This document shows positions 1-64,000 of a DNA stretch of 64,000 nucleotides, in pieces. The translations under genes and the position numbers were made by a program. The notes below the pieces were generated by a model, which did no database searches, was not told the DNA's origin, and saw nothing but the letters and a program-made list of their open reading frames with translations. This DNA is from Mobula hypostoma (lineage: Eukaryota): the NCBI RefSeq assembly GCF_963921235.1, contig NC_086101.1:46934001-46998000 (forward strand), read 5' to 3'. Numbering within the stretch: position 1 is the first letter of the stretch; every line of letters starts with the position of its first letter.

Positions 1-768
1 TTCACTGACAGCTGACGTCACTCAGGTGTGATGTGGCAACACTAGCAGAGGCTGCCAGACTTCAGTTGTGGCTCAGTGCTCGTACTGGTTACACGTGCAT
101 TTGCTGTTCACTGATATTTTGCGTTCACTGTTGACTTTGTGTTTAATTTCACTGTGAAAATGTCAAAAAGAGCTGCAGATACCCCTATGGGTAACAATGA
201 GAAAAAGAGAAGGAAGCATCTATCATTATCTATAATGCAGAAAGTGGAGTTATTGCAGAAGCTTGATTGTGGTGTGTTGGTGCGGCGTCTTACTGAAGAA
301 AAGAGTGTTGGAACTACCACTGTATATGATTTAAATAAACAGAAAGACGAGTTACTGAAGTTTTGTAGTGACAGTGACGTTCTACATTTATTCCAATAAG
401 TCATTTACCATGTGTTTGATTCGGTTTGTTTGAAGTTGTATATTTTTAGGTTTTATTGAATGTTTTTGTTGGAAATAAAATTTCTTNNNNNNNNNNNNNN
501 NNNNNNNNNNNNNNNNNNNNNNNNNNNNNNNNNNNNNNNNNNNNNNNNNNNNNNNNNNNNNNNNNNNNNNNNNNNNNNNNNNNNNNNNNNNNNNNNNNNN
601 NNNNNNNNNNNNNNNNNNNGTCCTAAAGTCCACCACACTGAGACAGGTTAAATAACGGACTTGAGCATACGCGTTTTTTGGCATGGGGGGGGGGTCTGAA
701 GTCCGAAAAATTCTGAATTCTTAAATGCAACTGGCTCCAAGGATTTCAGATAAGGGATTGTGGACCTG
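1..768 (+). mobile_element. Tigger/pogo-family DNA transposon remnant (internally deleted, spans a gap)
   Basis: ORF 139..399 resembles the CENP-B/psq HTH of Tigger/Jerky transposases; probable terminal repeat GATAAGGGATTGTGGACCTG followed by TA. Confidence 0.7.
487..619. other. Assembly gap
   Basis: Run of N. Confidence 1.
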
Positions 769-1148
769 TAGTAACAAAACCAGGAAGGAGGTGTAAAAGA
801 GGCGACTGGTTGAAGAATCTGATAGTAGTGGGGCAAAGCTGCTCTTAAACCTGTACCCTCTTAAAAGGTAAGAGAGAGAAAAGGGAATGGCCAGAATGGC
901 AGGCATCCTTGAAAACATTAGCTTTCCTGAAGCAACACACTATGAAGATGGATAGGATAGAAGGAAGTGATTAAATGGTCTGGGCTGTGTTTACCATTTC
1001 CTGCAGGTTCAGTCAGTCAAGAACAGGGGAGTTGTCAAACCAGGCTGAGATGCAACCCCAGAGATACTTCCCCTCGTACATCTTCAGAAATTCCAAAGTA
1101 TCTTCATGGACAAGCCAAATCTTCTTAAACACCATTGAAAGTGCACTA

Positions 1149-1314
1149 CACGAGGAAATCTGCAGATGCTGAAATTTCAAGCAACACACATAAAAGTTGC
1201 TGGTGAACGCAGCAGGCCAGGCAGCATCTCCAGGAAGAGGTACAGTCGACGCTACCTCTTCCTAGAGATGCTGCCTGGCCTGCTGCGTTCATCAGCAACT
1301 TTTATGTGTGTTGC
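1149..1314. mobile_element. Short Penelope-like fold-back insertion
   Basis: Inverted arms centred near 1247; TTGAAAGTGCACTA duplicated at 1135-1148 and 1315-1328; same family as 55075-55408. Confidence 0.8.
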
Positions 1315-1708
1315 TTGAAAGTGCACTAATGCACTTTCTTGACCATTGCATCAGTGTGAAGGGACAAGGTGAGGTTGTTGGCAAAATGGATACCAAGGAA
1401 CTTGAAACAGTAAACCACTTCTACAGTAGCTCTATTGATGAGGACAGGACTAACAACCCACTTATGCTTACAGTGGAAACTATGGACATTTTTAATAGAA
1501 CATTTGGCAGGTAGAGAAGTTAGAAAATCTACTTCCAGGTTTGCTTCACATTTTGGAAGCAAACAAGGCAATAACTGACAGAATAGGTATCTCCAATAAC
1601 TGAATGTAAATTATACACAACTTCTCCCACTCTACCTATCATCAGAATGAGCTACCTCCAATCAAGCATGTAACCAGATGCAAATAAGTATCACAAAGCA
1701 GAAGTTAC

Positions 1709-1825
1709 CTCCAGATTTCCATTCTCTAATTCTCTACAATGCAGAGCATCATCGATATCTGTACATCCAGGAGGATCCACACTGCAGATATGGAGATGCC
1801 TTAGGTCCTTCCGCTCTTTCAGGTC
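1709..1825 (-). CDS. DIS3: DIS3 exon 10 (RNB catalytic motif); gene continues beyond window
   Basis: Hand translation [39 protein letters not shown], containing the RNase II/R DxxxxxDxDD motif; CAG/GT; 117 nt. Confidence 0.97.
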
Positions 1826-3474
1826 CTGCAATTTAGAACAGCAAGTCAGTGGATGGATTCCATTAATTAACTATTGTAAGAAGCAACAAAAAAGAAATCA
1901 AACTTTGGATTATAACAAAATTTTCACTTTGATTTTGAAAAAGAACTTCAAACTGTAAGCACATGAAGTTAAATGTTCCAGTTTCATGTGTATAGCTTAA
2001 TGAATCAAAGATAAGTAGACCAAGAAGTTGTCAGGTCTACGTCAAAGTAACATTATTTCCCACAGCAGCAAACGGGCAAGTTGGAGTGAAGCACCTGCAC
2101 TGACACCTTTTTTCCCTTTTGAAAGGTCTAAACCAAGTTCAAATGTAGGATTGGGGACACACTGATATCATACTGATATTAAGTTTTTAAGTAATCAAAA
2201 TTAAGTAATTTTGTCAAACACTAATTTAAAAAAATGAAGAAAACAGCTCCCAAAACTGAATTAAAACTTCAAAGAACACAAAAAGTTTAATTCTCAACTA
2301 TATGCCGTTAATCAACAGCCAGAGTAAATAAAGAGCTGAAATGCATAATAACAGAGAAGGCAGACTTTGTTCTGGTTGAAAGGTTCGTATTGTATATAGG
2401 TCTCCAAGTAAACACCACAGTACAGCCATTCCAGTTACAGAAATTCACAAAGCAAGCCCCAAAAATTTGAAATGTGGAATAAAATTTGTCCTTAAAGAAT
2501 TTATACAGGGAAAACAAAGGTAAATAAATAAATATTTTTTTCTCTGTTTACATTTCTTGACGCATATGCAGATATGGCTATGCACTATGGAAAATCACGA
2601 TGCAGACCATTAGGGAACGCAACTTCCGCTTTAACAACTGAGCCAATTTAATTTTGTGCAAAGCCAGATCCAGGTTAGACGTCAGGAAGTGGTTATTTTC
2701 TTCAAGAGCGTACACCTCTGCATAGGTAGCCATTTCATGTGGACAAGGCCAAATCAATAAATGTCTTTACGCAAATTAGGCTGAATTAGGCTGGTGTCAC
2801 CACTCACAAAAGCAGAGTGATCATCTAGTTCTTTTGTTTAATTTGATGAGGCAAAAAGGAACTCTAAGGTTATTCTCCTGCCATTTGATTTTTCTCAGTC
2901 CCAACTGAAAATCTATTTTATGTTTGTGTGTCTCAGAATATATAGGACGGCAGGATTAAGCTGTTATAATACACAAGGTACTTTCCATAAGCACAAATGG
3001 AATTCATCAGAGGGCACTTTCTTGTCCTTCAGACAAAACAATTATGTTTCCTAGAAGCTGTGATGTATCTTTTTCTATTAGGTACATTTTATGTATCATA
3101 CAGAACTACTTAAAAGTTATTTAGGTATTTTTTTACATTTTCCATTCTACTTGTATAATTGTATTCTAGTCCACTCTGTCGAGTTTATGACATCCAACTG
3201 CAAAATGCATTCATTAAAATTCAAGATTTTTACAAATAGATTGATAGTTCCTTTTTTTAAAAAAACCTTGGTTGCAGCTACCTTGGCCCATTTTAGCCCA
3301 ACATCCACAGCTGAGCTATTGTAGACTCAACTGACCAAAAATGACACATGTTTATCTACACTTGCATCAAACAGGCAAAACAACTTGAGTTTTCTCTTTG
3401 CTTTCAAAATCATGAACATTATTCTGCAACAAGAATTTTAGAAATGATAGATCATGTAACATTTGATATTTTAC

Positions 3475-3621
3475 CTGTTCTGTGATTCCCCAAGGCATCT
3501 TAGGTAGAAAGCTAAGAACAGCCTGTGAGAAAGGCTGATGTGGGACATCATGCTCCAAGAGAAGAACTTCAGTTTCTGTTTCTTTATCACCAGCAGTTCC
3601 TAGAGTTTTGACAAAGTGGCC
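3475..3621 (-). CDS. DIS3: DIS3 exon 9
   Basis: [49 protein letters not shown]; CAG/GT; 147 nt. Confidence 0.97.
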
Positions 3622-5027
3622 CTGTAAAAATCCATCACAAAGTGTTCTTTTTAGATTACATTGCATGGCCCATTTTCTTTTCTCTCTCCTGACCTGTGTC
3701 TCAGAGGGCAATGATTCTAACAGAACAAGCATATTCTAGTACCGCTGGAGGCAGCTATGGTGCAAACATGCAACTGGACAGTAAATGTCAGCATTAACTG
3801 TAGAGCCATATACATCTACTGCAAAAGCCTAACCAGATATTCTTACTGCTGGGAGTTACTGATCCAATACATATAAGCTCTGGTTGAATTTTCAATTTTA
3901 GATGGAAAATTTGACCCGAGAACAATGTACACAGGAACCAAAATTCAAATCAAGTGGGTTGGCACGGCTACATTAGTTAATGCTGTCAGTTAACTGAACA
4001 ACTGTGCAGATAAGAAATTCATACATACATCAAATACCCATTTCAAATTACAACTTCTGAACACCTGCTTTTACCAATATTACAATGCTTCTTTATGACA
4101 TATGAAGAGGCCATTTTGGTCCATGGAGTGTATGCTGCCACGCAGGACAATTTCATTCCCCACTAATCCTCGCCTAATATATACCCAGATTCAACCACTC
4201 AGTCATAGACTGGGACAATTTGCAGTGGCCACTGTGAGACAAAATGGGAATGTCTGGAGGAAATCCACGCTGAAGAAATATTTACAAATTTCTTTTAAAT
4301 CAGATATACAATTTTATCCTTATACCGGGGATTTCTGTAATATTCCAGATTCCCAGTGAAGACTATGGATGAATATGATGTAAAGGAGGATGACTACTTA
4401 ACAAACAGAAGTCAGAATGGAAGAATAAGAGTTAACTTCAGGTAAGAGACTAAGACCAGTGAAGTCATGTAGGTAATGCTGCTGGAATGCAAGCTGTTCA
4501 AAATCTTTAGCAATGATGTGGATGAGGGGACCAAAGTAATACATTTAAGTTTGCTCGTGATACAAAACCAAATGGCGATGTGAGCTATGAGGAAGATGCA
4601 GAAAGGCCTTGGGGTATAGACTGGTGAAGTGAATGTATAGGGACAAGGCAGACGGTCACGTGAAGATGTTACAGTATGCAATGTGAAAAATTACACGTCG
4701 TCCATTTTGATAGAACAACTGGTGCCATATAATATGGTACCAATTATCTTATGACTGCTCGTCCTTAAATTATCAAGAATTTTAATAGTTCTTCAGTGTA
4801 GGCATCACCAGATTTTAATATTTTGTTTCATACTCATAACAGCTGTTGGTTGTCTGGTATGGCTGTTAGGAATACAAAATAAAAATAAAAATATCAACCA
4901 CTGTATTTAGTTATAATTTTGTACACTCTGAATCATTATGACTTTTTATATATTAAGGATGGCACCCACTGCTCGAGTTTTAGCCAATTGTCTATACACA
5001 CTGCACTGCTCAAGCTTGATCTTTAAT

Positions 5028-5298
5028 AACACACGTAAGATGCTGGAAGAACTTAGCAGGACAGGCAGTGTCTATGGAAAAGAGTATAGTTGACGTTTCC
5101 AGCCAACACCCTTCAGCAGGACTGGAGAAAAAAAATGAGGATACTCCTCATCTTATTTTCTCCAGTCCTGCTAAAGAGTCCAGGCATGAAATGTCAACTA
5201 TGCTCCTTTCCACAGATGTTGCCTTAGCCTCTGAGTTCCTCCAGCATTTTGTGTATGTGGCTTCAATTTCCAGCATCTGCAGATTTTCTCCTGTTTTT
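5028..5298. mobile_element. Older Penelope-like fold-back insertion
   Basis: Imperfect inverted arms centred near 5142, decayed hammerhead boxes, tail TTTCCAGCATCTGCAGA. Confidence 0.65.
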
Positions 5299-5380
5299 GA
5301 CCCTTAATATATTATTTTACCAATGACTATTAATCGTTACTTAAGGAAAATTAAAAAGCAGGGCATAACCGATAACTTAC

Positions 5381-5518
5381 ATTGGGATAGCGAGAATTTC
5401 TTGGCCAACCATCAATTACAACAATTATTCTGTGTTTCTCAAGCGCAGCAGCTTGTCGTGTTTCTATTCGAATCCTAGGAATCCTGCGGTCTGCCGGTGT
5501 GAACAAATGTCTTGTTGA
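5381..5518 (-). CDS. DIS3: DIS3 exon 8 (CSD2)
   Basis: STRHLFTPADRRIPRIRIETRQAAALEKHRIIVVIDGWPRNSRYPN; AG/GTAAGT; 138 nt; preceded by an 88-bp intron. Confidence 0.96.
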
Positions 5519-5606
5519 CTTGAAATATAGATAAGAATATGGATAATAGACATTCATACTGCTATTTATGATCAACACTTAATAATATTAACAATATTAA
5601 GCTCAC

Positions 5607-5720
5607 CTCTTTAATTTCTGATTTTGAAATCATGCCACAGTACGGTCTCCAGTTCCTTTTAATTATTCCAACTACTTTGCCCGTTGGCTTTGAAACATTC
5701 TTAGTTGTAACTTTATTCAG
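5607..5720 (-). CDS. DIS3: DIS3 exon 7
   Basis: LNKVTTKNVSKPTGKVVGIIKRNWRPYCGMISKSEIKE; AG/GTGAG; 114 nt. Confidence 0.95.
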
Positions 5721-7110
5721 CTTAAAAGGAGAATGAAATTTTTTTAAATTGTACATTATCAACTTTTATAATAGTGTTCCGTGTCAGAACAATTTGATAA
5801 AAGATGAATGAAATTCTCTAAGTTATTTTCATGCAAAAATATTTTACAGGCAAATGAATATTCTGAATTCAAGTTTCCAAAAATATGTCATTTCTACCTT
5901 ATGGGTAATAAGTCAAAAGATAAATAATATAATGGTACAGAATTCCAAGTGTTTTATTCTGATGAGTTGATTAGAAACTTACTAATTGGGCAAAACAAAT
6001 GGCAATTTAGATTGCATTTAACAGCAACAGCCACCTGACCTAAAACTCTGAAATAATTAGACTTAAAACATTTTAATTGTTTTTAATGTTCTTTACAGAT
6101 CAGAAGTGTTATAAACTGACTTTAAGTCTTTCAGTTTCTATTTTATTGTTTTCACAGATTTAATAAAATAATCAATTTTTAACTGTTATTAAATGTTTCT
6201 GAATGCAGGGATATTTACAAGCATTATACATTATTAACCGTCTAATAATAGAGTTCCTTTCCAACAGCTTGGTGCAATACAGCCTGTGTCTCCCAGTAAG
6301 ATGGTGGTGCGCTTGGTCGCAGCAGCTACTCTGCATCCAAACAAAGGTGCAGTTCTTTGTCTTTTACATCTTTTTTCATAATCACAAGACACCGCTGGAT
6401 ATCAGGAACATTAAGCATTGCAGGCCTACCCTACCAGCAAGCAGTCGAGCTGGATTTGTTGCATATTGCGTTACTGTCTACTCCAGCAGCCCAAGGAGGA
6501 AGGTGTCAGAGGTGGCGTGTGATCCAACAAACGATGTAAATGATTGACTTGGATATTCTTCCTGGGATCACAAAACCCTGTTGGACATTGGTAATGCAGA
6601 ATGCTGCAAATTCGATTCACTAGTTCATTGGCAAGAACAACAGCCGGAGAGCTGCGTGCCCAAGGCCATCATGTTGTGGGGTCATCTACTGCAGCCACCC
6701 AGGGGTGTGAGACTGGAGGTGGGGAGGTGCCTCAGGCGTCCATGCTGAGTTGGGAACTGGTCAGTGCTGCTCTCCAGAGTTCGCTCAGTGGAAGACAAAT
6801 TGGATTGAGTTCATCTGCTGCTGCACTACCATGAGATACGGACTGAAGAGGACTACTGTGGGCTTGTTCTTGCTCCAGGACAACATCCCTTGCACCATCA
6901 ATTTATAGGTCATGACATTCAGGGACTTATTACTATATTTGTGACTTTATGTTTTACTGCTGTTGTAATTATATGTGCTTTTCGTGCCTTGTGCTGTATG
7001 TGACTGCATGGTACTGTGTTTTACACCTTGGCCCTGGAGGAACACTGTTTCGTTTGTATGTGTATGGTTGAATGACAATGAAAGGTGAACTTGAATTTGT
7101 GTGATGCCTT

Positions 7111-7208
7111 AGTCACCATAGGCATGGATAAAACCTCCAGATGAGAATCTGGTGAGAAAAGTCACCATAGGCATGGATAAAACCTCCAGATGAGAATCTG
7201 GTGAGAAA
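7111..7208 (+). repeat. Perfect 49-bp tandem duplication
   Basis: AGTCACCATAGGCATGGATAAAACCTCCAGATGAGAATCTGGTGAGAAA x2. Confidence 0.95.
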
Positions 7209-7555
7209 ATGTTTAATGCATGGTGAGTGCCATGTTATTTGCTGCTGACTGGAAAATCTATGGCATCATTATGTCCACTTTCATCCAAAACAAAAATCAA
7301 TCTTTTGACATTTTAAAATGCATGGTCTCAATTTCACTGCCCACCACAACTATTGGTCAAATCCCTTTACCCCCACTCTCTACCTCAAATAATTACAAGA
7401 TAATTACCTATGTTTACGTTTAAAAAAATCACCATTACTGTATCTTTTACTTCCAGTTATAAGCAAATTTGGTTGAATTAGATTCTTATTACCATAATGC
7501 CTACTTTCTAAGCTACAGAAACAATGCAGCACAAGAGTACAACATTAGGCCTTAC

Positions 7556-7714
7556 AAGATGTTCTTGCTGATCTTCTCCATCCTCTTCAACTTGTCCTTC
7601 ATCCTCAAGTACAACTGCTGATGGTGCAATCCACGTCTCTTGGGGTAACAATTCCACAGCTACTACATCTTCATGGATAGCACGATTAAGGTTCTTCAAC
7701 CCCTGAATAAAAAC
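7556..7714 (-). CDS. DIS3: DIS3 exon 6
   Basis: [53 protein letters not shown]; CAG/GTAAG; 159 nt. Confidence 0.95.
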
Positions 7715-10700
7715 CTGAAATAACACAAAGTTTAATATTATTTTGTCTTCACCATGTTTCTCAGTTACTTTTTTGTGTTCAGTCAATTAATACTGTATGC
7801 AACACATTAAATTTTATTACTTTGTTAATATTCAGTTAAAGACAGCCTAGAGAAGCCATTAAACATTACTTGCTGAACTAGCAAAAAATAATCTTTGAGA
7901 TCCATTTATAATTTTGAACCCACAAGAAATTGATATCAAATACTTGGTTTGCTCCCAGCAGAGCTATAAAAGGGATTCTTTCACCATCACTCAACAAGGC
8001 ATTTTCTTTTAAATCAAACAATAGATCTGTCTTTCACCCCATCAGACTTTTATTTTCTCAGCAGTAATCAGGCCTAAGCATCACATCATCCATGTGAATA
8101 ATTTAAAAAAAATCTAGAGTAACAGACACAAAATGCTAGAGAAACTCAGCAGGTCAGGCAGCATCAATGGAAAGGAATAAACAGCTGACATTTTGGATTG
8201 ACTCTTTCTTCCTTTCCATTGTTGCTGCCTAATCTGCTGTGTTCCTCCAATATTTTGTGTGTGGGTACTCTGGGTTTCCAGCATCTGCAGAATTTCTTGT
8301 GGTTATAAAAATTATCTAAGCAGGTTATCGGATGCTTAGTTTCCACTTCCCGTTTTCAAGTTCTGGGCTCGGGACAGGCCAACTCTCTATAAATGACAGC
8401 ACTAATGCTCAGGACTCAATTAAAGAGTCTGTCTGCTTACACTTGACGACACTCAGTTATAGTGGATTGATTCTCCTCTAACCTAATAACTTTTTCACTT
8501 GCCTTTTAACAATGTGTGCTTTATATTTCACCTTCTTCGTGAAAATGAGCTTAGGCACCCTTATTCATGCCACCTTCCTTTATTATTTCTAACAACTACT
8601 CCACGTTCATTCTTGTGTGGCTATTACTAAAAACATACTTGATTCTCCATTTTGTTTTCATTTTAGCTGTTCACTATTTGCTTTTGTGACACACTTGTTC
8701 TCTGCTTCCTGAAATAATCAGACTTTCATACGGGGAGACTGTAAGGAAGGAATAAAGCATAGAACAGAAAAGACCATCATAATAGGCCATAAGACCACAG
8801 TTAGTTGGTAGCAACTGTCATCAGATGAACTTGTGTTTTCTGTTGGTGGAAGTGCAAATGAAGCAACAGCCTGAAATGTCTTCTGATACTGCTAAAGAAA
8901 ACTAGCTCTCAGAATTGTCAATAAATTAATCATTAACTTGCATCCTCACGGAATACTATAATGTTTGTATATTGGTGAGGAGCGGCAAATGATTAAGTCT
9001 CATTTGGTAAATCTATTTATGTGACACAGGTTAACTTTTCAGTTGGTAAGGAACCGTTATGGTAGGTCTATTTAAGAATTTCCCATTTGAAGAAAAGGGA
9101 ATATGACAAGCCACGGAGAGAGATCAGTGTCAAGTGTTATCAGTAAAACCTGATGAACAGAAAGGAAAAAAAACAGGTACTTTACCAATGAAAATGATAA
9201 GCTTAAGACAAAGAACATGTAGATAATCCACATTAAGGAAACTTCGCCTTGCCTTGCAGAAGTTCTGTTCCTTACTATTCCTTGTTTTTGTTTCTATTAA
9301 GTACTGACAGCATGAATTTATAGATTGGGAGACGTTAAAATTACTATTGGCTTGGTACTAAGTGTGAATTGATATAATTAAATTCTAAAGATATAATTTC
9401 TATTTGATTTTGTCCCCCAACAGTCTTTCCCGGAAGACAGCAACAAGTATTGAAAAAACTGAACTCAAAGTGTTTTTTTTTCAAATAATCATTTGGTTAG
9501 TTATTATTAAACCCGTTAACTATAAAGGCAAATAAAACTAATCTGAATACATATATGCATGCACCGCCAGACCTAGTGAACACTGATCAAAGGATAACAA
9601 CAAATGTTGTAAGAAATCTGAATAGTGTTAGATTGGACTGTATAATGGTTATTTTTTTTAAACTTTCTTAACCTTGTTTGTATTTTTGTATAATTATCTA
9701 TATACACATAATTGTTCAGAGTGTTTTGTAGTGGTTGCATTTCCTAGTTCCAGAGGTGGGTATCACATCACTTGATAGGGACTAGCTCATTGATTAACTG
9801 TTATCTATCAAAATTGAATGGAAGCAGCAGTCTGGTAATAAGACCAGATCACACTGGATCAGTCTCTTTGCCTTTTTGTTTATTCTCTGTTCTTTTCCCT
9901 GCCACTAAGGTCTTTTCACCCCCTTCTCCCTCTCACCCTCCTGGTTTATCTTCCTTCCCTCGTTCTTTATTCTTGTAACACTTAATAAAAGATTGTGAGC
10001 AACAAGTTTTATGCCTCATTCTTGATTTCCAAAGAATCTTGGATCCAAAGCACCAGACTTCAATACCAGTGAACTTGATTACTAGGTCAGGATACCTAAA
10101 CCTCACAATATACTTTGTGACCGGGCATCATAATTATTTGGCAAAATAGACCTGATATTGTAAGGAAAGGAAGGAAAGTCACAGAATGATGAAATGTTCT
10201 TAGGAATCTGAAAATACAGATGTTTCATTCTACAACACTGTATTCTATCTTGGATATGCCAGGAATTAACTAATAAAGAGTTGCATACGATCTGTAGAAA
10301 AATGCAACAATAACCAAAAGCATACGCAAGTTGAAAACCAACATGTGATTGAAGGTTTCTGTAGAGACCATACCTCAGTAAGGAAGGAAATTGTAGCTAA
10401 GGCAATGGATTCTTCCAGTACACAAAAAATACAACATATCAATCAGCCAAAACAGAATGGGCACAAACCAACGGTAAGATACGGAATCCAGGCACCAGTA
10501 AACCATATATGAAGAAATAACTTGGTTAAAATGATTAATATACCGCCTGAATTGGAACTCTCTACAGCAGAAAAAAGTTTTAAAAAAAACAGTAAAACTT
10601 CCAAGAATATCCAATAGAAAAGGCTGTTATGTATGTTTCCCCATATAACGCCACTTACCTCCATGCATCTTTTTGCCCCAATCCAAATTTCTTCAGTTAT

Positions 10701-10941
10701 GTGAAAAAACAGGAAAAATCTTTATACCATGGGATTGATCATTTAGAAGTCAGTTAAGACTGTCAAAATCCATTGATGTTCAATCCTTGCAGCCAAAGGT
10801 AATATATTTTCACTGAACTAAATTCAAAAGGATCGAAGTTTTAAACCCAGAATTCCACCCAAATCCCTCAGAAACTAAAAGTAACAAATCTATTTCCCTT
10901 AAAATTAACAATTGGATGAAGAGATCCAAAGAAACATTCAC

Positions 10942-11109
10942 CTCTTTGCTTTTTCCTTCTTCACCATGGACCCAGACTGTAGCTTCCAGATAGTTGTCTC
11001 TGTTGGCTCGAAAGGTCCCTTGAAGGTAAGAATTAGACTTCAAACCTTGTTGTATTTTGGACAGAGGCAAATGTTCTGCAAAAAGCAGCTTACCACTCTC
11101 TATTTCTTT
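10942..11109 (-). CDS. DIS3: DIS3 exon 5 (CSD1)
   Basis: KEIESGKLLFAEHLPLSKIQQGLKSNSYLQGTFRANRDNYLEATVWVHGEEGKSKE; AG/GT; 168 nt. Confidence 0.96.
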
Positions 11110-12382
11110 CTACAATGAAACAAAAGTTTGATTGTGATTACATTATACACACTCTACATAAATGAGGAAATGACTTTGAATTCCTAATATTGTACTTCAC
11201 ATTAGTTCACATGATTTTATTCTGTGCCCCAAAGGAAACACCGTTCAATGGAAAGCAATAATGATAAATTTATAGAAACTTTCCTATTTGGTACATAACC
11301 CCGCGTACTGATTTGTCATTTATCACCATTAGTTAACAGACTAAATTTGTCCAACTTAAAAGGATCATGCAGCAATGTAACAAGGATTTCAGTAGTTCAG
11401 GAAAATGCCCAAGCAATATCTTCCTAAGCTGTAAAAGGTGGGTGGTGTGTGCTTCAAAGCACATTCAAAGGCAACAGCTTGTTAAAATGGCTAACACCAA
11501 TGAATTTTGTCTTTGTTTTATCACTGGGATGTCACACTGCAGCTGTATAGAACATGGGTCAGACTGCACTCGGGACTGTTATGTTCAGTTCAGGTCACCA
11601 CAACATACGAAGGAGATGAAAATAATAAAGAATGCAACAGAGATTCACCAGGATTTTCCTTAGAATGTAGGATTTACTTACAAGGTGAAATTGGACAAGT
11701 AGGGTTTATTCTTGCTGAAATCTAGGTGGCTTTGGGGCAACCTTGTTAAAGTTAATAAAATTGTAAAGTGCACTGAAGGGTCTTTTACCTTATGCCTGTC
11801 TGAACCTAAACAATGTAGGTTTGAGGTGAAAAGGAATAAATTTAAAGGGATCTGAAGAGCAGGTTTTTACACACGGAGGGTGGTGGGGATGTTCAACATC
11901 TGCCAGAAGTAGTAGATACAGATATCACCATGGTGTTCAAAAGACACTTGGATGTACTTGGATATGTAAGTAGAGGGATATGGTCCAATTGTAGGCAAAT
12001 GTATACATAGACATCACTGTCCACATTGACAAGTTCAGTGGAAGGGCCAATTTCTATGCTGTACAATTCTCTGACTCTAGAGGGCTCTGTGAACATCAAA
12101 ACTTCTGTGTTGTTTTAACATTGATTTATTCTTTTCCCTTACTTATATTTTATGTATAAAGTGACAACTACTGTGCCAATTATAAATTCTATTCCTCCAT
12201 TTCTGTCAGCCTAAGTGCAAACTAAAGATATATTATGGTCAAGTATGCAATATTAGTATCACACTGCTTGTAATACTGATAGGAACATTCTTTTAATAGC
12301 CAAATAAGATTCCTCAGGACAGTACCAAAGATTTATAAACCCTTTCCTGTAACTTAATGCAATTTTTTTGGAAAATACTTAC

Positions 12383-12456
12383 ACTATTATCAGAAATGCA
12401 AGCCAGCCTATCAATTAGCTCTGGATTTCCAGCCAAACTCTTGATATACTCGTCAC
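12383..12456 (-). CDS. DIS3: DIS3 exon 4
   Basis: Hand translation (C)DEYIKSLAGNPELIDRLACISDNS; TTTTAG/GTAAGT boundaries; 74 nt restores phase 0. Confidence 0.95.
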
Positions 12457-12641
12457 CTAAAAGCAAGACATAATGGGGGGAAAGTGTTCATTACTGAGCC
12501 ATACAGAGTTATAATCTAAACCCATGAAAGAACAGTATCTGCAAGGATATTGGAAACAAAATCCAGAGCAACTTGTGCCTTCTCCACCGATCAGTAAGAT
12601 TGTAGCTTTTTTTTTTTACCTCAATACAATTTTCCCACATT

Positions 12642-14527
12642 CATTCATTCATTCAGGTGCCTTGCCGTTCGGCGTGGGCGATCATGTCTCTCCATCCATA
12701 AACGGTCCATGACCTTCCAAACTGTAGTTGTTGCCTCCCCTGTTTCTAACCATGATGTTATTCCATCTATCATTTTCATTCTTTGTCTGCCTCTGCTTTT
12801 TTTTTCCTTCCAGCTTTCCAGTAGTAACTAAATTTTCTAATGTCTCCCTTTCCATGATGCGTCCAAAGAATTTTAACTGCTGTTTTCTGATTTAAGTAAT
12901 GTATGTTTTGTTTTCGTTCTCTGTAGCACTTGTTCATTGGTTATCCTGTCCGTATATGATATGCATAAGCATTCTTCTGAAGAACCACATTTCTGCTGCA
13001 TTGATTCTTTTTTCCATTGCATTTGTGATGGTCTATGACTCGCAGCCATACATCAATATAGGAAGAACATAGCAGCTCAGAGTTCTAAGGCAGATGTCAA
13101 TTGCTATTTTCTTGTTCGTTGGGATGTTTCTCATTTCTGTAAATGCTGTTCTTGCCATTGGTATTCCTGCTTTTATGTCTGTTTTGCATTTGCCATCAGA
13201 TGTTACCCATGATCCAAGGTACTTGAAGTTGTGAACTTGTTTCAGGATTTCATTTCCCAATACGATCCTACAGTTTGGGATATCAGTTTTCTTTTTGTTT
13301 AAGGTTAGGTTAAGTCTTTCGCTCTCTGTGTTGATGGTAGATACTAGCTTCTGTAAATTTACTTCACTGTTTACATTAGTACCGTATCATCCGCATAGCA
13401 GAGGTTGTTGATATTGTATCCTCTTATACTTATTCTAGGTAGGTCTTGTACGGTTCTCATGATGTTTTCACTGTACAGGGAGAACAGGTCTGGTGATAGA
13501 ACACAACCCTGTCTGACTCCTCGCTTTACTGGCTGATATTCACCAATCTCGTTGTCTATCCATATGGCTGCACTTTGTTGCCAGTAAAAATACCTGATTA
13601 TTCTTAGATCTTTTCCATCGATATTAATATCTTTAAGCATTTTCATGATGACTTGGTGTTTCACTGTGTCAAAGGCTTTTGTGTAGTCAATGAAACAGAA
13701 GTATAGGTCTTGTTGTACTTCTATTGACCTTTCGGTAATATTCCTGAGAATATAAGTGGCGTTTGATGTTCCCTTGCCTTTGACAAAGCCGCACTGTTCT
13801 TCACTGATCTCTGTTTTAATTTTGTTTCTTACTCTGAGCATGATGATTGTAAGTAGAATTTTTGTGAGGTGGCTCATTAAACTAATTGTTCTGTGTTGTC
13901 CACACTCTGTTGCACCTGGTTTCTTTGGCAGTGTAATGAATACTGTCTTCAAAAGATCTTCTGGTACTTTGCCACTGTTGTATATTCTATTCAATAAGAT
14001 TGCGAAGTTCTCTACACCAAAATCTTCTAGTTCTTCATACAGTTCAACTGGAATGTTATCTGGTCCTGATGATTTCCCCTTTCATATTTTCTTCATAGCA
14101 TGTTCCACTTCTTCTTTCAGTATTGCTGGGCCCTCGTTGTTGTTGCCAATATCAAAGTTGTCCTCTCAGTCTTTGTCGTCGTATAGGTCTTTGATGCATT
14201 CCAACCATCTTTGCATTACTTTTCCTCTTTCCATAATTGTAGAGCTGTCTTTTGCTTTTATACATCCTGCTGTTGCCCCGCTTTTCTTTCGATTTGTGAC
14301 CTCTTTGATCTCGTCGTGCATATGTTTGCTGTTGTTGGTCTTCTGCAATTCTTCTATTAACTCACATTTGTCCTTAAGCTACTTTTCTTTTGCTTCCTTG
14401 TACTTGATCGTTATTTGTGCATGCAAGGATATGTAGGCTTTTTCATTTTCCTTGCATTTTCTTCTTTGTTCCATAAGATTCAGAATTTCTTCTGTCATCC
14501 ATTTCTTTTCCATTTCAATGTGGGGTA
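12642..14527 (-). mobile_element. 5'-truncated RTE-clade LINE
   Basis: RT ORF with GVRQGCVLSP and YADD; (TGAA)n 3' tail; AATTTTCCCACATT duplicated at 12628-12641 and 14528-14541. Confidence 0.92.
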
Positions 14528-15416
14528 AATTTTCCCACATTTACCCCATATCCCTTGATTCCCTTTACATCCTAAAATCTTAAATGTACGAAACCTGGCA
14601 AGAACTGTATTGTTATAACTTGATAAAAGCATTCACTATTTAAACATCTGTTCCATATGCATCATAAATGAATACGAATGACAGAGACCCCATTTCTCAG
14701 TTTTAAAAAGTAAAATACGGCAATACATTTTCCATTACTAATCTAAGGATGCTCTATAGCAAGGGTTCCCAACCCTTCTTATGCCATGGAGCCTTAGCAT
14801 TAACCGAGGGGTCTGTGGACCCCAGATAGTTTTAATTGCTTTAACAAAGTACTTGAGCTACAAAAGCATTTTAGATTTTGACTTTGTATTATCAAAAAAA
14901 AGATTTTAATTGCTCGTTATTCCAAGAGTTAACATACTTGAAAATCATTAACACTGTTTATTTAAGTAATTACTGTTACCGTCTTGTCCTGATGGTGATT
15001 ACCAAGTTCCTCATGCACCTAAAAATCATTCTTCATACACGGGATATACATTTCGCACACTTATGGATATACCACAAGTTAATGTACTATGTGACAGATG
15101 CACAGATGTCTTAAATTGGAATAAATGACACAGCTCCATAGGTCATGCACTTAAGGGTGAGTTACACATTGAACCAAAAGACGGTATTAAAAGAGGGAGT
15201 CATTATGTTAACTTTTCTCAAAGAAAATGTCTTTGGTGTGTGGACTGTGTCTAAGTTTTGGTATTCTTGATCTAATCATGTAAATGAGAAAACTGCTCAC
15301 TGTTTTGCCCTTTCTGAAAGTACATATCACATCTTACAAGCAGCATTTATATGGATTTTTATTAATACGTCAGTGGGGTTAGCCTACAGATTTTCTTCAA
15401 ACACTCCGCCTCTAAC

Positions 15417-15698
15417 TGGGGCAGCATGGTTGCATAGTGGTTAGCACAATGCTTTACAGTACAGGCGACCTAGGTTCAATTCCTGTCACTGCCTGTAAGG
15501 AGTTTATATATTCTCATCAGGACAGCAAGGGCTTCCTTGGGTTGCTCCAGTTTCCTGGCACAGTCCAAAGATGTACTGGTTGGTAGGTTACCTGATAATT
15601 GCAAATTGTCTTGTGATTAGGTCAGGATTAAATTGGAGATTGCTGGGTGGCGTGGCTCGAAGGGCTGGAAGGATCTATTCCATGCTATACCTCAATAA
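15417..15698 (+). mobile_element. tRNA-derived SINE (V-SINE/HE1-like)
   Basis: Pol III A/B-box head (TAGTGGTTAG, GGTTCAATTCC), V-domain-like core, CR1-like tail; related copies at ~37010-37192 (+) and ~24880-25020 (-). Confidence 0.7.
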
Positions 15699-15725
15699 GT
15701 AAAAATTCCATGAAGCCATACTTAC

Positions 15726-15922
15726 AAGTGAATGCAACCAAGCCATCTTCAACAGCACGCTCCTTGTTCTTTCTATCATTTGTCATCAAGATAACCTGTA
15801 CATGCACACTGCTGCTTTGTGACTTTTTAAAATGCTCATTATACCACTTCACTGCTACTCGTATTGCTCGATCATTTCTGTCATTTGCACCTTCACCTTG
15901 TTCTTGTTCTATGTAGGTATCT
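15726..15922 (-). CDS. DIS3: DIS3 exon 3 (PIN catalytic motifs NDRNDRAIR, TND)
   Basis: DTYIEQEQGEGANDRNDRAIRVAVKWYNEH...LMTNDRKNKERAVEDGLVAFT; AG/GTAAG boundaries; 197 nt. Confidence 0.96.
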
Positions 15923-16131
15923 CTATAAAGGAACAAGACACATGTTAGAGATTTTAAAACAGATTCATATTCAATTTTTATTAGCCTATCTGCTTGTTGG
16001 AACAGTGGACTTATCAGAAATAGCAGTGGGAATTTTTTACTTAATGCAGTATATGAAAACCATATACCTAGAACAGAAGCACATCAATACGTGCCAATTG
16101 TTAGTAACTCATATCAAATTTCATGTAACCA

Positions 16132-16625
16132 CACACTCAATGACCATTTTATTAGGCACACCTTTCTGTTAATTCAAATACCTAATCAGCCAATCAAGTG
16201 GCAGCAACATAATGCATAAAACCACCTAGACATGGTCAAGAGGTTCAGTTGTTGTTCAGACCAAACCATCAGAATATGGAAGAAATGTGATCCAAGTGAC
16301 TTTGACCATGGAATGATTGTTGGTGCTAGACAGGGTGGTTTGAGTATCTCAGAAACTGGGATTTTCATGCACAATATTCTCTAGTTTACAAAGAATGGTA
16401 CGAGGAACAAAAAACATCAAATGAGAAGCAGTATTGAGGGCAAAAGTTAATGAGATGTCGAAGAATGACCAGATGATTCAAGCTGACTGGAAGGCAACAG
16501 TAACTCAAATAATCATGATTTACAATAGTGGTTTGCAGAAGGCCATGAACTTTTCAAATGGATGGGCTACAGCAGCAGAAAACCACGAACGTACTCCCTC
16601 TACCTAATAAAGTGGTCACTGTGTG
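16132..16625. mobile_element. Non-autonomous Tc1-like element
   Basis: Imperfect TIRs CACTCAATGACCATTTTATTAGG / CCTAATAAAGTGGTCACTGTGTG, right end followed by TA. Confidence 0.7.
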
Positions 16626-17659
16626 TATGGACTGTGGAACGTGATAATATCACTTCAGGATGTTTTTTCTTCTGAAATTTAACATTGTGATTCAACAAAG
16701 CTTGTGGTTTAGTGGGGTAACTTTATTCAGTCTGCAACACTGATATTATATTGACACACATTGATGCCAAAATAATCCAAAAGCAAACATTACTCTGAAG
16801 TAATTATTATAAAGCAAGTAGGATTAGATTAAGAGAGCATATCTGAGAATTTCTCTTCTGAAAACGTTGCCCTCACGAATGGTGGGCACAATACATATAT
16901 CAACAGAAATATTGAGACAAATGTGACTGCAGATGCTTGAAATCTGGAGCAACACACAAGCACTGAAGCAAGAGCTGAAAATCCAAAATATCGTCCGTTG
17001 ACACTGCCTGATCCATTGAGTTCCTCCAGTATGTCGCTTCAACAGCAGTAGTGTTTCAATGAATTATGGATAGAGGTAGAGGGGAAGGTAGGTGAAGAGA
17101 AGAATGAAGGAAGGAAAGTGGGAAGATTAAGCAGTATTCTTTAATTCCAACATGAGCCATCAGCAAAAATCCATACAGTGACTTCCATAGGCAGTATATT
17201 TGTGGAACAGATAGTGTTGCTCTCACTGATCCAGCAGCTAAGATTCAATCTTGAACTCTAGTGCTGTGTGCGTGGAGTTAGCACATTTGCCCTCCCATAG
17301 TGTGAGTTTCATTTGAGTGCTCTGATATAGTAAAAGAACTGGGTTAGAGAAAGCAATGAGAAGATTACACTGCTCTGACAGCTGGTATAGACTCAGTGGG
17401 CTGAATGGCTTCCTTCTGTATAACAAAAATAATATAACCGCATCTAAAGGTAGTTGGATTATCATCTTTTGAGAATTACAAGGATCAAATGGGAATAAAC
17501 TCCGCGTATGTTCCCAATGAACCATTCTGTACAGGAAATTAGGTGGTTACTTTTAACATTGCTTCATGCTATTTTATTTATTACAGACATGAAAATGCCA
17601 GATTTGCAATATAGTTGGCTATTTATATCTAAACATTATTTATAATTAATATTTCTTAC

Positions 17660-17817
17660 TTGTGATGTTCATTTGTAAAAGTATAAAAATGTTTTTCAGG
17701 GTTGTTAATCACATCCTTAATTCTTTTGTACACTGGAGCACTTCGATGTCTGACTTCCTGTAACACGGTCTGCAAGATTATCACATTCTGGATTGCAGGA
17801 TCTTCAAGGATATCAAT
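17660..17817 (-). CDS. DIS3: DIS3 exon 2 (PIN domain)
   Basis: Not in ORF track; translated by hand IDILEDPAIQNVIILQTVLQEVRHRSAPVYKRIKDVINNPEKHFYTFTNEHH(K); AG/GT boundaries; 158 nt, phase fits exon 3. Confidence 0.96.
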
Positions 17818-20396
17818 CTAAAAGCAATTTAAGATAAAAATAATAATGGAACAGTTCTGTATTAAATGTAGCCATAACCATCCCAAATACACAGGTACAG
17901 CTCCAAAAGAACTATTATGGAGCCACTGAAAACATAGGTGTTTATATACCAGCAGGTTCATATCGAGAACATATATATTCATATGAACAAAATGAACAGT
18001 CATATGCAATGTATGGCCTACGTTACTGCTGTCCAAATAGAGAAATCTGTCCCTACGAATTTCACAAATCACTACCACAAAATATGTTACACAAAAAGAC
18101 ATAAAATTTTGTACAAAATGTCTATGGAGAACTGAACTAGTTTAGCAGGGACGATGATGTAGGCTGTGAGTTCACAGTGGGAGGCAACTTAAAGAAACTT
18201 CTTTGAAAAACTGACAGGGCAGTCTCTTCTATTGATAATTATAACACAATTTATGGCCTCAATTTTGTTCTGACTGCAGATGCTTCCTTTACTGTTTGTA
18301 CGATTCATTTTTTAAAAATCTCTGCTCATTGGGTGTTGGTCTTTTCTTTAAATTGGATTCTTTCGAGTTTCTTGTTTTGTGGCTGCCTGTAAGCAGATGA
18401 ATCTCAAGATTGTATAATTTATACATACTTTGATGATAAATGTACTTTGAACTTTTAAACTTTGTCTCTTCTACACATTTCTGGAAGTTCATTCTGACAA
18501 AGAATTCCATTTCAAATGGAAGAAACAGGAGACTAGAAATACTGCAAATCTGAAAAGCAGATTAGTAGCACCTGTGGGAAAAAAAAGTGCAGTGCCCAGG
18601 ACCTTGGCCCAAATGCCAACTATTTATTCTTTTCCCTTGATGCTGCCTGGCCTGCTGAGTTCCGCCAGCATTCTGTTTGTGTTGCTTTGGATATCCAACA
18701 TCTAGACTTTCTCGTGTTTATGACTGTAGCCAGCCAAATGTTCAGATTACACTTTCGCTTTCCACAGATGCTGCCTGCACTGGGAGTTTGTAGTATTTTG
18801 TTTTCATTCCAGTGTCCAACCACTTACTCTATAACATTTTCAATTTTGATTCCAGATATCCATCGACTGAAGTTTTGACTTTTTTTTATTATTATTCAAT
18901 TCACTTCCAGAAAACTCATTCACTCCTCTATCCAAGGCCCAAAATATTGATATAATCAACAAAAAAGGCACACCAGAGGCTATACTTCTTTAGGAGTTTG
19001 AGATTTGGTAGGTCAAATTTCTATAGATGTACCATAGAGAGCATTTTGACTAGTTACATTAACATCTGGTATGGAGGCTCCAATGCAAAGGATCAAAAGA
19101 GACTGGAAGGGTTATAAATATAACCAGCTCCACCACCAGCAAATCCCTCCCCACAAATGAGAAACTCAGAAGTTGGCATCTATCATTAAAGACCTTCACC
19201 ATTCAGGACATGCCCTCTTTTCATTATCACCATCAAAAGGAGGTACAGAAGTCTGAAGACCCACACTCAGAAACAGCTCCTTCAGCTCTTCCATTAGATT
19301 TCTATACAGTCCTCACTATTCCTCTTTTGTTTTTTTATGTCTTACTTTGCACTACCACAGAACAAATTTCAGAATATATGTCAGTGATTCTGATTCTGAG
19401 AAACACATTCTTCCTCCTTGCCTAATGAAGGATCTTAGCCCAAAATGTCAACTGTTCATTTTCCTCCAAAGATGTTGCTTGACCTGCTGAGTTCCTCCAG
19501 TGTTTTATGTGTGTTGATCCAGATCTCCATCATCTGCAGTCTCTTGTGAGTTTCCATCCACTATCAGTTTTCAGAATGGTATATTAACTCATGAACACTG
19601 CCTTGTTATTCCTTTTTTTTGCATTATTTAGGTTTTTTGCAATTTACAGTAACATAGGTCTTCTGCATAATCCTGGTTAATCAGATTGTTGCTTTCAATG
19701 GCACTTTCTCTCTGATCCCTGTAGCCCAATTCCCCTGTTCATATATTCAATGACACAGCCTTAACAACTCTCTGTAATGGAGAATTCCAATTTTGACAGG
19801 GTATCTACAATTAAAGGCCATAGGTTGAAGAGGAGAGGGGAAAGATTTAAAGGGGACCTTCCCCCAGGGGTGGTGGGAACATAGAAAAAGTTGATAGATG
19901 TAGAGATACTGGTGGGTACAATTACAGCAGTTTAAAAGACAATTCCTGATCTCCCATTTCACTCGTCTACCTGCACTGCACTCTCTGCAGATGAAACACA
20001 ATAATCTGAATTGTTTTCTTTTTTACTACCTCAATGTATTTATGCATGGCATGAGCTGATTGGATGACACACAAATCAAATGGTTTTCACTGTATTTTGG
20101 ACATAGAGTTATCGACTAATGCAGCATAGAAACAGGCCCAACTTGTCCAAGCCAACCAGAGGGTCCACCAAGCTGGTTTCATTTGCTCAAATCATCCCTC
20201 TAAACCTTTTTCTATCCAGGTATCTGCCTCAACCACACCTTTGGCACCTATTTCCAAATACAGACCACCCTATGTGAAGAAGTTGCCTCTTCGGTCCCTT
20301 TTAACTCTTTCTTCTCTCATGTCAAACCTAGGCCCTTTAGTTTTAGCTCCCCTTCCCTGGGAGAAAAAACTGTGCATTCACCCTATATGTACCCTT

Positions 20397-20591
20397 GGGG
20401 TGTATGGGGTATCAGGGAGGGGTAGCACCTCTGGTGGGGGAGCATGTCGCGTCCTTTTCAGGGTGGCTTGTCCACCTTTGGTCCCCACCTGGCACTCAGC
20501 TCTCACCTGTGGCTCCCCGTAGCTGTTTGCATGCGACAGCAGCCACACCCCGGGCAATGGCTTCGACAAGCCGGCTAAACCAGGTGAGGGT
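20397..20591 (+). ncRNA. HDV-like self-cleaving ribozyme (predicted)
   Basis: P1 GGGGTGT/ACACCCC, P2 CTCACCT-GT/AC-c-AGGTGAG, P3 GGC/GCC, P1.1 CC/GG, GGGCAA junction, P4 GGCTT/AAGCC, J4/2 GG-C-TAA; G+1 coincides with the element 5' end. Confidence 0.75.
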
Positions 20592-20957
20592 AGCTGACGG
20601 GTCTCAAACCCTCGGTGAGATAGGGAGTTGTCTATCCCAGCATGTGAAGACAGACTCCGGCGGACTGAGCAGACGAGACCAATAGAAGGTCCAACGGTCA
20701 AGAAGGCGGTCTCTGCAAGCGTTGTGGAACGTGTAGAGCAGAACAAGACACAGAAGATGTCCTGGTCATCCACTGCGCCTAGTCCCATCTCCAGCCGTCT
20801 CGACTCTTGTCTTGCTGCTGGATCCAGATGGGAATTGGGAAGAGAGAGTGAGGCTGACGCTGCGCAACTCTCCCTCACTTAAATCCAAATCAAGCGCTGG
20901 TCTCGACACCATCATAATGTTGTCGAGGTCTTCATCGACGACAACGATGGACGAACA
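20397..20957 (+). mobile_element. Non-autonomous RTE-type retroposon (~560 bp) inserted into a CR1 fragment
   Basis: ACCCTT duplication (20391-20396 / 20958-20963); CpG-rich; 3' hairpin CATCG-N7-CGATGGAC resembles the 3' end of the RTE LINE at ~38380-38400 (CATCG-N5-CGATGGAC). Confidence 0.75.
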
Positions 20958-22501
20958 ACCCTTCATGATTTTATATTTCTGTAAAATCTCTTTAGCCAAA
21001 GGGTGGTGAATTATTCTCACAGATGGCTGTGGAGGCCAAGATGTTGGGTATATTTAAAGTGAAAATTGATAGGTTCTTAATTATCAAGGGCATCGAAGGT
21101 TTCAGAGAGAAAGCAGCAGAATGGAGTTCAGAGGGATTTGGCATATCATCTGAAACATTGACAAACTTTTTTAGATCGTCCGTTATCAAGGTTCCTCACC
21201 ACCCAGGCAATGATGTCTTCTTGCTGCTGCCATCAGGAAGAAGTCAAAGGAGCCTCAGGACCCGCACCACCAGGTTCACCCACAGTTATTACCCCTCAAC
21301 TATCAGGCTCTTGAAACCAGAGGGGATAACTTGACTCACCCCACCACTGAACTGTTTCCACAATCTATGGACTCACTTTCAAGGATTCTTCATCTCACGT
21401 TGTCAATATTTATTGTTTATTTATTTATTTATTTTTTTCTGTTTTGTATTTGCAGTTTGTTTTTTTTTGCACATTGGTTATTCGTTCAAACTGTTAGGTG
21501 CAGTCTATTACTGATTCTATTGTGCTTCTTGTATGTACTGTGAATACCTGCAAGAAAATGAATCTTAGAGTTATATATGACATGTATGTATGTCAATAAA
21601 TTTACTTTGAACTTTTGAATTGTGAAATCAGCCACCATGGAATGGAGGAACAGACTCAAAGGTGCAGAATAGCTTATTTCTGCTTCTATGTCTCCCCTGA
21701 ATCTCATACATTCCAAGGTATAAAGTCCCAGCCTTCTCCATATAACTCAAGTCCTGATAACATCCTCGTACATTTCAGCAAGTCCAGCAGCATCTATGGA
21801 CGGGAACAAGTAATCCATGTTTTGGGCCAAGACCAAGAAACAGTGCTGTGAAGGCCCACAGCCCAAAACGTCAACTATTTGTTCCATCCCATAGATGCTG
21901 CCTGACTTGATGAGGTCCTCCAGCATTTTGTGTTGCTCAAAATTTGTAGTATCTCCAGAATCTCTTGCATTCTTGTTAAGTCTTTGCACTCCTCAGTTTA
22001 ATGATGCCTTTTCTTTTATTGAGCTGACCCAAACTAGACACAAAACTCCAAAAGCAGTTTCACCACAATAATAAACCAAAACAGGATAGGAAAAGGCAGT
22101 TTTAAAGTGAGAGGGGAAAGCTCTAAAAGGGAATTCAAGGGTAACTTTTCCACAGAGGGTAGTGGGTATATCCAATGAGCTGCCAGGGGAGACTGTACCA
22201 ACACATACACAATGCTGGAGGAACTCTGCGTGTTAGATACTGTCTACGGTTGAGTTTTCGGGCCGAGCTCTTCATTAAAATGCTTTAGATGTAGGTAAAA
22301 TTACAACTTAAAACTGGACAGGCACATGGATAGGAAAGGTTTAGAGGGAATACGGGCAAATGGGACTGGCTTGCATGGACATCTTTGGTCAGCATGGATC
22401 AGTTGGCATAGACCTGTTTTACTGCAGTTTGACTGCCCGCCTTCAGCCTCCTCACCATTCCTCGATCCCCACACCCCCTCGCACAGCAACGCCATCTCTA
22501 C

Positions 22502-22723
22502 CTGATGAAGCACCACGTTGGTGTCGGGAAGTAGGAAGTGGGGCTGCGGGCACAACTCGCTACTGCTGCAGGGCTCGTCGCTGAGGGAGGCCGAGGCCTG
22601 GGCCTCGCACTCCTCGCACGGCCGCCAGCCGCACAAGATATCATCGCGCAGGTAATGCTCGCGCACGATCTTCAGTACTCCCCCAGACCGCGTCTTCTTA
22701 ACGAAGGTTTTGGTTTTTAACAT
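22502..22723 (-). CDS. DIS3: DIS3/RRP44 exosome nuclease, coding exon 1 (CR3 Cys motif, start of PIN domain)
   Basis: ATG at 22723; MLKTKTFVKKTRSGGVLKIVREHYLRDDILCG...LPDTNVVLHQ is the DIS3 N-terminus; GT donor at 22501-22500; 222 nt. Confidence 0.97.
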
Positions 22724-22862
22724 TTATTCTTCTGTTCCAGTCCTCAATAAAAAGAACAAATCGAAAATTTAATACTTAAAAATAACGCTGCACGCATGCA
22801 CCCACTGGGCAGCCAACGGAAGGAAAGAACAGTTTGCGTTTACTCGTTCAGCTCCAGTGTAC

Positions 22863-23035
22863 AGGGGGCGCTGTGCTGCGAAGCCGTCCTCCCAGTAGGG
22901 GGCGCTGTGGGTTGGCAGTCCTCCCGAGCGGGGGGGCGCTGTGGGTTGGCGGTCCTCCGGAGCAGGGGACGCTGTGGGTTGGCGGTCCTCCCGAGCGGGG
23001 GACGCTGTGGGTTGGCGGTCCTCCGGAGCAGGGAA
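22863..23035 (+). repeat. GC-rich minisatellite, ~5.2 copies of a 33-34 bp unit with CTCF-like core
   Basis: Units start ~22863, 22897, 22931, 22964, 22997 and 23030 (partial); consensus RGGGGRCGCTGTGGGTTGGCGGTCCTCCSGAGC. Confidence 0.9.
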
Positions 23036-25195
23036 GGCTGCTGTGTTCCCGTAGAGAGGACGCGGTCCTCCAAGCCGGGAGGGGTGCTGTCGATCTCTGT
23101 CTGATGGCGATTACCGGGGTTCTGTTGGTGGCGGGTAAGTCCTGGTGTCCGGCGGCATTTTCAATTTGCTGTAGTTGGCAAGGACTGAGCTTCGGTCGTG
23201 CGCTCGGTAAGTCGGCGTAGGAGCTTAGGGAGCGAATGGTGGGAGCCTCTGGAAAGGAGTCACCGGGATGGCAAACGTTGCTGAGGGCTTGTGCTGTAAC
23301 TGACAGCTGAAGGCCAACCGTGTTAGCAGTTCTAACGAGAGGAGGTGTCCACAATTGTACGTACACTAGGTGACATGAAAGAAACAATAGGGGAAAACTG
23401 GAAAGAGCAGATTGTAAATCAGTAAAGCCGAAAAATTTTGTGGGGATATCTGAATTTAGAATGGGAAGGAGAAGGGTAATAAAACTCTGGATTTCCAGCA
23501 TCTGCAGACTTTCTTATGTTTGTAACAAACTATTTCACTGTAGTTTATCTGCTCCGCACTTCATAGCTGCAACTGTTTTCCTTTTACTTCTAGAATGTAC
23601 TTTCTATGACATGATCTGCCTGAAGGACAGGGAAGTAGTTTTTTTTTACTGTATTTTGGTAAACATGACAGTAAATCAATATCACCTCTGTTAAAAAATG
23701 TTAATTTAAATAAGCATAAGGGTAGGAAATAGTTGGATATTATAAAAGATGTCAAAGAGTTTTGGAATTCCTTGCATTAACACCATTCCTCCCCTTCGTA
23801 TGAATATTCTTTAAGGTCTGTGACTGCCTTTTTATGATATGCCTAATGTCTGGCCTGATATCAAAATAGGTTTGGTGTTTCATTATTTTGTATTAAAGAT
23901 GTTCTAGAAATGCCATGTGGAATGAAAGTTGACCTGACAAAGTTTAAAGCATAGCAAAACACAGAGAAATAACACATAGGGGAAAACAAGAAATGGACAA
24001 AAGGGCTAAAATCATAAATCCAAGAACAAAAACAATAATTGTTAGAAAAGGAAGAGCAATAACAACATGTAGTATCCTCAGGGTAATAGGGCATCATGAC
24101 CTGCTTCAGCAAGTTTAATACTGAGTGAAATGTAAAGATGGTCTAAATAATAAAGTAGGCTTTATGGAGATTTTTAAATGTGGAGAAGCAGAAACAATGA
24201 TAATTTTAGATTTTTGAAAATTAGAGGTGAAGTGATATGTGTCAGTAAGGGTAGTGGCATTCAGATAGCAGATCTGCCACAAACTTACTGAATGTTAGAG
24301 CAGAAATGAAGGACTGATTCTAGTGCTTAATTCTTTCTCCAATCCAAAACATAGCTACCAATGGAGAAGGGAAAAAAAAATTGGGAAGCACACAAGAACG
24401 TAAATAGTAGGAGTTGGACCTTCAGGTCTGCATCACACTTCAGTAGAATCATGATTGATCTACGTTATGTTTTTCTGTTTGCTACATTATGTTCCTTTTC
24501 TCAGAATCTTTTATCATTTATTTCCTCTGTGTAAGATACTCTTTAAAACCTGTATTTCTTTTTGACGCAGAATATGGACAATAGGAACCAGGTTGGCTTT
24601 TTAAAGTGCTAGTGTAGAATTGGTGAGCTGATTGCCCTCTTTCCGATCTACATTGGTAGAAGAGATCTACACTGTCACTCACCCACACATTAGGATACAC
24701 TTTGGGATGAGGGGAGGAATCCCACTCATCACAGGAAGAGCATCCAAACTCATTAGCTACTCTATTAGATGCTCCAGTCTGATCCAGTGTTTATTTTTTG
24801 TGAACAGAGCTTAGGTTTAGTTGGCACGTATACATTGAAACATCATAACGTACAGTGAAGTATTGTCATTTGAAATGTACAGAAATATGTCTTTTTGGAA
24901 TGTGGGGGGAAAAGGAGCAAGCACATGCAGTCACAGGATGAATTTACTAAACTCCTTGCAGGCAGCGGTGGGAATTGAACCCCAACCTTCCAAAAGCTGG
25001 TACTGTAAAACATTACGCTATATTTGAATTTGATTCCTGTAACATTTTACAATCTGTCATCAAAGTAACAGCTTGTGATGATATGCCTATCACACAGTTG
25101 TCAAGCATTGAGCCCCTCCCACAGTGGAGACACCGTCATCAAATCCCTAATGATAAGCATCTTGGGTGTAACTGGTAACATCTTGTGTAACCAAC

Positions 25196-25784
25196 TGTCG
25201 TGGTTTCTCGTTTCTCACAAACGACAAGGAGGTGCAGAAAATCCGTCAAGATGTTTTAAACTTTAATTTGCAAATCAAAGCTGAGGCAATCAGAAAGCTA
25301 GTAGCTGACTGCCCATCGAGGCTTGTATACAGCATTTTTTATAGCAATTTCCTATCTTAGCTACATTATCATATCCAGTCGGCCTGTGATTACGTATCAT
25401 CAATATATCCGCTCTCGACTTTCCACTATTGTTTTACTCCCCAACTTAATTATGTCCTAGTTTACATTTTAGACCAGGTGTCCTCTCATCCCTAACCACA
25501 GTTATTTCTTAATTAGTCATGCGTTGACATACCGCCCCATATTTCATCACCTTACTCGCCACCGTTACCTTTCTACTTGGTTTCATTCTAGTTCTCTTCA
25601 TGAATTAATAGTGATTAGGTCAAAAGTCATGGCTACATAGTGAATACCCTCTATTCAGCTAGCAGTGGTTACATAGTAAATATAGAAAATACAATGTGTG
25701 CATTTGAGTAAATACTGAAATACTGTTGAGTAAATACTGTAATACATAGAAAATATAATGTATGCGTTTACATTTTCCAATATA
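25196..25784 (-). repeat. ERV 3' LTR (589 bp)
   Basis: About 18 substitutions and no indels versus the 5' LTR (manual count); TATAAA 25343-25338, ATTAAA 25267-25262; preceded by purine tract AAAGGGAGA (25794-25786). Confidence 0.95.
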
Positions 25785-26080
25785 ATCTCCCTTTGAGACC
25801 CACAGGGTCTCATACAGAGAGAGAGAGAGAGAGGACTGACAGTCTATGCACAAAAGCTCAAATAAAGCCACGCATTTACTCCCAAATTTGGGTTAAACTA
25901 TAGTTTCCTGCGCTTAAGACTCAAAGTGTTCTCTCCCTACCTCCCTAGGCCGCTGAGCCAAAAACCCGTCCCTTCGTATCTGAGACAGGGAAAAAGACTC
26001 AGGAGCCTTCACAGCCTAATCCCCACATATTTCATCTCTCTCCTGTTCGTCTTGCGTGTCTCGTAAACTGTACGAATACA

Positions 26081-27650
26081 TCATCGGTCCTCCTTCTCCA
26101 TAGGGCTCGACCCAACAATTTCCAGGAGTGTCGGAAACCGTTTCATTGCAGCACGCACTACAAGCGACTTGAGGCATGGAAGAAAACAGCACAGAATGAC
26201 CGCACAGCTTAGCAATACAATACCAATGGTTACTGCAATCTTGGTCAGCCATGCTCCCCATCCTCCTAGTTTACTGTTTAACCAGTCAAAGAACTGGTGT
26301 CCGAACCCTGCATTTTGTTTAACTTCTTTTCTTAGATTTTTCAGTTTATTCATTGCTCTGGTAAACGATCCCTCCGGACTAGTGTTATTCGGTATAAAAG
26401 TACAGCACTGTTCCCCAAACATTACACAAACTCCTCCTTTTCCTGCCAATAGCCAGTCTAGTACCTGTCTATTTTGCCACGCCACTCTACTGGTTGCACC
26501 TAGCTGCTGTCCCAAGGCCTCTAGTGCATCATCAGTGTAGTTAATGAATCTCTGTTGATTATAATATATATAATTTATCCATTCAACATTTTTGCTAACC
26601 CCTATTATAGGTATAAGTGCTTCCCAGCCCGCAGCAATCTCATTTCTTGCCTTAAACTCGTTAGGTATACCCCTCGGCTGTCCTATACTGTCGATCCGAA
26701 TTGTCAGGTCAGGCTCATATTTTCTCTTCCTCTGTTTTAGTGTCTGTTGCCTCGAGGTGTCAAACTGTATTTCAGGGGATACTACAACTTCTTGAATCAG
26801 CATACACGCGTACATGTACCCGCCCTATTAAGGGGAAGCGTGGATCTCAGACCCCCCTCCTGTCCACACAGCCACCAGGTATCTGCTAACGGGATGGTCT
26901 GGGAGTTCAGTGCATCCTCGGGCAGAGGGGTACCTGTCTGGTATCTTCGGCCTGGGGTTACATCCCAAATTTTAACACAGTTGCTGCTGAAATGCCCAAC
27001 CGAGAGGTCACCCGTCCGTGTGAAACATTCATAACTCAAATGTTCCTGCATTTTAAGCTTTCCCAAAGTGGATGTCTGGCTTCTTTTATTTATAGCCCAC
27101 GGTCTGCTATAATTACAGTTAGAGGCAAGCTTGTTTTGATCAAACTGCGAGGAAGCCTGGTATAACATACACCAATAAGGGCACATTGGTGTGTTATCAA
27201 TACATTTCTGATAACAAGGATCCATCCTGCTACAAATTCCCATACTGCAGGTCTTGACTACACTTGGACACTGCCGCGCACACTGCCCCCTCCGCTCCTT
27301 TTGCCATTGCGTGCAGGTGGAGGGGTTATAAGGCATGGGGGCTACGTATTGCACTGGACTTGCCCTTGAGCATAGATAACAATTCTGTCTCTTCATCATC
27401 CCTGCTGTATAATTTGCCCATTGGTACCACATGTTCTGGTACCATGGTACGAAGGTAACCATTGTGCTCTTCTTACTCCTTTCTCTCAGGTTTTGTGGGA
27501 TCCTAACAGTCCCATGCCATGCCACATCTGCCAAATTAATGGTCTCCAAATCTGCACAAGAGTATCTAAGTGTATTATCTCGTGGGGCAGGACTGGTCGC
27601 CCTCAAGTCATCACCATTATCTGAAAGAGTACTACCATCCATAACCCCAT
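26081..27650 (-). pseudogene. env: ERV env, gamma-type (SU CxxC, furin-like site, ISD, CX6CC, TM helix), frameshifted
   Basis: CYLC in SU; apparent 1-nt deletion near 26803; KQRKRK; WQNRQVLDWLLAGKGGVCVMFGEQCC; hydrophobic anchor IAVTIGIVLLSCAVILCC; the 5' start is uncertain. Confidence 0.9.
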
Positions 27651-27769
27651 CCTTAGGGTCTTCTGGCCTGTCCTCAGGACCAAAAATTTCCCTTATTACT
27701 TGGTCAAGTTCCTGCAGTTCAGTGTCAGCTTCTTGTTGCTCTTGTCTGTCCCTTACTGTTTGTTCCTCT

Positions 27770-30700
27770 TCACCACTTACCTCGGGTGGCCCACCTGACT
27801 ACCTGGGGGATTGCTCTAGTGCAGTGATTGAGATGATACCAGGTGGAGCGTCCTTCCACTTGAACTGCGGTGGGTGATGCTTTGGTTACTGTAAAGGGCC
27901 CTTCCCTTCTGGGTTTGTTCCACTTTCTTCGAAACACTGGCACGTAGACCTGATCGCCTGGCTGGATTGGTCCTTCCCCTTGATCGATCTCTGGTTCTTT
28001 CTGTTTTTCCTGTGCATAAATAGACTTATGTATCATAGTTAATTGCCGAATGTATTGTTTTAATTCCAATTCCAATTGTTCCAAACTAGGCCCTTTATAT
28101 GGTCCTCTCCACTGGGTCACTGGCATGGGCCTTCCGGTTAGCATTTCATGCGGTGTTAGATACGTCATCCGATTAGTCTGCATGCGGTAACTCATTAATG
28201 CTAATGGTAGTGCATCGACCCAGTTGAGTTTAGGATCTGCACAGATTTTGTTTAGTTTGGCTTTTAAGGTCCCGTTAATTCTTTCCACTATACCCTGCGA
28301 CTGAGGGTGATACACACATCCAAATCTCTGCTTTATTCTCAGTGCTTGCAGTATTAACTTGACCACTTTTTGGATGAAAGCTGAACCATTGTCTGAGCTA
28401 ATTTCTGTTGGTATCCCAAACCTTGGGATCACTTCGTTTGTCAGGAATTTCACCTCTGTTCCTGCCCCTTGATCTTTCGAGGGTACTGCCTCTACCCATC
28501 TGCTGAATCTGTTGATTACCACCAATATGTATCTTTTCCCTCTTACTGTTTTTATCATGTCTACATAGTCAATCACTAGGTGTTTAAATGGCCCTTCAGG
28601 TACGGGTATATGACCTATTGGGGTTGTAATTCCTTTCCGAACATTATTCTGCGCGCATACCTCGCACTGTGACAACACATGGTCTACTGAAGCCTGTAAA
28701 TAAGGCGACCAAAATCCATCCTTTTTTATTTTCCTTATTACTTCCCCCCTTGCACAATGATCCACCCCATGTGCTTCCGAGATCAGGATAGTCAGTAAAG
28801 GGGTGGGAGCTACCAGTAGGCCATCTTCCGTGGTCCATAGGCCTTCTGGGTTCTGCTTGGCCCCCCTTCGTCTCCACAGTGTTTGTTCTGCCAAAGTTGC
28901 CTTTCCCTGTATTTCAATTAGGTCCTCTACCATAGGTCCCGGCTCTAGACTTACCTGGGGTGCAATAACAGCGGATGTACACCCAGACGCTTTCCTGGCT
29001 GCTTCATCTGCAGCTTGATTTCCCTTTGTTACTGCATCGTTTCCTTTTTTATGTGCCTGGCATTTTACTATAGCCAGTGCTTTAGGTTTCATCAGCGCTT
29101 TTATTAGATCTAAAATCTGCTGACAGTGCTGTATGGGATCTCCATTGCTCTTTTTAAAACCTCTCTGTTTCCACACTGCCCCAAACAAATGACACACTCC
29201 ATGAGCATATGCTGAATCTGTATAGATATCAACTTTCTCTCCTTCCATCATTTCACACGCTGCCGTCAAAGCTCTGATTTCCGCTAGCTGGACGGAGCAC
29301 GGTTGGGGACATGCCTCTATTCTGATGACCTTGAAGTCTGCCTGATCCTGTTGCAGTACTGAGAACCCTGCGTGATTACCATCGTGATCTCTGTAACAAG
29401 AGCCATCTACAAACAGGACCTTTTTATCTTCGTCCTCTAATGGTGCTGATCGTAAATCTGCTCTCAATTTAGTGAATGTCATTGTTTTCCTTACACAAAC
29501 ATGGGGTTCTCCTTCATACCCTAAAGGGACATAATCACTTATGTTACTGGTGGTGCACCTCTGTATAGTTATATCTGGAAATGTCAGTAGCATCTGATAT
29601 GCTGCTATCCTGGCTGGTGTCAACACGAATTTCCCTCTTTCCAGTAATTCTGCTACCTTGTGGTGTGTGTACAGAATCACAGGATAGCCCATGGTTACGG
29701 ATGATGCCTTTTCATATGCATAGTATAGTGCCGCCAATCCCTGGTAACAAGGTGGGTACCTCTGAGCCACCTCATCCAGTTTCGCACTGTAGTATGCTAT
29801 TGGTTGCTTTGCTTTACCTGTGCCAGTCTCCTGCGTTAGAACTGCAGCGGCATAGCCTTCCTGTCGGTTGGATACGTACAGATGAAAGGCCTTCTCGTAG
29901 TCAGGCAAAGCTAATGCTGGGGCTGACTGCAATTCCTGCTTTATAGTATTGAAGGCTACTTCCGCCTCCTCATTCCACTGTAGATTACTCCTCAAGCTTG
30001 TATGTCCTGCTTCCTTCATTATTTTCCTTAGTGGCGTTACAATTTCAGCATATTCCCCAATCCAATCTGAACTATATCCTGTCAGTCCCAGAAATGTCGT
30101 CATCGGCCCCACTGTCTGGGGCTTGGGAGCTTTAGTTATAGCTTCAATTTGATCCGGCGCTATCGCCTTCGCTCCCTTGGATATCACTCTACCTAGGTAT
30201 TCTACCTGTTGCTTGCAAAATTGCAGCTTCTTTCTAGACACCTTATGCCCTCCATGCGCCAGTCTCTCTAAAAGGGTTATGGTATCCTGTTCACACTGTC
30301 CCTCACTTTCGGAGCAAATCAACAAATCATACACATACTGTATCAATGTACTTTCCAACGATATGCCCTCTAGGTCCGCCTTTAACTCTTGATTAAATAC
30401 GTGTGGTGAATATTTAAATCCTTGAGGCATTCTAGTGTAGGTATACTGGTTGTCTCTGTATGTAAATGCAAATAGGTACTGACACTGATCTGCCAGGTGA
30501 ACACTGAAAAAAGCCGAACACAAATCAATCACTGAAAAATAGTCTGCCTCTGGTGGAACATTAGTCAAGAGCGTGTGTGGGTTGGGAACTACCGCTGGCC
30601 AGTCCTCCACTACCTCATTCACCGCTCGCAGGTCATGCACCAGTCTCCATTTAGACTTATCCCCTTTAAGGACAGGTAACAGTGGGGTATTACATGGGCT

Positions 30701-31135
30701 GTCTGTCCTTTTGAGTACTTCTGCCTCCAGTAGCCCTTGTATCGTTGGCGCTATTCCCTCTTCTGCCTCTAGTTTCAAAGGATATTGTGGTCTCCTGGGT
30801 GGAACTGCTCCCTTTTTCAGCTTTATTTCTACTGGACTGGCTATTCTTATTTTCCCTACATCCGTGTCATGTTGTGACCACAGAATAGATGGTAACCTAT
30901 CCAGCTTGTTATCTCTCTGCTGGCCTTCCTCCTTTCCCAATAACGTCAGGTGTGGCTGGGGAGTTACTTCGACCTCCTTTGCTGCTCCTACTATATCTAT
31001 ATCCACCTCTATTTTAAAGTAGTCGTTGTCTCCCGATACCCACACCTGTGGCATAATTTTCCTCCACACCGCTACGGTTCCAGCGTGCTTTACTAAGGGT
31101 CCTAGGTCTTTAGACTGATGTCCCTCATTTACTAG
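27770..31135 (-). pseudogene. pol: ERV pol: RT, tether, RNase H, integrase with GPF motif; RT catalytic motif mutated
   Basis: WRLVHDLR, DLCSAFF, MPQGF, YVYD (YVDD expected) at 30337-30326; RNase H FVDGS/TDSAY; IN HHCC and D-D-E (IDYV, SDNG, IVER). Confidence 0.95.
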
Positions 31136-31842
31136 GCTTCCAGTCTCCTGTACCATTTCTCCAAGAAGGTATTCCACCTGACTTGCAGGGCTGCCCCTTG
31201 TCTCCCAATTATTATAGCTTCTCCTCTTAGGTGCTGCCGGTTGCCTGCCTCCTTGTGCCATCTCTCCTTTAGCTCTTTGTTCTGAGTTTCGTCAAAAATC
31301 ACTGTGCAATGTAATTCGGATTTGGGTGCTACAGCCTGGGGCAATATCGCCTGCACGCCCTTTTTCCATTTTTCCCAGGTTTCCCAGATCTGATCTTCTA
31401 CGTCTCCTATCCAGAAGACATTAGCTTTCTTGACTTCCCGCACTAGTAATTGAGCATTTACTCTTTCCACACTCAACCCACTTCTGGTACATTCTGATTT
31501 TAATTCTAGTTGTAATAGGGCATCTCTGCCTAGCAAATTCACCGGAGTTCCTTTGGACACTAATATCGGCAAAACTATTCCTTTGCTGCCCATCCTTAAT
31601 CTCACTGGAGCTATACATTGTGTCAACTGTGTTTTTCCCGAGAACCCTACAGTCTTAATAAATTTTCCTGACATGGGAAGGTGAAGGGCATACTGCGGCT
31701 GTACGCAAGTATACGTGGCTCCAGTATCTATCAACATTGGTGTCAGCTGCCCTTCTAACACAACCTGAACAATGGGTTCCTCCTCTGCCTCCCTTGTTAT
31801 CACTGGGTAGTGTCCCTTCCCACCTGGGTTCTCTGGGCACCC
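31132..31842 (-). pseudogene. pro: ERV protease plus N-half of a 2H-phosphoesterase-like domain, in frame with gag after TAG
   Basis: LIDTGATYT active site (31728-31717), NLLGRD motif; then LHCT (HCT at 31311-31303); frameshift near 31135. Confidence 0.9.
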
Positions 31843-34026
31843 CTAATGTCTTGCATAGGGGTTCACGGGTCCATTCGGCCCTGCGGGGTCTGGTCCTTGG
31901 CTAGACTGTGGTTCCCCTCTCATTGGTTCCCGCTGGTATGTGACGGCCCATGGCCTAAGTGGGCAGTCCCTTCTTATGTGTCCTGGCTGGTTACATCCCC
32001 AGCACAGTCTCTGTATCTCTCTTCCCCCCTGTTTCCTTACTGGTCCTTCCTGCCCATAACCTCTCTGCCCCCCTCCTTGGGATTTCCAGTCCTGTCTGGG
32101 CTGCTGTTTAAATTTATCCTGTCCCTGATAGGGCATTTGTGGAAAAGCACCCCCAAAGACGTTTATTATTGGCATGGGGTTTTCTGGGCTCTGTCTTACG
32201 GCACGACTGGTCCCTCCATATAATGACATTTCATTCATTTCAACGGCTGCGCTTAAATCAGTCATTGCTGGCAGCATCTTCTTGCCTTTTTCTTTTTCCT
32301 TTTTAAGTTCTTCAAGCTGCATTTGTATCAGCTTTCTTTGCACTTCTTCTTGCTGCTCAGTCAACTTTCGTTTGTCTTTTCGATATTTTTCGACCGCATA
32401 GACTACGTGGTCCCTGAATTCCTGTGGGGTCATTGACATCAATCCAACCACTTCCTCAAGTTTAGGCTTAACTTGGGAAGGCATCGCATCCAAAACAGCA
32501 TTTCGGAACATCCAGGTCATAAACGGGTTGCCTTCCACCTCTTGTTCAGTTTCCAGTCTCCACCTTTTCAACTGATTTTCTATATAGGCTGCTGGATTTT
32601 CAGTGTCTCCCAGTGGATCCCCTTTCATGGCTTTGGGGTCCATTTTGGGTGGATAGAGCTCCCTGAGGGCCCCCCATACCCTCTGCCTCACTGTGTCAAA
32701 TCTGGCCCCGTCAATCAGTGTGCTGTCCGCATTCTGTATGCCAGCCACTTCCATCAACTCTTGTAGTTTGGAGGTTCCCATCAGCCTTATCAGCAGCGCC
32801 TTTAAATCTCCCATAGCCCACATTCGTCCCGTGGTTTCTTCCTCAAAGGCCCTAATCCACTTTCCTGCACCCTCATGTAGGCTGGGCAGGGTGTTTTTCA
32901 GCCCTTCCAGGTCCTGGGATCCCCAAGGAATATACTGTACTTGTCCCAATCCTTTTACTAACACCGGCATCATTCTCCCTTTCCTTTCCCACGTCTCCTG
33001 ACTCTCCTCCTCGCCTGACTCCCCATCTGTTTCTGAGCACGTTTTCACTGGCTGCCACATGATTCTTTCCGGGGTTTCCTTTCTCCCTTGGCCTCCTCGT
33101 GGAGTTCTTTCTTTCTGCCTTGAGCTAGCATTTGCTTTGGCCCATGCGAAATCCTCAAACTCTCATTGGAAATTCAGTCTCCGCTGTAATTCCCTAATCT
33201 CTCCCTCTGTTTCTAATATCTGCCTTTTCACTCTCTCTCTTTCCCCTTCAAGGCTCCTGTCTCCTATCTTCTGCCTACATTCTCTCATACCCTCTCCTTC
33301 GCTACTTAACTCTTGCTCTCCGGACAAGTCTCCTTCTGCTCTGGCCTGTTCAGTTCCGTGCCCATATAACAAAGATTTCTCTTCATCCCTTTTTGCTTTT
33401 AATTCCTGTAACCCTTTGATCTCTTCTACTATTTCCCTTCTCTCCTGTTCTATCTTTGCCCTGTCTTCTTCTATTACCTTCCGTAGTTCCTCCTGCTCCT
33501 TTTCGTGATTCTTTCTTTCCTCCTCAGTATCCCAGACTTTAATTTCTCCATTTAGATCCACTCTTCCTGTTATCATCGGACACTGCTTAAGGGTTTCTTT
33601 CTCATAATAGGGAGGAGGTTTTTTTACGTCTTTCAGGTCTGGGTATAGAGCCGAAGCCGGCTCCCTGGTATGCTTCTCCTTCTCTTTATCAGACTGCTCG
33701 TTTCGTTTCTCAGTGTCTTTTTTACTTACTATTAATATACCTCCCGTCTTTCTTAACCTTTCTCCCTCCATCCTAAAGAGTTTTAACACTTCCATTTTTT
33801 GTTCCCTTTTTCCTTCTCTTTTCTTAGATTTATCTTTGGGTTTGTGATTTTTAATTAGCGCTTCCATTTCCTCACATAAGCTTACATCAAATGTTCCTTC
33901 TCTTGGCCATTTCGTGACCAGTTCTTTAGTTTTTTTTTCCCATTTTTCTGAAATTTCCGCGATCTTACCTTGACACACCGGGAATTTTCTGCTCAACATT
34001 TCTACTGCTGTTCCTTTCTCTGTCAT
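31843..34026 (-). pseudogene. gag: ERV gag (~727 codons, one premature in-frame TGA at 33165-33163)
   Basis: ORFs 33163..34026 and 31843..33060 are in the same frame, joined across a single TGA; LYPDL and PPPY late motifs, CA-like region, one CCHC knuckle CWGCNQPGHIRRDC. Confidence 0.92.
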
Positions 34027-34576
34027 GTTGTTCTCTTTTTCCCTTTTTCTATTATGGTATTTTTAGAATCTCATGACTTGCCTATTTAATAATATTATTT
34101 TTCTAACTCTATTTCTATGCCTAGCCTTATGGTTTATCTCACCAGCGTCTAAATTATCTATTAAACTATCTTTATCTCTTATTACGTTCTGCCCGTGCAG
34201 ACCCCTACTTAGGACAGTTTCCACAGAACCTTTTCCTTTTACACCTCGCCTCCTTTCACCCCTTATACTTCTTAAGGCGGTATTCACGAGGATTTTTAAT
34301 TCTTCTTCCCTGCCTGTTCAGCCCTCCGTTTCATGCGAAGAGGTATCCACAGGGACTTACCAACACCACGAGGAATTTTCTTACTTAATTTATTATTACT
34401 TTATTCGAACTTACCCCCACTGCCGTGCTCTTGATTAATCCTCTGAGCCTCCTTTTATCCCCAATTCTGCCAGATTCTTTGGATCGGAGAGACCCTTCGG
34501 CAGTTGCTTCACACTTCTGAGTCCCCGAGACCTCCCAGAACCAACAGAATTCTTATTCCGAATTATCACAAAAAGC

Positions 34577-34586
34577 GCTCACCTTT
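34577..34586 (-). promoter_or_regulatory. ERV major splice donor (candidate)
   Basis: AAAG|GTGAGC about 95 nt downstream of the PBS in the leader. Confidence 0.6.
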
Positions 34587-34676
34587 TTACTTTGGGTGCA
34601 CCCTTAATTCTGTTAGCCCCGTGAGGGTCCCCGAGGGTCCCAATCTGCCGTTCCCTTCCTCGCGGGTCTCTATCTG

Positions 34677-34694
34677 ATCCTGTTCGTGACGCCA
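34677..34694 (-). promoter_or_regulatory. Primer-binding site complementary to tRNA-Ser(CGA)
   Basis: TGGCGTCACGAACAGGAT, 4 nt inside the 5' LTR; its complement ATCCTGTTCGTGACG-CCA is the 3' end of a vertebrate tRNA-Ser(CGA) as I recall it. Confidence 0.8.
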
Positions 34695-34698
34695 ATTT

Positions 34699-35287
34699 TG
34701 TCATGGTTTCTCGTTTCTCACAAACGACAAGGAGGTGCAGAAAATCCTTCAAGAAGTTTTAAACTTTAATTTGCAAATCAAAGCTGAGACAATCAGAAAG
34801 GTAGTTGCTGACTGCCCATCGAGGCTTGTATACAGCATTTTTTATAGCAATTTCCTATCTTAGCTACATTATCATATCCAGTTGGCCTGTGATTACATAT
34901 CATCAATATATCCGCTCTCGACTTTCCACTATTGTTTTACTCCCCAACTTAATTATGTCCTAGTTTACATTTTAGACCAGGTGTCCTCTCATCCCTAACC
35001 ACAGTTATTTCTTAATTAGTCTTGTGTTGACATACTGCCACATATTTCATCACCTTACTCGCCACCGTTATCTTTCTACTTGGTTTCATTCTAGTTCTCT
35101 TCATGAATTAATAGTGATTAGGTCAAAAGTCATGGCTACATAGTGAATACCCTCTATTCAGCTAGCAGTGGTTACATAGTAAATATAAAAGATGCAATAT
35201 GTGCATTTGAGTAAATACTGAAATACTGTTGAGTAAATACTGTAATACATAGAAAATATAATGTATGCATTTACATTTTCCAATATA
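34699..35287 (-). repeat. ERV 5' LTR (589 bp)
   Basis: Direct repeat of 25196-25784; minus-strand TATAAA at 34846-34841 and ATTAAA at 34770-34765; U5 ends in CA next to the PBS. The U3 end is uncertain by ~3 nt. Confidence 0.95.
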
Positions 35288-36075
35288 ATCAAAGAACAGA
35301 TTACATTCACCAGCTATGTAAATGCTGCTGCAACAAGGGCAGGCAAGCTGAGAAATTGGTGCAAATTTTTAATCTTCTAACTCCACAATGGCCATCTGGC
35401 AAACACAAAGGTCATCAGGAGTGTGTTAGAAAATATGTCTGAGAATGTGCCACCAGTAACAGTGGTCAACATGGACTTGTTGGGCCAAAGGGTTGTACTC
35501 CAAAAGACTTCCTTTACGGCAACTAGGAAAGGGCAAAAATGTTGATCTTTAAAGCTACATCTTTTGAGTTAAGAGGATGGATACTCCCCTGGGCTGGTCT
35601 AAAATGTTTGGTAATAACTGAAGTCAATTTATTGGTTTTGATTTTTGTGTTGTTCTCCTCCTTGACAATATACCACTTCCTTTAAAACTTTGCTATTTGC
35701 GTGTACTTTCTTTTCTGAGTCATCAAGGGGTGATTAGTTTGACTGAATTTAACTTTTGAGGAAGATGTTGTGTTTTGTAACTTCAAAAACTAATTGAAAG
35801 AAAAACATAGATGTCAGGAAACAGGTCTACTTAGTTCATTTTTTAAGGGAAGCATGCGCATATGATGTTGCATAATAATGTATGCCATTCACGTGCTTTT
35901 ACATATAATCTAATGAATTATATAAACAAAGAATGCTTAACCAAACAAATGTATTTACAATATTACTCTAATATTACTAAAATACTCAATACACTATAGA
36001 AGAGAGGGCTCAAAATTCTTTGTTTTGTATTTAGAATCCAGCGCCTTCATCCTGTAAGTTATCCAGAGGAAAACC

Positions 36076-36327
36076 ATGTCTCGAAAGAACTGTAAAGATG
36101 AGAACAAAGCCCATGTATCCAGCTCCTTTGAGTCTGAGGATATTAGTTTGGAAACAACTGTGCCAACCGATGATGTATCTTCATCAGAAGAGAGGGAAGC
36201 TTCAACCAAAGTCACGAAGCAACTCATTGAGAGGAAGGAGCTTCTTCACAACTTACAGCTGTTGAAGATTGAGTTATCGCAAAAAAATTTGGTGATTGAC
36301 AACCTGAAAGTAGAATATCTCACGAAA
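36076..36327 (+). CDS. PIBF1: PIBF1 (CEP90) first coding exon; exon acceptor at 36033-36034, 5'UTR part 36035-36075
   Basis: [41 protein letters not shown]...[40 protein letters not shown] then GTAAGT; recognisable PIBF1 N-terminus; conserved head-to-head synteny with DIS3. Confidence 0.96.
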
Positions 36328-37456
36328 GTAAGTTGTTAAGTTCCACCTTCGAGACTATTTCATTGCTTTGGATTGTGATTTGTTAAGGATAAATAAAAAT
36401 CAGAAAAATGGTATTCTGAAAAAAATTAGAAAAAACTTGAAACACTTGTCAGGTCAAGAAGATTTCTGTTCAAAGATCATTCTTCAAAACTAGAGCAGTG
36501 AGCCGATAAGTGGTTTCAAGTTGCAGATAGGCTGGGAGAGGGATGGAAAAGGCAAAGGAAATAAAATATGAAACTTTCCTTAAAGAATAATAAAGACAGC
36601 TGGTGCTATGTTTATAGGGAAGCATAAAAATAGGATAAAGAATAGGAGGGTGTGTTGAAAGTTGTGAGATGACATGAGGTGGTCCGTAGATGGAGTCTAA
36701 ACACTGGCATTAGCTACTCAGGCCAAATTTCCTTTCCATATAACTGTTAAAGCCCATTCTATCAAATGTTGAGTGCATAAAGCAATTGCCATAACTGTTT
36801 TTATATTGAATACTGAGAAGCTGCCTTTTTGGGGGGAAAAGCTTCAGAATAGTAACAAAAACACTCTGTGTTGCTTTGGATTTCCAACATCTGCAGATTT
36901 TCCTGTGTTTGCAATTTTTCTTTCTCCTTAGTTTAAATAGAAAAATAAATTTAGTTATGTGGCTATTTTCTATGTCCCTAGATATCTTATAGAAAGGGTA
37001 TTCAAAGTGACAAAGGTTCAATTCCCATCGCTGTCTATAAGGAGTTTCTACATTATCACCATGACCATGGTGTTTCCTCCGGGTGGTCTGGTTTCCTCCC
37101 ACGTTCCAAAGACATAGAGTTAGTAAGTTAATTGGCCGCATGGGTGTAACTGAGCGATGTGGGCTGAAGGACGTGTCACCGTGCTGTATCTTTATATGAG
37201 TGATTGGTTTCCAACCATGCTTTATTAATTCAGTTATGCTGTTGGGTATTTAATACTCTGCAATAAGTGTTTCTTTAATTACATCATACAATTGAGTATT
37301 TCACTGTTTTTCTGTTTAAATTAAAAATTCAGTTGATTGATAAGTTAGGCTTGTTGAAAGAGCGAATGGATTTGTCTTGAGAACATTCTAGCAAGAGCGC
37401 AGGGAAAAAGAATGGGGACCCATTTTCTACAGAGAGGCCGGGATTGAAGAAGGAAA

Positions 37457-38370
37457 ATGGAAATGGACACCAAACATAGTGAAATGCTCACAGAACCCAT
37501 TTGGAAGGACAGGTACTGCTGTCGGAAAATCCTCATGCACACAAAGTTCTATTCAGAATGTTCAAAGGAACATCTAAACAAGCCTGATGCATTTTGGAAA
37601 CAAGTCCTGTGGACTGATGAAGTTAAAATAGAACTTTTTGGCTGCAATGAGCAAAGGTATGTTTGGAGAAAAAAGGGTGCAGAAGTTCATCTAAAAAACC
37701 CCTCTCTAACTGTTAAGCACAGGGGATGGATTGATCATGCTTTGGGCTTGTGTTGCAGCCGGTGGCACGGGGAACATTTACTGGTAGAGGGAAGAATGAA
37801 TTCAATTAAATACCAGCAAATTCTGGAAGCAAGCATCACACCATCTGTAAAAAAGCTGAAGATGAAAAGAGAGTGGCTTCTACAACAGGATAATGAACCT
37901 AAACACACCTCAAAATCCACAATGGACTGCCGCAAGAGGTGCAAGCTGATGGTTTTGCCATGGCCCTCACAGTCCCCTGACCCAAACATCATCGAAAATC
38001 TGTGGATAGACTTCAAAAGAGCAGTGCATGCAAGACGACCCAAGAATCTTACAGAACTAGAAGCCTTTTGCAAGGAAGAATGGGTGAAAATCCCCCAAAC
38101 AAGAATTGCAAGACTCTTTGCTGGCTACAAAAAGCGTTTACAAGTTATGATACTTGCCAAAGGGGGCATTACTAAGTATTGCCATGCAGGGTGCGCAAGC
38201 ACTTGCTTTGGGCCCTTTTCCTTTTTTGTTATCTTGAAACTGTAAAAGATGGAAATAAAAAAGTTTTCTTAAAGTATTAAAGAAATGTGTCATCTTTAAC
38301 TTTATGCCTTTTGGAAATCAGTTCATCTTTTACTCACTTAGCTATTCACAGTAACAGAAATTTTGACCAG
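37457..38370 (+). mobile_element. Tc1-like transposase fragment with truncated right end
   Basis: VLWTDEVKIELF, QQDNEPKH, WPSQSPDPNIIENLW = Tc1-type DDE catalytic domain; abuts an RTE 3' end. Confidence 0.9.
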
Positions 38371-40321
38371 GCGTCTCCAGTTGTCCATCGAAATCCGATG
38401 ACAATGTCCACTCCTTTAACGGTGAGATCTTTGATGACTATACAGTTCTATCCTGGACCCGGGACAGGTATATGTGGTAGTGGGTAGTACTGGTGGCAAC
38501 CATGGCTGCATTTCTCCAGGCTCTCTTCTGCTGTCTTCTAGTTGTTCTTTCCATTTCCAGAATATGAATCCTGTCCCTACACAGCTGTCGCCAAGTGGTA
38601 TGGTCAGCAGCAACATCCTCCAGGTCCTCGGGTCTGATCTTGCACTTCCTTAAAGCATTCTTCATCTGATCCTTATAGCGCTTCTTTGGCCCTCCAGCTG
38701 AGCATTGCCCATGATGTAGCTGGCCGTATAACACTCTGCGGGGTAGCCGACTTGGGGCATCCTTATCACGTGCCCCAGCCACTGCAGCTGACGCTGGATG
38801 ACCATGGCCTCAATACTTCTGCAGTTGGTTTTTTCAAGTATTTCAGTGTGAGGCACCCGCTCACGCCAGGTAATTCCCAGGATGCGCTGGAGGCAGCTCA
38901 TGTGGAAGCGCTCCAAGGACTTGATGTGATGGCTGTAGGTTACCCAAGCTTCACAGCTATAAAGGAGGGTGGTGACACAGACCGCTTGGTATATGGCGAC
39001 CTTTGTGGAGGGAGGAAGGCTTCTGTTCTGAAAGACTCTATACCGAAGTCTCCCAAAGGCAGCAGATGCCTGTTTAATGTGGCTCTGGATGTTGTCGTCA
39101 ATGCCGCTATCCTCAGAGAGAATGCTCCCCAGATATTTGAAAGATGGCACCACTGACAACTTTTCATCACCAACAGTGAAGGCAGGTAGAGTGGTTGGGA
39201 TACTGGTACTCCAATGGCAAACCACTTCTGTCTTGGTGGTATTGACAGTCAGCCCCATCCTGCTGTATGCTCTCACCACCACAGCAAGGACAGTCTGAAG
39301 ATCCTCTGGAGTATGGGCCACAAGAGCGCAGTCGTCGGCATATTGCAGCTCCAGGACTCGCTCTCTACGGAGTTTGTGGTTGCATGGAGCCTCCTGATGT
39401 CAAAGTGGTTGCTATCTAATCTGACGTCCACTGCCACACCACTGTTGTCTTCAATCTCGTTGTGGAGAAGCTTGGTAACACACAAGAGGAAGATGTTAAA
39501 GAGCACTGGCCCTAGCGCACACACCCCTGCCTCACCCCTGTGCGTACAAGGAAGGGCTCGAACTCTTGTCCTCTTATGGTCACCCGAGCAGTCATCCCAT
39601 CGTGGAACTGGCAGAGGATGTTAACAAATTTATTGGGACAGCCAAACCTGAGGAGGACATCCCATAAGAGCTCTCTTTGCACAGTGTCGAATGCTTTGGA
39701 GAAGTCGACAAAGGCCATAAACAGGTCCTGATGTTGCTCCCGGCACTTTTCCTGAAGCTGCCGGGCTATGAAGATCATGTCGATCATGCTCCTGTTCTTC
39801 CTAAATCCATACTGCAATTCAGGCAGCATTGACTCGGTGATGTTGCTGATGAGTTTCTGAAGCATCACCTTAGCCAGGACCTTTCCAGCAACAGAAAGGA
39901 ATGATATGCCTCGACTATTGCCACAGATGGCCTTGTCACCCTTGTTCTTATAAATGACAACGATGTTTGCATTTCTCTATAGCTGTGGGATGTTCTCTTC
40001 AGTCCAGGCCTTGGTGATGAACTGGTTAAGGGAATGGACAGCTGATGGAACATCCTGGAAGGTTGGTGGTAGACTGAGGTCGTGGATAGGAGGAAGTTCA
40101 GGCAGTTCATCCAGGATGGTGGGGTCTTCGTCAGAGTCCTGATTAAGCAGGGTGTTAAGATGCTCAGCCCACCTCAGCAGAATTGTATTCTGATTCTTTA
40201 GAAGTGTAAGACCATCTGCTGTTTTCAGGGGAGTAACGCATCGATTTATTGGCGCAGATGGTTTTGACAGCGTTCTAAAAATTATGCACGTCATTATTAT
40301 CGGCAAAGGACTGGATTTCAT
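38371..40321 (-). mobile_element. 5'-truncated, frameshifted RTE-clade LINE
   Basis: FVDFSKAFDTV, TGVRQGC, LQYADDCAL and FKYLGS distributed over several frames. Confidence 0.92.
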
Positions 40322-40404
40322 GTGCCTCCTTCAGTCCACCACTCATTTTGTGTGGGTGTGTGTGTATACACACACACACACTTACTTTAAAATATTTTTA
40401 TCAA

Positions 40405-42130
40405 TACAATTTTGATCAGTCTTTACGGTGGAAGACATTAGCAACATACCTGATAGCCAGAGGTCTCAGGGAATAGAATTGGGTACAGTCAAGATTCCTA
40501 GAGAGAAAGTGCTTGGGAAGCTAAAAGGACTAAGAATAGATAAGTCTTCCAGACTGGATGAGGTGCACCCATGGGTTCTGAAGGAAGTGGCTTTGGAGAT
40601 TGTGGAGGCATTGGAAATGATCTTCCAGGAATCAATAGACTCTGGCATGGTTCCGGAGGACTGGAAGGTCGCAAATGTAGTTCTGCTGTTTAAGAAAGGA
40701 GGGAGGCAGCAAAAAGAAAATTACGGCCTATTAGTCTGACATAGGTAGTTGGAAAGTTATTGGAGTCGATCCTCAAGGACGAGATTATGAAATACCTTGA
40801 GGTGCATGACAAGATAGGCCCAAACCAGCATGGTTTCATGCAGGGAAGATCCTGCCTCACCAACCTATTGGAATTTTTTTGAGGTAATCTCAAAAGAGAT
40901 TGACAAGGGAGAGGCTGTGGATGTTGTGTATTTGGATTTTCAAAAGGTCTTCGATAAGGTGCCGCATAAGAGGCTGCTTAATAAGATGAGAGCCCATGGA
41001 ATTACAGGAAAAATTTTGAAATGGGTGGAGCATTGGCTGATAGGCAGAAAGCAAAGGGTGGGAATAAAGGGATCCGATTCTGATTGGTTGCTGGTTACTG
41101 GTGGTGTTCCGCAGGGGTTGGTGTTGGGGCCGCTTCTTTTTACAATGTATATCGATGATTTAGATTATGGATTAAATGGTTTTGTGGCTAAGTTTGCGGA
41201 TGACACCAAGATAGGTGGAGGAGCAGGAAGTGTTGAAGAAATGGAAAGGTTGCAGAGAGACTTGGTCAGTTTAGGAGAGTGGGCAAAGAAACGGCAGTTG
41301 AGGTACAATGTTGAGAAATGTACGGTTGTGCATTTTCGAAGAAGAAATAATCAGGCAGATTATTACTTAGATGGGGAGAAAATTCAAATATCGGAAGTGC
41401 TAGGGGATTTGGACTTGGGGGTCCTCGTACAGGATACCCTAAAGGTTAACCACCAGGTTGGGTTGGCAGTAAGGAAAGCGAATGCTATGTTGGCATTCAT
41501 TTTAAGAGGAATAGTGTATAAGAGTAAGGGGGTGTTGATGAGGCTCTATGGGGCACTGGTGAGACCTCATCTGGAATACTGTGTGCAGTTTTGGGCCTCC
41601 TATCTTAGAAGGGATGTACTGATGTTGGAGAGAGTTCAGAGAAGATTTACGAGGATGATTCCTGCAATGCAGGGGCTAACCTATGAGGAGTGTTTGTTGG
41701 CTCTTGGACTGTATTCATTAGAGTATGGAAGAATGAGAGGGGATCATAGAAACATTTCGAATGTTGAAAGGGTTGGACAGAGTAGATGTGGAAAGGCTGT
41801 TTCCCTTGGCGGGTGAGTCCAGGACAAGAAGCCATAGTCTTAGAATTGGAGGGTACCCATTTAAGACAGAGATGAGGAGAAATTTTTTTAGCCAGAGGGT
41901 CGTGGATTTACGGAATTCGTTGCCACATACAGCTGTGGAGGCCTGATCATTGGGGGTGTTTAAGGAGAAGATTGATAGATATCTAATTAGTCAGGGTGTC
42001 AAGGGATATGGGGAAAAAGCCAGAAATTGGAACTAGTTGGGAGAATAGTTTAGCTCATGGTGGAGTGGCTGAGCAGACTCGATGGGCCAAGTGGCCTTCT
42101 TCTGCTCCTTTGTCTTGTGATCTTGATCTA
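40405..42130 (+). mobile_element. 5'-truncated CR1 LINE
   Basis: ORF 40830..41816 with YLDFQKVFDKV, GVPQG, KFADD, RPHLEYCVQFW; CR1-like 3' end TCTTGTGATCTTGATCT. Confidence 0.92.
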
Positions 42131-43134
42131 AGTTTCTACTGGTGTGAGTTAAATTATAGCTTGCTGGCAAACAGTAAATTTGCATTGGTGTATAATATAA
42201 GCAGTACTGTTACTCATATAAGTAACAGTACTGCTTTCCCTTAAAGAACATACGAACTTCTATGTGTTGTGTTTACCCAAATCATATTTACTCTAACATG
42301 CTTATTTATTGGTAATGGTCTTCTCATCGTTATCTTCCATGCATTTCAGAGCTACGTTGCTGTTAGGTTGAATTCAAGATGATAGCTAACTCATTATTAA
42401 CCTACAGTGAGAGAGTAACACAAGTAAAATAAAAAAAATACATCATTCCCAGTGTTGAAAAGAATTTGTTTTGTGAGTTGAGTGACAGAATGAATACCCA
42501 GGATGAGGCAAGGAATGAGTCCCTGTCATGGAGCAGAAGGACAGAGGCACAAATAAGATGAAAAGCCTCAGTCTTCAGTTTCAGGCCGAAGTGTGAAGGG
42601 AAAGATTTAAAAGGGAACTACAATTTTTTGAAATAGAGAATGGGGTGCATATGGAGCAAGCTGGCAGAGGAACTGAAGAGATGGATACAATTATAATATT
42701 TAAAAGACATTTTGACAGGTACAGGATAAGAAAGGTTTGGGGATATGGACCAAGCAAAGATAAATAGGATTCACAGAGTTGGATAACTTGTTCAGCATGA
42801 GCGATTCGGGCTGAAGGGCCTGTTTCCGAATCCTAAAACTTTATGTCTAATACTGAAATATGATAACATGACTCTATGCCCAAATCTGTTTTTCTTATTT
42901 GGGAGCTGAATGTGAGCAGTCCCTCTGAAACTGCTGGTCATAGCCAGTGAGCTTTTGGACCTGTTAACCAGGGATGCATTTTACAGTTATTAACCTCTTT
43001 TTAGAGAGTTCAGGCTTTTTGAAAATTTTGCAGCGAAACATTGCTTTGAACCATCCAAGTTCAGTCCAGACTACCCACCCTCTATCTACACATCCACAAA
43101 TGCACTTCTCCTTCCATGTTTCTTTGTGACGTAG

Positions 43135-43235
43135 ATAGAAGATTTGGAGGAACGATTGAATGATTCTCTTCACCAGAAACAATTACTACAAGTCCGTTTG
43201 GAAAATCAACTGAAAGTTCAGCAGGATGATGCCAG
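43135..43235 (+). CDS. PIBF1: PIBF1 coding exon 2
   Basis: Hand translation [33 protein letters not shown](R); TAG/GTGAGT; 101 nt. Confidence 0.95.
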
Positions 43236-45243
43236 GTGAGTTTGCTGTGCTTCAACATTTAGCATCCTTATACCCAGTTATGCAAATATTAACCTTCGGT
43301 TTTCATTAGGTTTAAGTTTCCTATACTCACATGTTCAGTGAAAGGCTTGTCTTTTACACTGTTCGTACAGATGAATTCATTACAATGGTTCACTACTGTG
43401 ATGGATATTCACTTTCCAGGACCCGAGAAGCTTATTGCTTTCTAGCACAGCAACATGACTGTCCAAAGGGTCAGAGTTGCTTGCAACAAAGATAAATTTC
43501 CAACCAATGCTCCTTTTGGTACTTGTTGTAAACAAGAAAACTGAGGTCTTGTAATTGGCACAAGACAATGGGGTTATGTAAATTGGCCTACATCAAACCA
43601 GAGAACACCTGCTAAGTTATTTACACTATAGTGACCAAGTTCAAAGAAGTTTGCAGACCAGACTGATTTTGTCACTTATCACATTTAACATGGTCATCGT
43701 AATAGCTGATCAACCAATAGATGGGATGGTTGAGTACTCAGAAAGTTAGCTCTCACAGCATTAATTTTGGGTGTCTGGGACCTCTGTCCCCAGTAGTTTT
43801 TGGACTATTTATGTGAATTACATTGTCCAGGCAAAGTTATCTGGAAAAGCATCACATGCAAAATAATGTCAACTTGTAGCAGAACAGTATAAATGTTAGA
43901 CATTGGGGATTGTTAGGAGAGTAGAGTGACAGAAATACTGGGTAACAGAAAGAAAAAAACTATTGGACACTAGTTGGTATGTTTTTTTAGTTAATAAGAA
44001 TTGTTTGGAAATCCTTTGTAAATGTTCTGTAATTTGGAAATCTTTTATAAATCAGAAATGCTTTGTGTGTTAAATGTCTGTGAATTATTCATTGAAATTT
44101 AAATGTGTAATTAAAAATAAAATAAACTGTTTCAACTATTTTGTTAACTTGAACTATCTCCAACTAGTAGATATTGGCAGCTAGACCTCGCCACAGAAAC
44201 TAGTCTTTAAAGAGTAGATTGATGTAGTGTAACCTCTCTATAGTGAAGGTACATTTGGATACCTAAATTGGATAGGGCTTAAAATCTCCTTTTGTGTTCA
44301 GGGCTTTGCAGACAGTAAAGCCAATACCATCGCTGTACAAGGTAATTCAATTACAGAATGCAAAATAGTGTACAGAGAGTGTGCACTGCAAGTAGACAAG
44401 AAGTTGCAAGGTCTTAACAAGGTAGATTGTGCTAGGGAACCATTTAATTGTCCTATAACTGCTGGATAGAAGCTGTCCTTGAGCTGGGTGGTCCATGCTT
44501 TCAGGCTCTTACATCTTCTGCTGGACTGGAGTGGGGAGGAGAGACAATGTCCGGATGGATGGGGTCTTTGATTTTGCTAGCTTCTTTACTGAGGCAGCAA
44601 GAAGTATAGACAGAATTCTTGGCGGTGTCTACAAGACTCTTGCAGTCACAGATAGAGTAGTTGCCAAGCCATGATGCACCTGGAAAGGATGTCTTCTACG
44701 GTGCATTGATAAAAATTGCTAAGGATCGATCGGCACTTGCAAAAATTCTTTAGCCTCTTGAAGAATTAGAGGCATTGGTGAGCTTTCTTGGCCACATGGC
44801 TGGACAACGACAATTTATTGGTGATGCTCACTCTTGGGAGAGTGAAGCTCTAAACCTTAGCACTGTTGATGTAGACAGGAGAATGTGCAATGCCTCCCTT
44901 CATGAAATGAATGACTATCTCTTTTTTGCAACTCAGACAAAATATCTGTGGGGTAATAAAGCAATGTTTCAATATATAATGAAATGTTGAGAAATCTTTG
45001 CTCTTGTGAACTAATCTAAATAAGGACACATTTAGTGCACTTCAAGCTAATCAGCTAAGCTGGAAGAACAGAAATCAGAATTTGCAAGAAATATGCAAGT
45101 TTGGGATCTCTGTTTGATAATGAAATCACTTTTGATCCATCCCTGTCAATGTTAGGTACGTATTTACTCAAACAAAATGCATGCTTTTTTTTAGAATGGT
45201 AAGCAAAGTCTGTGCTAATAGATGATTTTGGTTTATGGAGCAG

Positions 45244-45442
45244 AAGACGCCAAGATCTAAGAAAGCAAGAAATGGAGACTATTTTAGAAAGGCAGAAACA
45301 ACTTGAACAGACAAATCAGCAGCTGCAAGAACGAGCAGGTGACATTCGCCGCAGTTTACGAGATTTGGATCTGACTGAAGATCAGTACTTGGAGTTAAAA
45401 GCTAGACCTGAAGATCAGCTTTCCATCCCAGAATATGTATCT
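45244..45442 (+). CDS. PIBF1: PIBF1 coding exon 3
   Basis: [66 protein letters not shown]; CAG/GTAAGT; 199 nt. Confidence 0.94.
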
Positions 45443-45869
45443 GTAAGTACAAGCAAAATGTATGTCACTGTAATGTCCTCATTTGACACAAAGAAGTATT
45501 GCAGAAAATATTTAATTGCCTTACACTGCAGTCATGTATAATTTCTATGAAAGTAATTGTGCAAATGGATTGAAATTATGTGGAGGAAAAAAATTAAAGA
45601 TGCAAATTTGGTTGGTTAGAATTGATATTTGTATTGATTATATTGAAACTGGAGAATGTAAAATAGGGCTGAGAACTAAATATGTTAAATGATGGACTGA
45701 GAAGACCTATGCAACTATCCCAACTGCAGTGGAGACAAAATATCTCACCTTGTTTAAGAATATCCAGATATTGGAAAGTAGTGGGATTTACCAGCTTAGT
45801 ATTATCTTTGGTGTAAGTTGTCTCCAATGTTGTAAATTTCCATGATTCAGTCTCTTGCTGACTGGTCTT

Positions 45870-47350
45870 CGTAAGATGTAAGAGCAAATTTAGAACATTT
45901 GACCCATTGAGTCTCCTCTGCTTTTCAATCATGGCTGATTTTTGTTTTCAATCTTGTTCTCCTGCCTTCTCTCCATAATCTTTACCAATCAATAACCTAT
46001 CAATCTCTGCTTTAAATACACCCTCTGTAGTAGCAAATTCGAGATTCACCACTCTCTGGCTGAAGAAATTCCTCCTCATCTCAGTTTAAGGAGACATCCT
46101 TTTATTCTGAGGCTATTCCTTCGCGCCCTAGATTCTCGTGCTAATGGAAGATCCTTTCCACGTCCACTCTGTCCAAGTCTTTCAGTATCAAAAGGTTTTA
46201 ATGAGATCTCCCGTCGTGCTACTGAACTCCCTTCAATTATAGATCCAGAACCATCAAACCCTCTTCATACGTTAAACCTTTCATTCCTGGGATCATTCTG
46301 AGTTCCCTCTAGATCCTCTTAAGGGCCAACACATCTTTTCTTAGATCTGATGTCTAAAATTGCTCACAGTATTCTAAATGCATTTTGACCAACACCTTAT
46401 AAAGACTCAGTAATACATTCTTGGTTTTCTGTTGTAGTCCTTTGGAAATGAATGCTAGCTTTGCACTTAACATCTGTACTACCAATTCAACTTGCAAATT
46501 AACCTTAAGGGGATCCTGAACTAGGCATACCAAATTCTTTTGCATCTCTGAATTTACCCCTAATTTAAAAACATAGTCTACACTTTATTCTTCCTACCAA
46601 AGTGCATAACCCCATACTTCCCTATGCTGTACTTCTTTGCCTACTCTCCCAACCTGTCTAAGTCTTTCTGCCGACTCCCTGACTTAGTGACACTATTTGT
46701 CCCTCTATCTACTGGACTGTACAAAGGTCTTAGGAACCCTAGATTTTTTAAATATGGTATGATTTCAGATGGTATGGCCTCCACAGAGCCCTGATCTCAA
46801 CATCATGGAGGTTGTCTGGATTACCTGGAGAGACAGAAGGAAGCGAGACAGCCAAAGTCTGTAGAAGAACTGTGTCAAGTTCTCCAAGACATTTGGAGCA
46901 ATGTACCAACCGATTTTCTTATATAACTGCACTACAGTGTGCCTAAGATAATTGAAGTAGTTTTAAAGGCAAAGGGTAGTCACACCAAATATCGATCTGA
47001 TTCCTTTTTTTTTTACTGATTACTGCTCTTTACAGTAATTTTTTTTGATATTTAGAAAGTTTTAATTTCATGATTTCTGAAAGCATTACAGATTTTTTTT
47101 TACATGTGCCGAAGACTTTTCCACAGTACTGTATCTGGTATCATCTGCAATGGTGGCCACAATCCCATCAATTCCTTCACCCAGACCATTGATGTATTAA
47201 GTGAAAAGTTGCAGTCCCAATACTGACTCCCTCAGAACTCCAGTAGTAACTAGCATCCATCCTGAAAAGGACCCCTTTATCCCCACTTTCTGCCTATTAG
47301 CCAATCTTCTATCCATGCTAGTATCCTGCTTTAACACCACGGGCTCTTGT
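45870..47350 (-). mobile_element. Degraded CR1 LINE with nested Tc1 derivative
   Basis: HLEYCEQF-type CR1 remnants on the minus strand. Confidence 0.7.
46710..47132 (+). mobile_element. Internally deleted Tc1-like element
   Basis: Encodes remnant WPPQSPDLNIMEVVW; right TIR GTGCCGAAGACTTTTCCACAGTACTG-TA and a degenerate left TIR. Confidence 0.7.
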
Positions 47351-47834
47351 TGTCTTCGTAAGCATAAGGACATCCAAGCTCTGCTACCTATATTCTAATT
47401 CCTATTACCTACTGCCCTTGGGTTTGCTGACATATATGCTGGGTCCTAGTTAAGCAGAGCCTTGATTTTAAAACTATCACCCTCGTTTCCAAATCCCTGT
47501 ATGGTTTTACACCTCCCAATCTCTCAGTGTCTTTCAGTTTTGTAACTGTTCAACATATCTGTGCTGCTCTAATTTTGGTAGCTTTTTTTATCCATAATTT
47601 TAATTGACCCATCATTGGGCCAAGACTTCAGCTGCTAAATCCCGAAGACTGGGAAATCTCTTCATAAATGTATGTACCTTTATTTCCCCTTTCAAACTGT
47701 TTTTAAAACTCGCTTGTCTGCCAAGGTTTTCACCATCTCTGCCAATATATCAACAACAATTTTTGTTTGATAAAACTCATGAAGTGACTTGAGTTACTAT
47801 ATCTACATTGTAGGTACTATTTAAATGTACATTG

Positions 47835-48998
47835 CAGGATGCTGTTCATCGACTGTAGCTCAGCATTTAATACCATCAATCCCACAATCCTATTGAGAAG
47901 TTGCAGAAGCTGAGCCTCTGTACCTCCCTCTGCAATTGGATCCTCAACTTCCTAACCGGAAGACCACGATCTGTGCGGATTGGTGGTAATACCTCCTCGC
48001 TGACGATCAACACTGGCGCACCTCAGGGGTGTGTACTTAGTCCACTGCTCTACTCTCTCTATACCCATAACTGTGTGGATAGGCATAGCTTAAATACCAT
48101 CTATAAATCTGCTGACGATACAACCATTGTGGGTAGAATCTCAGGTGGTGACAGGAGGGCGTACAGGAGTGAGATATGCCAACTAGTGGAGTGGTGTCAC
48201 AGCAACAACCTGGCACTCAGTGTCAGTAAGAGGAAAGAGCTGATTGTGGACTTCCGGAATTATAAGATGAAGGAACACATACCAATCCTCATAGAGGGAT
48301 CAGAAGTGGAGAGAGTGAGCAGTTTCAAGTTCCTGGGTGTTAAGATCTCTGAGGATCTAACCTGGTCCCAACATATTGATACAGATGTAATGAAGGCAAG
48401 TCAGCAGCTATACTTTATTAGGAGTTTGAAGAGATTTGGTATGTCAACAAATACACTCAAAACTTATGTGGATGTACCTTGGAGAGCATTCTGACAGACT
48501 GCATCACTGTGTGGTATGGGGGGGTGGGGGGTGCTACTGCACGGGACTGTAAGAAGCTGCAGAGGGTTGTAAAGTTAGTTAGCTCCATCTTGAGTATTAG
48601 CCTACAAAGTACCCAGCATATCTCCAAGGAGCGGTGTCTCAGGAAGGCAGCGCCCATTATTAAGGACCTCCAGCACCCAGAGCATGCCCTTTTCTCGCTG
48701 TTACCATCAGGTAGGAAGTACAGAAGCCTGAAGGCACGCACTCGGCAATTCAGGAACAGCTTTTTCCCCTCTGCCATCCGATTCCTAAATGGACATTGAA
48801 CCCTTGGACCCTACCTCACTTTTTTTAATATACAGTTTTTCTGTTTTTTGCACGATTTTTAATCTATTCAATATACATATACTGTAATGTATACGGAATA
48901 AGACATTTATTTTTCTTCTATATTATATATTGCATTGAACTGCTGCTAAGTTAACAAATTTCATGTCACATGCCGGTGATGATAAACCTGATTCTGAT
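47835..48998 (+). mobile_element. 5'-truncated Rex1/Babar-like non-LTR retrotransposon
   Basis: [36 protein letters not shown]; tail ATAAACCTGATTCTGATT. Confidence 0.85.
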
Positions 48999-49069
48999 TA
49001 TAAATTGTTATTGCTTATGTACAAAAATGTAAAAATCATTGCAAACGAGTTACCAATGGAAAGAACAGG

Positions 49070-51118
49070 ATAGTGGGAAGTCCGATCAGCTGGTTGTACT
49101 TCTGCTGGCATATAGGCAGAGGCTAAAGATCACAGCACCACTACTGAGGACAAAGAAGGTATGGTCAAGGGAGGCAGAGGAATGCCTACAAGACTGCTTT
49201 GAGTCAGTGGACTGGACAATATTCAGGAATTCATCTTCAAATCTGAATGAATATGCCATAGTGGTCACCAACTTCATCAAGACCCATGTGGATGAGTGTG
49301 AGCCTTCTAGAGCATACCGAATATACCCAAACCAGAAGCCTTGGATGAACCAGGAGATTCGCAGTCTGTTGAGGGCTAGGTCTGTGGCATTCAAGACTGG
49401 TGATCCAGAACTATACAAGAAGTCCAGGTGTGATCCTAGGAAGGCTAATTTAAGAGTGAAAAATCAACTCTGTTTAAAGTTAGAGATGGAATTGGATGCA
49501 CGTCAGCTTTGGCAGGGTTCACAGGCCATTATTTCCTTCAAAATGAAACCTAACTACATGCCTGACTGTGATTCTTCACTCCCAGATGAGCTCAACACCT
49601 TTTATACACGGTTGGGAAGGGAGAAGCTACACTTGTGCAAATCCCTGCAGCATCTGTTGACTGTGTGATCTCTGTCTTGGAAGGCAACATGAGAACATCT
49701 TTCAAAAAGGTGAAAGCTCACAAGGAATCAGTCCCTGAAGGTGTACCTAGTATGGCACTGAAAACCTGTGCCAACCATCTGGTGGAAATGTTCAAGGACA
49801 TCTGAATCTCTCACTGCTGCAGTTGGAGGTTCCCATCTGCTTCAAAAGGGTGACAATCATACCAGTGCACAATGAGAACTGCCTCAATGATAATCTCCTA
49901 GTTGCACTCACATCTAATGTGATGAAGTACTTTGGGAGGTTGTCATGACCAGAGTCAACTCCTGCGTAAGCAAGGACCTGGACCCATTGCAATTTGCCTA
50001 TCACCACAATAGGTCTACATTCAGATACAATCTCACTGTTTTCCTGCTACTGCCTGTTTGACCTTGGATATCTTGGACAATAACAATGTCTACGTCAGGC
50101 TTCTATTTATTGTTTACAGCTCAGTATTCAACACAATTATATCTTCAGTTCTAATCAAGAAACTCCAAAACCTGGGCCTCTGGACCTCCCTCTGCAATTG
50201 GATCCTCACGGGAAGATCACAGTCAGTGCAGATCTGAAATAACACATACTCCTTGCTGATAATCAACAATGACACACCTCAAGAATGTGCGCTTAGCCTA
50301 CTGCTGGGCTCTCTCTACACCTACAACTGTGTGGCTAGGCACAGCTCAAACAGTTCTATAAATTTGGTAATGACACAACTATTTGATAGAATTTCAGATG
50401 GTGACGAGGAAGCATACAGAAGCAAGATAGATCGACGACCTTGCACTCAACATCGGTAAGACCAAGGAATTGATTGTGGACTTCAGGAAAGGGAAGTCTG
50501 GGAACATACACACCAGTCCTCTTCAAGGGATCAGTAGTGGAAAGGGTGAGCAGTTTCAAATTCCTGGGTGTCAACATCTCTGAAGATCTATTCTGGGCCC
50601 AACATATTGTTGCAATTGCAAAGAAGCCACAATAGTGGCTATTTCTACAAATTTCTACATATGTACCGTGGAGAGCATTCTAACTGGTTGCATCACCGCC
50701 TGGTATTAAGGAGCTACTGTACAGGATTGGAAAAAGCTGTAGACAGTTGTAAACTCAACCTGCTCCAGCATAGGCACTAGCTTCCCCAGCATCAAGGACA
50801 TTTTCAATGAACAATGCCTCATCAAAGAGGAGGCACCCAGGGTATGTCCTCTTCTCATTGCTACCATCAACGAACAGGTACAGGAGCCTCAAGACATGTA
50901 CAATATTTCTGGAACAGCTTCTTCTCCACCATCATATTTCTGAATGGACACGAGCTCATTATTTTTTTTTGCTCTCTCTTTGCACAATTTATTTAATCTA
51001 TTTTTTTATTTATATTTATTGTAATTTATAGCATTTTTATTATTATGTATTGCACTGTAAAGCTTCTGTGAAACAAAAATTTCATGACACGAGCCAGTGG
51101 TATTAAACCTGATTCTGA
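49070..51118 (+). mobile_element. Degraded Rex1/Babar-like LINE
   Basis: LQDCFESVDW, YPNQKPWMN, fragmented RT; same CTGATTCTGA tail. Confidence 0.8.
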
Positions 51119-51774
51119 CTGAAAAGAGCAGAAGAGAATGAATGGTTGCTTTTATTTTGCAAATCAGTAAAAGGCTGATCATTTAAAGGGTATTTATAGC
51201 TTGCAAAATTATAATAAACCCTTAAAGGTATATTAGGCCTATCACTGGTAAATAAATTTAATGCAAGTGGTAAATAATTGCATCGATTATTTCCAATTAA
51301 ATATAGACCTTCATGCTCAATAATTCACAGCAACAATCCCGCTTACTTTTCATTTTTTGCTCCTCTGGATCAGCTATGATGTATTTTCCTCACCAGATGG
51401 CACCATTGTACTTACCAGAAAGTTCCCAAGAAACCCTACAACCTGGTTGCTTCATGTGTATATAGTAGAATTTTTAAAAAAATAAATGTTTGATTGCAGT
51501 TAATTTGTACTCTATGCTTTTCCAAAAGTAAATAAATTTCCTCTCTGTTTGCAATACACGTAAGCTAGTAAGCTGCCAGGCAAGGGAAAAGATTTTAATT
51601 GATATCAAATGAGTGCTATTATATTGCTTACACAAAATACTTCTCTGCATTCAAGGAGTATGCCTTGTGTACCAAACCTGGCTTTAATTATGAAGTTAAA
51701 ACTATTTATAGCTTTCTTCAGACGTGCCTGACCCAACCCTTTCACATGGTTTTTGCTGGAAATCAAGTAAAAAG

Positions 51775-52168
51775 CTAATGCCCACCTCCCCCTTGTACCC
51801 CATCTGTTATTTATTTATATACACACATTCTTTCTCTCGCTCTCCTTTTTCTCCCTCTGTCCCTCTCACTATACCCCTTGCCCATCCTCTGGGTCCCCCC
51901 CCCTTTTCCTTCTCCCTAGGCCTCCTGTCCCATGATCCTCTCATATCCCTTTTGCCAATCAACTGTCCAGCTCTTGGCTCCATCCCTCCCCCTTCTGTCT
52001 TCTATCATTTTGGATCTCCCCCTCCCCCTCCCACTTTCAAATCTCTTACTAGCTCTTCTTTCGGTTCGTCCTGACGAAGGGTCTCGGCCAGAAATGTCGA
52101 CTGTACCTCTTCCTAGAGATGCTGCCTGGCCTGCTGCATTCACCAGCAACTTTGATGTGTGTTGCTTA
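51775..52168 (+). mobile_element. Penelope-like pLTR fragment with degenerate hammerhead (52068-52102)
   Basis: Pyrimidine-rich tract, then GTC-CTGACGA-AGGGTCTCGGCCA-GAAA-TGTC-GAC and the family tail. Confidence 0.75.
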
Positions 52169-52329
52169 AAAAGACTTGCCTTGTTGCACACACATTGCTA
52201 TTGATCAGACAGAGCTCATATGTGTATTGGCTTGGGTAAAGTACTAAGATGGCACAGTGCAGCCTATTCTGCCTAATGCTGATAGTTTTAGCAATGTATG
52301 TATCTGACCCATAGCAGGCCCCTGTCCCA

Positions 52330-52870
52330 AGATGCACCGTAGAAAGCATTCTTCTAGGGTGCATCACAACCTGGTATGGAAGTTGTCCTGTCCAAGACCA
52401 GAAGAAGCTGCAGAAGATCGTGAACACAGCACAGCACATCACACAAACTAATCTTCCGTCCTTGGACTCACTTTACACAGCACGCTGTTGGAGCAGTGCT
52501 GCCAGGATAATCAAGGACACGACCCACCTAGCCAACACGCTTTTCGTCCCTCTTCCCTCCGGGAGAAGGCACAGGAGCTTGGAGACTCGTACGGCCAGAT
52601 TGGGGAACAGCTTCTTTCCAACTGTGATAAGACTGCTGAATGGATCCTCACCCAGATCTGGGCCATACCCTCCAAATATCCGGACCTGCCTCTCAGTTTT
52701 TTTGCACTACCTTACTTTCCCTTTTCTATTTTCTATTTATGACTTATAATTTAAATTTTTAATATTTACTATTGATTTGTACTCCAGGGAGTGCGAAGCG
52801 CAGAATCAAATATCGCTGTGATGATGTACGGTCTGGTATCAATTGTTTGGCGACAACAAAGCAAAGTAAA
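52330..52870 (+). mobile_element. Rex1/Babar-like 3' fragment
   Basis: LFVPLPSGRR...NSFFPTVIRLLN C-terminal motif, AAAGTAAAG-type tail. Confidence 0.75.
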
Positions 52871-53819
52871 GGTTGAGTAGCTGCAGTGCAGTCGGAGCTG
52901 CTTTGGTGCTATTTTTAGGAATTTTGCTTGGGCTATTCCTAAAAGTCCAAAGCATTCATATTTTCCGTGTGGTCCTGTTTAAGTGATCATTCTTACCCAG
53001 CCTCATCATACTGCTCCATCACCCCCTCCTCCCTTCACAGTACTACTGGTGAGTTCAGGCTCAATAATGGCAAGCAAATCACTTGCAGTTAACTTTCTTC
53101 CCACACATCAACACGTCCACTGTTCTCCAAAGAGAGGTGCCCTTGGCCTTCAAAGCTAACAATTCTGGAATTCCCTCCTTCAATCTTTGTCTGTAGTTTC
53201 TCTTTCCCTCTTATAGTCATTCTTTAAACCTTTGACCAAGTGTTTGTTCATCTGTCCTAATACCTCCTCTTGTGCCTCATCACTACATTTTGCTTGCCGC
53301 ATCCCTGAAGTGAGTGAGTGTGGTTGCTTTGTTTCTTCAAAGGCCATGTATTAATACTTGTCATGTTACCGTCAGATTAGGAAAAAGACATAGGAGTTGA
53401 AATACATCTGTCGTAGTGTGTGCCAATTTTGTAATATATAATATTTACGTATTGAACTTTGCTTCCAACTTTCTGCTACATTGGCATCAGTGGAATGAAT
53501 TTTAATAAAATGAGTTGAATTTGCAAACTACTACATTTCATATTTAACATATGCAACAAAATTAGTTTCTACCCTATAGTTTCCTTTTCTAATTTTGTAA
53601 ATAGTAGCAAAAAAACAAAGTACCAGAGGAACTCATGAAGCAGGGCCACAATCGGAAGTATTGACTATCCCTGTGCCTCCATAGATGCTGCCATGACCCA
53701 CTGAATTCCTCCAGCACTTTGTTTTCACTCCAGATTACAGCATCTGCAGTTTCTTGGCTACATTTGTAAAGTGTGGCTTTTAAACCAGATAGAAACTCAG
53801 ATTTATTATTTGTTAATAG

Positions 53820-53939
53820 ATGAGATTCTATGAAGTAGTCCGACCCTTGCGAGAAGAGATTGAAGAGCTTCGACAGAAGAAAGCTAGCCTTTGGGAAGAG
53901 AGCAACTGTCAGAAAAACCAGCTAAATAGCTTAATGGAG
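53820..53939 (+). CDS. PIBF1: PIBF1 coding exon 4
   Basis: Hand translation MRFYEVVRPLREEIEELRQKKASLWEESNCQKNQLNSLME; TAG/GT; 120 nt. Confidence 0.93.
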
Positions 53940-55074
53940 GTTGGTAATTCTTGCTATCTTTAAAATAAATTAAAGGATTTTGGGCTGGATTGACATTCTT
54001 CATGTCCTCGTGTTTCTAGCTGCTCTGTCATGTCAAGTGGATTTATTCAAAAGAACGTTTTGAATAAAATGCAAGTTTTTTTCTTAATTGCATGACTTAG
54101 TCCTGTTTACCTCACTGCTTTTTTGAGCAATATTTTGCATCTTCCACAACCTTTTTAATTGTTTAGTGACGTGCTAATGTCACAACTTTACTTCTTTAAA
54201 CGTTATTTTCTCACATTTCAATCTACGTTTCTTTTCAGGACACCTTTTGTTCTGCTGTGTATTCTCTTGTTCCAAATGTAATACTTTTTTACCATCAGGT
54301 ACACCAACAGTAGTTGGTCTCTCAATTGATATTATTTTTACAATGACATGGACGATGTTCAGAATGTAGTTGTAAGACTGCTGTTAGTTTTAAAATATTT
54401 TGAATGAAATGTTAATAGAGTACTGGGTTATATGCTGAGGTTATTTATATTCAATAATGTTAATCATTGTTGCTGTTTTTATTATAAATTTAAAATTATA
54501 AAGATCTAATTGCTTTCAAGCAAAATTATTAATTTTAACAACCAAAGACCGTGAAACTTTTGGTTTAATATTTACCTGTCAGCTCAGATTTTTCCTGCAA
54601 GTTAAGTATTTTCTATTTTAATAATCTTGCAGGCATATATGGGCACAAGTTGCTTGTTAACTTCACCAGAACATAGAATTTTAAGTATGTAGGATCCAAA
54701 AGGTTGTGCAGAATTTTCTTTTTGTTAACCTTTTCTGAACAACCAAAGGAGTTTTGGCAATGGTTGACATAGATTGTTTATCAAAGAACAATTGTAGCAA
54801 TATTTTAGAATATGGATTGCTATTATAATAGTTTTTTTTGTATTTATTAGAGTTCCACAAATTACCACTCATTTGCCTGAAACTTTAGTAAAGTAAGGTG
54901 TGGGCCTCCATCATCAGAGTTGACCATGGATATTGTGTCCTAGCTCTCCAGATACGCAAGCCTGAGCAGTACAATTATGGAGAGCTAGTTGCTGCCCATG
55001 TAGCAAGCTCCCCTCTTCACCCGTCTGATGAACCCAAAGGAACGGCGGAGACAGATACAGTTAGGTACCAGCAA

Positions 55075-55408
55075 ACAACAGGAATTCTGCAGATGCTGGA
55101 AATTCAAGCAACACACATCAAAGTTGCTGGTGAACACAGCAGGCCAGGCAGCATCTATAGGAAGAGGCGCAGTCGATGTTTCAGGCCGAGACCCTTCGTC
55201 AGGACTAACTGAAGGAAGAGTGAGTAAGGGATTTGAAAGCTGGAGGGGGAGGGGGAGATGCCCCCTCCCCCTCCAGCTTTCAAATCCTTACTCACTCTTC
55301 CTTCAGTTAGTCCTGACGAAGGGTCTCGGCCTGAAACGTCGACTGCGCCTCTTCCTATAGATGCTGCCTGGCCTGCTGCGTTCACCAGCAACTTTGATGT
55401 GTGTTGCT
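55075..55408. mobile_element. Penelope-like pLTR fold-back (inverted) insertion with 12-13 bp target duplication
   Basis: ~150-bp arms inverted around ~55258; (T)AGGTACCAGCAA at 55062-55074 and 55408-55420; hammerhead motif in each arm. Confidence 0.85.
55309..55344 (+). ncRNA. Minimal type-I hammerhead ribozyme (predicted)
   Basis: AGTC-CTGACGA-AGG(GTCTCGG)CCT-GAAA-CGTC-GACT: stem I, CUGANGA core, stem II, GAAA, palindromic stem III, GUC cleavage triplet. Confidence 0.8.
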
Positions 55409-56522
55409 AGGTACCAGCAAGGTCGCAGGAGTTGCCAGTCAGCATTGAGCTCAATGTAGGACTGCCTTAGGGACTCCAGCTTCGTATTTTTCTCTCGGGG
55501 TTACTTCCAAAGTCTTCCCCATGAGTGGCTATAGTTGCAAGGCAACAGAGGTTTGAGATCAGAGTTTTTACTTAGTAAGGTAAATGGGTAAAATCAATTC
55601 TGTTTTTCATAGTCCTTTCATTTTCTTGAGGGCAGTTATTCAGGCAATCCGAAGCTATGGATTTAAGGATATTTGAACATCTTATTCATTTTTTTGGCTT
55701 GGGGGTGTCACTGAAAAGGCCAGAATTACCTATCATTCCTAGCTGATCACTTGAGACGAAGCTGTGTTTCTGGTGCATGCAGTCCCACATGCTGTTGGTT
55801 ACGCAGCTCATGGTTTAAACCCAACAACAATGAAGGGACAAAATATATTTCTGCTGATGAGTTTGTGTAATTTGAAAGGAAACCTGAAGGTAGTAGTGTT
55901 TCCTTGCACCCTCGCTGCACTTGTCTTCAGAAGCATAGGCTTGGGTTTGGAAGCTGCTGTCAGAGAATCATAAATAAATGGTACACTTTGTAGATGGCAC
56001 ACGCCATACGGTCGGTACGTTGGTGCTGGAGGGAATTAACATTTAGGTTAGTGAATGGAGTGCTACTTTAGCAGTCCTAATTTTTCCTTGGTGGTATTGT
56101 TCATGAAAGTGGAGAGTGTTTTAATATGCTACTAACTTCTGTATTGTAGATGGCAGAAAGACTCTGGGTATCAGGATGTAACTCACTTGCAGCATTAAAC
56201 CCAGATGAAGATTTTCTGTAATCCAAATATTTACATGGCAAGTTTACATAAATGCATTGGCTACAGAAGATCACCATTGACTACAAACTAAGTGTAGGAT
56301 ATTGATTGTGGGGCACTTAGCAATGGTAATGCTTTCAAAAGTCATGGTAAATCATTAAGCTCAGTCTCATAGGTGATGGCCATTGCATGGTTCATTCTTT
56401 ACTTGCATTTATCAACCCAAAGTGCAGAGGTTTTGCTATGTACAGCCATGGGCTGCCTAATTTGCTCAGGTATTAAAAGCTAATTATTTAACACTCACCT
56501 TTTCCATTCTTGCAATCTTTAG

Positions 56523-56656
56523 AACTATGAATCTGAAAGGAAAGCTCGCTCCGATCTGCAAGTCCGTTGTCAGCGCCTTGTATTGGAACTAGCTGACACC
56601 AAACAACTTATCCAGCAGTCAGACTATAAGAGGGAGCATTACGATCATGTAAAACG
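56523..56656 (+). CDS. PIBF1: PIBF1 coding exon 5
   Basis: Hand translation [44 protein letters not shown](R); TAG/GTAAGT; 134 nt. Confidence 0.95.
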
Positions 56657-57406
56657 GTAAGTATGTCCATATTTCATATTTTCTAGTAGCTTTATCCATG
56701 ACTTTTTTGCACCACTTAGACACACAATTTCAAATATTGACTCACTCAGAATATATCAAGAATTAAAAATAAATCCTACCTTGACACTGATGAGTGATGA
56801 CAGTATGGAGTATTATCCTACACTGTTACAATGACTTACAGCTTAGAAATATACTGTAAATATTTTCAGTATGCATACCTGACACTGAATTTAAAACTCA
56901 TACCCTGGCCTGATCAAAATACATGGACAAACAAAATGTTCCTAATGACGGGTGCGTGGTTGACCTAAGGTATGCATGTAAGCAGTTCTAATATGGCATT
57001 GCACATGGTAACTTGAGAGACTTGTGATGTTTAAATTACAACATACACCTTTCTGCACATATGTGTAACAGATGATTAGTTGCTAAATACAAACTTTGTA
57101 GCTTAAACAATGGCTTTGGCTCTTTTCAATATATCAAGAGGGAAAGATCAATTTTTCTGATAGCTGGTAGTGTTTTTGGAAACAGCAAGTTGGTTACTCA
57201 AAAGGAATTATAATAGTGTCACACAGACTTGAAATTATATTATGTTGGCATTGTATTCAAAGTTCAAAGTAAGTTTATTATCAAAGTACACATATGATAT
57301 CATGTAATACCTTGTGATCCATTTTTTACAGACATTCACAGTAGAACAAAGAAGTACAATAGAATCAGTGAAAAACTACTCACAAGGACTGACAAAACAA
57401 CCAATG

Positions 57407-57544
57407 NNNNNNNNNNNNNNNNNNNNNNNNNNNNNNNNNNNNNNNNNNNNNNNNNNNNNNNNNNNNNNNNNNNNNNNNNNNNNNNNNNNNNNNNNNNNNN
57501 NNNNNNNNNNNNNNNNNNNNNNNNNNNNNNNNNNNNNNNNNNNN
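57407..57544. other. Assembly gap
   Basis: Run of N. Confidence 1.
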
Positions 57545-57700
57545 CGAGTCCTTGAAAGTGAGTCCGTAGGTTGTGGAATCAGTCATAGTTGAGGAGGGTG
57601 AAGTTGTCCACACTGCTTCAGGAGCCTGACAATTGAAGGGTGATAACCCTTTGCCATTATAAATCATGTCATAAAGAACTCCATGAAGTACCCTTAAAAG

Positions 57701-57780
57701 CAGGGGTTCCTAGCCTGGAGTCCATGATCCCTTGGTTAATGCTAAAGGTAGATGGCATTAAAAAAGGTTGAGAACCCCTG
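57701..57780. mobile_element. 80-bp hAT/Charlie-type MITE
   Basis: TIR CAGGGGTTC...GAACCCCTG; 8-bp TSD CTTAAAAG/CTTTAAAG; related partial copy at ~14760-14826. Confidence 0.8.
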
Positions 57781-57999
57781 CTTTAAAGGGTTAGGTAGTT
57801 GGAATTACATTGGCAACAATAACAATTTTTTAAAAATGCACAGAGAACTGCATAAACAAAGACTGTGATAAATCTTAAGATTAAAAAAAATTAAATGTTG
57901 TTTTCTTTGTTATTTATTAGAAGTTTTAGGGACAAAAATATATTTGAGTTGTTTTTAACTCAGTGAAGTATATGTTATGTTTCATGTGTTTTGTTTCAG

Positions 58000-58108
58000 A
58001 GAGAGAGATGCACTTGATACGGAGGCTTCAGAGCTCAGAAAAAGGCTGGAACTACTTGAAATCACACACAAAGCACAAACTAAGGAGAGAAATGATTTAT
58101 CCAAAGAG
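58000..58108 (+). CDS. PIBF1: PIBF1 coding exon 6
   Basis: [36 protein letters not shown]; CAG/GT; 109 nt restores phase 0. Confidence 0.94.
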
Positions 58109-58844
58109 GTGCTGATGTTAATAATATATCCCATTCCCAGGATTCTCATGTCACTGGCTAGGCCGATATTTATTGCACATTTCTGATTATCCTTAAACTG
58201 AGAAGCTTCCTTATTCATTTCAGGGATTAATTAAGAGTCAATCATATTGATGGTCTCGACTCTAGTCTCGGGTCACAAAATAGGACAGGTAGTGTAAGGA
58301 TGGTAGATTTCCTTCCCTGTGGACTGTGAACCAAAGAGATTTTTTAAATCTTCATATTACTGAAGGTTACTTTTAAATACAAATTTATTTCATTTTCTAG
58401 CTTAAGATTTTTGTGTATCTGTCAATAATTTTGGCCTCTGGAAGTTTGTTCACTAAGAATCACTATATTACCATATTTGTTTTCTGCCTTGATCATATCT
58501 GTGTTGTACCACTGTAGTGCAGTCAGGCAATCAGGCTTTGGATCTGGATTGATATTTTGATGCAATATTGATGTGAAAGGTCACATTAACGCAAAAAAGT
58601 GTCGATATCGGTGTCCTAGATAACACATCTCTCTCATTCAACATGGACAAAATGGTGTATCTGGAATGTAAAACATAGCAATTAATTATTATTAATTAAC
58701 TAATTTATTAAATATAAATTTGTGCTTAAAATTTTCCCACATCAAATTGTGTTAAGGTGGAAAATAATAAAGTAATGGCCTAATATTTTGCCACCTTCAC
58801 TAAAATTCAGATTCATCTTTGGAGGTGGAAAGAAATGACAGCTT

Positions 58845-59387
58845 TTAGGTACTTCTATAGTTGTACTGTGGAGAGCATTCTGACAAGCTGCATCACTGTG
58901 TGGTATGGGGGTGGGGAGGGTGCTACTGCACAGGACCTAAAGAAGCTGCAGAGGTTTGTAAATCTAGTCAGTTCCATCTTGGGTACTAGCCTACAAAGTA
59001 CCCAGGACATCTTCAGGGAGCGGTGTCTCAGAAAGGCAGCGTCCATTATTAAGGACCTCCAGCATCCAGGGCATGCCTTTTTCTCACAGTCACCAACAGG
59101 TAGGAGGTACAGAAGCCTGAAGGCACACACTCAGCGATTCAGGAACAGCTTCTTCCCCTCTGCCATCCGATTCCTAAATGGACATTGAATCCTTGGACAC
59201 TACCTCACTTTTTTTAATATACAATAATTCTGTTTTTTGCACTTTTAAAAAATCTATTCAATATATGTATACTGTAATTGATTTACTTATTTTTTTTCTC
59301 TTCTAGATTATGTATTACATTGAACTGCTGCTGCTAAGTTAACAGATTTCACGTCACATGCCAGTGATAATAAACCAGATTCTGATT
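58845..59387 (+). mobile_element. Rex1/Babar-like 3' fragment, same subfamily as 48470-48998
   Basis: Highly similar to 48470-48998 including the 3' UTR and tail. Confidence 0.85.
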
Positions 59388-59869
59388 TGAGATATCTAAG
59401 GAGAAAATGAAGAAGGTTTAAATGTAGTGAATGATGATTAAAAATTGCAAAGTTTTAAAACAAAAAGTTTTGCACAACCTCCAAAATTTGCGAACATTGA
59501 AGGCTGAGCAAAAGGATTTGCTGTGTATCAGGGATTGAGGTGTTTTTGGAAGATGGACTTTGCAAATTTTAACCATTATGGGTTGCAATCAAATATAGGC
59601 ACTATGTCAGCCAAAACCCCTAAAGAACTGGTAATTCAGAATTACATTCTAATTTGGTCTGAGCTATGGAGGGAAATGGAAATGGTCCCAGACTATGGCA
59701 ATGAAGAACCACAACACTAACATAAATGGTAAATCAAAACCTGATTGCCTATGGTGCACCACAGTGGTACAATGCTGGTATAATCAAGAACAGAGTATTT
59801 TTAGTGCAAACTTGAATGTTAAATACTAATGACTAAATATTTTTTGAAGTATTTGTGGAACACTAATCT

Positions 59870-60292
59870 TAAACATAAGATATTGGAGTAGAATTAGGTC
59901 ATTTGGCTATCGAGTCTACTCTGCCATTTCATTATGGCTGATACAATTTTCCTTTCAGCCCCAGTCTCCTGCCTTCTCCCCATATTTCTTCATGGCCTAA
60001 CCAATCAAGAAACTGTCAACCTCTGCCTTTCCTATACATTAAGACTTGGCCTCCATGGCTGACTGTGGCAAAGAATTCCACAGATCCATTACTCTCTGAC
60101 TAAAGAAGTTCCTCCTTATCTCCGTTCTAAAAGAATTCTGTGGTGTTCTTTGGCCTTAGACCCTCCCACCATAGAAAACATCCTCTCCACATCCTCTCTA
60201 TCGAGGCCTTTCACCATTAGTTAGGTTTCAATTAGGTCACCCTCCCATTTCTTTGAATCGTAGTGAATACAGCCCCAGAACCATCAAACAAG
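59870..60292 (-). mobile_element. CR1 3' fragment
   Basis: Reverse complement of the CR1 3' region seen at 41750-42130 and 45870-46300. Confidence 0.7.
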
Positions 60293-60985
60293 CCATAGAA
60301 AGAGGTGGCAATTATGAGAGCATCTGCCAAAATTGATGATAATCTTATAAAAATTTCTTCTGCATGCCGTGGTAATGCCGAGTAGGGATTATCACTGACA
60401 AATAATAATGAACATTGTTAAGGGAAAAGGGTGAGTTGTATTGCTTAATTATGTTTTACTATTAATAAAAGTTTAGCATAGACAAAATGAAATAAATAAA
60501 GCATTTTAGAAAACCTGTTCAAAACTTATTAATCGTTTTAAAATACAATTGAAAATGATATAATTTCAAAATAATATTGTTATTGTATCTGTTTACTATC
60601 CAAATCCCGATGTGTACACCAAACTGAGGATTTCAAAACATATCATCCAACATTGTGTGTTTCGCTACAGTCTAGTTGGCGCCAAGCCTGCATGGGACGT
60701 TTGCTGTGAAAACATCTCACTGCTCTCGGATTGTAAAAACTCATTCTCTGTTTTATTTGGCATTAAAGATGATTGTTATGTTTTTTTATTATGGGTGAGA
60801 TTTAAAGAATCGAAGGGAGCACTGCATGCCACAAAATTTATGTGCATGTTATCTTGGGCACACATACCACTGATTTGCCGTCCCTGGGTTTAGAACTTAT
60901 TGCTCCTGTGGTAACTGTTCAAATTAAATAGAATACTAAAAATTCAGTGATCTTCAGGAAAAGTTTTTTTCTGTGTTTCGCTCAG

Positions 60986-61167
60986 GCAGCAGCAATGCAG
61001 CAATCTATTAACTTGCTGCAAAAAGATAAAGAATACTTGAATCGCCAAAATATGGAACTGAACATTCGGTGTGCTCATGAAGAGGACCGCATAGAACGCC
61101 TCCAAACTCATCTTGAGGAGGCAAAGCGAGCTAGAGAAGAAATGTATGAAAAATATGTGGTTTCAAG
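60986..61167 (+). CDS. PIBF1: PIBF1 coding exon 7; gene continues beyond window
   Basis: [60 protein letters not shown]; CAG/GTATGT; 182 nt. Confidence 0.95.
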
Positions 61168-61766
61168 GTATGTGGTTTTACACAGAACACTACAGGTGCT
61201 CTCTACAGATGTATCTCCTTACCTTGTCTTGTGCAATCCAGCACTGATGATCTGATTAAACACAGGTGAGATTGTTGTAAATTTTCTGTCACTTGTTTCC
61301 AAATCTATGCATTGGAATGTTACATCTTCTTTGCTCTATGTCTCAGCATCTACAGTCATCTTAAGGTTAAAAACTAATCTTATATACTCAAAAACAATTT
61401 ATTCACCTCATCTCAGTTTTAAACAGTGGCCCCTCATTTCTGACATTGACTTCTTTGCTGCAAACATTTCACCCTTAGGAAACATCATTCAGTGTCAACC
61501 CTGTCATTTGTTCTCAAAATCTTGTATGTCTCATTGGAATCACTTCTCATTCTTCTGTGTGACATGGAGAATAGGTATGTGGAACAGCTAGTAATGCTGC
61601 AGCCTTACACCGTCTACATTTATGACCTGTGGTGTGGTCAATATGGAAGTTGCACATTCTTCCTATGGCCGTATGTTTCCTCTAGGCACTTTGGTATCTT
61701 CCCACATTACAAAGATGTGTAGATGAATAGTAGAATCTGGGTTGAAGGAAGGGAGGAGTTGATAAG

Positions 61767-62605
61767 GGAGAAACATTCAAAATGCTAATAAGAGAGAAGA
61801 GAGAGATTAGCGAGAAAGAAACGCATTTCAGAGTATTGACAGCAACTTTGATGTGTGTTGCTTGAATTTCCAGCATCTGCAGAATTCCTGTTGTCAGAGT
61901 ACTGACAGACTGGTTGCTTTGAATCTGAACTGTTTGAACTTTAATGGACAGGCGATACCCCAGCAGGGGGATAAAAAGAACAGGTTCGCTAAGGCACGAC
62001 ACACACCACGAGATCACGAGATAACGAGACCCTGGAAGAGCGGTGTGCCCCCACAAGTTGTTGAGAGTTGGAGGTCTGGTTCGAGGGAACCGACCATAGA
62101 CTGACAGGGTGAAAAGGGACGATCGGCGGGAACCTGGTGTGTGTGCCCGCCCTTGCCTGGGTGCCGGGTTCACCGCGGAAGAACGGTCGTATCCGGAACG
62201 GAGGGGTCACAGTCGGTGACCACAGAAGACATAAAAGGGTTCGCTCGAAAGCTAACTGTGAAGAACATCAAAGGTCTGTTTGAATCAAAATTTGCATTCT
62301 CTCTCTCTCTTTCCAACGGCACAACAGCGATTACTGCGAACTGTACTAAGCTGAACTGAACTCTGCGTTACTTGAGACTGATCATTCTACCCCTGGACTG
62401 CGATAGAGCTTGATTGATTCCTATTACCGTAGTTCTGTGTACACGTGTGTATTATCATTGCTAACCTGTTGTATTTACATCCTTACGATTAGAGTACTGT
62501 CTTACTTATTTCCTTAATAAAACTTTATTAGTTTCTGTTAAACCAGACTCCAACTAAGTGGTCCATTTCTGCTGGTTTGGCAACCCAGTTACGGAGTACG
62601 TAACA
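61767..62605 (+). mobile_element. 5'-truncated solo LTR with nested Penelope-like fragment (61843-61893)
   Basis: GATAAAAA TATA-like box, AATAAA near 62517, ends GTAACA; nested piece flanked by TCAGAGTA(T/C)TGACAG duplication. Confidence 0.65.
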
Positions 62606-64000
62606 CCGTATGTTTCCTCTAGACACTTTGGTATCTTCCCACATTACAAAAACGTGTAGATGAATAGTAGAATCTGGGTTGAAGGAGGGGAGGAGTTGAT
62701 AAGAATGTGGGAGGAATAGATTCCAGGGAACATTAGTGAGGTAATGCAGTTGATATGTAAGCCTGCACAGAATTAATGGTAATAGATCTAACGTTATTTT
62801 GTATTGCAATATGGAATACCTTCAAGCACAATTCATCAGGCAAGAAATCATCATTCTGGGAACTGCATTTGAGAGTCAAATGAACCACTAAGTTTGTGAG
62901 ACATCAGATCAACTCAAAGTAATGACCAGAGAGGGAGATGGATTAATGTTATGGAAGACACTCCTAATGGCAGAGCACAAACAAGAAGCTGGAGGAATTC
63001 AGTGGGTTAAGCAGCATCTGTTGATATTAATTGGAGGAAATGTAGTTCATTCATTCTAGACCTTCTCAGACAAGATCAGAGAAGCAATATAAAATATGGA
63101 AATAATGTAGAATTTAAATGGTAGCAAAAAAGAACTGATAATAAAGACTTCCATCAAATTACAGAATATAAAATGAGCAATAGGATTTGTGTTGCCTCTA
63201 CCTTTTTCTCTTCTTTTAAGAAGTCCTTTCACAATTAATATTTTTGCCTAAACTGTTGGCATTCCTAATCTTCTTTTTCTATTCAGTTAAGTATACTTTT
63301 TTCTCCAAAGCATAATAAATACATCCATATGAGTGAATACTACTGAATTATTTAAATTTTATGCAAAAACATGATGATCAAGAACACAAACACAGGAGGT
63401 GGTCAATTACCTTATTGCGTGCCTTCCATGATTACGGATTTTATTATTGCACACTGGCTTTTGTACAGTGCCTAACATTTAATTCAGTGTTAAAGCTCAT
63501 AAATATACACCTTTGAATAAACATATTTCACCGTCACAGTGTTCACCTATGAATTGGAAATAGAAAATCAAAAAAGCCTGCAAATGTTAGAAATCTCAAT
63601 TAAAAACAAAGTACTAACAATTTACAACTCCAACAATAAAAGAAATAAAATTAATATTTGAGTTTAATGATTTTAGTTCAACTAGAGGGAATTGATTTAA
63701 TGTGAGCGGGAAAAGGACTCGAGGATCAAATTCTTTATGCAAAGTGTAGTATGTACATGCAATGAGCTGCTGGAGAAAGTAAAGGCAGGTACAACAACAA
63801 AATTCAAAACATATTTGGATGAGTACCTGACTAGAAGGGTTTCGAGGAAAATAGCCCAACGGTGTGCAAATGGTACTAGCTTTTTGGGCATCATTACTCG
63901 CATGGATGAGTTGGGCTGAAGGACATGTTTCCATCTTGCATAACTCTTCATCAGAACTAAGCAAAGCTATGAAATCAGTACGTTTATTTTAAATTGCAGA

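What the first reader, a model, noticed from the sequence alone, without database searches (positions are those of the whole stretch)
30940..31430. Retrovirus carries a 2H-phosphoesterase (CNPase-like) domain between protease and RT
Seen: about 170 extra residues separate the protease (NLLGRD) from RT: ...PKSELHCTVIFDE...LRGEAIIIGRQGAALQV...EKWYRRLEA / LVNEGHQSKDLGPLVK. Known: LHCT is the first HxT motif of vertebrate CNPase, followed by the same beta-hairpin pattern. From memory, CNPase-like domains have been noted in some teleost ERV polyproteins (ZFERV-type), and coronavirus ns2 and rotavirus VP3 2H enzymes degrade 2-5A. Inference: the second HxT (PH.TL) should lie exactly at the frameshift near 31135 and was removed by a small deletion; a PHLTL at 30955-30941 is an alternative candidate. 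A virion-packaged cyclic-nucleotide or 2-5A phosphodiesterase in a probable chondrichthyan retrovirus would be a candidate innate-immunity antagonist or RNA-end-processing enzyme. Its function is unknown.
Basis: partly seen in the sequence, partly recalled or inferred. Interest (0 to 1): 0.78.

Follow-up and report, generated by a model that had tools for sequence, protein, structure and literature searches.

The report
CNPase-like enzyme inside a fish retrovirus
A dead endogenous retrovirus, likely of a ray, carries between its protease and reverse transcriptase a conserved domain predicted to fold like the host enzyme CNPase, broken in this copy by a 19-base deletion; such domains are already reported in fish retroviruses, and their likely job of opening cyclic phosphates on RNA is untested.

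Summary
A dead provirus (minus strand, 25.2-35.3 kb) has about 165 extra residues between protease and RT. All 29 sister copies fetched hold 19 more bases at 31135. PHLTL is not the motif. A model of an unaltered sister domain (pLDDT 92) matches mouse CNPase at Z 16.4; the next fold scores 9.6, viral 2-5A and cGAMP phosphodiesterases 6-8. Both histidines are invariant in 21 of 21 homologues from rays and bony fish, and the domain is as constrained as RT (pN/pS 0.45 against 0.46-0.50). Most likely it is a virion-packaged enzyme that opens 2',3'-cyclic phosphates (inferred, about 0.55); cGAMP or 2-5A breakdown is the main rival (about 0.3). It is not new: two reviews report CNPase/2H domains in fish retroviruses, and this scan found the same thing twice on other DNA. 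I found no functional test. Extra lead: the same fold matches the Env proteins of walleye retroviruses.

The parts
30962..31425 (-). CNPase-like 2H phosphoesterase domain of Pol, broken in this copy
   Evidence: bounds from the confident part of the model of sister copy L007
31300..31311 (-). first H-x-T-x motif (HCTV)
   Evidence: His kept in 21 of 21 homologues
31134..31136 (-). site of a 19-nt deletion private to this copy; it removes the second H-x-T motif and shifts the frame
   Evidence: 29 of 29 sister copies hold 19 more bases here; the window copy is the only gap at the motif-2 columns
31079..31114 (-). SKDLGP helix after motif 2, in the register of CNPase helix alpha7; invariant Lys, Gly, Pro
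   Evidence: model helix 120-131; invariance; register against the host CNPase exon
30941..30955 (-). PHLTL: linker between the domain and RT, possibly a viral protease site; not a catalytic motif
   Evidence: His in 5 of 21 homologues; pLDDT 52 for the last block; Q/H-L/M pairs at both domain ends
31501..31785 (-). retroviral aspartyl protease, in frame after the gag stop codon
   Evidence: Pfam RVP E 1.8e-10; ORF map
27770..30880 (-). reverse transcriptase, RNase H, integrase; the RT YxDD motif is altered in this copy
   Evidence: Pfam RVT_1, RNase_H, rve, MLVIN_C
31843..34062 (-). gag with zinc knuckle, interrupted by a stop at 33163-33165
26081..27798 (-). env, in two frames
   Evidence: Pfam TLV_coat E 1.9e-11 on the downstream piece; ORF map
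34699..35291 (-). 5' LTR
   Evidence: 592 bp, 18 mismatches to the other LTR
25196..25787 (-). 3' LTR

Best explanation
This is a conserved two-histidine domain, predicted to fold like CNPase, that sits between protease and RT in the Pol of a fish-type retrovirus family and likely hydrolyses 2',3'-cyclic phosphates; this copy has lost its second catalytic motif. Shown: position, conservation, purifying selection, the deletion. Predicted: the fold. Inferred: it is made with Gag-Pol by read-through of the gag stop, packaged in the virion, cut free by the viral protease, and converts cyclic-phosphate RNA ends or 2',3'-cNMPs left by host RNases into 2'-phosphates. That would heal or silence broken RNA ends (genome, primer tRNA, cleavage products) during infection.
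For: Mouse CNPase Z 16.4, 165 residues aligned, 3.4 A; next chain 9.6. All 42 rows listed of the 50 Foldseek PDB hits at E <= 0.001 are CNPase or RICH. Both His invariant in 21 of 21 homologues at 25-75% identity, while none of the other five His of the query is; 85 of 94 distant representatives that cover both sites keep both. Aromatic residue five after His1 in 21 of 21 (mouse Phe235 position). Gly 15 after His2 in 21 of 21, in ungapped register with the host CNPase exon. Helix in the alpha7 position. pN/pS 0.45 (0.33-0.65) against 0.46 and 0.50 for two RT blocks. Q/H-L/M pair at the N-side in 16 of 19 and the C-side in 11 of 20, against 21 of 179 inner windows (the C-side window was wider).
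Against: No activity was measured. The link to CNPase is structural only: 11-15% identity, no Pfam CNPase match in 46 of 46 members scanned, profile hit to goldfish RICH only at E 1.4, hhalign to the host exon at probability 4.8%. The base-stacking Val of CNPase is replaced by Lys (21 of 21; Lys or Arg in 101 of 126 distant hits), so the substrate may differ. The nearest language-model neighbours are phage proteins with a tRNA-ligase CPD label on a minority of members. I cannot name a step of retroviral replication known to need this activity, and most retroviruses lack the domain (own knowledge).
Confidence: 0.55

Rival explanations
1. The domain destroys an immune second messenger, most plausibly 2'3'-cGAMP made when reverse transcripts are sensed, or 2-5A, and is carried in the virion for that purpose.
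For: Viral 2H enzymes repeatedly do this: 2-5A in RNA viruses, cGAMP in avian poxviruses and phage Acb1 (PMC11410667, passages). A weak Pfam Acb1 match in 4 of 4 sister copies (E 1e-4 to 5e-3). The invariant Lys could bind a second phosphate (inference). The host genome has OAS genes.
Against: The fold is far closer to CNPase (Z 16.4) than to MHV ns2 (7.9), Acb1 (7.7), rotavirus VP3 (7.1, 6.6), AKAP18 (7.0) or penguinpox cGAMP PDE (6.3). In CNPase, alpha7 blocks the side used by 2-5A substrates (PMC5283653). Acb1 scores are under the cut-off (22 against 27 bits) and appear in 1 of 46 wider homologues. Most homologues are from bony fish, which from memory lack OAS; my one search on that gave nothing usable.
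Confidence: 0.3
2. The domain acts by binding, for example as a decoy against host CNP, which is reported to block lentivirus assembly by binding Gag.
For: PMC5434554 (passage) states that CNPase inhibits assembly of primate lentiviruses by binding Gag. The host has a CNP gene.
Against: Strict conservation of both His and both Thr/Ser argues for catalysis. Surface identity to CNPase is only 11-15%.
Confidence: 0.07
3. It is a passenger or an artefact: a neutral insertion, or a frameshift from an assembly error.
For: This one copy is dead, and I could not see the deleted form in an independent run (one search lists no such joint).
Against: The domain sits at the same place in rays and several bony fish, is under purifying selection like RT, and has at least 153 clusters at 50% identity. 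A 19-base loss would be an unusual assembly error, and the copy has other lesions.
Confidence: 0.03

Closest known systems
CNPase/2H domains reported in fish retroviruses (Basta et al. 2009 as cited in PMC4977317; Mazumder et al. 2002 as cited in PMC9503650)
   Same: A 2H/CNPase-type domain encoded by epsilon-like fish retroviruses. Homologues labelled Hucho, Esox, Oryzias, Nothobranchius, Anguilla, Triplophysa and Dunckerocampus carry it at the same place.
   Different: Here in a likely ray, whereas PMC4977317 reports it under ray-finned fish. I could not read the two primary papers (not held), so I cannot say whether they place it between protease and RT.
Vertebrate CNPase / goldfish RICH catalytic domain (2xmi, 1woj, 2i3e)
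   Same: Best fold match, two H-x-T motifs, aromatic at His1+5, Gly at His2+15, helix after motif 2.
   Different: About 45 residues shorter, motifs 61 rather than 79 residues apart, 11-15% identity, Lys for Val321, no N-terminal P-loop domain, no Pfam CNPase match.
Viral immune-evasion 2H enzymes: MHV ns2, rotavirus VP3, avian poxvirus cGAMP PDE, phage Acb1
   Same: Same superfamily, virus-encoded.
   Different: Much weaker fold match (Z 6-8); from PMC5283653, helix alpha7 is missing in most 2H enzymes other than CNPase.
Walleye dermal sarcoma virus and WEHV1 Env (A4GTG3, Q9WHI8) and Q2VF30
   Same: Top predicted-structure matches, TM-score 0.76-0.85 over 173-188 columns.
   Different: For the walleye viruses the match is in Env, not Pol; 14-20% identity; the matched range was not given.

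Membership tests
2H phosphoesterase superfamily | two H-x-T/S-x motifs (in the virus family) | tested here: met
   25 of 29 sister copies; both His in 21 of 21 homologues and 85 of 94 distant ones
2H phosphoesterase superfamily | two motifs in this window's copy | tested here: not met
   the second motif lies in the 19-nt deletion
2H phosphoesterase superfamily | two-lobed 2H fold | tested here: met
   model pLDDT 92; the top of the list is 2H chains, best Z 16.4
2H phosphoesterase superfamily | His-dependent phosphodiester hydrolysis | not testable with these tools
   needs an assay
CNPase (PF05881) | closest fold is the CNPase catalytic domain | tested here: met
CNPase (PF05881) | helix alpha7 after motif 2, lining the active site | tested here: inconclusive
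   helix 120-131 is in the right sequence register, but I had no coordinates to superpose
CNPase (PF05881) | base sandwich Phe235 / Val321 | tested here: not met
   aromatic at the Phe position in 21 of 21, but Lys at the Val position in 21 of 21 (positions by offset from the His)
CNPase (PF05881) | Pfam profile match above cut-off | tested here: not met
   0 of 4 sister copies, 0 of 46 homologues
CNPase (PF05881) | N-terminal P-loop (PNK-like) domain | tested here: not met
   the domain is flanked by protease and RT
2',5'-phosphodiesterases (ns2, VP3, AKAP7) | open groove on the side that alpha7 blocks in CNPase | tested here: inconclusive
   Z 6.6-7.9 only; the helix suggests a closed side, not shown in 3D
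Acb1 / viral cGAMP phosphodiesterases | Pfam Acb1 match above cut-off | tested here: not met
   17-22 bits against 27; 1 of 46 members at any level
Acb1 / viral cGAMP phosphodiesterases | cGAMP hydrolysis | not testable with these tools
   needs an assay
tRNA-ligase CPD (PF08302) and related phage proteins | structural or profile match | tested here: inconclusive
   atlas score 0.96 to phage clusters with 11-31% of members labelled, recognition value under the tool's threshold; no such chain listed
class I (gamma/epsilon-like) endogenous retrovirus | LTR-gag-pro-pol-env-LTR, gag and pol in one frame, MLV-like RT and integrase end, gamma-type env | tested here: met
class I (gamma/epsilon-like) endogenous retrovirus | RT phylogeny with named epsilonretroviruses | not tested
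   no named reference sequences could be fetched (searches found none)

The most novel reading that the evidence does not exclude
Fish retroviruses captured a CNPase-type domain and turned it into a virion-borne nuclease for cGAMP or another immune nucleotide, which disarms sensing of reverse transcripts. The function mattered enough to be kept on the inside of the particle in two ways: in Pol here, and as the 170-residue cytoplasmic loop of Env in walleye viruses.
Probability: 0.2. Interest if true: 0.8.

Novelty: new member of a known kind. Interest (0 to 1): 0.36.

Why it matters
A large group of fish retroviruses keeps an extra enzyme in Pol under the same constraint as RT, and I found no test of what it does. 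The domain is small, models well and has many natural variants, so a substrate panel would settle it. A cyclic-phosphate activity would point to an unrecognised RNA-end step in retroviral infection and bear on the still unclear physiological substrate of CNPase. A cGAMP or 2-5A activity would be a new kind of retroviral immune antagonist. This particular copy is a dead fossil, and the domain's existence is already in print.

Tried and rejected
The two window halves alone gave no significant 2H match in Pfam (Acb1 at E 0.15). Sequence searches of the PDB found no significant 2H relative with a single sequence or profiles; one search was swamped by RT. No stand-alone homologue of similar length was found, which is no evidence on fusion. 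PHLTL and HQSK were rejected as the second motif. The first RT pN/pS (0.75) included misaligned copies; redid it after dropping 2 and 12 of 30 copies for the two RT blocks and 1 for protease. Protease came out at 0.82 (0.51-1.28), which is uninformative. No microhomology flanks the deletion. Two scans of viral contigs for relatives, meant to reach walleye viruses, found none. Sequencing runs: no RNA holder listed, so nothing on expression. Mazumder 2002 and Basta 2009 are not held. Ten literature searches showed no functional test of a retroviral 2H domain; I saw listings for most hits, and subscription journals are not covered. The supplement of PMC9503650 was cut when stored and showed no walleye entry. 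No fungal Trl1 CPD chain was listed, which does not exclude it. A shuffle control crashed and was not repeated.

Full report
Setting. The finding lies in a provirus on the minus strand. Its LTRs are at 34699-35291 and 25196-25787 (592 bp, 18 mismatches). Between them are gag (34062-31843, one internal stop), protease in frame right after the gag stop, RT, RNase H, integrase and a split env. A profile of related Pol proteins finds MLV-type RT first among solved structures, so this is a class I, epsilon-like element. The closest named homologues of the domain are labelled Mobula (92% over a third of it) and Hypanus (72-73%), then bony fish at 31-44%. The host is therefore likely a ray. The copy is dead: gag stop, the frameshift, an altered RT YxDD motif (19 of 30 copies show the usual form) and a split env.

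The observation. The quoted peptides are present. A search of the genome with 30900-31480 gave 41 matches, a lower bound; 29 sister loci were fetched. All 29 hold 19 more bases at 31135, and 16 read through the region without a stop. In them a second H-x-T motif lies 61 codons after the first, inside the stretch this copy lacks. By aligned column the first His is kept in 29 of 30 copies, the second in 27 of 30 (the window is the one gap), and all four motif residues in 25. PHLTL is not the motif: its His is kept in 5 of 21 homologues and it lies in the low-confidence tail.

What it is. I folded an unaltered sister domain (L007) with 20 homologues: pLDDT 92, pTM 0.86. Foldseek gave 50 PDB hits at E <= 0.001, and all 42 rows shown are CNPase or RICH (TM 0.57-0.68, 12-15% identity). 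The independent aligner gave mouse CNPase Z 16.4 over 165 residues at 3.4 A, then 9.6, 8.8 and 8.2 for microbial 2H enzymes, MHV ns2 7.9, Acb1 7.7, rotavirus VP3 7.1, AKAP18 7.0 and penguinpox cGAMP PDE 6.3. Sequence alone does not show the link: no Pfam CNPase match in 46 members, RICH at E 1.4, host exon at 4.8% probability. So it works like a CNPase by fold, but it is not a member of the CNPase family by profile, domain layout or the Val321 position.

It is under selection. Eleven of 178 positions are invariant in 21 homologues, both motif His among them and none of the other five His. Among 149 distant representatives, 85 of the 94 that cover both sites keep both His. By a rough motif test, of the 74 with enough flank on some side, 64 have protease upstream or RT downstream. 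Pairwise pN/pS among the 30 copies is 0.45 (0.33-0.65) for the domain and 0.46 and 0.50 for two RT blocks, after dropping 2 and 12 misaligned copies.

How it likely works. In CNPase one His activates water, the other protonates the 3'-oxygen, and a 2'-phosphate results; Phe235 and Val321 hold the base (PMC4643303, passages). Helix alpha7 is special to CNPase, positions the water and blocks the side that 2-5A enzymes use (PMC5283653, passages). The viral domain has an aromatic residue at the Phe position and Gly 15 after His2 in 21 of 21, in ungapped register with the host exon, and a helix at 120-131. I infer 2',3'-cyclic phosphate hydrolysis. Its place in Pol implies low-level synthesis by read-through and packaging (established for this class; own knowledge). 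A Q/H-L/M pair at both ends (16 of 19 and 11 of 20, against 21 of 179 inner windows) suggests release by the viral protease. The likely targets are RNA ends or 2',3'-cNMPs left by host RNases; PMC9503650 (passages) proposes this role for a subset of RNA-virus 2H domains. I put this at 0.55. The invariant Lys in place of Val321 leaves room for a larger substrate, other viral 2H enzymes cleave cGAMP or 2-5A (PMC11410667, passages), and the host has OAS genes, so the second-messenger rival stands at 0.3.

What is known. PMC4977317 (passage) says that some ray-finned fish ERVs encode a CNPase, citing Basta 2009. PMC9503650 lists 2H domains in certain retroviruses including walleye dermal sarcoma virus, citing Mazumder 2002. 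I could read neither primary paper. PMC11410667 has no occurrence of 'retro', 'fish' or 'CNPase' in its main text, and PMC8672886 none of 'CNPase' or 'phosphodiesterase'. Ten searches showed no functional test. This scan reported the same domain twice before, once in a shark; these are unchecked notes that agree with what I tested here.

One lead. Against predicted viral structures the best matches are Q2VF30 (unnamed in the output) and the Env proteins of WEHV1 and WDSV. PMC3185748 (passages) places a cytoplasmic loop of about 170 residues between two membrane helices of WDSV Env and names no enzyme there. If that loop is the match, the domain moved between Pol and Env while staying inside the particle. 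The range was not given, I could not fetch those sequences, and Mazumder 2002 may already say so.

Verdict. Real, correctly read by the first stage, a new member of a known but untested kind, in a dead copy. Interest 0.36.

Noticed in passing
(BFVD hits A4GTG3, Q9WHI8): The model matches Env of walleye dermal sarcoma virus and WEHV1 (E 4e-9, 4e-11; TM 0.76). PMC3185748 describes a cytoplasmic loop between membrane helices 850-874 and 1045-1069 of WDSV Env, about 170 residues, the size of this domain. The matched range was not given. PMC9503650 already names WDSV as having a 2H domain, without saying where.
   Followed up: partly
window 25196 and 35291: No target-site duplication is visible at the LTR ends, so the provirus may be a recombinant of two insertions; the 3% LTR divergence may then not date it.
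   Followed up: partly
window 22301-22723 (-) and 36058-36339 (+): Frames that from memory resemble the first exon of DIS3 and an exon of PIBF1; the provirus would lie near their shared promoter region. Pfam gave no match.
   Followed up: partly
L031-L034 (G000:C91): The host CNP catalytic exons occur twice, about 180 kb apart, with identical translation of the large exon; in one copy that exon lies upstream of the others. Duplication or assembly artefact.
   Followed up: no
L035-L037 (G000:C78) and C59: Three OAS-type genes in a cluster, one with a stop in the match, and a decayed copy elsewhere.
   Followed up: no
window 37448-38245 (+) and 38400-40300 (-): A DDE_3 transposase remnant (Pfam E 1e-12) and frames that look like a LINE reverse transcriptase (by eye only).
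   Followed up: partly
L026:2524-2606: A second 83-bp match to the end of the domain lies just downstream in this sister copy, a local duplication.
   Followed up: no
The nearest language-model neighbours are 150-160 aa phage proteins, so a non-vertebrate origin of the domain is not excluded.
   Followed up: no
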